Shown here piece after piece: positions 1 to 64,000 of a stretch of 64,000 bases of DNA; the stretch's first letter is position 1; each line of letters opens with the position of its first letter. Under the pieces are notes generated by a model. That model was not told where the DNA came from and did no database searches. It saw only the letters and a program-made list of their open reading frames with translations. This DNA comes from Azolla caroliniana. Its lineage: Eukaryota; Plantae; Polypodiophyta. The DNA is taken from assembly GCA_043228905.1 (NCBI GenBank), contig JBHGNT010000010.1:21762001-21826000 (forward strand), in the 5' to 3' direction. The position numbers and the translations under genes were made by a program.

Positions 1-469
1 AACAAGGTTAGTTTGCATTTTCAGCAGGTCACTAGTTGCTGTTGTCGCTTCAGACTTCTTTTGCTCCAAATCTTTCAGCAAATCGGCACATTTCTTAGCT
101 AGAGCATCTTTCTCCCCAATAGCTAAGTGTAAGGCATTCTCAGTTTCCGCATTATCTTGTTTGAGTTGAACAACATTAGCTTGCATTCTCAGCAGTTCAC
201 CAGTTGCTCTTATGGCGTCAGACTTCTTTTCCTCCAAATCTTTAAGAATGTTCGTGTATTTTTTATCTAGTTCATCCTTTTCCAGAATAGCCAAGTTTAA
301 AGTATCCTCGGTTTTAGCATTATCTTGTTTCAGTTGAACAATGTCAGTCTGCATCTTCAGTAGGTCTCCAGTTGCCCTTATGGCTTCAGACTTCTGTTCC
401 TCCAAATCTTTCAGCAGATCTGTGAATTTGTGATCTAGTGCATCCTTCTCTTCAATAGTTAAGTTTAGT
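1..469 (-). repeat. Coding tandem repeat, 168 nt (56 aa), about 2.8 copies visible, in the NET coiled coil
   Basis: Motif tgcat..tcag recurs at 14, 182 and 350; unit LNLTIEEKDALDHKFTDLLKDLEEQKSEAIRATGDLLKMQTDIVQLKQDNAKTEDT. Confidence 0.9.
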
Positions 470-3400
470 CTGTCCATAATAATCTTTTTATCCTGTTCTG
501 CACTGTTCAATGCTTGTTGCAACCTCTGAAAATCCTCATCTTGCTTATGCATATCTTTCTTCAAGGATTCAACAATGCAAGTGAGTTGCTTTTTCTCATT
601 CAGAAGGTTCAACACTTCTTCCTTGAGACTGTCACCTGTCTGCAATGCCACCATTATATCTTTCTCCATTACCCCTTTCTCGCTCTCTAACACTTTGATA
701 TGTTCCTCCAGCTCATTATATTTTTCTACATGAGTACTGATGTTTCTAGTTAAATTCGCTCTATCTTCTGTGAGCAGGATAATCTCTTTCTGGAAATCAT
801 CGATTTGCTTCATCATGGAAAGCTTCTCTTCCTGCCTTTTCTTCTGGTCTTGTGAATAGGAATTGTTGGCTGCTTCAGCCTTGGAAAGTGTTTCATTCAA
901 TGTCTCTATTTCTGTCATTAGCTTCTGAGTAACATCAGAGCTCTTTTGCAACTCTAAAAGTAATGATTCTTCTCGGTTTTTCAAAACAGATTTATCTTCC
1001 TGTAAAAGGGCCACATCCTTGCAAAGCATTGAATTCTTGTTCTCCAGAAGAGCAACCTCGGCCTCAAGATTGCCAATGTCTCTCACCTTGTTTTGAGCTT
1101 CATTTATTAGGTTTACATTTCGTGCATCCAAATCAGAAAGTTTGCATTGCAAATTATGTATTTCTACCTTAGCCTTCTCATTATCTTCTACTATGATTTT
1201 ATTTTCTTCTTCAACCTTAACAAGCTGATCTTTCAGTGACAGATTTTCCCGCTGCATTATTTCCTTGTTGCTTTCCAAACTAGAGATTATATGCTGCATG
1301 TCATTATGCCGGTTTGAATGAGTAGCAACCTCACCAAGAAGTAGAAATCGCTCTTCTGTTAAATGGCGATGATTTGTTTCAAGCTCCTCATGATTTTTCT
1401 TTACAGTAAATATCTCATCTAAATATTTCTGTTGTTTAAGAAGCAGAACTTTATTTGCTTCTTTTTCTGAGACATTAGCTTGATGTAACTCCTTCACTTC
1501 TAACTCAAGGTGGTTTTTCCTCACCAAGCATTCCCCAAGTTCTGTGGATAAAGAATCACATTGCTCTTTGAGAGAATTTATCCGCTCCTCTAGACCATGT
1601 TCATGGACTAAACGTGATGAAATGTCAGCATTCAATGCTACAATTTGGCCATGCAAATCTGAAATTTTTTCACTTAATATTTCAATGCTTCTTTCTTTCT
1701 CGGCCAGTTGATCAACCACTGATCCATGTGCAATCACTTCTTGGGAGAGTTTTAGCTTCAAATCATTTATTTGAGCTTCAAAATCACCGAGTTTCCTGGT
1801 GCAATCTTCATTCTGCCTTGCTAACGAGATGTTATCTTCCCTTGAATTGTGGATCTGTTCTTCTAGTGATTTGACTTCATTCTTCAGTTTTTCGATGACC
1901 TGAGCCTTAGCATGATCTTCGTATTGAAGAGATTTTTGAGCTACCATAAGGATTGCAAGTTCTTCCTGAACTTTCTGAGCTGCCTCAGCTGTGACTTGAT
2001 GGTCTGATTGTGTTGTAATGTAGCGCTCATTTAGGTCACTGTTTTGTTGTTGCAAGCTTTCACACTTTTGCTCTACTTGTTGCATTGCAATTGTTAGGTT
2101 CATTTTCTCACTTTCCAACGAAGAAATTTTAAGCTCAGCAACTACCAATTTGGATTCCAGATTTGCTTTAATCTCGCATCGCTCCTTTTCTAGTTCAGAG
2201 ATTGCTTGCAAAGCTTTTGCTTCTCTTTGCTGAAAAACATCCTTCTCTTTTAAGGAACAGCTCAAATCATCTTCTAGTGCTTTTAGGAGGGCCTTCTGGG
2301 TCGCAAGCTCTTGCTTGAGCATACTACCCTCTGCTGCCTTAGCCATGGCTTCCTCGTGTATCTTTCGATACTCCTCATCGCCTTTTCTTGCCTGCTCTAA
2401 TGCTTTCTCAAGGGCATCCTTGATACCTCCCTTCTCTGCAGATAAAGATGAGAGGTTGAGCTGAAGTTCTTTAATTTCCAAACTTGCCTTCGTAGCCATG
2501 CCCTCAAATGCCAACTTTTCATCTTTAAGAAAGGAAATCTCTGAAGAACTGGATGCTATCTGTTCCTTAAGCTTTATTTCGGCTGCTTCTAAAGATTCAC
2601 ATTTCTCTTTAAATTTCTCGTATTGAGCTTCCAAGCTTTCCCTTGCCTGAACAGCTTCATCAACGTCAGATTTGAGCTTTAGTATGAGCTTTGCACTCTC
2701 AACTTTCAAAGATTCGAGCCTTGTATTTTCTTCCTCCAACCTACTGACTATTTCCTTCAGTTTCTCAATTTCTCCAGCCTGCTGCTCTGACTTTTGAGTA
2801 ATAGTTTGCTTCTCCTTTTCAGATAGCTTGAGCTCTTCCTGCAAATCCCGGGCATTTGTTTCAGCTATAGATTTTTCATGCTGGAAAAGGTTCTTCTCCT
2901 TCTCAGAATCCAGAAACAGCTGCTCCAGATCATTCCTGTAAGTGATAAGTTTGTTCAGTTTATTCTCAAGCTCTGTCACAGCAGATGCTTTCATCTCAAT
3001 CTGATCTCTGAGCCTTTGATTTTCTTCCTCGAGAACAAGAATCTTCTGTTGTAAATCGTGTATTTGCTGTTCGAAGGCTTCCTTAGCAATTAGTAAATCC
3101 TTCTCACTTTCTTCTTGAAGAGATGTAAGAGCATCTTGCAACTTCTGCTTAGATGCTTCTGCTTCCTTGATCTTTTCCAGATGCTCTGCTTTAAGAGACT
3201 CGATATCTGAGAGTTGATGCTTGAAAGCTGTAATTTCACTTTCTAAGTGCTTATTTCTCTGATATGCTTCCTCGACCTGCTTGGTACATTGCTCGGCAAG
3301 TTGTGATTTCTCTTCTTTCAATGTAATAAGGGAATGATTTAACTTAAGGTTCTCCTCTTCCAGTTTCTGTCCCTGTTCATGGAAAGACTTCAATTTCTTT

Positions 3401-4819
3401 TTACTGGTCTTATCCTCTGCTTCAAGGCTCCTCAATCTTGTTTGCATACTCGAAAACTCGAACTGGATTGTCTTCAATTTAGCAACATCAGTAATGAGTG
3501 CTTTATTCTCCTCCTGATAGTGCTTTAGATCACGGTGAAGCTGTGAAACATCAACAGCCACAGGCTCGGAACCACTCCGACCAACATCATCATGAAAACC
3601 TGGAAACTTGTGCTTGAATCCAAATGTTCGAGTCAAATTATTCATACGAAAAGCCAATGGAGATGATTCATCTTCATCCGTATGAGCCTTTGCAGATGGG
3701 CTATCAGAATCGAATTCAGAAGGCCCGGTGTACGAATAGGAAGGACTAATGATATCAAACCCGTCTATACCTCGTTTTGAACTAAGTTCGGTGGGGGAAT
3801 TCTGAGCTGATTCAGGAGAGACCCCTAACTGAGCTTGTAAAGCTGGGGCTACGTTCAAGCGAATCTCTCTGGTGAGGGTATCGTGGCGCTCGGCCAATGC
3901 CCGATAGTTCTGGTGAAACTCTCCGATCAAGGAGATCAGTTCTGGCCTTTTTCTGTAAAACATCTCTGCTCTCTGAGCAAATGAATCTGCATCCTCTTCT
4001 ATTATTGTTAGCATGGCAGCCACCTTTCCATTCATCTCTGGCAAAAAAGTAAGAAGAAAACCATTAGAATTTCTCTGCCTAATGCACAAATGTATGATTT
4101 CCCACATACTATTATTCCCTTCTTTCTTAGTAAAAACATCCTATCACACGTATCCATGAATTTCCTACATCTTTTTCTTAGTGGAACATCCTATTATAAT
4201 TTACTTCTTCATAAACATACTATCATTCATATCCATGCATCTCCTAGCTTCTTTAATAATAATAAAAATCATAACATTTGTGCCCATGAATCTCCTTTTC
4301 TTGGTTAGTTAAAAAAATGATGTCATTCATATACACAAATATCCTACATATTAAATTCATAGTGAAAAAATACTATCATTCATCCAAGCCATTTGTTTGT
4401 GAAAACATCCTATAATTCATATCTGTGAATTCCCTTGATCAATTGATGGTAATAACAGCCTATCCATCATAACAATGAATCACTTGACTATAATTCATAT
4501 CTGTGAATTCCCTTGATCAATTGATGGTAATAACAGCCTATCCATCATAACAATGAATCACTTGAACCTGTTTCTTTACAAAAACATCATATCCATAAAT
4601 GTGATATCTTCCAGATCTTCTCAATCATATTCATGAATCTGAAATTTTCTATATCTTGTTCTTAATGGATAAAACATCCTATCATTCATGTCAATTGTTT
4701 GGCTGCTAATCTGAAGACTTACCCGATACATTCTCTTGAAGCCATTTTGAATTTATAGGGCTTATATGGCTGTCCCACCACCAAGAATGGGATCGTGACC
4801 GGTCGGTATTCTTCATCAT
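1..4819 (-). CDS. NET: NETWORKED (NET) family actin-binding protein: N-terminal NAB/KIP1 domain plus very long coiled coil; 3'-partial. Coding exons 4819-4723 and 4037-<1 (>=1378 aa)
   Basis: Minus-strand translation MMKNTDRSRSHSWWWDSHISPINSKWLQENVS|EMNGKVAAMLTIIEEDADSFAQRAEMFYRKRPELISLIGEFHQNYRALAERHD is the NAB/KIP1 signature. The GTAAG donor at 4722 and CAG acceptor at 4038 are phase-1 compatible. Exon 2 reads as E/K/L/Q-rich heptads in spot checks, and the absence of any minus-strand ORF in 1..4037 in the track fits a frame with no stop before the window edge. Probable 5'UTR intron 4880-5375. Confidence 0.93.
4410..4565. repeat. Perfect 78-bp tandem duplication in a NET intron
   Basis: ctataattcatatctgtgaattccc...gaatcacttga occurs at 4410-4487 and 4488-4565. 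Confidence 0.95.
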
Positions 4820-5709
4820 TGCCAGGTTGACTCCGAAAAGATTCCATGTTAACCCATCAAGGGCTTATCATACAAATCTCTGAAAAGAAACAAAAACAAC
4901 AATTGTAGGCCGATTAGTAGAACAGGATGGATAACAATATAATAAATCCAACCTATGAGAATTGGTTAGAAAAATTAGTGGATTGCATCCGTCAATGTTA
5001 TAGACACACACACACACACTTGATCGGATAAAGTGAATGATGATTTATGATTCCAACAGCAGTTGTGCCAGGCAATACTAATGTTTCATACTTGGTCGCA
5101 CTTAGCCCTTGACAAAACAAATTGGGGCATGGATTATCAGATAGCTTGGTTACACCTTGGTTTGTTGGGGATGAGAGGACCGATCAAGGGCATATAATTC
5201 GAAACATGGATAATTTCAGGGTCATCCGAACATGTGGTCTTGGATAGTGGTTAAGACTTGATTTCTTCCAGACAAGAGGGCCACAAGGATGTATGGTTCG
5301 AAACATGAATTTATATGAAGCGTGTTCTAAAACGACAGAGAGAGAGAGAGAGAGGAATTATCATCGAGAACTCACCGGTAGAGAGGTTTGAGTGAGATCA
5401 ACAGGAAAACAGTGATTTTGTGATTTATTAAAAAAAATAAAATTGGGAGGAGAGCTTCTTCTGTGAGCAAGGTGATCTGAAGCTAACAATTCCTTCTGCT
5501 CAAGGAGAGAAGAAGGCGAAGAGGAGGAGGAAGAAGAAGAAGAGCATCAGATCTCTGAAAAGACGAAGTATGACGTGGGCATCGAGATAAAAAAGGTGGA
5601 GAAAAGTAGCTGGTGATGGGGGGGACCTTTCTGCAAAGCAAGCAAAAAATAACCCCCCCCCCCCCCCCCCCAACCAACAAAAATGGATCTCCCATATGTA
5701 TACATATGT

Positions 5710-6137
5710 TTAGTTGTTGAGAAATGGACACCCAACCCAATCAACTCAAGACTCACACCTAGTTATAGTGTGTGTGTGTGTGTGTGTGTGTGGTTAGTTG
5801 TTGAGAAATGGACACCCAACCCAATCAACTCAAGACTCACACCTAGTTGTAGTGTGTGTGTGTGTGCTATATCTAGATCACTATACACCTACCTTATACC
5901 TAACCACCTACCTCCTTTGTTTATCGAGCTATTGTGGGCGCCTAGAAATCCCCCTCCCCGAATCCATAATTCAGTTCATCCTGGCCTGAAATGCTCTCCA
6001 CACGAAAAGAATGGAACTATATGTGCTTTGTCTATCGAGCTATAGTGGGCGCCTACAAATCCCCCTCCCCGAATCCATAATTCAGCTCGTCCTGACCCGG
6101 AATGCTCTCCACACGAAAAGAATGGAACTATATGTGC
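5710..6137. repeat. Two adjacent tandem duplications upstream of NET: 84-bp unit x2 containing (GT)n (5710-5866) and 111-bp unit x2 (5915-6137)
   Basis: ttagttgttgagaaatggacacccaaccc at 5710 and 5794; ctttgt.tatcgagctat.gtgggcgcc at 5915 and 6026. Confidence 0.9.
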
Positions 6138-9100
6138 ATGATGACTACCCAAGTTGAGACTTTAGGAAACTTTTTTGGGCGGGGGAGGGGGGAGCTTCAT
6201 TACATATTACCATAGGGAGTCATATGGGCTCCTTTTTTTTTATTGGCCTCAATGCTCACAAAAAAATTTATTTATTCCATCGAGGTTTGTCGCAAAACTA
6301 ATTGAGCCTAGATAGTCAAATGCATCTCTCAAAGGTATATTAGGTCACAATGTTACTTGTCGGTCCAAGGAGCACATGTGCTTTCTCATTGGTATGCATT
6401 CTCTTCATGTTTAGGAAATTTGTCTTTATTCCACTGACAAATGAATTGTTGCACTACTATCCATTGGTATAACTTATATCAATGTTCAAGATTTTCTTGA
6501 TTTACTTACCTCAATACACTTTTTATTAGTCTACTTGGTTTGGGAAATTTCTTCTACTCGTAAGCTAAAGGAGTCATTGTGAAACAATAGAACAAACGAG
6601 AAAAACACTTGTATACATAAAGGAATTTCATTGAAATTTGTACATGTTTCTATCATATATTGTTCAATTTATGAATATTTCCAATCCATGAGTTCAAAAT
6701 CCAAGTGCAATTTAGAGAGTTGTATTAATTTTGTTTGAATCATCCTCATGCATGTCAATAACTCGACATGTCGTTTTGTTGACTCTTTGTTACAACGTTG
6801 ATTACATGATAAATGCATGCACCTAACTTGTCATTGTTGAGTGAGTAGTTTTGATCGTTTGGTGTTAGTTTATTAGGTGAGCAAGTATGCTTGAATTAAC
6901 CTGGCGTGCATTACCTCGTACACATGAGATTGTTTTGAGTTTATTTGGTGAACAAGCATGCACATAGGATTGGTTTACATGTCCTTTTAGTCATGCAATA
7001 AACTCCTTTCGATAGTCAATATTGAAACCTAGCACAGAAAAGCTTGACATTAGGGGAAAAAAGTGTTAATGTAGAAATATTTCCCATTAATATTTTAATA
7101 AATCTCTATTTATGAAGATCACGTGATACTGTAGATATAGTCAGATATTTATGATGTTTTTATAGCTCTTGTTGGTTATAGTCAATATTTATGATGTTTT
7201 ATTAGTTCCTACCAATAATTACGGCCTTACAAATCATTCTGCTATATCTCTACTTCTCTATTTGCAAATTAGAGTGATTGCATGACATTGAGACTTGCAG
7301 GTGATGTGGCACAAATAGTATGATCACAATCAACATTCACCTTTTAGAGTTATCACGACATTCAATTATCATCTAGCATTGTAATTTCTATCATAGATTG
7401 CATGCAAACTTCTTGATGTAATGCCCATATATTCACAACTAGAGCGACAAAATAACCTCTAAAAAACAAATCGACATATATATACATTTATTTATTATTT
7501 ATTTATAGGTCTTGAACTAAAAGTATTCACAATGTGTACCATGTGGCCTTTGTAAAAAGAGTTTGATTAAAATAAGAGCATCAATGATTAATGATTGAGA
7601 AATGCTTCATTATACAACATACACAATTTTTCCTTGCGTTCTGGCTTTATGGTTTACTTTTCAGAATTAGATAATTGCTCCGTAGATATTGGTGTAATGG
7701 TTATTCCTCATTCACTCTAGATTGATCAACCGACTTTACATGACTCCTCTCTTATTAGTGTCAACATCATTCAGATGCTATTTAAACAAAGTTATGCTCG
7801 CCTTTCATCTTATTTGAATCTAGTAGGTCACAACTCTTAAATGAAAATTTTATATTATGTATATAATCCATGGGTCCTTGTCATTCTATAAAGAAAGTCC
7901 CGAATCTATCTCCATTGTTGTGCCTTCACTAAAGGGTTTACTATTCTTCCTATTGTTAATTTTCCACAAATTATGTTTTAGTTAATCAAATAGAGTTTAT
8001 TAGCAAATTCTCTCTTGCTCACGAAATTCAATGCACAATGCTCCACACTAACTTCTTTAATTACATGGCAACTACTTTTAGTGTGATGGGCATGCACCTA
8101 GTTTTGACGCCTTATCAACGAATCCCCCAACTTAGAATGTGGGCTTTCAACTCATATAACTTTTCTTGTCATTTTATAGTCATACTATATTTGTCATCAA
8201 ATAAAAATTTTGGTCTACAACAAAATCCAACTACTTATAGTACATCATTATTAGAGTGGATGGTTTGTAGTGGTATAGAGGTTCCAACTGTTAACATGTG
8301 GTTTGTCCTTAGGAAGTACAAATGTTGCAACTTAATTTTTTTACCAAAAAATGAGGTCCCACTTATTTTGTGTCCAAAAAGTCGATTTTATTTCTCCTTC
8401 AAGAACATGTTATGCATTACATTGTCAAATTTTTACTTCACATGTTTTTACTAAAAATCGGCGTACAAGATCACGCCCTACTCTACAAATTAGATTTAGT
8501 GTTATGATGCATGGTCCTTTTTCCTTGCTCAATAATTAAACCATGAGATAATACTAGATGCACGATATCAAGAGGTCATATCCTCTAAAGCTTCGTGGCA
8601 TAATTTCGTTAAAAGCATACTTCCATCTTGAAGAGTACAACATCAATCACTTGTGCAAAAAAACAAACCAAAATTATGCAAACTCGGAATATCATACAAA
8701 TATTGAACATAGTGAGTAACTGATGTACCCTCTTTTAAAGATTCTTTTATTATTTATTCACATTTTAGCTTATTAAAAATTCTTGACAGTATAAGTTTAT
8801 GAATGTGGTGGTGGAGTGATGAAGTGACTGATTTGAAACATCGAGGTTACGGACTTGAGTTTCAAGCAATAAGCTTGTTGTTGCATTCAATAAAAGTTAT
8901 TAAGACTATGTGTACCCTAGTTGGATTACTATCATTTAAACTTTTACTTAATTGTGCAAATAGTGACATTTTTCTAATCGTTTGCACCACTCTCATATGT
9001 GGAACTATGTATCTGTTACCAAATTAAGATTGGTAGTAGTGACGGGCTTAATGCATGGCTAAACTCATCTTAAATCTTATCTTTATTTTTGTTTGGAAGT

Positions 9101-11807
9101 GCAATAAATTGTATTTTTTGTGGTTTGGAGAAATGTTGATGCCCATGTTTTAAAGAGTGTTTCAAGAGAAACCATTAGTGTGCACGGTCTCAATTTCTCA
9201 GAGTAAAATTACAAATCCTATTGAGTTTGATGTCAATGCAACACCAAACCTACTATTACTCATGACTTTAATATTAAAGTTTGACGCCAAATGTTGCAAA
9301 GCAATGGATCAAATTATTCGCTAGTGGAGAGCGTGCAAGAAGGTAAAGGGCATATACATAGTTTGTACTTGGGGAGTGTAAAACTCTAAAGCTCGAAGTA
9401 TCAAACCACAAACTTGTTAATAAATATTAGTTAACACTAAAAAAGTGAGATTTTATGATATGTTGACAACAAACGTCTATATGTAGCATTGTCACGATAA
9501 TTGACCATATCTTTAAATTATTGTGTGTAAATTGTCATACTTTTTCTCCAAACATCTAAACCTAACTCGGTCATACATGTTAGAGCCATGTTAATGGAAA
9601 TAATGTCATGCTTGTTTGTTTTTATATCTTATGAGGTGTAATATTTCCATATCGAGAATATTGGTTAGAGACCAAATGTACATGTATAAGAAATAAACTC
9701 ATGTGCTAATTTTTGTAAGGAAATACCCTTTATTAGGTGATGTTGGCTAATGCTTAATCGGCTAATAAATTGGGCTATTTTTAGGTTCTCATTTTCTCCC
9801 GTTTGCATCCAATATATGAAACACATTGGCCCCACATTTCCCCCTCCCATTTCCCCAATACAAAACATTGCTTCCGTAAGACTTAGCACACATTCTCTTA
9901 GATGTGAGGTAAGTTATTGGTGTTTTTCTAAGGATGCCCACTGTCTATGCATGCTTTGTATATATCTTGTTCATGGGTTTGAATATCTCACTAAACTAGA
10001 ATGTTCCACCTTTAATTGCATTCAAGGTTACGTTCTCGGCATTTTCAACCTTCGGCTATCCATTAACACATTTCTCACATAGGCACAATGTGCGCTCTAA
10101 AGTACAATAACTATCATTGGTTTTCTCAAATGTTGAGAATCAATCATTAAATCACGCACACACTATGAAAGTGTTTCACTTTGATCCCAGAAGTTCTCCT
10201 CAAATGATTGTAAAATCTATTTGTTTCAATTATAAATGGGATAATTAAGCCTTTATTTGGGGGTTTCCAATTTGGAGACTTATCATAACTTTTGTCTTGC
10301 TTATGTAATTAGGCTAATGCTAATGATTTGCATATTTTGGTAGTAACATTGTTTTTTAAGCCTTAATTTGTGGAATTCAGGATGCAATTGGTTAGTAGAT
10401 AATATTGCTTTTATAAATGTAATGTTATACCTCATTTCTAAGCTTTGATCAATAACCACACAGAGCAATGGGCTACCTTTATCACTTCAATGCGATGTTT
10501 GTCCATTAAGATGTATAGATAAAATGTGCTAATTTCTTCTTAACAAGACCACCATCCAATGGAAATTGACTACTTTATGTATCCATCACACTTTTGATTT
10601 ACTTGTTTGACACTTTTGTAAGCGGGTTGATTAGTTGATATCAATTCTAAATCTAACAAATAGGCATATTCCAACAATTTTCACTTGTATCATGCCGAGA
10701 GATACGTGTGGGCGTATAATCAATTCATTTTATTGTAACTCTTCATGTTGCATATAAATGTAATGTTGCCATGCTATGCTTTATTGTGTTACAACTTGTT
10801 TATCTTATCACCTAGTATTAAACTCCAATTTATAGGTCTAGTATCCATTTCCAACTTTGAATGAGAAGGAGATATTCTTGTATGAAAATTTTGTAATTTT
10901 CAACTTTCTTGAAATTTTGTAATTATTGACTACATTTTTTTTATTGTATCATAGTTTAGAGAACGATTACATGCATGCTTATAATGGTGGCATTAAAACG
11001 GTCAACAATTGCCATGTATGATGTGGATCCATGTATATGTGCAATATGGATTTTTTTTTATACTCTTGGCACTCCCATGCAATAATAAAACCTATGTAGT
11101 GCTAAAGAATCAATGAGGTGTAGTCTGAGTTTTATATTCACATTAAGCAACTCCGAGATTGGCACATGCATACTCATGAGTAAGGTGTAATTAACACATA
11201 GATCATATCAATGAGTTGTATGAATCTAGTCCTAAACCACGCGATATATACTTGAATACATTTAAATGCATTATTTTGCTTTAATGTTTTTTTTTAATAA
11301 TTGTACAAGTTTATATGAGAAGGAATAACCAACGTTGACTTAGTGACAATATTTTCAATTTCATAAGTGATATCTACTAATAAACAATTTTCTTGTTTGA
11401 TCATGATCCAATCATACATTTGAATTTAGGAACCTCATCTAGCTCATTGATTTTGTGTTCTCCCATTAGGTGATAATAATGTTGGGTTATTAGACCAAGA
11501 ACGTGGCATAGGAAATGAATTGGTTTGCTTATGCAAAAATGTGTTGGTGTGCACCAAATAAATGATGAGAATTATTGTTTATGTCGCAAATTTGCAATGA
11601 CATGTCATGTATTTCATATCGTTGACATAACATTAAAACATGAATAAACTCAACACATGAAGGATGCATCAATAGTTTGAAAGTGAAAAGTAAAAACTTC
11701 AAGGCTCATGGGGGTAGTGAGATGGGATTAGATATGCTTGTTGTTACGTAAAAGGGTTGGTCCTACTCATTAGGTAGGCAACACCCTATATGTATATAAT
11801 TGGTTCG

Positions 11808-11872
<65 letters not shown>

Positions 11873-11900
11873 AGAAGAAGAAGAAGAAGAAGAAGAAGAA
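11808..11900. repeat. Compound microsatellite (TA)n(GA)n(GAA)n at the 5' boundary of the LINE
   Basis: Directly visible. Confidence 0.97.
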
Positions 11901-14900
11901 GGAAGAAGGAAGAAGGAAGAAAAAAAAGTGACGTTCCAAGAATAGTGTTGAAACATGTTTCTGATGTAACTTTGTACCCAGAACTCCGTTTTTTATGATT
12001 TTTGGCTCATTACGAAACTTGTTCAAAGAGCTTTTCAGGGTCTACTTGGACGTTAAGTTTCGTTATCGTTACAAGAAGCTACAAGGAAAATTGTCATCAT
12101 CTCAAGTTAGTTCTCTCAATCTCTATTAGGATGGCTCACACAACAACCAAAAGTGAGTTGATGATTGTCGATGGATGTGGTAGTAATGATGGTTGTGAAA
12201 ATTACAAGAGGTAAAAATGTATCCATTCTACACAACATGAGAAAACATCATATGTTGTTATTCTTAGTGGGAAAGATGTTATTGGAGATGATTATGACAT
12301 TGATAGTTGTTGGGATTTTGTTAAGGCTTTGCTTTCCGATTTTATGGAAAAAAATGAGAAAGATGCTAAAGATTGTGTGGAGGAGGATGTTGTAGAGGTG
12401 GTGATGGAGACCAAGTCTATGTTAGCAACTTTTGACAGGTTCTATGATCGTGGTGTTATTTTGTATTTCACTAGTAAACTTCCTTTGGTATCATGGATTA
12501 ACCAGTGGTTGAATTCATTCATAATGTCTATTTGTGTTGAGGATGTGTATGTGGGTCCAAGAGGTTTCTATGATGTGGTTTTTTTATTGTCAGAATACCG
12601 GACAACTTTGATGGCAAATGTACCAATATTTTTTTATAGAAGATTAGTGCATGTGATGGAATGGGTTCCAGTGGTGGATTATAAAGATTTATTAAAACAA
12701 CAATGTCCAATTTGGGTGATCGTTGATTGTAGTAACTCATTCTTTTGGGATTTACTACCAGGAATGATGTCTCAAATTGGTAAAATGTTGGTTGCTCCTC
12801 ATGTTAATTTGTTGAACAAATGTAGATTTTGCATGTTATGGGATACAAGTTGTAAACGTCCAGGATGGTTGAGTATAGATACATCTCGATTTGATCAGTT
12901 AAGCTTCAACGGGAGACTTTTGCAAGACATTGTTTTAAATGTGGTAAATTAGGGCATTTTATGTTTGCATGCCAATATCATGGGGAACTATCCCCGAAAA
13001 ATAATGTCAAAGGGAAAACTAAGGAACATGTTGAGAAGGATATTGTCTCAATGGTTGATATGGTAATGGATGAGGGAACATCTCATGGGTTAGAGCAAGA
13101 TCCTAAAGTTCATGGTCATGTTAAAGGTGTTGGGGAGGAGAATGGATTATGTATTAATGAGGACCCAAATGTTGAAGATGGAGAGTGACATCAAGTGAAG
13201 CATAAGATAAAAGGGAAGGGTGTTGCCATACAAAGGGACACAAGAAATACTAATGGTAAGGCATTAACAAAAGATAATTTGAGATTGAATGAGGGCTTTA
13301 AGAAAAATCCTTGGCAGAAACAAGTGCGAAATTAGAGAGTGTCAAACCAATTACAAATTGATTCTTCAAGAAAGGTTACGCGGCCTCAACAAATCAAGGA
13401 CTTCATTCTCGTGGAGTTAGACAATAGAACCCTATTATTGGTGGAGGGAATGTAGTACACAAGAATCCTTATGCAGCTCTTGAACAAGTAGTTAGTACAT
13501 CCATGAATACACTCACTCATAAAGAGCAAGTTCTTACTAAAGGTGTTAAATGAAAGTGGTATCATGGAATGTGCGAGGGGCATCTTCTCCTCATAAGAAA
13601 TATATATTATGGAAAACTTTATTTGATAAAGAATGGAATGTTTTATGTGCAGTTGAAATTAAGTGTCAGGATTTAGCAGGATCTGTGTTACATTTGCGTG
13701 GATATTCCGCACATTATGCAGGACAATTATCACATCATTACTCAGGAGTAGTCATGATTATTCATGATTTGTTTTGTCCATAGATAGTTTATAATGATCC
13801 ATATGGACGTTCTTTTGTGATGGAAGTCAAGTATTTTTAGGATTTGATATGGTTGGTAGGAATATATGCACCCAATAATGCCAATCAACGAATTGAGTTA
13901 TGGTCTTCAATGTATCCACGGTTATTAGTGGGTCGTGTTGGTTTGTTAATGGGTGATTTTAATATGCGTGTTCATGCTTCACAATCTACTTCATGGTTCT
14001 CATTGATGGATTCTCCTGAGCAAGCAGTTTGGGACAAATTGGCATCAGAGGTTTTGAAGTTGGATGTATGGAAATGGTTGCATCAAGATGAGGTTGGGTT
14101 TACATTTCAGTCTATGCAATATAAGGAAACATGGAGCAGGCTAGATAGAATCTATGTTATGCATTATGAGTCCTTTTTGCCAGAGATGCTTAATATGTCA
14201 ATTATGCAAGAGGTTGTGACATTAGATCATTTTCTCATATGTTTTGAGTTTAATAAACATGGGGTAGATATGTACAAAACATTGCTTGATTGAGTTCCAT
14301 TACATTGTAATTCTTCTTTATTATTACATTCCTTATTTGATGCCTATATGCAACCAATTTTTGGTGTGTTTTCAGAACAAGTTATTTCAAAAGGATGGCA
14401 TGCATGGGATACAACATTACAAAACATTAGTGATATTCATCATATGTATGGTATGGCTAATGCTAAAAGACGTAACAAATTGATTGATAAGTTTTCATAT
14501 ATTCTTACGCGATGCAATGTACTATTGATGAATAATCCACATGATGAAGAACTTTTCTTTGATGGGAGGGTTTGCAAAGATATTATCCAAAAGACTTAAG
14601 AAATTCTTACCTCAACTTATTCATCCATCTCAATATGGTTTTATTGCAGGTAGAAATATATTGCATAATGTTTTGAATGTTCAAATGGCTACCGATTATG
14701 CTCGACACACACATCAAGAAATGGTTATGGTGCAATTAGATTTGGAAAAAGCATATGATCATGTTAATTGGTCTTTCCTCTCAAGTGTGATGTACAATAT
14801 GGGGTTTGGTCCTTGTATGTGTCGACTTATCTTTTTGCTAGGGCAAAATGCAACCTCGCGTGTGATGCTTAATGGTGGAGTAACTCTGAAAGTGTTTCTT

Positions 14901-17038
14901 ACTAGATCCGTGCGGCAAGGATGTCCACTAATCCCATTGTTATCTGTTATTGTTACACATCCTTTGTTAGTAAAGTTGTAAATCTTGTGGCTAGTGGTGA
15001 TATTGTGGGTTTGCATATTCCTTCTGGTGGACAATTGGTGGCACAAGCATTTTTTATGATTCTTTTATGTTTTTACAAGCCTCAAAAGAAAATCTTGAAA
15101 GGAGTATGCAAGTTTGGGATCAATTTGATTTGGCTTCATGGTTGTATATAAATTGGAGGGTGATTTGGAGTCTCGTCGTATTTCTTGTACGGAGAGTGAT
15201 TTGGAATGTTTGGGATGGCGAGGGTTAGTGATTACACGAGGATAGATTTATCGACATTTGGGTTATCCATTGAGTGTTAATGTTGCAAATGCTCAATTGA
15301 TTGATTGGATTGGTAGTAAATTGAAGGATAAATTTATGTATTGGAAGTCTCAATTATGGTCCTTTCATGTACGACTCAAAGTGGTGCAATCTATCTTGAT
15401 ACCCATGTTATTATATTTTTTGCCTTTATTACCTTGGACTAAGAAGGCATTGCAAAACATGTTACAACATATTCAGTTCATGTTGTGGCGGAAGGGATAA
15501 ATGATGGGAGTTACATGGATTTCATGGGACCATTTGGCTACTCTTAAAAGGTTAGGTGGTGCAACAATATTGGATTTGGAAATGCATTTGATGGCTCGTA
15601 GATTTGCATTATTACGAGATATATTTCAACAAGATCAACCATAAATATCTATGATGCAATATTTTATTGAGCATGAAGGATTGGTGCATGGGAAAATAAA
15701 GATTCAAGCATCATGGTGGTCATTACTCAATGGAAGTATTCCTCTAAAGATTCAACATTCTGTATGTGGACAACATTTAGTAAGATCGTGGCAAGATGCA
15801 TGATCTCTTTTTGAATGGGGACCATCGAGTGATTGAGAGTCTTGTAATTCATTACAAAATGAATTGCTTGTTTCTTCTCGAGTGTTATTTTGGCATGGGA
15901 AAGAGAAGTTGATGTCTCAATTCAATCGTTTATTTCGATTGGGGATTGTACATTTGGAATATGTGGTTGATAATGAATCTCAAAGGTTGTCGGAATTTGA
16001 AGATGCCAAGCAATGGTTTTGTATTCCCCCAAATTATGGATTTATTTGGGAGAAATTACAAGATATATCATTGTTGCAATGATCTTTGCCATTAAAAACA
16101 AATTTTGCACCTTGGGTGGATTGGCGATTACAAGATGGCACACACTTGTTACATGTCACTACAAATATATTGTATCATCATGCAATGTCATCATTATCGT
16201 GGTTATCTCCTAAAGCATTGAAGTTGTGGAATGTATGTAAGTTAGATGCAAGGTGGTGGAAAATATTACAACTTAGTTGCCATTCCCATCTACCCTTTCG
16301 TGCAAAGGTATTCATATGGAGAGTCATGATTGGTGGGCTCCCATTAGGTTCGGCCTTAAAGAGACGAGGACTGGGGTCTGGCACTTGTTTCTTTTGCACC
16401 ATTCCATTGGAGGATAGTACACATAGGTTCATTAAATGTCATATAGCGTGTAACATTTGGAAGTACTTATCAGACATTTTGCAAGTTTAAACCCGTTGTT
16501 GTTTGAAACCTCAACAATGGGTTTTTTCTCAATATGTTCAAACTGGTTCAAATGATGAGATGGAGATATTGTTCCAATTTTTACGTTATTGGGGTCTATA
16601 ACACAATTGGAATATGCGTAATGCTTTCATGTTTGATAATAGACATGGGGTGAAAGCCTATATAAAGAAGTTGGAAGGTATTCTCATGTGGAATTTTTGG
16701 ATGTTAGAGCATGTGGGAATCATTTCCTCAAATGCATATTTAGGTTTTTTAATAATTGGAATATGCATAATGCTTTCGTGTTTGATATAGACATGGGGTG
16801 AAACCATATATAAAGAACCTAAAAGGTATTCTCATATGGAATTTTTGGATGTTAGAGCATGTGGGGATCATTTCCTCAAATGCATATTCAGGTTTTTTTA
16901 TGGCATTATAGGGCGTCCCTCTCCCTACATAGGCATGTGATAGGTAAAGGAGACTAAGAAGTGTTGTAACTAAGCGGATTTTACATACAATTAGTATAAT
17001 TGTGTGCTTTTACCAGAGAGAGAGAGAGAGAGAGAGAG
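11901..17038 (+). mobile_element. Decayed near-full-length L1/Tx1-like non-LTR retrotransposon: ORF1 (DUF4283-like + CCHC knuckle, from ~12131), ORF2 (APE endonuclease from 13550, RT ~14570-15500, zf-RVT ~16290-16490), (AG)n tail 17015-17038
   Basis: ORF1 knuckle CFKCGKLGHFMFAC at 12931-12972. EN motifs MKVVSWNVRG, GIYAPNN, MGDFN, WSRLDRIY. RT motifs LIHPSQYGFIAGRNI, LDLEKAYDHVNW, SVRQGCPL. zf-RVT motif KVFIWR...CFFC...EDSTHRFIKC. Many stops and frameshifts, an apparent internal deletion at ~14565 (the SPGPDG/RPISLL part of the RT N-terminus is absent), and a 149-bp tandem duplication (16605/16754) in the 3' part. Confidence 0.92.
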
Positions 17039-17040
17039 GC

Positions 17041-17332
17041 GATATTGTTCCAATTTTTACAATATTTGGAATTGCAACACAATTGGAATATGAGTATTGC
17101 GTGAAAGCCTTTGTGAAGAAGTTAAAAGGTATTGTTATGTGGAATTTCTGGATGTTAGAACATGTGGGGATAAATTCCTCGAGTGCATATTCTAGTTTTC
17201 TAGTGGTAGTACAAGACGTCCCTCTCCCTACGTATGATAGGATAAGTAGGTAGAGGAGACTAAGAAGTGTTGTAACAAGTGGATTTTACATATAATTAAT
17301 ATTGTGTGCTTTTACCAAAGAGAGAGAGAGAG
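17041..17332 (+). mobile_element. Second, 5'-truncated 3'-end copy of the same LINE family, also ending in (AG)n
   Basis: Similar to 16565-17014 (gatattgttccaattttt...ggagactaagaagtgttgtaac...gtgtgcttttacc), followed by (AG)n at 17319-17332 and then (AT)n. Confidence 0.88.
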
Positions 17333-17563
17333 ATATATAAATATATAGATTCTATTATCGTTTTCGGAGGTCAAATATGACCTATGAGACCAAAACTATT
17401 ACCTTTCACGTGATACATGTGAATGTTAGTAGCGACTCTAGATGTTCAAGAATGTTACCAATTAATGTTGCAATCGAGAGCGCACATTGTGGTTGTGAGA
17501 GAAATTTGTGCAAGATTTGGGCTTGGTCGAAGATGTGTGGAAAGGCCTCATTTACACAGGAAT

Positions 17564-18010
17564 CTAGTGATGCACAACAGTTAAGTTTGAACCGAACCGA
17601 ATCACGAAACCGTGGCCTAACAGTTTAAACGGTTTGGCTCCATTAGGGGGATGAACGATTCGGTTAGGTTTAAACAGTTAGAAACCACGGTTTAAATGGG
17701 TTGATGGTTTTTAAATATTTTTTTAAACAACCTTTTCATTTTTTAGCATAATTCTTACATTTTAGGAAAAATCTTTAAAATTTTGAAAAATTAAAATTTG
17801 AAATAATGAAAATATTTAAAAAATTAAAATTTGAATTTTCACCTACGTTGAAAACTGAAACCAAGATTTTAACGGTTTAATGGGTTTTAAACAATTTGGA
17901 ATTTTTTTTAATGGTTTCGTGGTTCGGTTCAATTCAAGTTTCAAAAATTTTAAATAGTTCGGTTTTGACACTCTCGAATTGAACCATTGTCAATTGTTAA
18001 TTGCATCCCA
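17564..18010. mobile_element. MITE-like (hAT-type) non-autonomous DNA transposon relic
   Basis: Clusters of AACCG/CGGTT subterminal motifs in both orientations around an AT-rich core; degenerate ends tagtgatgca / tgcatccca and tagggg...gacactct. No target-site duplication identified. Confidence 0.5.
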
Positions 18011-18819
18011 ACTACGAAACCATTTTTCCATAGCTTGCATCCAACCGGAACACAAAAAATTGCTTTTATGCGTCTTTTGGATATATTTGCTTGCTTCCCA
18101 TGTGATTCTAGAAAGTCAATTGTGAGGGACTTTTTTGAACCTTTAGCATGTATTCGATAACCCTTTCCATAGCCATGATCTCAACAGGAAGTGATCCCAT
18201 CTCAAGGAGGAGGAGGAGAGGGAGGGAGGGAGGGAGGGAGAGAGAGATTGTTAACCACTATCAATAATGTTGACAGTGGAAACTAGCTCACTATACCAAC
18301 CATCTTCATCTTCTCACTCTTACACTCCATTTAACATTAAAAAATACATTGATGAAATAGGCTAGGTTATGTTTCTAAAATTATGCAAAGGACAACACAA
18401 TAACTCATCAACTAACATTCACTTTTATTACTTGATAGAAAACCAACAACATTCATATAGATTAAGTATAGGTAAAATGCTCCTACTTCACACCAAGTGT
18501 ATGTGATCACTTGAATGCGATTTTTGGATTTGTGAAGATGGCATCCTTTATGAAGGTTTACATTTTTGTGTATGCAAGATGGCATGTTGCCATGCTTATG
18601 ATGAGTTTTTCCTTATTGGTTTGTGCATGTTGATTTGATGTTGATGTGTTTGCTTTAGCGGGTCTATCCTTTCCCTTCTCTTTTGCTCCTCGAGGATCCT
18701 CGATGAGTTGAGAAGCCTCCATCCCTTATCCCTCGCCTGGGGGTTTCCACGAGGGAAAACAAGGTTTCCTTCTTCCATTAAGATAACTCAAGGAACTTAT
18801 TTAATAATAATAATAAATG

Positions 18820-18857
<38 letters not shown>

Positions 18858-20209
18858 TTATTTGTATTTTCTAAAAAATCCTCTTTTGCCATCTAGTAGG
18901 AATTTGTCTGCCCAAAGCACTAACGCAATTTGGCCGGCTAGGCACCGATTTCCTAGACTCCAGTGTTGTGGATTCGACTCAACTATTCATAGAATTTATT
19001 TTCTTTGTAACTTCTTCTCACGTATTGGGATTTTCAATCTGAATATTTTGTCATGCTCCTCATGAAAACCACAAGACAATGACACTTTGAGCACCTACAT
19101 GTATGGAACTGAAATCTACCTCTTGCAAAATAGAGACAATTTTGCTAGTAGCTTTTCGCTCAAATTTTCAAGCTAGAATTTCCATCGCAATCGTTGTTCC
19201 ATCTTGAACACAAGGGGAAAATTTTACAACCTTTTTTCTTGAATATATGAATCTTGATAGACTTGTATGAAAATATTTAAGGCAACATACACTTGATTTT
19301 AGAAGGCCTTGAGACTAAGATACAATCAAATTTTTTATACAATGATCAACCCTATTTCATAAAGTATGAGAGATTGGGATGATGAAACATATAAAATGAA
19401 AAGAGAGTTAGGAGGAGATCCTTGAGTTTTGGCATAGGTAGTCTATGATTGACAACCATGCCACTGTTTTGTTGTTGTAGGCCTCCTATGCACCCTTGTG
19501 ATTTGCTATTGTCTTGAAAAGCCAGTCATTGGCAATGAGCTCTTTGTCTCCTTTTATAGCTTCCAAGAACCCTCTTACCAAGAATGATGGTAATGAAGCT
19601 GCACAATGAATCCGCTTCACGTGTATCTTAAAAGTGTAGAAACAAGAGGAGATAGAAGTAAACAAAAAATACTATGATTGTTGCAAGACATCCATATGTG
19701 TAAAATATTTCACGCAATTTTCTAAACTAGGGGTATAGGAAAAGAAGGATTTGTTGAGGTATTTGTCATTTAAAAAAAATTTCAACCATCTTTACTATCC
19801 ACAACCTCGTTGTTTTCCAATGTGTTTTTGCAATGCGAGAACTAGCAAAGAGGAAAAAAGGAAAAGGCAAATGTAGACCGAAAGCTTCACATAACCAATT
19901 TAAGGCCAAAGTTATGCAAAATCGTGCCTCTAATTAGAAAATGAGCAGATGATTCATTCCGTCCCCTACATTTACACCGATTCCTTGGCTCGGTATCACA
20001 TAAGTTTCTTTGTTGGCACATATAATCAAGGAAAAGGCGACAGAAGGATCACTTATCATAATTGAAAGGGAGGGTGTGGGCCAAGGGCATTGTGGGAAAT
20101 AAACTAGAACCCAAGGGTATTCCAGTAATACTATTTCATTCCGTTTTCAGAGCAAATTCTCCACCTGTTAGAAGAGAAAGAAACCCCTCCGTTTAAACCT
20201 TGCGCGACG

Positions 20210-23200
20210 ATGGTGGTGGTGATCGCGTGTCGAGTACACCATCGCTCTTTCCGACTGTACTCCCAGGCGTCCAGAAATCATCATCACCTTTTTTCAGCTC
20301 AGATCTCCTCAGAATCGCTTCATGGACTCTCTAGAAGTAAGCATCTCTTCCCTTCCTATAAAAAAGTCTTCCATCGCGGCTACATCAGGAATTATCTTTT
20401 GGAAGAAGTAAAGGAAAGAAGAAGAAGGGAAGATTCTAAAGAGATTGTTGTTTTCTGGGACCTTACCACGTGTACTGTTCCACATGGGGTTGATCCTTAT
20501 CGAATCAGTCCTAATATAGCCATTTCGCTTCGAAAGAATGGATTCTCGGGGCCTTTGTCAATCCACGCCTATGGAAACACCAGATCTCTCAATGATCAAG
20601 AGTTTTTGCAAGCTCTCGTTTCAACTGGAGTAGATCTTCACCATATCCCTGGTGGTAAGACTATTCTTTCACTATGCTCTATGTATGTACATACAATCAA
20701 AAGAAATTGCATGAAATAAAACGTTATAGTGAGTGATAGAACACATACTGACAGATAAGATAAATGCCGTGCTATATTAACATATTTAGAAGCCTGAAAT
20801 GACAGATGAGATTATTTCCATGCTGTATTTAGCATATTTAGAAGTCCAAAATGACAGATGAGATTTAGTGGTCTTATACTGTGTCATATTATTGTATTTG
20901 GAGGGCTGAAATGACATATCATACCAAAGAATTTATATCCTTGCAAGATCTGCCACACTGAAATGTTAACATCTCAAAAGTCAGGAGACAAAATAAATTG
21001 CATCCCAATGAGATCTTATGCAATTAAATGTTATATTAACATATTCAAAAGAAACTCATCAAATAGCCTAAATTAGTTACATCCAAAATGACATGAGACC
21101 AGAAAACTTACATGCCAGTGAGATCTGTTACAACGAAATATTAACTTTTCTGAATGCCTGAAATGACCGATGAGAGACCCAATAAATTATATTCCAGTGA
21201 GAGACAGTGAAATGAAATGTTTTGTTAATGTCTTCAAATGGCCAAATTAATGGAGCATACTAAATTAACTTATGTTCTAGTAAGATTTGATAAAATGAAT
21301 CTTAAGTTCACATCTTGGAAGGGACAATTTCATCTATGCGATTGAATATATTACATCCCAGTTTGGAGATGATATAGTAACATCTTCAAAAGGCCAAAAT
21401 TGCTGAGTGAACCACAAAGTAATGGTACCCTAAATCTGTGTGCTGGTAAACATATTGAAAGGGTTCTAAACTAAAGAGTACGTATTGAATTTAATTATAT
21501 GTTCTTTAACTTGTTTGTATGCAGGCATGAAGAATTCAATCACTTACTGTCTTGTGGATTTGCTTTTATGGGTTAAGGAAAATTTACCACCAGCTCTTGT
21601 GCTGCTTATATCTGGTGATAAGAATTTCTCTGCTGTCATGCACAAGCTTCAGATGAGAGGTTATGATGTTCTCTGGGCTCATCCAGATGAGGAAGTTTCT
21701 TCTGATGTTCTCAGTCTTGTGGGTGAAGTTTGGGCTTGGGAGAATATTATGAGAGGCGTTGGAGTTGCAAGAAGATCACCCATGAGCAATATGCCACCCA
21801 GCAATGATCCATTGCAAGCATATCCTAAAGAAGATAACAAAAGAGATCTTGTTGAATTTGGTGCAAAAAAGAAACCACAAGGGGTTCCAAAGGTAGTTCT
21901 TAACAAGTTGTTGGATATTATAAGACTGAGGCCTAATGGATACACATTGGCAGCCTTTCGACGGCAATTGATTAGATCCAATATTGTACTTGATAAAGAA
22001 TTCTATGGTCACAAGGATTTACTGTCCTTCCTGCTTTCCATTCCTGAATTAAAGGCTAGTCTGGTCTGGACGTCTGATAGGACTAGAGCATATATGTTTA
22101 CTGAGGCGTCTGGTGAAGGTATCAACGTGAGAGGTGACAATGAGGTGATCCTACATGAAGAGAGGAAAGAATCGAAACCAATAGATCCTTCGTTAAAACA
22201 AATGGGAGATGCAGTAGAAGAGAAAAAGAATGCTATGGAGATGAATGTCTCTCAACAGAAAACATGCTTGTCGAAGAATGTGGAAACACATGAGAGTCCA
22301 ATAAGAGCTACAGTGAACAAAAGTAAATTTGCTTGTATCTGGGAAGTGAAAATTCTGGGAATGGCTAAGCGATTATTAAGCTTTACAAAACCAAAGGAGA
22401 ATACAGAATCTCAGGGGAAAACAGGGCTAAGTCATGATTCAAAATTTTGTAATAAAGCAATTGATAAATTGGGAAAACCAGAAACTGTGCTGGATGAATT
22501 AAAATTGAAGAATGATGGCAAGAATGTTAGAGGGGAATCCAAAATTGTTGAGATTAAGGGCAGCGAAAAAAGGCACGATCCTGAGAAGAGTCTGCCATTA
22601 AATATGGAGGAAGTCAATAAGTGTTTACTGGAAAATATCAAAGATGAAGAACACTTTAATGATTCTGACATGATTTGGAAGGAAATAAACCAAAGCAACG
22701 AGCTGTCTAAGGTGTTAACTCATTCAGATGGTGAAATTGATCAAGAATATCATCGTCCTAGTGAGGCAATAATATCAAAGTCTTCAGAAGATATGAAAGA
22801 GACGTTTGTTAAGAGGTCCAAAATTATCGAGATCAAGGGAGGAGGAAAAACACAGGGTCCTGAGAAGAGCCTGGTACTAAATCAGGAGGAAGGCAATATT
22901 CATTTACCAGAGAACTTCAGGGATGAAGAGCTCTTTAATGATGCTGGCACAAATCTGAAAGAAATAAACCAAAGTAAAAAGCTGTCTAAGGTTCTCACTC
23001 ATTCTGACAGCAAAAGAGATCAAGAATATAATCATCCTAGTGATGCAGTAAGACCAAAGTCTCCAGGAGAGACGAAACCTGCATCTTTTGAGAAGTCCAA
23101 AATGATTGATATTAAGGGAGGAGATAAAAGGGAGGCTCCTGAGAAGAGTCTGCCATTAAATATAGTGGAAGGCGATACTTGTTTACCAGAAAACATCAAA

Positions 23201-26200
23201 GATGAAGAGTTCTTTAATGATGCTGTCACACTTCTAAAAGACCAAAAGAGCAAGTCATCTAAGCTGCTCACTCATTCTGACAGTGAAAAAGATCAAGGAC
23301 GAGGTCATCCTATTGAGGCAATTATATCAAAGTCTTCAGAAGACATGAAACATCCATTGCATGAGAATAGAAAAGACCTTCCTTCCAAGGAAGAGTTGCA
23401 AAGTATAGGATTCACAGAAGAGATTTGGAAGATGTCTGTTATACATTTGGCAAGCGATAAGGGAAGACTTCAATTTACTAAAGATAATAGCATGTAAGTA
23501 ATTTTCATTTATACTTGAAAGATATTCTATTGAGATCATGTACTAACGCCCAAATTCTACTTTTAAGAGAGAGAATTGGCTAATTGATAGAGAATGATTA
23601 TGTTTCAAGAGTGAACACTATTAAGGGGCAATTTTAATTAGAAAATGGTTCATCTGAAAAAAATTGCAAAGATAGTAGAGAAGGTTTTATTAACATTTTC
23701 TAAAGCCTAAGCTGGCTGATGTGTGCTGAGGATTATGTATCAACAGTGGAGACTATCCTGAGGTCATTTAAGGGGAAAACCCTCCATGATTCAAAGCTAT
23801 ATGGGGAATGTGGGAGATGAAGAGATGCATTTCATTAAAATTTTCTTAAGTCCAAGTTGTCTTAAAGGGTTTACATGAAAAGAACGAAAATATCTGGATG
23901 AAGATGGGGACCTTCCAATTGTATTTAAAGAGGCAAGCGCTGTGACTGAACATTTGGATCCTGATGTATGCAAAGCATTGTGAATGATATACAAGATTTT
24001 TGTGAAAGAACTATGGTTTGCATCACTATATTGGCAACATCATTTGAATCTTGCTCGCAAACAATGATAGGGGATGATCAATGTTGACAGATAGTTCAGT
24101 CTTCTTGATCTTCATTGAATTTGGTTCTAATGTGCGTTGAGTTTAACTGACCCATGGGACGAACAAATCATTACAATTTAAAACAGTAGAACAAAAAGAA
24201 CATGTAGAATCTGAATAAAGGATTAAGCTAATTGACGAAATACTGTGATTCCAGGCTTGAAGTAGACGAGCAAAGAGAATGCAGTGTTGTCAGTGGGGTT
24301 TTTGTTCTTGTTGGGATTTCATAATAGTTAGTACAACTTTGTCTTATATGCAAGGCATTCCAAAGTGAAATGTTCTTCTGTTTCTGGTATATGAGGTAGC
24401 ATACGCCATGTATCCTCTTTTCCTGCTCAATATCAGTCAACCCCCAGTTTCTATTTTCAACATGTGTGACTATCCACATAAGTATGATTGTGTGTCTCGT
24501 TGTTCTGTGCATAGGTATGCAGTTGTAACATTGGGGGTTGGTGGCACTGGGTAAGTTTTCCAATATTGAGGATTAATGTGGCTGCAATAGTACTCAAAAG
24601 TAGATCGAGGTTGGGCTGTTCACATTTCCTATGGAGGGTTGCTGAGTAAACTAGAGCTGTTGCTGGCGCAACGAACACTATAGATTAACCCAACCCGGCT
24701 CTCCCTCCCATGCTACAACTCAATCAAGGTTCTAATTCAAAAGGCATCACAGTAGATTGTTAGGTCCATCTGCATCACCACCCTTGTTATTGACAAATTC
24801 ACCTGACACTAAGGGTGCTTTCCTGGCTTTGGAGACATTTCTATCTTGGATCAGGCCATGTTTGAAGATCTCTCGAAGGCAGAAGTTTGAGTTCATCCCA
24901 AGGTCTTGACTGTAAGCATTAGTTAAATATCTGGTACCTAAGTTAAATGGTGCAATCATACTAATCTAGTTGGAAACAACATTTTAAGACGTTATCGCTC
25001 AATCAGTGTCATTGACCATTTTGGCCTCTTAAAATGCCAGTGTCATGGACAACGAGATAATCTACAACATGCAGTCTTGCAAACCATTTGAGGGGATTGA
25101 TGAAGAAATTTGCCTTTCTTTTTTGCATATTAAGCATCCAATTTCCATGTTACCATTGGGAGTCGAATTTGGGGCATTGTCCTTATTCTCAATATGGTTT
25201 TAACACTCTTAAGGGCATAAAACTCCACTGGCCTTCTCTGGTTTCTTAAAGGTGGCAGCATATGAATTTCTTTTATAATTTCTCATTTCGTTCTGTAAGC
25301 TTGCCCACACGTCAGTTCTATATAGCAGAGTTTGTGCTGTGCATAAATGGAATATTATTTTGTTAATTTCCCATCTTTGGGTCGTACTCAAGTGGCACAT
25401 GTTCTCAAATTCATGCTATTAAGATATGTTTGCTTCCATTTTCCTAGTTAGACATGTTGGAGGGTGGCAGCTCCAGACCTGCACTTTCTTACATCTTTAT
25501 TATCTCTCTTCTACATTCTCTCTTTTCCTAGCTTCTTCTCTCTCTAGAATCTGCAATGCTTTAAATGCCTTCTCTCTCTTCTATTTTTTCCAAGATATTC
25601 CCCCTTATTCCTAGTTTATTGTACCTGTTTGGTAGTACAAGAGTCGCTTAACTACCAAACAACCATTTCACCCACGTTCCCCACTTGTGTATAAATAGGC
25701 TATACCAGCCTCTTTTGGAAGAACTTTATATTTGCTGCTACTTGCAAACAGGCTCTACTCTTTGGTTGTGTCTCTACTCTTTGCAATTATGCCTAACAGC
25801 TTTTCTCACAATACATCCTTTCCAAGTGTTGATTGTTTATGCCTATTCCAAGGTTTTTGAAACTTCTAATGACTTCAGTTGCCTCTTTATAATACAATAC
25901 TGGCAGCTGGCGTTTAGCATGACTTTGGTCTTAGCCATGTTGACTGATAGGTTGCAGTTTTCTCAGAAAGTATGTGCTTCATGCAAAACCTTTTGCAATC
26001 TCACCTTAGAAGATGCCAAAAGTACAATATCATTGCAGAAACCAAAGGCAATACTTTGAAATACATAATGTTTGTCTTTTTCTTTCTGTTCCCCCAAGAC
26101 GTGTTGGATGAACTTTTTTAGCTGATCAATACATAGAATGAATAGTGTAGGTGATAGATGGTATTTTTATTCACTCCCACAGTTCTTATGAACTCTCTAA

Positions 26201-28906
26201 AAAAAGCTTTCATTTGTCTTCACTTTGCATCTTAGTTGCTGATATATGTGCACCTCTTTACTCCCAAGTTTTTCCCAATACTGAGTATGAATATGCCTGT
26301 AATAGTTCTCAAAATTAAAATCTATGTTTGGCGGTTCTCCATTCATGTGGAGGGCTTCCAATGTGGATAAGTAAAATATGGGGTCATGTTTGTTTTTTCT
26401 AGATGTACATCTAAATATTTGTCAACATGCATCTTGCAAACCATTTCTGGATGTCTTGGACCCAGATGGATGAAAGAAATTCGCTTTTGTGTTTGTTCTA
26501 TGGTTAGCATCCAATTTCCCAAGCATACTTCTGGAAGTGATTCTAAGGCATTGTCCTTACCTTCATTATGAACTTCTAAACTCTTCATAGGGCATAAAAC
26601 TCACAGGTCTTCAAATGAAATGCATGGGTGGGAATGGTGCAAAGGTGGTTTGCATGAATGCAGCAGAGTCTGACATCATCTTGTAGAAATATGGGACTAT
26701 ATGGATCTGGGGTCTTGTGTCGTGGGCTCTGGTTTCAGGTGATACCAACATGATTTCCTTTGAGGCGCTGGGAGATCCTCTCTTGTGGGTCTGTAGCAAA
26801 ACCTTTGCAGAAGTTCAAAGAAGAACAATGTAGCCTGTTCTTCTGCATCTTTTGCTCATCAATGGGGAAACACAGAATGAATGTGATCTATGGCACATAA
26901 TTCTCTTCCAACGTGTATTTGGCCGGGGGCACTCAGCCCCTTTCCTGTTACATATGAGCTGAGCTCCATCTCAAGTATTGCTCCATACAGTGGGACATGG
27001 TATGATCAATCATCTGACAGTGCAATTGCACTGCCATGGTATGCCAGTGCAACATGCTGTGGTGCCATCCACGATGATGATCTTGCCCAAATGACCCATA
27101 AGACCTCCAGAACTAATGGGAAAAGTAGGAACCAAGCTAAAGTGGAAAATGAAGTATTCTATCTTGTAACTAGGCGTCAAATTTACAAATGTAAGAGGGA
27201 GATCTCCTAAAACTCTGGCAAACCCAAAACTATCGGTAAAATTTGTCTTATTTTCACGAGACCCAAAGGCATCGGTAAAATGTCTTTCTTATTTTCAGGT
27301 GCTTTTTAAATTAGGTATACTCATGATGGAACCCATGAATGGTTTTTTTAATTTGGGCATATGCCACACATACCAAAGCTAGATGGGATTCTGTCTCAGG
27401 CTGGTTAAGACTGTATAGGTCACATGCTCTCTTCTTCACCTGAATATCCTGTCAACGACCTGCTTCTATTTTTTGCATATGGGAAGCTGTATGCACCAGT
27501 CTGATGACACACCATGCCTTCTTGACATGCGTGGACTTGATAAATCGAGAAATTATGTGATGATGGCAGCAATATTTGGACTTTCGGAACTATCCACTAT
27601 GGCTGAGTAAAATTTGATTTTTATATTGTATCGTCTTGTCCTTGATGTGGACAGTCAATAACTTTTCGACATCCTACCATGCAAACCGTTTAGAGAGAGA
27701 GAGAGAGAGAGAGAGAGAATTAGAATTAGAATTAGAACTAGAACTAGAACATTCATAAAGAGGTCAGTTTTGACCTATGGGACCAGAGTATACACGTGTT
27801 CTTGATATGTGTCTCCTTTCTAAAAAGGGGTATTCATACATTGAAGCACAAAATCTCTATGCGTGAATAAATCATATGCGTGAATAAATCATACGTGAAT
27901 TGGCTCAACCTTCTCGGTGGAGTCTTAAGTATGGCACTTAAGTTATCACTCCCTCTTAGTATGTCAACATATCTTGAATGAATCGCACTATATGCCGAGT
28001 ATGTGAAGAGCAAATGACATTCATCCTCTACTATGCCGTCATTGCATACTTTACATGCCTTCAAATTCATTACATTTTGATACCGTGATGCAACTTCAAT
28101 ACTTGTGAGATCTAGTGCGAAGTAGTGAAAGGGCTCTACGAGCATTACTACTTGTATTGGTAATGAGATAAGGTTGGATACGATCAATAGGCATTCTTGC
28201 TTTATATTGAGACCAACATTTAGGGTTGACATTTGAAATGTAGTATTCTCGCTTCATCCTTAATGAGTCCTCTTTATCCTTAATGAGTCCACCAACCTTT
28301 CCTCAATCATTACATAATGCATAGCATCGCCCGAAAGTTCTAAAAGATCATCCGCACCCCATCTTCTAAACCATTTTTTCATGTCACAACCCAACCGGAT
28401 GAGTGTTCTCTCATGATTCTTTTGTAGCTTACATTCAACATTCCAAACAAGATGTGGTAATCGATGATTCGGCATATTCTTGACTTTTGTAATGTATGTA
28501 TATACTCTTTGGAGTGCCAATATTTCTACGGGCTGAACACCTATTTCCAAGAGCATAACCTAGTAAGAGGTAGTGCATTTAACTTCTAATTGTCTCCTTA
28601 AAAACATCTTTTGAACTTTCTCAATCTCATTCTATTCATTAAGAGAGATGGTGCCACCCTATACTTCTACTCCATAAAGCAATATTTGAGTTACCATGGC
28701 ATTGAACAACATTAGTTTTACTTCCCATGAACAAGTATTACTTCGGTTGCATTGGTTCTCCAAAAGGTAATACGATTTCCAATTGGCTTTGGTTCTAGTT
28801 TTGCACAAATAAATGGAGTGCATCTTTGGTTCTAGTTTTGCACTGCCATCATTTTTGTTTTCTCCACATTCACTCCTACAAATGTTACGTACTATCAACA
28901 TCATAT

Positions 28907-28973
<67 letters not shown>

Positions 28974-29546
28974 CCCTTTCTTATTAAGGTCTAATACTAC
29001 AGGGAAAATTTGGTCAAGATTTTATTAGGGAGTAATATAACTGAAGTAGCCAAGTATCAAGAACATGAACTACAGAGACTTGCAAAACTTCTATATTCTT
29101 ACTTACATCCAAGGATTAAGAACTCTGGCAAGGAAGGCATATCAGAAATTAGACATACCAGCTCTTCAGGTAAAACAATTGAGAGGCAGGACAACACTTC
29201 AAAGACAAAGACTAGCAAAATAAATTCTGTTGAATCCATAAAGACTACTGCGAAAATTGATATGGCAATTTCAGCACTTGATGCATCTATAAAGTCACTA
29301 GTTGAATCAATTGTTTTGAAAGATTTGAGGGAGATGCTAGTATGCCGTCTGAAAGATTGCAAAAATGGAGTTCAACTTGGTTGTGTGAAGCCAGAATTCA
29401 AAAAGAAATATGGATATGATCTTAACAACAAAGTCTTAGGCCATAGCTCTCTTTCTTCACTTATCAACACATTAGATGGAGTTGTTATGTCCAAAGATAA
29501 TAATCCTATAATCAGGAAGTCACGGTCTGAGCCTAAAAAGCAATGA
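20210..29546 (+). CDS. NYN-domain + LOTUS/OST-HTH protein (MNU1/MNU2-, MARF1/limkain-b1-like), probably organelle-targeted. Exons 20210-20654, 21525-23493, 29003-29546 (985 aa)
   Basis: NYN: IVVFWDLTTCTVP...GFSGPLSIHAYGN...TGVDLHHIPG|GMKNS...WVKENLPPALVLLISGDKNFSAVMHKLQMRGYDVL. LOTUS-like segments NGYTLAAFRRQL...FYGHKDLLSFLLSIP and GVQLGCVKPEFKKKYGYDLNNKVLGHSSLSSLI. An OHA-like segment spans the exon 2/3 junction. Introns are phase 1 and phase 2; total 2958 nt = 986 codons. The R/S/H-rich N-terminus resembles a transit peptide. Confidence 0.88.
20740..21460. repeat. Degenerate minisatellite-like repeats in intron 1 of the NYN gene
   Basis: Recurring ctgaaatgacagatgaga / ccaaaatgac / ttaacatatt motifs at roughly 50-130 bp spacing. 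Confidence 0.6.
22538..23350 (+). repeat. Coding tandem repeat, 279 nt (93 aa) x3, in the NYN/LOTUS protein
   Basis: SK(I/M)(V/I)(E/D)IKG...PEKSL...EN(I/F)(K/R)DEE.FND...SK(V/L)LTHSD...DQ units start at 22538, 22817 and 23096. Confidence 0.93.
25200..26800 (-). mobile_element. Highly degraded LINE (RTE-X-like) fragments inside NYN intron 2 (~25200-25450 and ~26200-26800)
   Basis: Remnant IFHLCTAQTLLYRTDVWA resembles the LFNAMVTQILLYGVEV motif of the 27719-28790 element; the two fragments share agggcataaaactc. Confidence 0.5.
27691..28971 (-). mobile_element. 5'-truncated RTE-X/L2-like LINE 3' half (~28790 to 27719) with a (TTCTAG/TTCTAA)n tail, bracketed by (AG)14 at 27691-27718 and (AG)~31 at 28909-28971; inside NYN intron 2
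   Basis: Minus-strand translation WEVKLMLFNAMVTQILLYGVEV...EIEKVQKMFLRRQL...MLLEIG...KNMPNHRLP and a C-terminal CKVC...EDECHLLF..SAYSAI Cys/His motif; short-tandem-repeat tail at 27715-27750. Clade assignment is inferred. Confidence 0.78.
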
Positions 29547-30479
29547 CTGGGCTGGAATATGATCACTTCAATTCACCAGGTATATATTTGCATTCTATGT
29601 CTATAGACACTTCATTTACGTCTAATTTATACAAATTTTAAAAATATGTTTGGTCTTTGGGAGGTGAATATTTGAGTCATTCATAGCTGGAGTAAGAATG
29701 CTTCAAAAATATTAATAGAATCTAGAAGACAAAAAAGGAATGTTGAATATCAAAGCTACCAATGATATTTTATTTTAATAAGCCGTGTGGATAAAATAGT
29801 TGAAGAGCCGCCATATACATACATATTTATCCTCAATAAAATACAACTTTGCAAGACAGCAAAGGAACAATTCCAATAATCTTGGAGTATGAGGATATAT
29901 ATTCTCAGGTACTTAAAAAGAAGTACGATATATATCTGTAAATCTACACTACAGTACTTGTAGAGGTAGAGGATTTTGTATTTGCACTCCTTACCTCTTT
30001 GGTTCTGAATTAAGCAATATAATGTTTCTTATTTAAACTTAACCCTAGTTATTAGTTCTCTGGTTTAGGAACAAAGTATTGAACACGGTAAAAATGGGGT
30101 GAAGATAACCATGAAGTAAAGGATATCCAAAGTAAAGTGAGATTTGATCTCTATGGTACTTCGCAACCATACAAATACCTTACATAAGCAAACTAAATGA
30201 GTTAAACTAAAGAGCAATGGTTCCATATAGCGTCATGATGTTTTCATGGGAAGTGAAGCCTCAATGTAATCATTTTTGTCATTTATTTACCATATACATT
30301 ACCAGTCTTATGAACCCCAATTTGGTATTGAATCGTCCTCCCTTTCTTTGTTCAAAAGCAGCTATTTAGGCCTTATACATATCTTCGATTGTGCTAGCAT
30401 TTAGACAGTGTAACATAATTGCACAAGAAACAAACCATTGAGGTTGCCTAACTATTTATTGATTGCATGCAAGTGGTGA

Positions 30480-31400
30480 TTCATCGATGATGGTGTTGAG
30501 TGGCAAGCTCAACTGGAGCCAAATCAGCTATGCCCCCCCTCCTCTAAACTGCCATAAGAGGATTTATTGTTGCTTTGTAGATTTTTGGAAAGCCTTTGAT
30601 GCACTTGTAGATATGCGTGTAAAAAATATGCCTTTATGAATCCATGTTATTAAAAGTGTAATTTTCGGAAGGGTTCTTGGAGGTTGTGGTTGGTACAATT
30701 GGGGTAAATCATGGACGCCCATTAGCACTCACTCTCTTTGGTTTCTATGTTGAGGCAATGGTCTAGGAGCATGCTTAGTGGGTATAGCCAAGTTGATATT
30801 ACAATGTGTTCATGACATTGTGCTAATCTTTGACTATCTAGAGGGATTACAAAGACATTTGCATGCTTTAACATCATTTTATATTGATCAATGTTTGTCA
30901 GAGCCTTGATAAACTTGAAAGTGATGGTAACTAGAGTCAATGTACACCACTCAAGCATGAGTGACAAGATTGGAACTACAATTCTACTTTGAAGAAAAAA
31001 AGGTGACATGGGTTCTCCGTATGGAGTTGCATGTGTTCATTGTTCTCATCGATATGTAGCCCTTGATGCTCTTCAAAGGCAATGTGCACGCATATAGTTC
31101 CAAGAGCCATAAAATGAACACTGTCTATTTGACACCAACTCTTCTCTATGAAGTATAAAATTAAAAATCTTGTCTTCCCAAGGCAAATAAATGGATATAT
31201 TTGGAGAAACTTTAATTGCATGATCAAGAGCAAAATATCATTTCCCCATGCTATAATTCAAATAGAGATGGGACAAACCCCAATGATCGCCAATGCATTG
31301 TTTCAACTAGTGATCAATATCCAATGATTTTGGAAGCTCTTTGAACAAAGGTACACAATGTTGGTGTTCATGTCATCAAAACAGCCCTCTCCAAAGTGGG
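30480..31400 (+). mobile_element. Degraded RT fragment of an RTE-X-like LINE
   Basis: tgctttgtagatttttggaaagcctttgat (CFVDF.KAFD) at ~30571 and ggggtaaatcatggacgcccattagc (GV.xG.PL) at ~30701; frames broken. Confidence 0.62.
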
Positions 31401-31559
31401 ATAGGGCAATTGCAAACTTCATCACATTTGTTAGAGATTGAGATAGTAGGTATATATGCATGCTAATTGTGTCATCAAGAAAGGAGTAAGAAGAATGCTA
31501 TGTTTGACATTCTATTGTTTTTTATGACAAAACACTACTTACAACGGGTGTCATAATGG

Positions 31560-32530
31560 AGTATGGTCACCCACTAACTACACTACATGGGTAGTGGAAC
31601 ATGTTGAAATTGCCAATAGGCAAGACGAACACTCCACTGAGGAAAGAATTTCCACTTGCTCTAATAAAGAAAATTGCCACATTAGTACTCCCTTCAACTT
31701 TCAAAAATATGCTCACTCCATGCCTACCAAATAAAAAAGCATTGTGCATATCCCAATTATAACGCAATGCCTAATATTTGAGAAATAGGAAAACGATCTC
31801 CATCTCTGATTTTGGGTCAACCTTTGTAAATTGTGCAAACACCCACTGTCTAGGCGTCAAATAACATCGTGATGAAACTTCCCAAATTTGACAAGCAATG
31901 GGACATTGTATAAAACGATGTGTATTATCTTTCTCTAAACAACACAAAAGAAGCAATTACGTGTTTCTAGTCCACGATGCTTTAGAGCTAATCCTATAGG
32001 TGATCCTCCAATCAAAACTCTCCAAATGAAGACCTTTGCTACAAGGGACAATTTAGAATGCCAACTACGTTTTAAGATCTGCCACCACCCGTGATCAGAT
32101 TTGTGTATTTTCCATTCTTCTTTAGCCTTAGATGATAGCCATCCAAGAGACTCAACTGAGCAATGATACAAAAGATTAGTAGTCACTTGTAACAACGACG
32201 TCTGACCCTGTAAACACCAATCAATCCACGGTTGTTCTCATGTTTGTAGACGTAAAGGACCTTGCATCAATGCAATATTTTGTAGTTGTTGCCAGATAAA
32301 CCCATAATTAGGCGGGATGCGTGATAATTATCACACTTCAACAAACACCAAAATTCTTTGAGATGGAGCCTCAACTATATCTCCCACCTCTTTGACCCCC
32401 AAATGAAACAAACGATTAAATTGAGAGTACAATCTCTCCTTTCTGGCCAACATAATAACCGAGAAGACACAAGTAACTCTTTTGCAAAGAATTACTATGC
32501 TCTCTACTAGGTGATGGTTTCCATACACAT
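31560..32530 (-). mobile_element. 3' fragment of an L1/Tx1-like LINE related to the 11.9-17.0 kb element
   Basis: WWQILKRSWHSKLSLVAKVFIWRVLIGGSPIGLALKHRGLETRNCFFC, THRFIQCPIA and SQFNRLFHLG match the 15864-16700 region; (CT)n at 32598-32625 lies nearby. Confidence 0.85.
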
Positions 32531-32594
32531 AACAAGAGGGCTTCTTACCATGAGATAACCAAATGTTGAACATATGAAGAGGGTGAAATACATC

Positions 32595-32625
<31 letters not shown>

Positions 32626-32719
32626 CAAATGTGAAGGCTCACGCTTCACACATTATACTACACATGTTGCACCTAACCACAAAACCATATTCTTTGTGGA
32701 ACGGGGAAACTGTACACAA

Positions 32720-33310
32720 CATGTTAGAGCCCATCCGCCACTTGAACCATTGCTTCCATGTGACTTACCTCACATGCATTGCGATGTAAGACGGGTTGTT
32801 GGGGCACAAGTGATGAGAGTTTTCAACGATGCACACTTTGCCCTAACGAAGTTCGAGAGTCTAAGTACCACACTTTGATACAATGTTTTTCCTTTGATCA
32901 TATTCGATGATGCTTTCCACACATCTTCAACCAAGCCTAATCCTTGCAAGAATTTCTCTCACTACCACACTGTGGACTCTCAATAGTAACATTCATTGGT
33001 AAGGTTTTTGAACATCGAGTCGCTAGCACCAATACATTTTAGAACCTATTCCATTGTCTTCCATCCCAACCATTGCTTCCATACAACTTAGCTCATCACA
33101 CTCAATACAATAAAGTGATGAGAGATTTTTTCCCTAAACAAGTTGGGTGTTAGAGTAGCACACTTTGATGCAATGCTCTACGTTTGATCACATTTGACTG
33201 CTTTTTGCACATCCTTGACTACATGCAAATCTTGCGCAAATTTCTATCACTATCATAGCGTGCACTCTCAATTGCAACATTCATTAGAAATGTTTTTCAA
33301 CATTTAGAAT
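32720..33310. repeat. Diverged ~320-bp tandem duplication
   Basis: aaccattgcttccat...gtgatgagag...cacactttgat.caatg...tttgatca...aatttct.tcacta.ca recurs at ~32745 and ~33068. Confidence 0.7.
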
Positions 33311-36300
33311 CCCTACCCACTTTAATGTGTGTTACATGAAAATGTTATATTTTCAATCTCCTATGTCATATTTGAACTCCAAAACTATAATAAAATCTAT
33401 TCATCCATCAATCCGTTTTATCTATCTCAACTACACAAATCTTAGGCCATTTTAGTGCCCAACCACCCATATGGAACACTTTCTCGGATGACAATAATAA
33501 CATACATTCTCTCGTAGAAGAGATCTTTCATATGATATTCCATAGTACCATCATGTACATAATGAGACCTAAGAAAAGTGACTCAATTCTACCTCTTGAG
33601 AGGAATGAATTGAGTGGTTGTGTAGACACGATAGCTTAAACACATGACTGATGCTTCAAGTATTGGTGCCTATCTTATGGTAGTGGTGTCTATCTATCTA
33701 ACTGGAGTCTGGTAAGAACATTAGCTTTTCTATGTTTTTAAGGACTAGTCCTAAACAACTAGAGGCCAATCTGTAAAGTGACTGAATTGAAAGAAATGCA
33801 AATAAAAATGGTTGAAGTGATCATGGTCGCATCTAAAAATGATTGGAATCCATGTTGTGAACACCTTAGAATCCATTAGAAGTAAGGGAATGGGGAATTA
33901 GGAGAATGCCATGTGTTGGGACATTTTGTTGAGTGACATTTGAGTGTGCCCAACCCTACTTTCCCAAGCGACAAATAGGTATCCCAAAATAATGAGAATG
34001 ACTTCAAGGACATACAAATAATGTTCCTAAAAAGAACCAACAATTGTGCCTATAATGACATACAAACAATGCCCCATTTGGGGTTAACCAATTATTCCCT
34101 GTGTCTTGATAGTCTGAGAAAAAAACGAGACATCAAATTTGAGGCCATTACTAAAGTTTATAGTTATATACTTAAGGTGAAGGAAATGAACATGCATAAC
34201 CTACTCCTATGTGCATTAAACTTCTAGCATACACCACATAAAATCAAGATATTATGTGCTAAAAGCACGATGTGAAAGCATGGCTCATATGAGAAACTTA
34301 AGACATTGCTACAAATTATAGCATTTGCTCCCACAATTACCATATTAAATTTCTAAACATTTGTTTTGGAACATTAATTTTTTGGGTTTGATTCTCAACT
34401 CAACTCATGGATTTGATGTTGTGTTCATACAAAACATCTTTTAAATCTGGTTTTTGATAACGTATAATGTTTATGCTATTAAAATAAGAAACTTTACAAC
34501 ATTTTCCACCATATGAAACTTGAAGGGCAATGTTAACAAATAAAAGATTCATGAAATGGTTGGGTGCAAGTTGGAACTTGGCATACACAAATGGGTCATG
34601 GACATTCTAAAGGAGAATATCAACAACTTGCACCTGCATTAACCATATGTGGTGGGAAGATTATAGAGTATTATTGATTACACGCGACACCATCTTATCA
34701 ATAATTTCCATGTAGAGGAACACAATAATAGATATGTTGTAAGGGCCCTTGAATTCTTTCTAGGGTTTTTCTCTCATCAATGATTTCATTGAGTTTACCT
34801 ATAGATAGTCAAGACCATAATAAGATAAGAGTTGGAAGGTGCTGATACAGGCCCTTTGATTTCTTTCTAGGGCTTTCCTCTCATCACTTTGCTCGTTGGG
34901 ATGGTGTTTAGTCTTTTTCACCTAATAGAATAGAAATTCTCCCACTACTCAAGTAGTTTAACGTTTGGATGGGGTGATCTAAGAGCTTTTTCATAGAGTC
35001 CTACTACATATACATGATTCCAAATCAAAAACTTTCTTGTCTTTGTCATCTTTCAAAGCTTTCATGAAAGTGGAAAGTTGTGAGGCCTAGCCAATGAAAT
35101 AATAAACCATGAAATCAAGGATGTTTATACTAATGTGAATGCACATTTTCCATCCACTTTAACTCAATGCAACAATGTCCAACAACTCTTTGAAAGCACC
35201 AAGAACCATGCTTCTCTCTCTTTTCACACAAAACTAATGATTTGTGAACAAACGATTCATTTGATACCTCAAGGAGAACAAAATTTATGTGTTACTCACC
35301 ATCTATTGTGATTATTGATCTCTAGAGGATGACAATCAAGAACATCATCCCTATATCTAGAATTGCTTCTTTTATGAGCATTTGTTGGATAATTGTGTTG
35401 TGCGTCATCTATGCAATGAATACAATGAATAAACCACACCCTAGTCTAGAGGCTAAATATCGGGATGATATAGTGAATAAATGACTAGTTTGATATTTAA
35501 ATAGGAAAAGTTTTTAGAAACTAGAATATTTCAAATACATTGATAATTTCGAACACATCCTCAAAATTTTGTCCATATCCGAAAGAAAAGGTGTTTTTAC
35601 ACATGATTCTAGAGCAACACACGATTCCTTCAATACTTATATTCCAAAAATGTATCCAAAATGGGTGCATATAAGACATCTTTCACCTCTTTGAACACAA
35701 AAAGCTTGATGGTATGGTCACATCATTGCTCGAACTTACAATATTTGAAAAGTATGTCATGGTATGATTACTTTTTTGTGTGTGGTATGACATCTTACAA
35801 CTACTTTTTAAAAAGTTCATGATTCTTCGCTTTAAGAGGACCCCCAAAACTTTATGTCACCTTTCTAAAATTGCATTGAACTTTGTTTGATTCACATCAC
35901 CTTATGAATACATGGATGTGAAATTGCTTCTTGAGCAAAAGATAACTTTTTGGCAATTATTTGTCTCCTTTCTTGTTCATTAAGATTTGATATTCACAAG
36001 AGTTATGTAGAAAGTTGTGGTTTGAAAGTTGGGATAAAGCCCCACAAAAAAGTAGGCATTATGAGGAAAGTTAGAGATGCCAAAACACTTTTCCTTCTTC
36101 CAACACCAACAATATGAGAAAGTAAATCCTTGTAGGGATTGCCAACCAAAGAAAGAAAAAGCTTGGTACATTACTCTTATGATCATTACGGTTATTGGTT
36201 CCAAGTAAACTACCTTGTCATTTCATTTTTCAACCTTTATGGCACATGGGCTTTTACTTTATAAAAAGTCCCATCTTACCTTGTAAATTTGCTACTTTGA

Positions 36301-36764
36301 GACTGGCAGAAAGCTAGGGGATATCATGGGAAACATTTTTATGCTATGGTAAAGGACATAAGGGCTAGGGCAGTGTGAAATTTATGATATAAATATAAAC
36401 TACCTCACACATAAGCTTGGATGGCTATAGGAAAGTTATGAATGACTCTACTAAAGAATTGGAAAAGAAGAAAGAGAACGAAGAGCACAATGTAAAGTAT
36501 TTGCCTTTATACATCATATAAGAGGCTTTAGACGTCTCCATCAAGTTGTTCCAACAAAATTTCGCTTGTCTATTGATGAGCTTATATAATTTAAATTTAA
36601 ATGTACAAACATGATGTTGTGGTAAAGTGTATGTTTTGCAACCTAACATTTGCAGATATGAATGTTGATGAATGGGTTAATGCTTCAATGTCGTGTTCTT
36701 AAAGTAAAAAGCTATTTCAGGGCATATGCGCTAGAATTGTCCCGAAAACCAAGTATATGACTTG

Positions 36765-37120
36765 ATTTTCCACAACCCAAGGGCTGAAAATGATAATATT
36801 GGTATTAATTGGTCATACTAATAAGAAAGACAAAAAAATGTTAATTGCACACATGAAAATATTAGCTTTACAAAGAAAAAGATGCTAATTGTACACATGA
36901 AAATATTGGCTTTATAAATTGACCTTCCACACCCTAGTGGTTGAAAATGATAGCATTGCTTTCTAGTGAACATGCTAATAAGAAAGAGAAAGTCATGCTA
37001 ATTGCACACATACAAATATCGTCTTTACAAAACGACTTTTCACAACCCAAACGTTGAATATGATGAATTTGCTTTTATTTGGATACTCTAATAATATAGA
37101 GAAAGGTATGCTAATTGCCA
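36765..37120. repeat. Degenerate tandem repeat, about 3 copies of 110-155 bp
   Basis: c(a)accc...gaaaatgat...ctaataagaaaga...gctaattgcacac recurs at ~36770, ~36925 and ~37040. Confidence 0.7.
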
Positions 37121-40100
37121 TGACGAATAATCGAATCTTGATCGATCATCCTTAACAAGATTTGTGGCATGACATCAAGACATCTAAAAGAAGCATTTTC
37201 TATCTAGAAAAAACTCTTCTCTTTGTGTTGATATCACGTGGATAATATATATGTTTTTATCCATGTAAAATTAAAGACATTGCAACTCTTTGGACTAGAA
37301 TTTTGTATTATGGATCAAGTTTCACAATTTCTTTTCCATGTGTGTTATCCATCACTTCTTGTGATATAATCTATACGATGACTTTGGGAGTCCCGTTTTA
37401 TGCGTTGCATCAAAGTGTAGAACATTTCCTTCGTGAATGCTCATAGAAACTTTTGGTTCAAATTGAGAACACATACTTCTTCAAGTTTGTTGTGATTTAG
37501 GGAGATGCATATTGTTATGTTTCATTAATGAATTTAGATGATTATATTATAACTTGAAATTAGGAATTGGCAAATTATAATGGTCAATGTTTAGTTCAAT
37601 TTTAAAGCAACTCAAAGAAAAGAAACAAAGATGATGATTGCGTCATTAAACAAACATCCAACTTTCCACTAACATGACCTTTATTATAAACTCAAGTAGG
37701 TTGATAGTTTGTACGAATAACCTTTTCGCAAACATCGTCTTTACTAATCTTCACCCTCCCCAAGCAAACACATTCTCACTCTTTATACACATTTATTTCA
37801 TCAAGCACATGTTGATGTGGGGTGTGTGTGTGTGTACATACATCGTAAAACCTTTCATGAGACAACATGATCAAGTTCTAAGATAATTTCAAAAGTGAAC
37901 AATAAGCAAATGATGTTACCTTGTGAATATCACGAAACAAAGGGTATGAGATGTAATCAATGACTTCAATCTATGTATCACAGTGTATTATGTATAGATA
38001 TACAAGAAATACATATAAGTACCACAGATATATTATGTAGTGTGTTGCCTTTTTGCTTCTTTCTCATTTGGTGGCCCTTGGAGTTGCCCAAAACCAAATA
38101 AGTGAGAAGTTGCATTCAAGCGGTCACTCTACATATTTCTATGGCCCTAATTGCTATCGAAATTGGTGAATATATGTTTCTTTCTTTTAATTATACATAG
38201 GAAGTTAGCAACCGAGAGGAAAATTGCTTTGTCCTAGGAGAAAAATCCTTAGTCCTCGGGGACAATCCCTTGGCTTGGATATTTATAAGTTCCAATTCAC
38301 GAGAGGAAGGTGCACAATATCTTAGGAGAACTATCGGCAGTCATATAATACGCATATTACGCGAGCATAACGTGATAGACAAGATACTATAGGATCGTGC
38401 ATCATCGATGACCTAGAAGGAGGACAATATGATGTGTTCTAAATTCATGAAGGGTTGAACAAGATATTGAAGCCAACAATTTCTTCCGCGTGGCGATTGG
38501 AATGTAGAATGATTGCTTGCTTCCTTTCTAAGCCAAGTTGATAGATCATAATAACCAAAAAATAAAATTGAATGAATGCTCAAAATGATGTACTAATATC
38601 GGACTACCCAGTGGGCACATACCTTTTTGGAGTCACATCAACTGCCACATCTCTTCTTCTACTGCGTCCTACTAGTTTTTATAATTGTTTGTGGGGTGCA
38701 TGTGTGGGGACAACAAAAAGAAACAAAAGGATTGTGAGCCAAGCTTTCAAAGCTCATTTGAAAAACTTACAAATGACTAAATATACATACATGCAAGAAG
38801 AGCCAATTAGAATTAAGGAGCTGGACCAATGTGCTTAGGATATCAATTTGTGATAGTCGCACATAGATATGAAAAATTATTCCCCTACACGAGAAATTGT
38901 GTACATACATATTTTTCGAGTGCTTTGTATCTTAAACGGGAAACTCATTTCGTCATTTAAATAACTAAATCTAGTAACCATGTCCTAAAGCTGGGAAAAA
39001 TCATGTTATTGGGTCATCATTCTCTTGTTCCAATAAACCAAGTGTAATGGCATTCAACCAACATTCAACTAAGCCCACCACCATATGTAATTGGTTTCAC
39101 AAGGTTTCTACATGCTTGCTTGAATAGCTTGTTTGCATATATTTAAGAGATTCTAGAATAATCCCCCTCCATCATACAAGGGCAAGTGCATGCCCACACA
39201 AGTGACAAAACCACAACTCTCAATTGTTGTTGACCTTAGTAAAAATTGTTTACTCATTTGTTCTATCAAAACTGAGTGTATATCTAACCTTTATTTATTT
39301 TTTCTTCCCTTCATCCCTTGCCTCTTATAAAATTTACTTAACTTTCAAATGTCAATTCAACACGAGTCATTTGTAATATCATTATGATGGAATGATTTGT
39401 TTTTCTTTAAGTAGCAACTTGCATGCAATGGATTGGAGGCCAAACTATTTTATAATCGAGCATAAAGACGAGTTAAGTGGTGTTTGGTTCTTGGTTCTAT
39501 ACTTTCTATGAGGATTTGTAATGTGATCATCGATGTATGTGGCATGTCCTATATAGACATCATGAGCCACAATCCACTCGCGACTATGAACTCAACTGCT
39601 ACACGAGAGCATAAATGTTACTCAATATTGGTTAATTTTTAAAGACTTATGATACATCTTTGAATGCCTTTCCCATCTACAAGTGGGACAAATGCCTCTT
39701 TATCTACTTTATCATTTATAAGTGGGCTGATGTACACACTTGTGCGAATCAAAATTTTATAGTGAAAGTTTTGGTACAAGTTGAAGAAGGATGGAAACAT
39801 TCTAGCACTGTTGTTGAATGAATTGTAGAAAGGGTAAACCAAATTCCAAGAAAAGTGGTGCTTTCTGAAGTTCACAACCTTTGTTGGCCAGAATCTCCCA
39901 ACTTCAAAAAAATTAAAAACTTTTAGTTTGCTTTTCATGTCAAAAGGAAGTTTCTTGCAATGAAGAACCAACCATTTCTTATTTTTACTAACTCTGGGTG
40001 AGATTAAAAAATCTCAAGAACCATGGGTTGAAATGTTTTATGGATAAGCACATTTACATTTGGATATTTAAAAAGTATGTTGTCATTATCATTGTGCACA

Positions 40101-40754
40101 TGATAAGTAGTTTTGAAAATACCTCTTCTATGTTAAAAAAAGATCGTAAATACTCTTTCCTACTTATTTAGTACATCGTATAAAGCTGAAAATGTTGGTT
40201 TGCCTTCCAAAGAAATTTGCATATATGTATCTAAAATGTATAATGGACAATGGCATCATACTTTAGAACAAATTTGTATCCACTTAAACATATCATGACC
40301 TCATGTTAGAAATTCACACGAATGATAGAAAATAGTTTATTTTGTGTACACGTGTGGATGTAAAAGACATTGTTTTATTATGACGTATGAGCAAAGCAAC
40401 AACATTTACACTATTCTTGTTTCAACAAATTTGCCTCCATGGCTCTTGTGTATGTGCTTGGTGGTGACATACCCAATCTGTCTTGGCTAATGCAAAATAA
40501 TATACCTTATACATGTTGGGCAACACAAAACAAATGTCAATAAATTAAAGGAGCAGAGTATGGATGAACCATGATGATGAGAGCCATGGTCAAGAATCAC
40601 ACTCAACTTGTTGTTTAGCCTCCTCGGGATATTGCTATAGAAAGATGAGAAACAAACACATGGGTCATCCATATCCTTCTAAAGATAACTATTTTGAATA
40701 TAAACACCAAAGAGATCGCATGTGCCTTTTCACCAACATGATAAAATGCATATT

Positions 40755-41070
40755 TAAAGAAAAACAAACTCTGTTGGTCAACTATATCTTGACATATTGA
40801 ATAGCTTATGTGTTCTTCACATTCTTATTTTTTCCATTTGGAAAATTGTGGTTCTACTTCGGAAGAATAGCAGACTCATATAGAATATGATATCGTCACC
40901 CTCATGCCATTTAAAGAACAACAAACTCCGGATGACATTGGTCAACTATACCATGAAAACTTGAATAGGTTATGTGTTTGTCACATTCTTATTTTTCTCC
41001 ATTTGGAAAATTGTGATGCTACTTGAAAAGAATACCAAATAGAATTTGAATTTGTCACCTTCATGGCATT
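40755..41070. repeat. Diverged ~170-bp tandem duplication
   Basis: ttggtcaactata...ttgaatag.ttatgtgtt..tcacattcttattttt..catttggaaaattgtg occurs at ~40774 and ~40938. Confidence 0.8.
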
Positions 41071-44000
41071 TAAACTAACAACAGACATTTCTGTTACATT
41101 CACAAAAAACCATAACCATCATGAAGCCCACAACACAATGACTCCGACAAATTTATATTGAAGTAACAACAATAACAATTGGTGTTAAGACAATCGTGGA
41201 AAAGAGATGAGAGAGAGGTGGCAAGAACATGGGGAGATGATAGTGGATGTTGTTAGTCGAGCAACAACAAGGATAGATCATAGGAGCATGCAGGGTGAGG
41301 GGAGATGCATTTGGCAATAAATGCTTTATGGCATCCAACACACTAACGTTATTGCTACAATGGTTTCGAGTTTATTGTTAAATTTCTTCTAAATGTTTCT
41401 TTTATTGCAATATTGTTTAAACCATTGAGTCAACAAAAGTTGCATTGTTGCTAAACATTGGTACCACTTGCAAGTAGGTTTGTCTTCATTTCGTGCTTGC
41501 ATTACATGTAGATTATCTTCATCTTGAAAACATCATGACATAGCCCTATTAATATGCAAGAACTAAATTATTAAAGAATCTAATTCAAGAACTACATTAA
41601 GAACTAATTAGCTTCTCCTGTCTCAAATCAAGCGCAAGTGACATGGTTTTGGTGAAAAAGGAGATCGAGTTGTAGAATATATGTATTCGATGCTTAATAG
41701 TCAAACATGGTAAAAAAAGAACAAGTAGGCATTAAACACGAAATGCAATAAAAGAGTTTTCTTGCATAGCTTAGGCAAGATTATGTTTGACTAATCGATG
41801 CAACAATTTTTTAATATGGTATGTGTATGTTTAGGAAACCTGTGTTTAAAGTTAATTAGGCACGTCCTAATAAGATGTCTCTTACATCAAATATTGGAAA
41901 ATGTGATATGAAATGTATTAAGTGTTTTTGGTTGAGAGAGAACTAGACGTCGTGAAACATGGTGATGACTTATCTTAGACACGTGGAGTCACTTATATGT
42001 TGCCAATCCATAAATTTCGGTTCTACACATTAATTTTTATGCCATGATTCTTTCAGATGAACTATGTGGCATATCATTGCATTGAACTAATGACATAAGG
42101 GTCATCATAATCGATGCATAGTATTTTATGTTCATCATTCTCCTTGTTTTGGGTTTTTATGCATGGCTTTAATCCAAAATATGTGTGAAAATCATGTTCT
42201 TGTACATATCAAACCCACTTGATTAGAAGATTGTTATGTATCAACAACCCCACCTGATTCCATCTTTTCAAGTTGTAAGGATGTAGAAAAGTTAAGAGTG
42301 GGGGGATCGATATCGTGAAAATAAAGAGCCACCTATTTCCCTTTTAAAATCCTAAATGGTCACGTCCTAACATACTAAGTTATGTGCATAAGATATTGTA
42401 GCACAAGGATAAACTGAACACTAGTAGTAAAGGGGTTAACCTATTGGCTATGATATTAGTTGTGAGTTGGCCCCAACAACACGACCTTAATGCATCCCAA
42501 AAGACATTGTTTGAGTAAGTCCTTATAGGTTGCATGAGTTCATAAGAAATGGGATCCAACACCCACAATCTTTTTACGCATACTAGTTTTCCACACAAAC
42601 ATATTTTTTTAACCAATGGTGATATTACCATTCACTTATTATAAGTTTTCAATATCTTCAATCTCTTCAACAATAGCACAATTCTTGCGCCCAAATGTTT
42701 TATCAAAGGCTCACCTTTATAACACTTATTTATCATAATCTAATTACTTCTCCTCATACTAACAAAGATAGTTGTGTACTTTCTCTTTTTCCAAGAAATT
42801 CTACATAATCTTTACCTTAAAGGAATCCCGTTGGATAGTTCTTTATCATACTAGTGTCTTGGACATATGAGAATCTTAGCCTCAATTTCAAATGTTTTAA
42901 ATGATCGTGTGTATTGTTATTGACTCCTCACCCAGTTTAAAAGGATCTATTTTCGCATACGTGTCCTTTTTTCTCTTGAACTGTGGTCCATAACCTTGCC
43001 TAGTCACGACATCAAACCCCGTTGGGTGAATCGTGTGGAAATTTCACCAATACATCATCAAAGCCAATCTTTCCTTGGTATATGATGCCAACTTAGGAGG
43101 ATCGTATTGCAAATAAGCTTGTTGATGCAAAATTTGACTAATTTTCAACAACATGCGGTAACTCCAAAGAACCAGACATTTCTATGATTGAAAAGGAGTT
43201 AGAAAATTTTAGTTCTGTCTTAAAAATGTTGAAACTTGAACTCATACCACCCTAAATAGATTACCCTTGTGATCTGGCTAAAAATGAGTGTTTGATGCTT
43301 GGGCTCTTAAACAAGTATCTTTAGCTTGAAGGCATACTTACACAATACACTCTAGCACAAGGTCAACATGTTTCTTTTCCCTATATTAAAGAGTTTAAAC
43401 TTGCAAGAATCACAGTTGATTTACTCTATTTGCTAGCATTCCAATAGCTTTACACAAGTGGTGACACTTCTAGGTTTTTGGTTGCAATCGTATTGTATTA
43501 ACTTCTACTAGTTATCAGTAATAGAAAAATTACCGAAAGGGCATAAGTGTTTGGGGACCAAATGGGTGTCAAACTTGTTGTTTGGGAGCATTAATAAAGG
43601 AGGATACATATGGCGAAAACAAGACTTCGATTTCGATTCTTGTGATTCGATAAGGCTAAAATAAAAGCGAAAAGCTAATAGCGAACACCCTTTGTTTTTA
43701 GTTAAGAATGGGTGGATGTGAGAGGACCTTTGAAGAATTGAAGGGGCATTTTTCATCAACTTTTGTTCTTGTTCGGGCAAAATGTGATATGGGACATCGA
43801 GAAAAACAAAAGACACTTTTGAACTTAAAAAAAGAGATCCATTTCCTCTCCCTTTGACTGTTCTTCTCTACACCTTCTTGTTTTCGTTTATTTATTTATT
43901 GTGTGTTTTTTTTTTCCTCCTAAAATACCGTTTCCCCTGGTTGATGCACACGCGTCCTCCACCGAAAAAACAAAAATATTAAAATATGCTCATATTTTAG

Positions 44001-46306
44001 AGATATTACAAATGTGCATATGTATCTTTTCAAGTTTATCAAAACGTTACTTGGTCAAGATTATCAAGCTCCTCCTAATCACATGGAACTATAAGATTGA
44101 ACATTTAATGAATGGGACATAATATACCTTTAGAGGCTAAATTAGCTTAATTTGTCGAATTATGATGAATCACAAGTAATCTAGAGTATACATATTCGAT
44201 TGGGCAAACTAGGGTAATGCATACTCTTAAGTATATCTTACTCCGATTCATCTTAATTGTCATGTGATAAGGAGCCTCAGCTTTGATCAAGCATTTGCGG
44301 TAATTCTGAAATAAACAAAAGTATTTTCGTAAAGATATGTTGTACATACTTATATATATTTTTTACTGTAAAGCTAATGAATATTTGTATAAAGTTCACA
44401 ACTTTAGCTTTATACCAGGTCATATGATCCATCCTAGTTGTTTACGCAAAATGAGGCAAATGAATGTACCTTAATAGTGTCTTGATGTTGATATAACATG
44501 AGTGTGTGTGTGTGTGACTAGTATATCCATACCCCTTGAATGTGGTCATATAGCAAATGAATGTAGCTTAATAGTGGCTTGATATTGGTACAACATGTGT
44601 TTGTGACTATTATATCCATGCCTCATGAATGTGATCACATACCATTTTTCGACAAATCTTTTTTCTTGATTTCTACTATGTCTTTCTACATCAAGATACT
44701 ATATATCCTTCTAATTTCTGGTAGTGGTTTGATAGAAGCTAGCGCGTTGAGACAATTTTCCATTAAGTACCCATTGTTATGTTGAAGATTGCATGAACCG
44801 TCTATTGCTAGATTGTGCATTCAATATATATTGAAAGAATAATTAGCTAGTATACCAAGCTAATATGATATAATGGTCATGCTCATTGCTGACCATGAAA
44901 TAGACCTTCTTGAAATACTTGACAAGTGTCCATCAAGTATAGAGGATGTTCAAACAAGTTCACTGCTTTACATGAGAATGCAAGAGTGATCGAAAGAGTT
45001 GAGGCCTCGAGAATGACGTACCCCTTATTGTTGAGCGTTTTATGTAATGACAAAAAGAGATTTCTGTGTTTAAACGAATTGTGAGATGCCTAAGTTAGGT
45101 GTTAAGGTAGAAGTCATTAGTATCCTTGAAAGACTTAGAAGATATAAACCAACTCTAAACAACCAAGTCAATAATAGCCCACAAGGATAGTAGAGCACTA
45201 GAAATATAATACGGTGGTGTGGTGTAATATAAAGACATATGTGATCTTGCAATATCGTCATTGCCAGCTAGAGACTCCATAAAGATTATAAAATTAATGT
45301 GGTTTAATAATCATGCATAGGCATAGGAAAATCTTCCACCAAAATCAAGGTCTATGGAGTGGAAGTCCTTTAAAATGTTGTCGAAAAGACTAGGTGATTG
45401 ATCTAATCCATTCCATTGATGGTGGTTCTGTGCCTGCGTGCGTGCTCACACAAACAACTAAACAAAACAAAGTGCAAATTGCATAAGGGCTCCTTGTTCA
45501 GACGAATCTCTCACTATTGCAGAAAGCAAAAAAGACATATTGTCTTCTTCCTAGAAAGTGTGGTTATAAAGTCAAATTTTGAATGGGTTTGTCAATTCAA
45601 CTTTAGTTGTTGGATAGTTCCATAGAGACTCACATTGATCTTGTTAAGAGTTCTCGCGCAAGAGGACAAGCATGAGAAAAACGCGAGTTCAACCAAGGAC
45701 TTGGAGCTATGTTTTAAAACTCTCGAAAAGAGGGAAACATTAGTTGCACTACACACTATACTATGTTTATAAGGGACTACTAGATAAAAGTGGCTAGACG
45801 TAAAGTTAAGTCGGACATGTCAGCAAGTTGACGAAATTTACGTTAGTAGGTATCCAAAGCAAGCCACACATTGTTCATGGAGAAGGCAAGGTTGAATTGC
45901 TATAACATCCATCACACAAAATGTAAAGCGCCATGAGGCAAGCTCAAAAACGGTTACCTACTGCTATGAAAGGATACGAGGACATTATATTAAATCCACG
46001 TAGGTTCAGAGGGATCATGAATATGGAAACATAGGTTGCAATCGAAGATGGGGGAAGGTTTGTAGAACTTAGGGGAAAAACAAAGCGAAAACAAGATGTC
46101 AAAGGTCAGTTGTGGCATGGCAAGGGTCATACAAGTGTTACAGTAAGATGGTGAGTTCTGACACGAGGTGCTGAAAAGAAAAGAAATCCGCGCTTCCGGA
46201 TATGTAATTCCGATGAAGGGGCTACGGGCCGGACGACAGAAGCTCGAGTTTGTTCTCGAGTTTGTTCGTGGTGTGGGGGGTGGGGGTCTTGGGGTTCATC
46301 TTTGGA

Positions 46307-46807
46307 CACGTGACAGGAGTTAAAATAAAAAGAAAAGAAAGGGTTGTGGAGAGATAGATGGACATATTATTGGTATGAAGAGGTTAGTGGAGGGAGATAC
46401 ATACATACATACATATGTAACATAAACATTGAGGTATTAAAAGGAGGTGCGGTCACGTGAGAGCACGTGACCAGAGACGACAGTGTTAACTACAGGGGGC
46501 CAAGTTCCACCCGCCCCAACCCATAAGGGATGGATGGAGGGGACCGCATAATGTGAGCTGAGTCTTCCACCTCCTCCTCTTTTCTTTTCAAGCTTTTCTT
46601 AATTTTCTCTAAGCAGCGATTAAGGATATCAGATTGAAAGGCTTTGCGGAATACTGTATGTGCAGTGAAATACATACATACATACATACATACATACATC
46701 TGAGAATCAATGGATTAGTTAGTAGAAACCCATAATTAGCAGAGATATGAGATTGAGGGGCGTCTGATTACTCGGACTGTGTGTGGGTGTGTGTTGTGTG
46801 ACACGTG
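46307..46807 (+). promoter_or_regulatory. Cluster of four G-boxes (CACGTG) upstream of SMXL at 46307, 46454, 46464 and 46802
   Basis: Directly visible; the middle pair forms the near-palindrome ggtcacgtg-agag-cacgtgacc. Function is inferred. Confidence 0.6.
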
Positions 46808-47032
46808 CTGAAAAAATTGGAATCGATTGGAATTCCATTAGCAGATCTAGACTCCAGGGGCTTTTTCCCCAGATTAATTGATTGATTGGTTGGTTGATTG
46901 ATTGATTAGTGGAGGCTACCTACGAATCCATCCATTTCTTTAAGCAGGGCAGGGGAGTGGGATCAGATTAAGGAGGAGAAGGAAGAAGAAGAAGAAGAAG
47001 AAGAAGAAGGGATTTATTTGAGGATTTAGAAT

Positions 47033-47432
47033 ATGCAGCAGCAGCAGCAACGAGCGAGCGGGGGGGGGCCGGTGGTGGCGGTGGTGCAGAGCCTGACGCC
47101 CGAAGCGGCGCGGATCCTGAAGCAGGCGGTGGCGGAGGCGGCGAAGCGCGGCCACGCGCAGGCCACGCCTCTGCACGTGGCAGCCTGCCTGCTGCTCGCA
47201 CCCAACAGCCCTCTGCGAGCCGCATGCCTTCATGTCATCACTAACAACAACAACAACAATAATAATAATGGTAATGGTGGCCATGGCGATGGCGGTAATG
47301 GTGGTAGTATGGGCCCCGCCGCCCATCCATACAACAACAACAACTGCGATGAGAAGGCCAATGAGCGGGCCACGCGGATCGGGATCGGAAACATGGGCCC
47401 CTCCTCATCCTCATCGACCCATCATCATCCTC

Positions 47433-47474
<42 letters not shown>

Positions 47475-50400
47475 ACTGTGGCATGCCACGCTGCCGCGCA
47501 TTGGAGCTCTGTTTCAACATTGCTCTCGACCGGCTCAACCAGAGCCAGGCGGCTTCTTCAGCCACGCCTCTCCCTACTACTACTACTACTACTACTACTC
47601 CCTCCTCGCCTTTCCTTACCACCCACAGTAATAACAGCTATGCCCCCTCCTATTCCAATGCTCTGGTCGCTGCCTTGAAGCGCGCCCAAGCCCACCAGAG
47701 GCGAGGCTGCCCAGAGCAGCTGCAACAGCAGCAGGCGCAGGCCCCCCTTCTGGGAGTGAGAGTGGAGCTCCTGCAGCTCGTCGTCTCCATCCTGGACGAC
47801 CCCAGCGTGAGCCGCGTCATGCGCGAGGCCGGCTTCAGCAGCACGGCGGTCAAATTGCACCTCGAAGAAGAAATCATCATGGCCGCCGCTGTTAACCATA
47901 ACCATACCACTACCACCACCAATACTACTACTACTACTACTACTATTACTACTACTACTACTAATAATAATAATACCACCAATATAATGAACTCTGTCAA
48001 TCCCCCTCTTCATCATAATCAACAGCAATTGATGATGATGATGAACCATTGCAACCCTAGTAATATTATTGCTTACAATTACCAGAATGGCAAATATGCC
48101 TGCAAAGAGTATATGAACCCTGCTGTTACCACCACCACCACCATTGCCGCTGGTTCAGCACACCATATTCACCCTGTACTTAATAACAACGGTCATAATG
48201 ATGCGCTTCTCAACAATCTTGAGCACCTCCACAAGTTTGCTCATCCTCATCCTTCTCCACCTCCTCCTCCTTCTCCTCTTCATCATCATCATCAACATCA
48301 TCGTCAATATGGAGATAATTATTCACCTGCAAGCCAATATATGACGATCAGTAGTAGTATCAATCCACTGCCCAACCATAACCATAGCGATAGCCATATT
48401 AGTCATAATCCAGCCATGGGTCAGATCATTAATCAGCGTCATGAACCAGTGTCAAGAATAAAGCATCATGGTGCCTCCAGCTGTTTAACACCTTTGAGGT
48501 AAATAAGAATAATACTACAGTTATTCATACATAATTCCTTTCAATGTTAACGCAAGACATTATAATGTAAAACTAGTCTCAATTAGCGTATCTCATCTCA
48601 CGGCACTATATTCCTTCTCAATCCAACAAATTCAATATAAACTTCATCTGAATATAATATGTGTTTTTCTAAAAACCGATTTAGATTGAGAAAATATGAG
48701 TTCGTCATAACCATAATTGCACATGGGAAAACATGAATGATGTAATTGGGCATGCCTTCATGGAAACATGCTTCCTCTGGCACATTAGCCACCCTGCTCA
48801 ATATAATGTTCGGCCAGGGACACAAGGGCAATTTTGGGCTGACCATTGATCTCTCATGGGAATTCAATTAGCTCTCCCAGTTTGGGCTCACATGAAAGAG
48901 TAGGGTATACTCTGGTATTATATATTCAGGCTTTTTTTGTGTGTGTCAGAAAAAAATAACTTTGTAAAATCCATGGACTCATTCTCGTTAAAAATGATCA
49001 TTGATGCATGCATGGGATGGCTGTTTCCCTCCTTATTCCATTTAAGGTTGCCCTTAAATCATCACATCCTTAGATCAATGAATAATATAGTTGGGTTGAG
49101 CTCTGTATATGCATCTGCACTGAAATTCTGACCCGAAATTTGAAAAACGAATATTCATGTAGGTATGAAGGAAGACACAATTCGGAGTCGCTAACATTAT
49201 CGCTACAGAGGCCTCCATCACCCGAACAAATTACAGTGCATCCAGAATCGAGCATCAGTTATATGCCTCCTGAATTAGAGCTGGAGACCAATAATATCGA
49301 TTCACGACAATTCTCGGACACATCATGTTGTTCGGATTGCACGATGAAGTACGAGAAAGAGGCTCACTTAATGATGTTATGCGAAGAAGAGCGATTCTAC
49401 AATGGGCATGAGTCAAATTCACCCTTATCCTGTTCTTCTTCAGTGGAACCCCCGACAAATTGCACTACAATTGTAAAAACAAGCCCTCCATCTGATGTTT
49501 TTCAGCTGCCTTCATGGCTTCAAAAAGCTCTTTCGGGTGTGGGTGGTGAAAACAGAGTCATTTCAGCTTCAACACCTAGTGCTGCTCAGGTAACTATTTC
49601 AAATTGCCTTTTATGATTGATTGTAAGGAAATGGAGTCTATCTTAAGGCCTCTCTAAGGATACATACTACTGTTATATATCTCGTGTTTTTTGTCATCCA
49701 AATTGAATTTTTTTGACTCATAATAGGGAGCTAATTTTTTAATCTTTGTACTGTAATGTAAACTAGGCCACCAGAGAGAACAAGATAGTATCCCAGAGAT
49801 TGAAAGAGCTACAGAACAAGTGGAGTCAAGCGTGCAAGAGTCTTAATCACAATGGTGCCCATTCGAACAATGACAACTATGTTATCCCCAATCTAAATCT
49901 GTCACTAGATTTACAACTGCAATCATCCTCTAGTTCTTGCACCCAAGCCTCTTCCATAAATCCGCCTCCTGAGCCTATATTAAATGTTCAGAAGAAATCA
50001 AGGTTGAATATATCTGAAAATCCTGCTCGCCATCAGAAAAATGGAAGTATGGATGACGATGATGCTCTCATGAGACTTTGCAAAGGGCTTCACAAGAGAG
50101 TGAGCTGGCAACCACGTGTCATCTCCACATTGGCCCATACCGTGGCACTATGCCGATCAGGTCTGGGAGTTAAGAGAGGCCTGAAAGGTTCGACCAGTTC
50201 ATCATGGTTACTCTTCTTGGGTGAGGATAGGCATGGCAAGAGAGAGATGGCAGAGGCATTGGCAGAGCTAGTATTTGGAGAAGGAAAGAAACCCATCTAC
50301 TTACAGTTCAATAAACCCACACTAATTTCATCATCATCAGAACTAATTTTTAAGAATGCTTTGGGTCTTTCCGCCACTAGAGGTAAGATGCCAATGGATA

Positions 50401-50975
50401 GCATGGTAGAAGCTTTGAGGGCAAATCCGTCTTCAGTTGTTTTGTTTGAAGATTTGGATTGGGCGGATTCAATGTCTCGAAACGCGCTATTGAAGGCCAT
50501 GGAGAAAGGAAGAATGGTGGACACTAATGGAAGAGATGTGAGCTTCAACAATGCCATTGTTATCATGACTAGTAGCTACCCTGGGACTAATACTAATTCT
50601 CAAGTTGGAACAAAGTTACATCATGTTAAAGTAGAAGAACCACCTCCATATTGCCAACAGGAGTCTTTAACTAATATGCACAATAAGAGAAAGGGAGGAT
50701 TATCCGATGACCTTAGATATGGCTCAACCACTAAGAGATCTTGCCTTAATGCTAGCGTATGTCTTGATTTGAATATGTCGGCCGAAGAGAATATTACCAA
50801 TGATGTCCCTGTAACTGACCATCACTGCATTACTTCCACCAATGGAGTCATCAAATCGCAATTCATCATTCCTGAAGATGAATCGGTGCTACGAGCATTT
50901 GCAAATAAACAACATTTGCAAGGCTTCTGTGACCTTGCTGATGCTGTTCTTGTCTTCGACCCACCTCCTGTTTAA
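47033..50975 (+). CDS. SMXL: SMAX1-LIKE (SMXL/D53 family, ClpB-related) transcriptional co-repressor, atypical. Exons 47033-48498, 49163-49589, 49767-50975 (1033 aa)
   Basis: Double Clp-N: [97 protein letters not shown] domain: [30 protein letters not shown]2: [52 protein letters not shown] motif LDLNM. Introns are phase 2 and phase 0; total 3102 nt = 1034 codons. Confidence 0.93.
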
Positions 50976-52139
50976 TCAATAACTATAACATTGCCATCAG
51001 ATGGGCAACATTCATGCCACTCAGCTTGAGGAGCTTTGTTAAAACAGTGCCTCATTTATTCGAAATTAGAGTCTTACTACCTTGAATGCAGCCGAATACT
51101 TCTTCATACATTATTCATCGGCATATCCAACCTGACCTCTTGCCTTATTGGACTCGCTCCGCCTGTCTCTATTAAAAGATTATATCCTCCCATGTATCAT
51201 ATCACACAGCAAACATGTATCTCACATCAACTCCACTATTACTGACATAAGATGTGCCATGCATATGGTTCGCCAAGTGCATAAAAATAGTTCTGACTCA
51301 TAAAGCATTCTTGAACCTTGCTCTATATGTAGTAATTATTTTACCTTAGTATATTGTTCTTTAGCTTTCTATCTTGTAACAAAACTATGAAGATATCCAT
51401 TGCTACTTCTATGCAATGCACCATCCCAAGAGAGTGTCCACCGAAATCAGGTTAATGGTTCATAATGCAATATATAAAAAGATATTTTGTTTGTTTATTG
51501 AAGAGAAGATGGAGGTTTATTTGAAGAATATGTTTAATCCATGGTCTTTCATCCTACATAATAATGTTGAACCACACCAGAGCATACAAATCTGCTAGCA
51601 TAGTAAAATGGCCTCATGTTGGTAAGCGTTCATCAAAACAAGGTTGATAGTATTTTAATCAAAAGCCTAAATAAGTACTCCCAATGAAGTCTTAAAACCG
51701 GTGTATTCCATGAATTTTCATACAAAACACACCCATCTTTGCAAACACCACCAACATGACGTAACCAAATTACATAGGTGTCCACTCCCGTCAGCATGAC
51801 ATGAAAATCCACAATACACAATTAGAGATCAAGCAATAATGGAAGAGCAGGAATGGGGCCAATAGACTTCACCGACAGAATTATCCATGGTCTGTATCTG
51901 AGTAAATGAAAGACTTTCTAGTTGCAAAACCCGACTTAAGCACGAAAATTTATTATCATGATGTTTTGGGAAAGTACCTTGACCTGAGTCTGAAGACCAA
52001 TATATTTCTTACCCAACTTCCTCAAGAGTCAAGAGACACAGGGCGAAGTTGTTTAAAGACAGCAATGCAACCACACAAGCTTAACAAAGTTCAAATCACA
52101 ACTTTCTTTAGCCCCATCCCTTGTGATTGGCAGATATAT

Positions 52140-52680
52140 CTCCATTCTGGATCGACCTATTCCAGAGATCTTTTGAAGACAAATTACAATACATCTGACT
52201 TGAAAATCTTACATGCATGGATTATAAGATTCTTTACACACTTTATATTCTTATTATATTGACTTTTTCCACTTGTTTACATTTATTTTGCTTTGATGTT
52301 CTCAAAGACGAGACAAGATTTTAAGACGTAAGTTCTTGTTTGGCCTTATAGGCCATGCTTCTGGCTTCTTAAATGATGTTAATATTTCTTTCTTTCTTCA
52401 ACAGATAAAAGCATATCTCCCGCTATTGCAGGTGCTTCCTTGCTTTGGAGACCTCTCCGTTCTAGATCAACCTATGATAGAGATATTTTGGAGACTAAAT
52501 ACAACATATCTGACTTGAGAATCTTACATGTACTCTTATTCCTTTTTTTTTTTACTTAGTTACACCTATTTTGGTTTGTAGTTCTCAAAGATGAGACAAC
52601 ACTTTAAGATGCAATCTCTTATTTGGTCTTATAGGTCATTATGACCTCTTAAAAATGTTAATACTTCTTTCTTTCTTTGA
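52140..52680. repeat. Diverged ~315-bp tandem duplication
   Basis: atctgacttga.aatcttacatg and gttctcaaaga.gagacaa...ttatagg.cat...atgttaata.ttctttctttctt each occur twice. Confidence 0.75.
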
Positions 52681-52842
52681 ATATCATCAGGGAGTTCTTT
52701 TATCTGAACCATCCAAACTGCACAGACTCCTTCGAATCCAAGAAGAACTTTTGGCCTTTCTTACCACTTCAATTACGGCAGATCCCCAAGAACATCTTTC
52801 TCTTTCTTGAAAATTATGTATCTTCTCATACTTCTCATTAAT

Positions 52843-53024
52843 ACTGAACTTCATCTCTTCGGTAAAGGGAGTGATGCAGTAACCTCCTTGAAATTCAATC
52901 CCATTGAATTTCAATAGGAGCACTCTGACCCCACTGAGCTTCGTCTCTTCGGTCAAGGGAGCGATGCAGTACCCTCCATGAAAGTCAATCCCATTGAATT
53001 TCGATAGAAGCACTCTGACCCCAC
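52843..53024. repeat. 90-bp tandem duplication (9 mismatches) inside the unassigned minus-strand ORF 52687-53100
   Basis: actga.cttc.tctcttcggt...cactctgacccc starts at 52843 and 52933. Confidence 0.93.
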
Positions 53025-53283
53025 CTCTTGGAGACCTCAACTTTTTCTTCTTCTTTGCACAGATTTCATTTCTTGATGGCGAACTACCTCTTTCATCCAT
53101 CCAAACTCCTGTTGATTTTGCAATCTCTTTCCTTTTTTAACTCACTATTGCCTTCGTTTCCTTCCATAGAGGACGACTGCAGACAACTGGTCTCAACTAT
53201 GCACAGAAATAGTGTACCACACACACCTTAAATAATGACTATCCTTTTATAACATTAGCCTCTCTGATGGTGCTAACAATTTA

Positions 53284-55830
53284 TCACAGCCTCACAATCC
53301 TTTCAGCATCCTCGAGGCTTGCAGTTGCATACATGTTCACCATACGAGAATAAGGTCTACCATCAGCTCTATCTAGTTCTATTGCCTTCTCAAAAGCCCA
53401 TCTTCCAATATGCACATTACCCCATTTTTTACATGCACCCAAGAGCGTGCACCATAGTGGATGATAAGACGGCAGTTCCCTCATTACTTCTATAGCCTTG
53501 TCGAAACGTCCTGTCCGGCTGAACAGACCAACCATGCAAGTGTAGTGTTGTATTTGAGGAGTGACACCATATCCTCGTCTCATATTTTCAAAATACATTT
53601 CGCCCTCGTTCACAAGGCCAGAATGACTACACGCACTAAGAATACAAAGAAATGTTACTGCATCTGGAGAGATACCCTCACTTTGCATTTGTTCAAAACA
53701 ATCTAGAGCTTCTTCAACGTGCCCCCTATGAAAATACCCTTCAATGAGTGCAGACCAAGAGACTACATCCCGAAAAGGAAGCTCATCAAGAACTTGTTGT
53801 GCTTTATCCAGCACACCACATTTCACATACATATGCACCAATGCATTGCCGAGCGTAGAATGTTTCTCCAGCATCCCCTTGTTAACAATGAATTCATGAA
53901 GTTGTTTCCCAATATCAAGTACTCCTCTGGAGCTACATGCTTTAAGGATGCAAAAGAAAGTTATTCTATTTGGAGAAAAACCATCACTTTGCAGCCTGAA
54001 AAACGAGTTTAATGCATCTTCTGCTTGACCCCATTGAGAATATCCTGCAATAAGTGCATTCCAAGAAACCACATCTCGGATGGGAATTTTGTCGAAAACC
54101 TCCTGTGCCTTTTGCAATGCACCACACTTACCATACATATCGACCAAGGCATTTCCAATGACCATATGCTTTTCAAGAAGCCCTTTAGCGATGATTTCAT
54201 CGTGTATTCGTTTGCCCCTACCAAGTGCTCCTGTGCTTCCACATGCCTTCAAAATACAAGTCAATGTAGTCTCACTCGGGAAAACACTTTGACTGATCAT
54301 CTGGTCAAAACAGCTCAATGCATCTCCTCCCTTACTCTGCTTGTTATATCCTACCATCAGTGCATTCCATGATACTACGTCATGAGCACAAAGGCTGTCG
54401 AGAACTTTTTGTGCTTTTTCTAGCTCGCCACATTTGGCATACATATCCAACAATGCGGTGCCAAGACGAGCATCTTTATCCAACAATCCTTCATTCATTA
54501 TGTCACGGTGTATTTTTTCACCTTCTGCAATGGCTTCTATAGAGCCGCATGCCTTTAGTATGCATACAAATGTGATTATGCTTGGTGAGAGGCCCTCCTT
54601 TTGCATTCGACGAAAACAATTTAAAGCCTCCGATCCCTGCCCATCTTCAGCATACCCTGCAATCAGTGCATTCCAAGATACCACATCCCGAAAAGGAAGG
54701 ACATCAAGCACTTGTGCTGCTTCTGTGATAGCACCACATTTTACATACATGTCAATAAGAGCATTTCCAAGCACAACACGTTGCCCTAGCAACCCTTTCC
54801 TGACAATCTCATCATGAATTCGTCTACCATTTTCAGCACTATGAGAATTTCTACAGGATTTCAAGATGCAAGTGAAGGTGACAGTATTTGGGGAAAAGCC
54901 ATCATCACTTTGCATCTTTTGAAAACAATGCAATGCATCGTCACACTTCCCTTGGTGGGCATAACCCGCAATTAACGCATTCCAAGAAGCTACACACCGC
55001 ATAGGAAGGTCCTCAAAGGCCTCTCGAGCTTTCCCTTGCTGACCACACTTAGCATACATATCCACCAATGCTGTACTAAGAACAGTGTCATTCCTCAACA
55101 AACCCTTGTAAAGAATCTCACTGTGAATTTGACAACCTTTATGAAATGCTCCCATGTTGCCGCAGGCCTTCAAAATGAAGGTGAATGTGATGGAATCCGG
55201 GGAGATACCCTCATTTTGCATTCGTTCAAAACAACTTAAAGCCTCTGAACCCATCTCTTTTTGGGCATATCCTCCAATGAGAGAAGACCACGAGACTACA
55301 TCCCGGATAGGAAGCTCATCAAACACTGTTTGTGCTTTGTCCAGTGCACCACATCTGACATACATATCAACCAAGGCATTGCCAAGCACAACATGTTTTT
55401 GGTGAAGAAAGCCCTTTGTAACAATCTCATGGTGGATTTGTTTACCTTTTGCCAATGCTCTTATGTGACCACATGCCTTCAATACACAAACGAACGTGAC
55501 CTCATCTGGAAGAATACCGTGGTTCAGCATCTTCTCGAAACATCTTAATGCTTCCTCCCCTTGCTCATCTTGAGAATATCCTGCAATGAGTGCATTCCAA
55601 GCGATGCCATCTTGAACGGGAAGCTCTTCAAACACTTGGCACGCTTTGTCCAGCTTACCACATTTTGCATACATACTCACTAGTGTGCTTCCAATATAAG
55701 GATGCTTTTCAAGCAACTTTTTCCTTAGAATGTCCGCATGTAACCTAATTCCTGTCTCCAGATCCTTCTTCTTAGCACAAGTTTTTAGTAAGGAAACACA
55801 GGATACACACTCCGCTTGGTAATTTGCCAT
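53284..55830 (-). CDS. PLS-class pentatricopeptide repeat protein, E-subgroup (23 PPR motifs + E1 + partial E2, no DYW); putative organellar RNA-editing specificity factor; intronless
   Basis: Seven regular L-S-P triplets (GNALVDMY.KCG / VVSWNALIAGY / TF.CILKAC), then L2 (TFLCILSACSHSGLVNEG), S2 (HYTCMVGLFSRTG), E1 (WCTLLGACKKWGNV) and a truncated E2. Confidence 0.95.
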   Translation of the reverse strand: MANYQAECVSCVSLLKTCAKKKDLETGIRLHADILRKKLLEKHPYIGSTLVSMYAKCGKLDKACQVFEELPVQDGIAWNALIAGYSQDEQGEEALRCFEKMLNHGILPDEVTFVCVLKACGHIRALAKGKQIHHEIVTKGFLHQKHVVLGNALVDMYVRCGALDKAQTVFDELPIRDVVSWSSLIGGYAQKEMGSEALSCFERMQNEGISPDSITFTFILKACGNMGAFHKGCQIHSEILYKGLLRNDTVLSTALVDMYAKCGQQGKAREAFEDLPMRCVASWNALIAGYAHQGKCDDALHCFQKMQSDDGFSPNTVTFTCILKSCRNSHSAENGRRIHDEIVRKGLLGQRVVLGNALIDMYVKCGAITEAAQVLDVLPFRDVVSWNALIAGYAEDGQGSEALNCFRRMQKEGLSPSIITFVCILKACGSIEAIAEGEKIHRDIMNEGLLDKDARLGTALLDMYAKCGELEKAQKVLDSLCAHDVVSWNALMVGYNKQSKGGDALSCFDQMISQSVFPSETTLTCILKACGSTGALGRGKRIHDEIIAKGLLEKHMVIGNALVDMYGKCGALQKAQEVFDKIPIRDVVSWNALIAGYSQWGQAEDALNSFFRLQSDGFSPNRITFFCILKACSSRGVLDIGKQLHEFIVNKGMLEKHSTLGNALVHMYVKCGVLDKAQQVLDELPFRDVVSWSALIEGYFHRGHVEEALDCFEQMQSEGISPDAVTFLCILSACSHSGLVNEGEMYFENMRRGYGVTPQIQHYTCMVGLFSRTGRFDKAIEVMRELPSYHPLWCTLLGACKKWGNVHIGRWAFEKAIELDRADGRPYSRMVNMYATASLEDAERIVRL

Positions 55831-58180
55831 TCTTTTCCTCTCTCTCTCTCTCTGTATCTATTAGATACATAAGGATACTGACGACAATGAAAGAGAAAGA
55901 ACCCAAGCGTGGAATAGGCTAGAAGCATATTTGAGACAGAGTACTTGCTCAATTCCATCAGAGAAGAGCATGATTTATGAGTGAACCGAATTCCATTGAA
56001 AACCAACTGGATGCATTTCTCCAAGTATTTTCTTCCTTTCGACAACATGAACATAAATGAGAAACTCAATTCTAGCATAGACCCAACATAAAAATCTACG
56101 CAATGCATCCCATCATCATAATCTTTGGAAGTGTGAGAAAATTCTTCATTTATGGACTAAACCAAATGGCTATTTTAATTAGAATAAAAATTTGAATAAT
56201 CTTGAGTGGCCAATATTTTCTTTTCTTTTAATTGGGGATACTTAGTGTAGACATTGTGATGATTTGGTTGGCCTTCGAAAGTGTTTTACTGTTGTTGTAT
56301 GACTTGATAGATGATTCGTTTCTAGGTTGTGATTTTGCAATTTGTGGACATGTCATAATTTTGGCAAGAGTTCTTAGGATCATCTTTCAATTCAAAAGAA
56401 TAAGAGTAGTGAGGATGGAAGTCTTAAAAAAGAATTCATGAATGACGTATTAATTTTAATTTTTGGATCTCCAAGTATGCGGTGGTTCTATGTTGAATTT
56501 CTTTCCTCGTAGAATACTAAGGTAAATTGTAGATGAGATTATGAATAGCAATCCATACTATGGTTTATCCAAGAACAACATGTTCATTTCAAAATACAAG
56601 AATGATATTAAATGTGATTTTGATGCAACCAATGGAATGACAAAACATGACAGAGTATCATTGTATGCTTGTACCATGTGGTTAATCTTTATGTTTCCCC
56701 TTCTTTGCATTGTAGCATTCTTTGGAATATCATGAACATTGAACATGCTTAGTTGTACATAAAACTATATCTAATCACATTTGACCGAAGAAGATACTTC
56801 CACAAGTGATCCATTCCACTAAGCTTGTCACTCTTTCAAATGCCTAGTAATTTCCAATCTCTCTTAATCAAAACTTGTACAAGCAATAAGATTGATTGTT
56901 CGCCTCTAAAACAATTACTCTATGCTCTTTTGCAAATATATACCACGGGCATGTAGACCTCATCATGAATGCAACACATGCAACATGCCTTTTAGTGAGT
57001 CTATTTTTGGAACACTGTCACACTTGTGTTCACTTAATTAATTGTATGTAAATTGTACATTTGTTAGTTTTTACCAAAGGAAATAGTAACTAAGACTATC
57101 AAATATTTTAATATGTCCAATATTATCATATGATATTCTGTTGATGCAATGGCTTTCATGCTCTTTAAGAATATTCATATGGAGATCATACATTCCATTA
57201 AAGTCATCCATAGCATGTTTATCTACCACAGTTTTAGATAATCACCAGTATATGGACAAGGACGTAGTATGAGTGTTGATGTATAACCATACCCTGATTG
57301 GTATCAATCTTCAAAACTACCAAAAAGTATTGCCAACAAATTCATTCTTCACAAGACTTGTAGACAACTTGAATAATACCAAAAAAAATTGCGATCACAC
57401 AATTTATTGTTTTGTTGAAGAATCGTGTAATTTTGTCTTACCCTTTGTTCTTCTACTTCATGGAATAGCTACGAAAACATTTTGGTTTTAGAACTTTGAA
57501 TTGCATTCACTTATGATGTCATGTGCAATAAATGCTACAATATTTCATAAACAATAATGGTGAACAAATGCCTTACTGGTAGCATTAAGAGAAAGACATC
57601 TCAAAAAAATCCACAGGAGTCCATATAGACAATTTTTAGTCATGCATAAACTCCCAATGAAAAATTAATCAATCCATAATTACATAAATCCCAAGCGCCA
57701 AATCACCTGGGAGCAATTGCCAACCAACAGTGATGCAAGCATCTGCAGAGGAAGAGATTCTACCCAACCAGAAGGATCTACTTTTGAAGCTTAATTCTTG
57801 AATGCTGGTTGTAACATGCCATTACGCTTTATGCTTTCCATAACCCTTACCATATATACGAATTAAATGTTGTTTTTTGACTTCAATATCCATGCATTCA
57901 GGATAAGAACAAAGAATGACAGCATAGAATTACATTGACTGTTCCTGCTTTCCATCATCATAATCTAGGAATTTGGCAAGCAATCTAAACTAACTGAAAA
58001 ACATCTAGAACTATCCAAGACTAAAATCACTTGATGGGCATCGTCAACGAGCACATAAAAATAGCAGCAATTGCATACTTCACAAAGTCAAAACAATTGC
58101 CTTGAACTCATATGAACATGGCTTTAGTAAGTAGGAGTATAACCAAGTTGCAAAAATCATCAGGGCAAGCTTGCCCCACT

Positions 58181-59635
58181 TTATTCCTTCTTCCCTCCTA
58201 TTGGACTTGCCTTAGCATTCATTATTGCCTTTTCAAACTCAGACAGTTCAGCATTAGATCCCACCGTTGATGTCAACTTACCCACTTCTGGCTCCTTTTT
58301 CAATGGTTCTTTCTTATTTTTCCTGGGCTCAACCTCACGTGAACCATCTTGTTTAATGTTCGGGGGTATCTGTGGAGTGGGCCTAGGGTTAGTTTGGTGT
58401 TTGTTTTCACCTATCCCATTCAAATTCCAATTACTCCTAATCTCCACTTGTGAACCCATCTCCTCCATAGCTCTCCTAAGCACTTGATTCTCAGCATGAA
58501 TCAGATGCAACTGCCTTTTCATTGAATAGCACATGGCTGCTACTTGAGCCAATTCTTGATTATCCTCAAGCAAATTGATGTGATCCACATAGCCACTATA
58601 TCCAATATTAGGGGGAGCTTCCGGCTTGCTTTCTTTTTGGTTCTGGATAGGTGCAGTTGATTCAAAGCTCACCTTGTCCAAGAGAATAGATGGTAGTTTT
58701 GAGAGAGAAAATGATGGTAATACACTATCCCATCCTTGAAAAACTTCTGGAGGTGGTCTAACACCCCAACGAACATTGAGCCTTGCATGACTTCCCAAGG
58801 GAAGTAGGCTATGAGCCATGATTTTACAATTGTGAAGACCAATATGGGCACCATTAAATGAAAAAGGAGAGGATACCTTGTGATAATCCATCTTAATCTT
58901 CTCGTTCTCAGGAGCTTGAAAGATCTCAGTTGTGCTGATATCTGATTCGGTATCTTGTTCTTTGAAATCATCTGGTTTCTTCTTCCGATCTCCATGAACT
59001 TTCCGATCTTTATCAAAGCCTTCTATCTTTAACAAGACATTAGACCCGATACCACTGACACCATTAGAATCAATCAAGGGACTAATATACTGAGATCGAT
59101 CAGAGTCCTTCTTAATACCTACTTTTGAATCAACATTTGGAAGACTAAAACTGGAAAAGGTGCCAGTTTCCCCTTTCAAAGGGGTAGTAGAGGACATATC
59201 TTGCTCACCATTTTCACTCCAATGCAAGGATGAAACACCTTGTTTTGGTGTCCCTGAGACAAAATCGGAGATATAGACATCTTTTTTAATGCTAAAATCA
59301 CCTACGCGTGGCCGGATCCTCAGAGAAAACAAAGGCTCTTTTCCTTTAGGTAGGAGGTGAAGCTCAGCAGTTAAAGTGAGTGAAGAGCCGCCTTGAGGAG
59401 AGCCCCATAGACCTAATCCTGTTTTCAATATAACTGACAATGGGTTTTGTTCATTTGGTTTGTACGCAAACTTTATAGAAGGACCAGCAGAGAAGAAAGT
59501 GCCCACATGAACTGAAAGATCTTTTTTTGTTCCTACAGCTATTCCTGATGAGAGAGGGATTGGCCCAATATTGAAGGGTACTTTAGCCCTCAGTAAAGGA
59601 CCCTTTTCTTCTCTGAACTTGATTGATGACTTCAT
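58181..59635 (-). CDS. OEP40: OEP40-like chloroplast outer-envelope beta-barrel channel (At3g57990 family), intronless CDS, 484 aa
   Basis: The N-terminus MKSSIKFREEKGPLLRAKVPFNIGPIPLSSGIAVG...GPSIKFAYKPN...KTGLGLWGSP, plus RPRVGDFSIKK and LNVRWGVRPP...LP.ILLDKVSFE and a C-terminal coiled coil, match the family as recalled (no database search run). Likely 5'UTR intron ~59638-59808. Confidence 0.8.
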   Translation of the reverse strand: MKSSIKFREEKGPLLRAKVPFNIGPIPLSSGIAVGTKKDLSVHVGTFFSAGPSIKFAYKPNEQNPLSVILKTGLGLWGSPQGGSSLTLTAELHLLPKGKEPLFSLRIRPRVGDFSIKKDVYISDFVSGTPKQGVSSLHWSENGEQDMSSTTPLKGETGTFSSFSLPNVDSKVGIKKDSDRSQYISPLIDSNGVSGIGSNVLLKIEGFDKDRKVHGDRKKKPDDFKEQDTESDISTTEIFQAPENEKIKMDYHKVSSPFSFNGAHIGLHNCKIMAHSLLPLGSHARLNVRWGVRPPPEVFQGWDSVLPSFSLSKLPSILLDKVSFESTAPIQNQKESKPEAPPNIGYSGYVDHINLLEDNQELAQVAAMCYSMKRQLHLIHAENQVLRRAMEEMGSQVEIRSNWNLNGIGENKHQTNPRPTPQIPPNIKQDGSREVEPRKNKKEPLKKEPEVGKLTSTVGSNAELSEFEKAIMNAKASPIGGKKE

Positions 59636-59708
59636 TTCTGCAGCAGAGAAAGCCCTTAAAAACCTATCTATCTCTGTCTCTCTCTTATCCTCGAACGACC
59701 CCTAACAC

Positions 59709-59717
59709 AAACCCTAA
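59709..59717 (+). promoter_or_regulatory. Telo-box AAACCCTAA in the OEP40 leader region
   Basis: Exact single motif, 74 bp upstream of the OEP40 ATG. Confidence 0.4.
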
Positions 59718-61077
59718 TCCTAACCAGAAAAGACTGGTTGCAGACCCCAAAGACCTTTGTTCCTGGGAGAATTAACAATGAAACAATTAAGTTACGATGT
59801 AATACTACCTCTTAGTGAGATCTTGAGAAGGATGGCTTCTGCATGGAGAGGGATCGAGCCCGCGAGGATGAACGAGTGTCCTGCATCTCTCTCTCTTTCT
59901 CTGATTATGATGATGATAAAGAAGACAAAAAACAGAGTGAGTGCAGAAATTGCAGATATAGCCCCGATTCTTTATGTATTTATCAGGTTCCAGAGTGCTT
60001 GGTCTTTTGATTCTTCAAAGGAAATTTAAGTAGCTCTCTCCTCCCCTTTGGACCTTTATAAACAGCTAGCTATTTTTAACGGCTCGATGATATGTATATG
60101 TAATAATGTATGTATGGGTAGATCACATCTCGGACGGCCGAGTGACTGAGTTGCTCGATCGGAGATATTTGAAGTGTTTAGCTAGGTCAGACATGTGTGA
60201 ATAATGAATGGAGTTCCTTGATGTGTTGACTTGTTGACATGAATGAATGGACAACTAGATCGCAGATATGTGACACCTTAACATTCACTTCCTTGCTCCC
60301 TAAGGCTGAGTATGGGAGTGGCTAAGTAAATATCCTTCACGTTATTAAGGTTTCATGTAAGGTTTGACCAAAATGGACAACCTTGTAGCTCAATGTAGAA
60401 ATTTGTCTCCTGATTCTATGATGAAACCATAACCATAACCACAACCATACGGTTCAAAGTTTTTTCCAGGATGATAGACTCTTGAGAAGTCTGCAAGGCC
60501 CCCTCCCTAGATAACAATGCCATAACACAATGCATTCATCTATAAGCCTCTCAAAAAAATCAAAACTTATTTTCCTTTCAATTAAATCTCTATGCAAACT
60601 ATCTTATAAAGGACATGCTTAGGATATTTCCGAAAGATAAATATCTAAATATTTTGTATGAAGTAGACCATAAGTTCGTGTTAATAAAGGTCACAAGAAA
60701 TATCACAACATTCCCCTTTCAACATCTACTCTACATTCTACATTACAAAGAGCTCACACTTACAACCTATCTTTGAAGCATTGTGACATTTTATTGTTTG
60801 CTACAAGAGACTGTGTTTTCCTTTTAAGACCGTGTTGTGCAGATTGAGATGAGCCCCATTGCAGAGGGGCGACGATGAATTCCCGTGTCACGTAATAATG
60901 AGAAAACCCCATATTTGTTCGTAAAACGTTTTTGAGTACATAGATTGGGTAGCACAATTTGTGTATAGGGTCATTTTGTGTAAATAATGGAAACTATCCG
61001 GACCCCATGTGCCCCCATGTGCCAAAAGGGCATTTCTGTAATTTTCCTTACAAAAGATTTTGGATCATTATTTTGCC

Positions 61078-61109
<32 letters not shown>

Positions 61110-61345
61110 GTGTCTGTCTCTCTGCCTGCACAAGATAAGCTTAAGCAGACACAAGAGAGCTCGCCATTGTCTGCTTACTACGCGTCGTCATCTGTCATCG
61201 TTCTAGTCTTCCACTTTGTTCTTCTTTTTCCGTGTTATCCATATCCATATCCATATCCATATCCATATTCATCACCATCATCATCATCTACTACGTCTTC
61301 TTCTTCTTCTTCTTCTTCGTCATCATCACCATCTTCTTCTTCTTT
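61078..61345 (+). repeat. Microsatellite patchwork in the CMT1 leader: (CT)n, (ATCCAT)n, (TCA)n, (TCT)n
   Basis: Directly visible; pyrimidine-rich leader typical of plant 5'UTRs. Confidence 0.85.
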
Positions 61346-61362
61346 TATTCTTGTCACTGGCC

Positions 61363-63668
61363 ATGTCTTCCTTTCTCATCACTAGTCGCTCTTCCATTCA
61401 CTTTTTCGACATGTCTTCTGGTATATGCTCTGCTCCCCCACATTATGGTCGCCTTTCTTTCCTCAACAAAACAGGAAAAATCAGTCTTTCTCGGAAGCTC
61501 CTTAAAAGTAAGTTCCTACCTCATCTCCGTTCTCCACACTCCAAATTTTGTCTTTCAGGATGAAACGTGACAAAGTTTTGCTCATGAATGAATCATTTGT
61601 TTGAAATTTATGTTAGAGATAATTCTTTGATCAGAAAACCATAGCGCTGCAACAAATTCTGTGTGAATAAGGCTTCAGAACTTCTTTGAATGGAATTTTC
61701 TTTTAGATGATGTATGTTCTGGAACCTTCTGCTTGAATCAGGCTTCATGTAGATTAAAAAAATGTAGATTTCAATACGAGATAATTCAGACTCTTGCATG
61801 TTGTAAACATTCATTTGTTGTTCCTTGACTTGGACTTCAAAAAATGATCGTTCGTGGAAACTAGAAAGTTTGGACAGGAAGAGCACAGTGCAAGGACTCA
61901 AGATATATTGCAAGAACTTCTAATTGAATCAGAGTTCAAAATGCCTTTAAATGGATCATTACTTTTGAAAGATTCAAATTTGGAGAATTCTTTGATCAAA
62001 CAAGCACGATGGAAGAACTAAACATGCATTGCTAGATTATCGTGCTTGAATTGGACTTCAAAATACCTGCAATGGATCCTTTTTTTAGATTTAAATTTAG
62101 AGAATTCCTTCATACACCACATGGTGTAAAGATCCATAAGTTGTGAAACTTTTTAGTGAGTTAGAGTGAAAAACGCTTTTAAATGGATTGCTGCTTTTGA
62201 TATTCAAATCTGATAAGCATGATGTAAGGGTTCAACATATGTCGCAAGAACATCTTGCTTGAATTGGAGTTGCAACACTTTGAAATGGATTGATCTTTCA
62301 GGAACTGATAGTTTTTTGAGATCTAGATGGATCCTTCTTTGAGAAATGAACCCTTTTTTTGAGATTTAAACGGGTGTCTCTTTGATCTGTATGCACAATG
62401 TCATGACATTTTTCTATTATTGCTTAGAAGGAAAGAAAGGCTCAATGTTGACCTCAACGGTAATTTTGAGGGCATCAAGCACTGGTCTTGGAGCAGAAAG
62501 TCATCCAGAAAAGCTTGAAGTGGTAGAACAATGGGATGAAGACGAGTAAGTAAATCATTCAATAGAAAGTTGCCCATGTTTTCTTTCTTTTCATGAATTT
62601 GCACTCTCTGCCATTATTTCGGGCATGACCTTAGGATTGTATCATATTTTATGCCATCATTTAATTATCATCCATGGTTAAAGGATGTTGTATACTGGTA
62701 GCTACAATGCCCACCTAGGATTATGTGATAGATATATGGCTAGTATCATATTTTCGTTTTGAGCTAGAGGCCTCGAAGAATCTATTGACATCTATTTCTG
62801 TTTTCCCATGGATATACACGCTCCAGTATAGTTAAAGCAGGATTTTAGGAATATCCATAATATCCATTGTCAGACATGTGATAGATAGCATTATGTTTCC
62901 ATGTGAATTTAGGAGTCTTGTTAAATTCCTCATGGGCATCATTGCGTCATACTTGTAGCGGTACTTTACTGTCAAATGTATGATAAGTAGGATTATATTC
63001 ATCTGAATTTCAACTCTAGAGGTTCATATGGAATCCTTGTGGGCATCTTTGTGTGACAGTGTGATAGATAGGATTATACATTGACGTGAGTTTTGAGGCT
63101 TAGATAAAATCCTCATGCTATATATTGGCCCATCAATATCTCTCATCAACGCGGATTATGTCTTCATATGAGTTTACAGATTTAGATGAAATCCTCATAG
63201 ACATCAATGTAGTATGCTGGTAGTATGTGTGATAGATAGGATTATGACTTCATGTGAGTTCAGAGGTTTAGATGATACCCTGATGGACATCATTCCTTTT
63301 CACATTTGACAGAGGTAAGAAGAAGGAAGGTATTGTAAGGTTGGCCTTAGCTGTTACAACCCTCATTGGTACAGCCACTTTAGTTGGTTTTGCTGTGACA
63401 TGGAAAAGTGGGGGCCTGAATGCTTTTGTGCAGGCAGTTGCAAAGTCGGGATTTGCTGCTGCTTTTGCATTGATTTTTGTTTCAGAAATTGGTGATAAGG
63501 TAAGTCACTGGCTAGTTCAAGGTAAAACATATTTGAAGAAGAAAAGGACTCATGGTCTTTCCATCAGCTTCTTGTGAATTATATATTGTGGGTATTTTGA
63601 TATTCTCAAATGATTTGCAGACATTCTTTATCGCGGCACTGCTTGCAATGAAGCATTCCAAAAGTTTG
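61363..63668 (+). CDS. CMT1: GDT1/UPF0016 family chloroplast Mn2+/Ca2+ transporter, CMT1/PAM71-HL (BICAT2)-like; 3'-partial. Exons 61363-61507, 62428-62545, 63313-63499, 63621-63668, continuing beyond the window
   Basis: Spliced product: S-rich transit peptide MSSFLITSRSS...VILRASSTGLG, then KSGFAAAFALIFVSEIGDK|TFFIAALLAMKHSKSL carrying the E-x-G-D-K-T motif. FVSEIGDK...LLAM fits CMT1/PAM71-HL better than PAM71 as recalled. The four exons join with GT-AG in phases 1, 2 and 0. Confidence 0.88.
62800..63295. repeat. Degenerate intronic repeats in CMT1
   Basis: gtgatagatag(g)attat...gtga.tt...aaatcctcat.g.catc recurs about five times. Confidence 0.65.
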
Positions 63669-64000
63669 GTAAGTATTGTATTGATGAATGCCTTGACATC
63701 GAGAAGTGGCTGTTCCACGCTTTTATTCTCTTGTATTTAATTATCATGTATACACTGCACATAAAAGGTTATTCACATCTTCAGTGCCGAAATTGCTATA
63801 CATGACTACACATATCTGCAGTGCTCCTTCCTACATATGCATGCATGCCGCATGCCGCATGTATGTATGTATTTTTATGTCTGGGAATATATATCTATAT
63901 GAAGGTATGTATATGCATTTGCTGTCATGCAGAACCTGCATCTGATTCATGTCAGCTTTTTCAAATCTCATTGCTACAATTGTAACGTGCTTGTTATTTA

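Follow-up and report, generated by a model that had tools for sequence, protein, structure and literature searches.

A predicted SMXL gene of Azolla caroliniana with a low-complexity stretch in place of the D1 domain

Karrikin/KL and strigolactone signalling ends in the degradation of SMXL proteins, which act as repressors, and current work seeks to establish on which SMXL domains receptor choice, docking to MAX2 and output depend. To our knowledge, the function of the SMXL pathway in ferns is almost unexplored. Here we ask whether a locus of Azolla caroliniana, put forward in a preliminary description as an SMXL gene that has lost its D1 domain, is a genuine member of this family, and what has taken the place of D1. 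In the analysed stretch of DNA (64,000 nucleotides; hereafter, the window), the predicted SMXL gene has three exons and spans positions 47033-50975 of the + strand, with a total of 3102 nt, that is 1033 codons and a stop. The predicted product consists, in this order, of the N domain, a 208-residue low-complexity stretch, the M domain, D2a and an EAR motif:

47033..47872, + strand: exon 1, part 1; SMXL double Clp-N (N) domain, 280 codons
47873..48498, + strand: exon 1, part 2; 208-codon low-complexity stretch rich in N, H, T, P and S, in place of the N-D1 linker and D1
48499..49162, + strand: intron 1; GT...AG, phase 2, 664 nt, without a coding remnant of D1
49163..49589, + strand: exon 2; M domain, with SLTLSL, CCSDC...YEKEA and LPSWLQ in the translation
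49590..49766, + strand: intron 2; GT...AG, phase 0, 177 nt
49767..50975, + strand: exon 3; end of the M domain, D2a (AAA_2), EAR motif LDLNM, stop

The coordinates and anatomy given earlier (an N domain ending at 47872, a phase-2 intron and an exon 2 with CCSDC and LPSWLQ) were recovered. The splice sites are canonical and the exons join in frame: exon 1 ends at an AG/GTAAAT donor (48498/48499, phase 2; the slash marks the exon border), intron 1 ends at a ...TGTAG/G acceptor (49162), and the 1033 codons contain no stop or frameshift. In its three + frames intron 1 has 12, 19 and 13 stops. Its acceptor, seen as ...CAG/GTATGA, lies at the same place in the distant relative L004, which also keeps both splice sites of intron 2; across intron 2, the gene is colinear with its genomic relatives L001, L003 and L004. 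The start of exon 2 aligns with position 448 of the canonical protein P0271, directly past the end of its D1. Homologue searches were run with the three exons separately, not with the spliced 1033-residue protein.

In the search with exon 1, the N domain matched SMXL N domains at E=5e-44 and 54-63% identity, with no match above 63%; tblastn matches to it fell at 47057-47233 and 47489-47887. The Pfam Clp_N match to exon 1 was weak (E=0.029), as it is in true SMXLs. The core residues of the domain are invariant with functional SMXLs (invariant blocks in alignment A1), and AlphaFold gave its helices a pLDDT of 70-86. Its loops are enlarged by low-complexity inserts (poly-N/G at about codons 70-100, (GM)7 at 47433-47474 and poly-T at 47574-47599), for which pLDDT was below 50. 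GC content of the N part is 0.62 and GC3 is 0.73; recent gene conversion of this GC-rich part from the two canonical copies compared was considered and rejected, their nucleotide identity to it being only 72-73%. A metagenome scan with the conserved N-domain alignment yielded 60 plant loci, none of them closer than 77%; the samples behind L002 and L004 contributed no locus.

The Pfam profile of D1, PF23569 (NBD_SMAX1), which matches five of five tested homologues (E from 3.8e-10 to 3.4e-81), found nothing in exon 1 at E<=1. With 42 homologues as queries, tblastn matches were confined to N and D2. A D1 HMM made from 115 homologues (hmmsearch --max), run on all six frames of the whole 64-kb window, reached a best E of 1.7 and left exon 1 and intron 1 unmatched, and blastp of exon 1 against P0123, P0271, Marchantia, Ginkgo and Diphasiastrum returned only noise past the N domain. 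In 57 of the 60 other plant loci D1 starts 140-260 nt after N, and N and the following domain lie in one exon; here, the low-complexity stretch occupies exactly the position of the linker and D1 of the closest canonical relatives. D1 is absent from the gene, as documented in one assembly, the relatives' contigs ending short of exon 1. The loss of D1 claimed in the preliminary description is thus borne out: a profile match of the stretch to D1 was looked for with Pfam and the D1 HMM and is absent, and intron 1, with stops in all + frames and no match to the D1 HMM, holds no remnant.

The stretch that fills this position (codons 281-488) is polar and almost uncharged, with 14% N, 12.5% H, 12.5% T, 9% P and 8% S, runs of T5/T7/T5, N4, M4, T5, P5 and H4, and a GC3 of 0.36. 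Its place straight after the N domain and its length of about 208 residues had been described correctly, but the labels given to it hold only in part. Imperfect triplet arrays are indeed present, at 47905-47963 (ACT/ACC triplets), 48030-48044, 48128-48143 and 48240-48306; perfect triplet runs of at least four units, however, cover 110 of 626 nt (18%) and Tandem Repeats Finder arrays about 25-29%, so that "largely" microsatellite-encoded is an overstatement. Unique sequence outside repeats makes up about 70-80% of the stretch. "Prion-like" is likewise a loose, generous label, since Q+N amounts to 18% overall and to at most 30% in any 60-residue window. No stop interrupts the 208 codons of the frame, against a mean of 10 in shuffled sequences, among which 1 of 20000 was free of stops (p ~5e-5), and the other two + frames contain 12 and 24 stops; the open frame is more than chance. 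Searched alone against 5.8 billion proteins of 115-366 aa, the stretch had no homologue. AlphaFold pLDDT was 26-42 throughout it, even with D1-bearing rows in the alignment, and residues 289-489 were modelled without a confident fold.

Exon 2 matched residues 448-546 of P0271 (blastp, E=2.4e-10) and exon 3 matched AAA_2 (PF07724; Pfam, E=2.7e-15). The P-loop-like GEDRHGKR corresponds to the GxDxxGK(R/K) motif present in all relatives, and the EAR motif LDLNM lies within an invariant L-D-L-N column block (alignment A3). The position of the degron-associated (F)RGKT motif of D2a is occupied by RGKM (T to M), also found in L003 and in canonical P0271; P0123 has RGKL, L004 has SAKM, and Marchantia, Diphasiastrum and Ginkgo have RGKT. 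Four metagenome contigs of related plants, all of them ending short of exon 1, also contain exons 2 and 3, and both are intact in L001, L003 and L004. Identity is about 90% at the nucleotide level for L001 and L003, and about 60% at the amino acid level for L002 and L004. Amino acid identity in exon 2 is 91% to L003 and 50-53% to L004; in exon 3 it is 92-96% to P0307 and P0121 and 61% to P0308. dN/dS was 0.20-0.21 for exon 2 (whole-exon comparisons), and each of the five comparisons of exon 3 gave 0.19-0.30; the dS of the three relatives ranged from 0.1 to 1.8, the highest values being 1.3-1.8. At about 0.2 in both exons, and not near 1, the value that the preliminary description had tied to a pseudogene, dN/dS places the M-D2 part under purifying selection; together with the open frame, this agrees with the claim that the gene is intact. 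An unrestricted phmmer search with exon 3 returned no full-length orthologue (a separate word search was length-windowed and could miss one). P0264, with exactly 1033 residues, and four other long matches without N or D1 were rejected as bacterial ClpB-like proteins.

The product stops after ...VFDPPPV, before D2b, whereas the Marchantia, Diphasiastrum, Ginkgo and Canna proteins run about 110-120 residues further. All six sequences of the D2b-less clade share the end point, ...VF(D/R/A)... (alignment A3), and absence of D2b is a trait of monilophyte SMXLs (PMC6728956). Neither this absence nor the published D1-less SMXL clade of mosses, discussed below, figured in the preliminary description. 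The D2-region tree groups the window gene with L001, L003 and L004 (100/100), and the stem of this group measures 1.11 substitutions per site. The group is nested in a clade with P0123 and P0271 (100/100), apart from the liverwort, Sphagnum, lycophyte, gymnosperm and angiosperm sequences. P0123 and P0271 are transcript contigs (ERR2020652, SRR4210093), and their fern origin is deduced from their truncated C-terminus. The M-D2 part is 40% identical to canonical copies and sits on a long branch. The lineage-specific class suggested earlier can thus be recognized as a distinct, fast-evolving sub-clade with L001, L003 and L004, and the gene is an unusual, not unprecedented, variant of the well-known SMXL family.

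P0123 and P0271, the two closest canonical proteins, are taken here to represent the monilophyte clade SMXLJ (Walker et al. 2019, PMC6728956), in which the C-terminus is truncated before D2b and the FRGKT-type motif is kept. Their double Clp-N is 59-76% identical, they share with the window gene the M motifs, D2a, RGK(M/L) in the FRGKT position and the EAR motif LDLNM, and they end at the same residue, before D2b. In contrast to the window gene, which has none, they carry a strong D1 (5.9e-56 for P0123); its D2 is 37-42% identical to theirs, with a long stem branch. One SMXL clade has been reported in ferns, with a single copy in Ceratopteris (bioRxiv 10.64898/2026.04.22.720085), and we found no description of a second, D1-less fern SMXL lineage in the literature.

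Could the gene model be wrong? If the N open reading frame and the M-D2 exons did not belong to one transcript, or if the stretch were partly spliced out, the expressed product would comprise M-D2 without N, a fragment with N alone, or all of N-M-D2 with a far shorter linker. Neither protein collection yielded a transcript-derived protein of the sub-clade, all four relatives being genomic metagenome contigs that show exons 2 and 3 only, and composition changes sharply at 47873, as such a model would allow. We nevertheless consider it unlikely: the N reading frame stays open for 208 more codons and ends exactly at the consensus donor, the phase of this donor fits the conserved acceptor, exon 2 begins where canonical proteins resume after D1, and N shares one exon with the next domain in the great majority of plant SMXL loci (57/60, as above). 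Moreover, no splicing variant would restore D1, as the whole 64 kb holds nothing that resembles it.

Two further alternatives place the fault in the assembly or in the gene itself. A collapse or misjoin may have removed the D1 part of exon 1, or two SMXL copies may have been fused; exon 1 is seen in one assembly only, the junction lies at the ACT/ACC triplet run (47905-47963), and the step in GC3 from 0.73 to 0.36, exactly at the junction of N and low-complexity parts, could reflect a misjoin or a chimeric origin. Such an artefact is highly improbable, given that the frame is kept across the stretch and into exon 2, that collapse of a repeat array does not remove about 540 nt of unique D1 sequence, and that the unique 70-80% of the stretch is without a homologue elsewhere; the M-D2 part itself is highly diverged from canonical copies and, therefore, the locus is not a recent mix of two ordinary ones. 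Alternatively, the gene, or at least exon 1, would be a young pseudogene, in which repeat expansion destroyed D1. The loss of a core domain, the unusually many low-complexity inserts (the N domain included) and the long branch fit with decay. The stop-free 1033 codons, the dN/dS of M and D2 against three relatives over the whole dS range, the invariant N-domain core and the improbably open low-complexity frame do not, and we regard decay as very unlikely.

The locus is, instead, probably a real, protein-coding, divergent fern-type SMXL paralogue, with an N domain, a disordered low-complexity linker, M, D2a and the EAR motif; we infer that it is expressed and that the low-complexity stretch is translated. 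D2b is missing, as in the canonical relatives, and D1 would have been lost additionally, through deletion or complete decay, its space now being filled by a repeat-prone, polar, almost uncharged linker. To judge from the conservation of the EAR motif, from the N domain and from the selection on M-D2, an EAR/TOPLESS-type transcriptional co-repressor role was most likely kept. Published work on SMAX1 suggests that docking on the KAI2-MAX2 complex via N and D2a was most likely kept too, with the low-complexity stretch as a flexible tether. In that case, the loss of D1 would shift receptor preference or degradation kinetics, and not abolish coupling.

Indeed, in cryo-EM and pull-downs N and D2 were the parts by which SMAX1 engages SCF-MAX2/HTL7; the maps of the complex show neither D1 nor M, and an N+D2 construct suffices for stable MAX2-HTL7 binding (PMC12639087). 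This engineered SMAX1-ND2 (N, disordered linker, D2), which in vitro remains bound to MAX2-HTL7 with GR24 (PMC12639087), likewise has a flexible tether and no D1. Unlike the construct, the window gene is natural, keeps M, lacks D2b, and has RGKM and not RGKT. Since the N+D2 part of SMAX1 still binds MAX2 and the receptor, and since the gene keeps N, D2a and RGKM, the earlier proposal of a "receptor-uncoupled" protein is doubtful. Yeast and domain-swap work, however, implicated D1-M in contact with the receptor and in the response to the hormone (PMC9133912, PMC13233607), and coupling may thus be weaker here. The label "condensate-driven", also proposed earlier, is pure speculation.

A wider reading, which we find possible though rather doubtful, is that the gene belongs to an old, fern-lineage-specific second SMXL clade (dS >1 between members) that lost D1 at its origin and whose members are now "minimal" repressors, with N, a disordered tether, M, D2a and EAR, and without D1 and D2b. 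If this were so, the long stem branch would record neofunctionalisation, the proteins might choose receptors differently or be degraded with other kinetics in KAI2/MAX2 signalling, the histidine- and asparagine-rich tether might promote nuclear condensates, and the clade would parallel, in nature, the engineered N+D2 construct and stand in contradiction to the view that ferns have one SMXL type. A natural SMXL under selection without D1 and D2b, but with N, M, D2a, EAR and an RGKT-like motif, would allow a direct test of the recent structural claim that it is N and D2 which engage SCF-MAX2 and the receptor, and would add a second, fast-evolving lineage to the one clade reported in ferns. The value of the locus is limited in that its function and expression are inferred and loss of D1 has precedents.

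One such precedent is the bryopsid moss clade SMXLC which, according to the passage of a review that cites Walker 2019 (PMC9133912), lacks D1; it, too, would be naturally D1-less, in a non-seed plant and after a lineage-specific duplication. SMXLC belongs to a different plant group, whereas the window gene groups with the D2b-less clade, with its fern-type C-terminus, and not with Sphagnum; in a tree with Sphagnum as the sole moss and no SMXLC, this argues for an independent loss of D1. For Physcomitrium, by contrast, Guillory et al. (bioRxiv 10.1101/2023.04.11.536386) state that the domains of all four SMXLs are organised in the canonical way. Another D1-less SMXL was found here, in plant contigs from JGI metagenomes (locus L062/L063/L064), which, like the window gene, has N and D2 but no detectable D1. 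It is unrelated to the clade of the latter, L062 having a non-repetitive link of ~85 residues, a full D2b and a D2 that is ~25-29% identical. Gene models of Salvia splendens (XP_042063592.1) and Linum grandiflorum (CAN1228671.1) also have N and D2 with D1 undetectable, and may be annotation errors. Loss of a whole structural part is, likewise, known from angiosperm SMXL3/SMXL9, specialised shorter repressors without D2b (PMC6728956, PMC9133912); these keep D1 and lack RGKT, the reverse of the window gene with its RGKT-like motif and no D1.

Reading the sequence of 46800-52500 together with the ORF list gave an SMXL gene of three exons on the plus strand, with the following parts.

47033-48498, plus strand: exon 1
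47905-47963, 48030-48044, 48128-48143 and 48240-48306: imperfect triplet arrays (Tandem Repeats Finder)
48499-49162, plus strand: intron 1 (GT..AG, phase 2)
49163-49589, plus strand: exon 2, whose translation contains SLTLSL, CCSDC...YEKEA and LPSWLQ
49590-49766, plus strand: intron 2
49767-50975, plus strand: exon 3, ending in TAA, with a Pfam AAA_2 match (E=2.7e-15) and the EAR motif LDLNM

The coding sequence totals 3102 nt (1033 codons and a stop), which, stop included, is the length reported in the preliminary description. Exons 1, 2 and 3 were each used as a separate query.

That description had also noted that D1 is missing from the protein and from intron 1, and both points were borne out. 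The exon 1 query returned upwards of 1000 SMXL/SMAX1-like proteins from plants (E=5e-44 for the top match), and the alignments stayed within the N domain, covering 26-57% of exon 1. The Pfam profile PF23569 (NBD_SMAX1, that is, D1) is present in all exon 1 matches listed except one truncated fragment and scores five homologues at 3.8e-10 to 3.4e-81; against exon 1 it gave no match at E<=1. When 42 homologues of more than 700 residues were compared with the window by tblastn, they hit 47057-47233 and 47489-47887 (N) and 50067-50879 (D2) only. A D1 HMM made from 115 homologues, run with all filters off on stop-free pieces of at least 20 residues in six frames of the whole 64-kb window, reached E=1.7 at best, in unrelated places, and found nothing in exon 1 or intron 1. 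In alignment A1 the N domain of the gene agrees with its homologues block for block as far as ...[16 protein letters not shown]; beyond the N domain the homologue motifs NP.V.VG, GDL.W and W.LQP have no counterpart in it. As a control, D1 was located in the same exon, 140-260 nt past the N domain, in 57 of 60 plant SMXL loci from metagenomes.

The low-complexity stretch found instead (47873-48498, codons 281-488) is composed of N (14%), H (12.5%), T (12.5%), P (9%) and S (8%), and has 6% charged and 21% hydrophobic residues, versus 20-22% and 36% in D1 of the canonical relatives P0123 and P0271. The start of exon 2 aligns with P0271 residue 448, just beyond the end of that protein's D1; the 208 residues, therefore, fill the slot of linker and D1, which takes up 282 residues in P0271. 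Perfect triplet runs make up 18% of the stretch's DNA and all arrays combined about 25-29%, so it is mostly unique sequence and not largely triplet-encoded, as had been thought. Its earlier designation as prion-like holds only as a loose label, Q and N together amounting to 18%, with a peak of 30% per 60 residues. The reading frame contains no stop codon (shuffles had a mean of 10, and 1 in 20000 was stop-free), and the other two plus-strand frames have 12 and 24. No protein resembling the stretch was found among 5.8 billion (size range 115-366 residues). When AlphaFold2 was run on an alignment in which the other rows carry D1, the N-domain helices were modelled at pLDDT 70-86 and residues 289-489 at 26-42, which is consistent with disorder, as weak evidence.

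Four close contigs, all genomic and from metagenome assemblies, came from a word search and from phmmer run without restriction on exon 3: L001 and L003 (ENA), with about 90% DNA and 92-96% protein identity to the window gene, and L002 and L004 (JGI), with about 60% protein identity. Along exon 2, intron 2 and exon 3 they are colinear with the window and free of stops, and L004 has its intron-1 acceptor at the same codon. Their coverage begins 3' of exon 1 (L003 from 2 nt before exon 2, L004 with 255 nt of intron), and the D1-less exon 1 of the fern-type clade is documented in one assembly. The next-best matches, P0123 (1064 residues) and P0271 (1056 residues), are full-length and transcript-derived; in contrast to the window gene, they have a strong D1 along with N, M and D2. 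In an alignment of the D2 part (A3), the window gene, L003, L004, P0123 and P0271 end at a common ...VF... position, whereas Marchantia, Diphasiastrum, Ginkgo and Canna extend about 110-120 residues further (D2b). Loss of the C-terminal part, with an FRGKT-type motif kept, is the hallmark of monilophyte SMXLs (PMC6728956, PMC9133912). In a maximum likelihood tree of the D2 region, the window gene groups with L001, L003 and L004 (support 100/100, stem of 1.11 substitutions per site), nested in a clade, also supported at 100/100, that includes P0123 and P0271 and stands apart from liverwort, Sphagnum, lycophyte, gymnosperm and angiosperm rows. Given the common end, the published hallmark and the tree placement, we take the gene to be a fast-evolving branch that arose within the fern-type SMXL clade and infer its fern origin.

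Nei-Gojobori dN/dS was 0.19-0.30 in all five exon 3 comparisons and about 0.2 in whole-exon-2 comparisons (dS 0.1-1.8). These ratios show purifying selection on M-D2, in a lineage that is old (dS up to 1.8). A value near 1, which the preliminary description had named, together with lack of expression, as the mark of a pseudogene, was not seen in M-D2; the 1033-codon frame is also intact, and decay of the gene is very unlikely. An error in the gene model might be suspected from the protein collections searched, which held no transcript-derived protein of the clade formed with L001, L003 and L004; the open frame, however, reaches exactly a consensus donor that matches the conserved acceptor, making such an error rather unlikely.

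An assembly artefact would fit the position of the N/low-complexity junction inside a triplet array. It would also fit GC3, which steps within exon 1 from 0.73 in the N part (47033-47872) to 0.36 right at the junction (0.36-0.40 in the stretch, exon 2 and exon 3). The drop falls exactly at 47873, where D1 would be expected, while the canonical relatives' transcripts L065 and L066 have a mild 5' rise only (about 0.55, falling to about 0.42). Yet the frame is unbroken and the stretch consists for the most part of unique sequence, leaving an artefact very unlikely. A 5' GC island could account for the step, as could biased gene conversion or a trace of chimeric origin.

Low-complexity sequence also occurs as large inserts in the inter-helix loops of the N domain (47240-47480 and 47574-47599: poly-N/G, (GM)7 and poly-T), where a perfect (TGGGCA)7 encodes (GM)7 and (CTA)8.7 encodes poly-T. 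AlphaFold2 models the inserts at pLDDT <50, with the helices still confident. An (AGA)10.7 microsatellite lies immediately 5' of the start codon (46977-47009), and there is a G9 run (47062-47070) in the opening 40 nt of coding sequence. Either could be a 5' regulatory element or prone to slippage.

A review describes a bryopsid moss clade, SMXLC, without D1 (PMC9133912); Guillory et al. (bioRxiv 10.1101/2023.04.11.536386), however, describe all four Physcomitrium SMXLs as canonical, so that claim is itself unsettled. An SMXL gene without D1 is also present at L062:9704-13075, and likewise on L063 and L064 (three JGI metagenome samples), with about 85 ordinary residues and GGLGLTLHS after N, followed by an M exon with CCEEC...LPFWLQ. 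Its D2 exon carries an EAR motif and a full D2b, which the window gene lacks; the genes are unrelated, and D1 loss seems to be recurrent and independent. L062, L063 and L064 are the three exceptions among the 60 metagenome loci, D1 being present in the remaining 57. Two annotated SMAX1-like proteins, P0201 (Salvia splendens XP_042063592.1) and P0184 (Linum grandiflorum CAN1228671.1), have N and D2 with D1 undetectable; these could be cases of natural loss as well, or models that wrongly skip an exon. In ferns one SMXL clade is reported in the literature consulted, single copy in Ceratopteris (PMC6728956; bioRxiv 10.64898/2026.04.22.720085). Against this one clade, a second fern-type lineage without D1 and D2b would be new, D1 loss itself being precedented.

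Conserved in the window gene are the core of the N domain, the motifs of M, the EAR motif, a degenerate P-loop and an RGKM motif identical to that of canonical P0271. SMAX1 contacts SCF-MAX2/HTL7 via N and D2 (cryo-EM, pull-downs); neither D1 nor M is visible in the complex, and with GR24 a construct of N, linker and D2 was stably bound (PMC12639087). Because the motifs are kept and SMAX1 binds in this way, the protein would, by analogy, most likely be an EAR-dependent co-repressor still recruitable to KAI2-MAX2, with the low-complexity stretch as a flexible tether. Full uncoupling from the receptor, as earlier proposed, is not the best-supported reading, since N-linker-D2 of SMAX1 binds stably. 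D1-M contributes to receptor contact and hormone responsiveness (domain-swap, yeast; PMC9133912, PMC13233607), so altered specificity or kinetics would be plausible in the D1-less protein. The gene, predicted from one assembly, offers a natural experiment both on the N+D2 model of docking and on KL signalling in ferns.

Other features in the window were as follows; the pentatricopeptide-repeat gene is convergent with the SMXL gene, 2.3 kb downstream.

21485-23497, plus strand: ORF with NYN and OST-HTH/LOTUS matches
29010-29546, plus strand: ORF with a second LOTUS match
53284-55830, minus strand: intronless PLS-class pentatricopeptide-repeat gene, 848 residues (Pfam PPR_2 E=6.5e-122)
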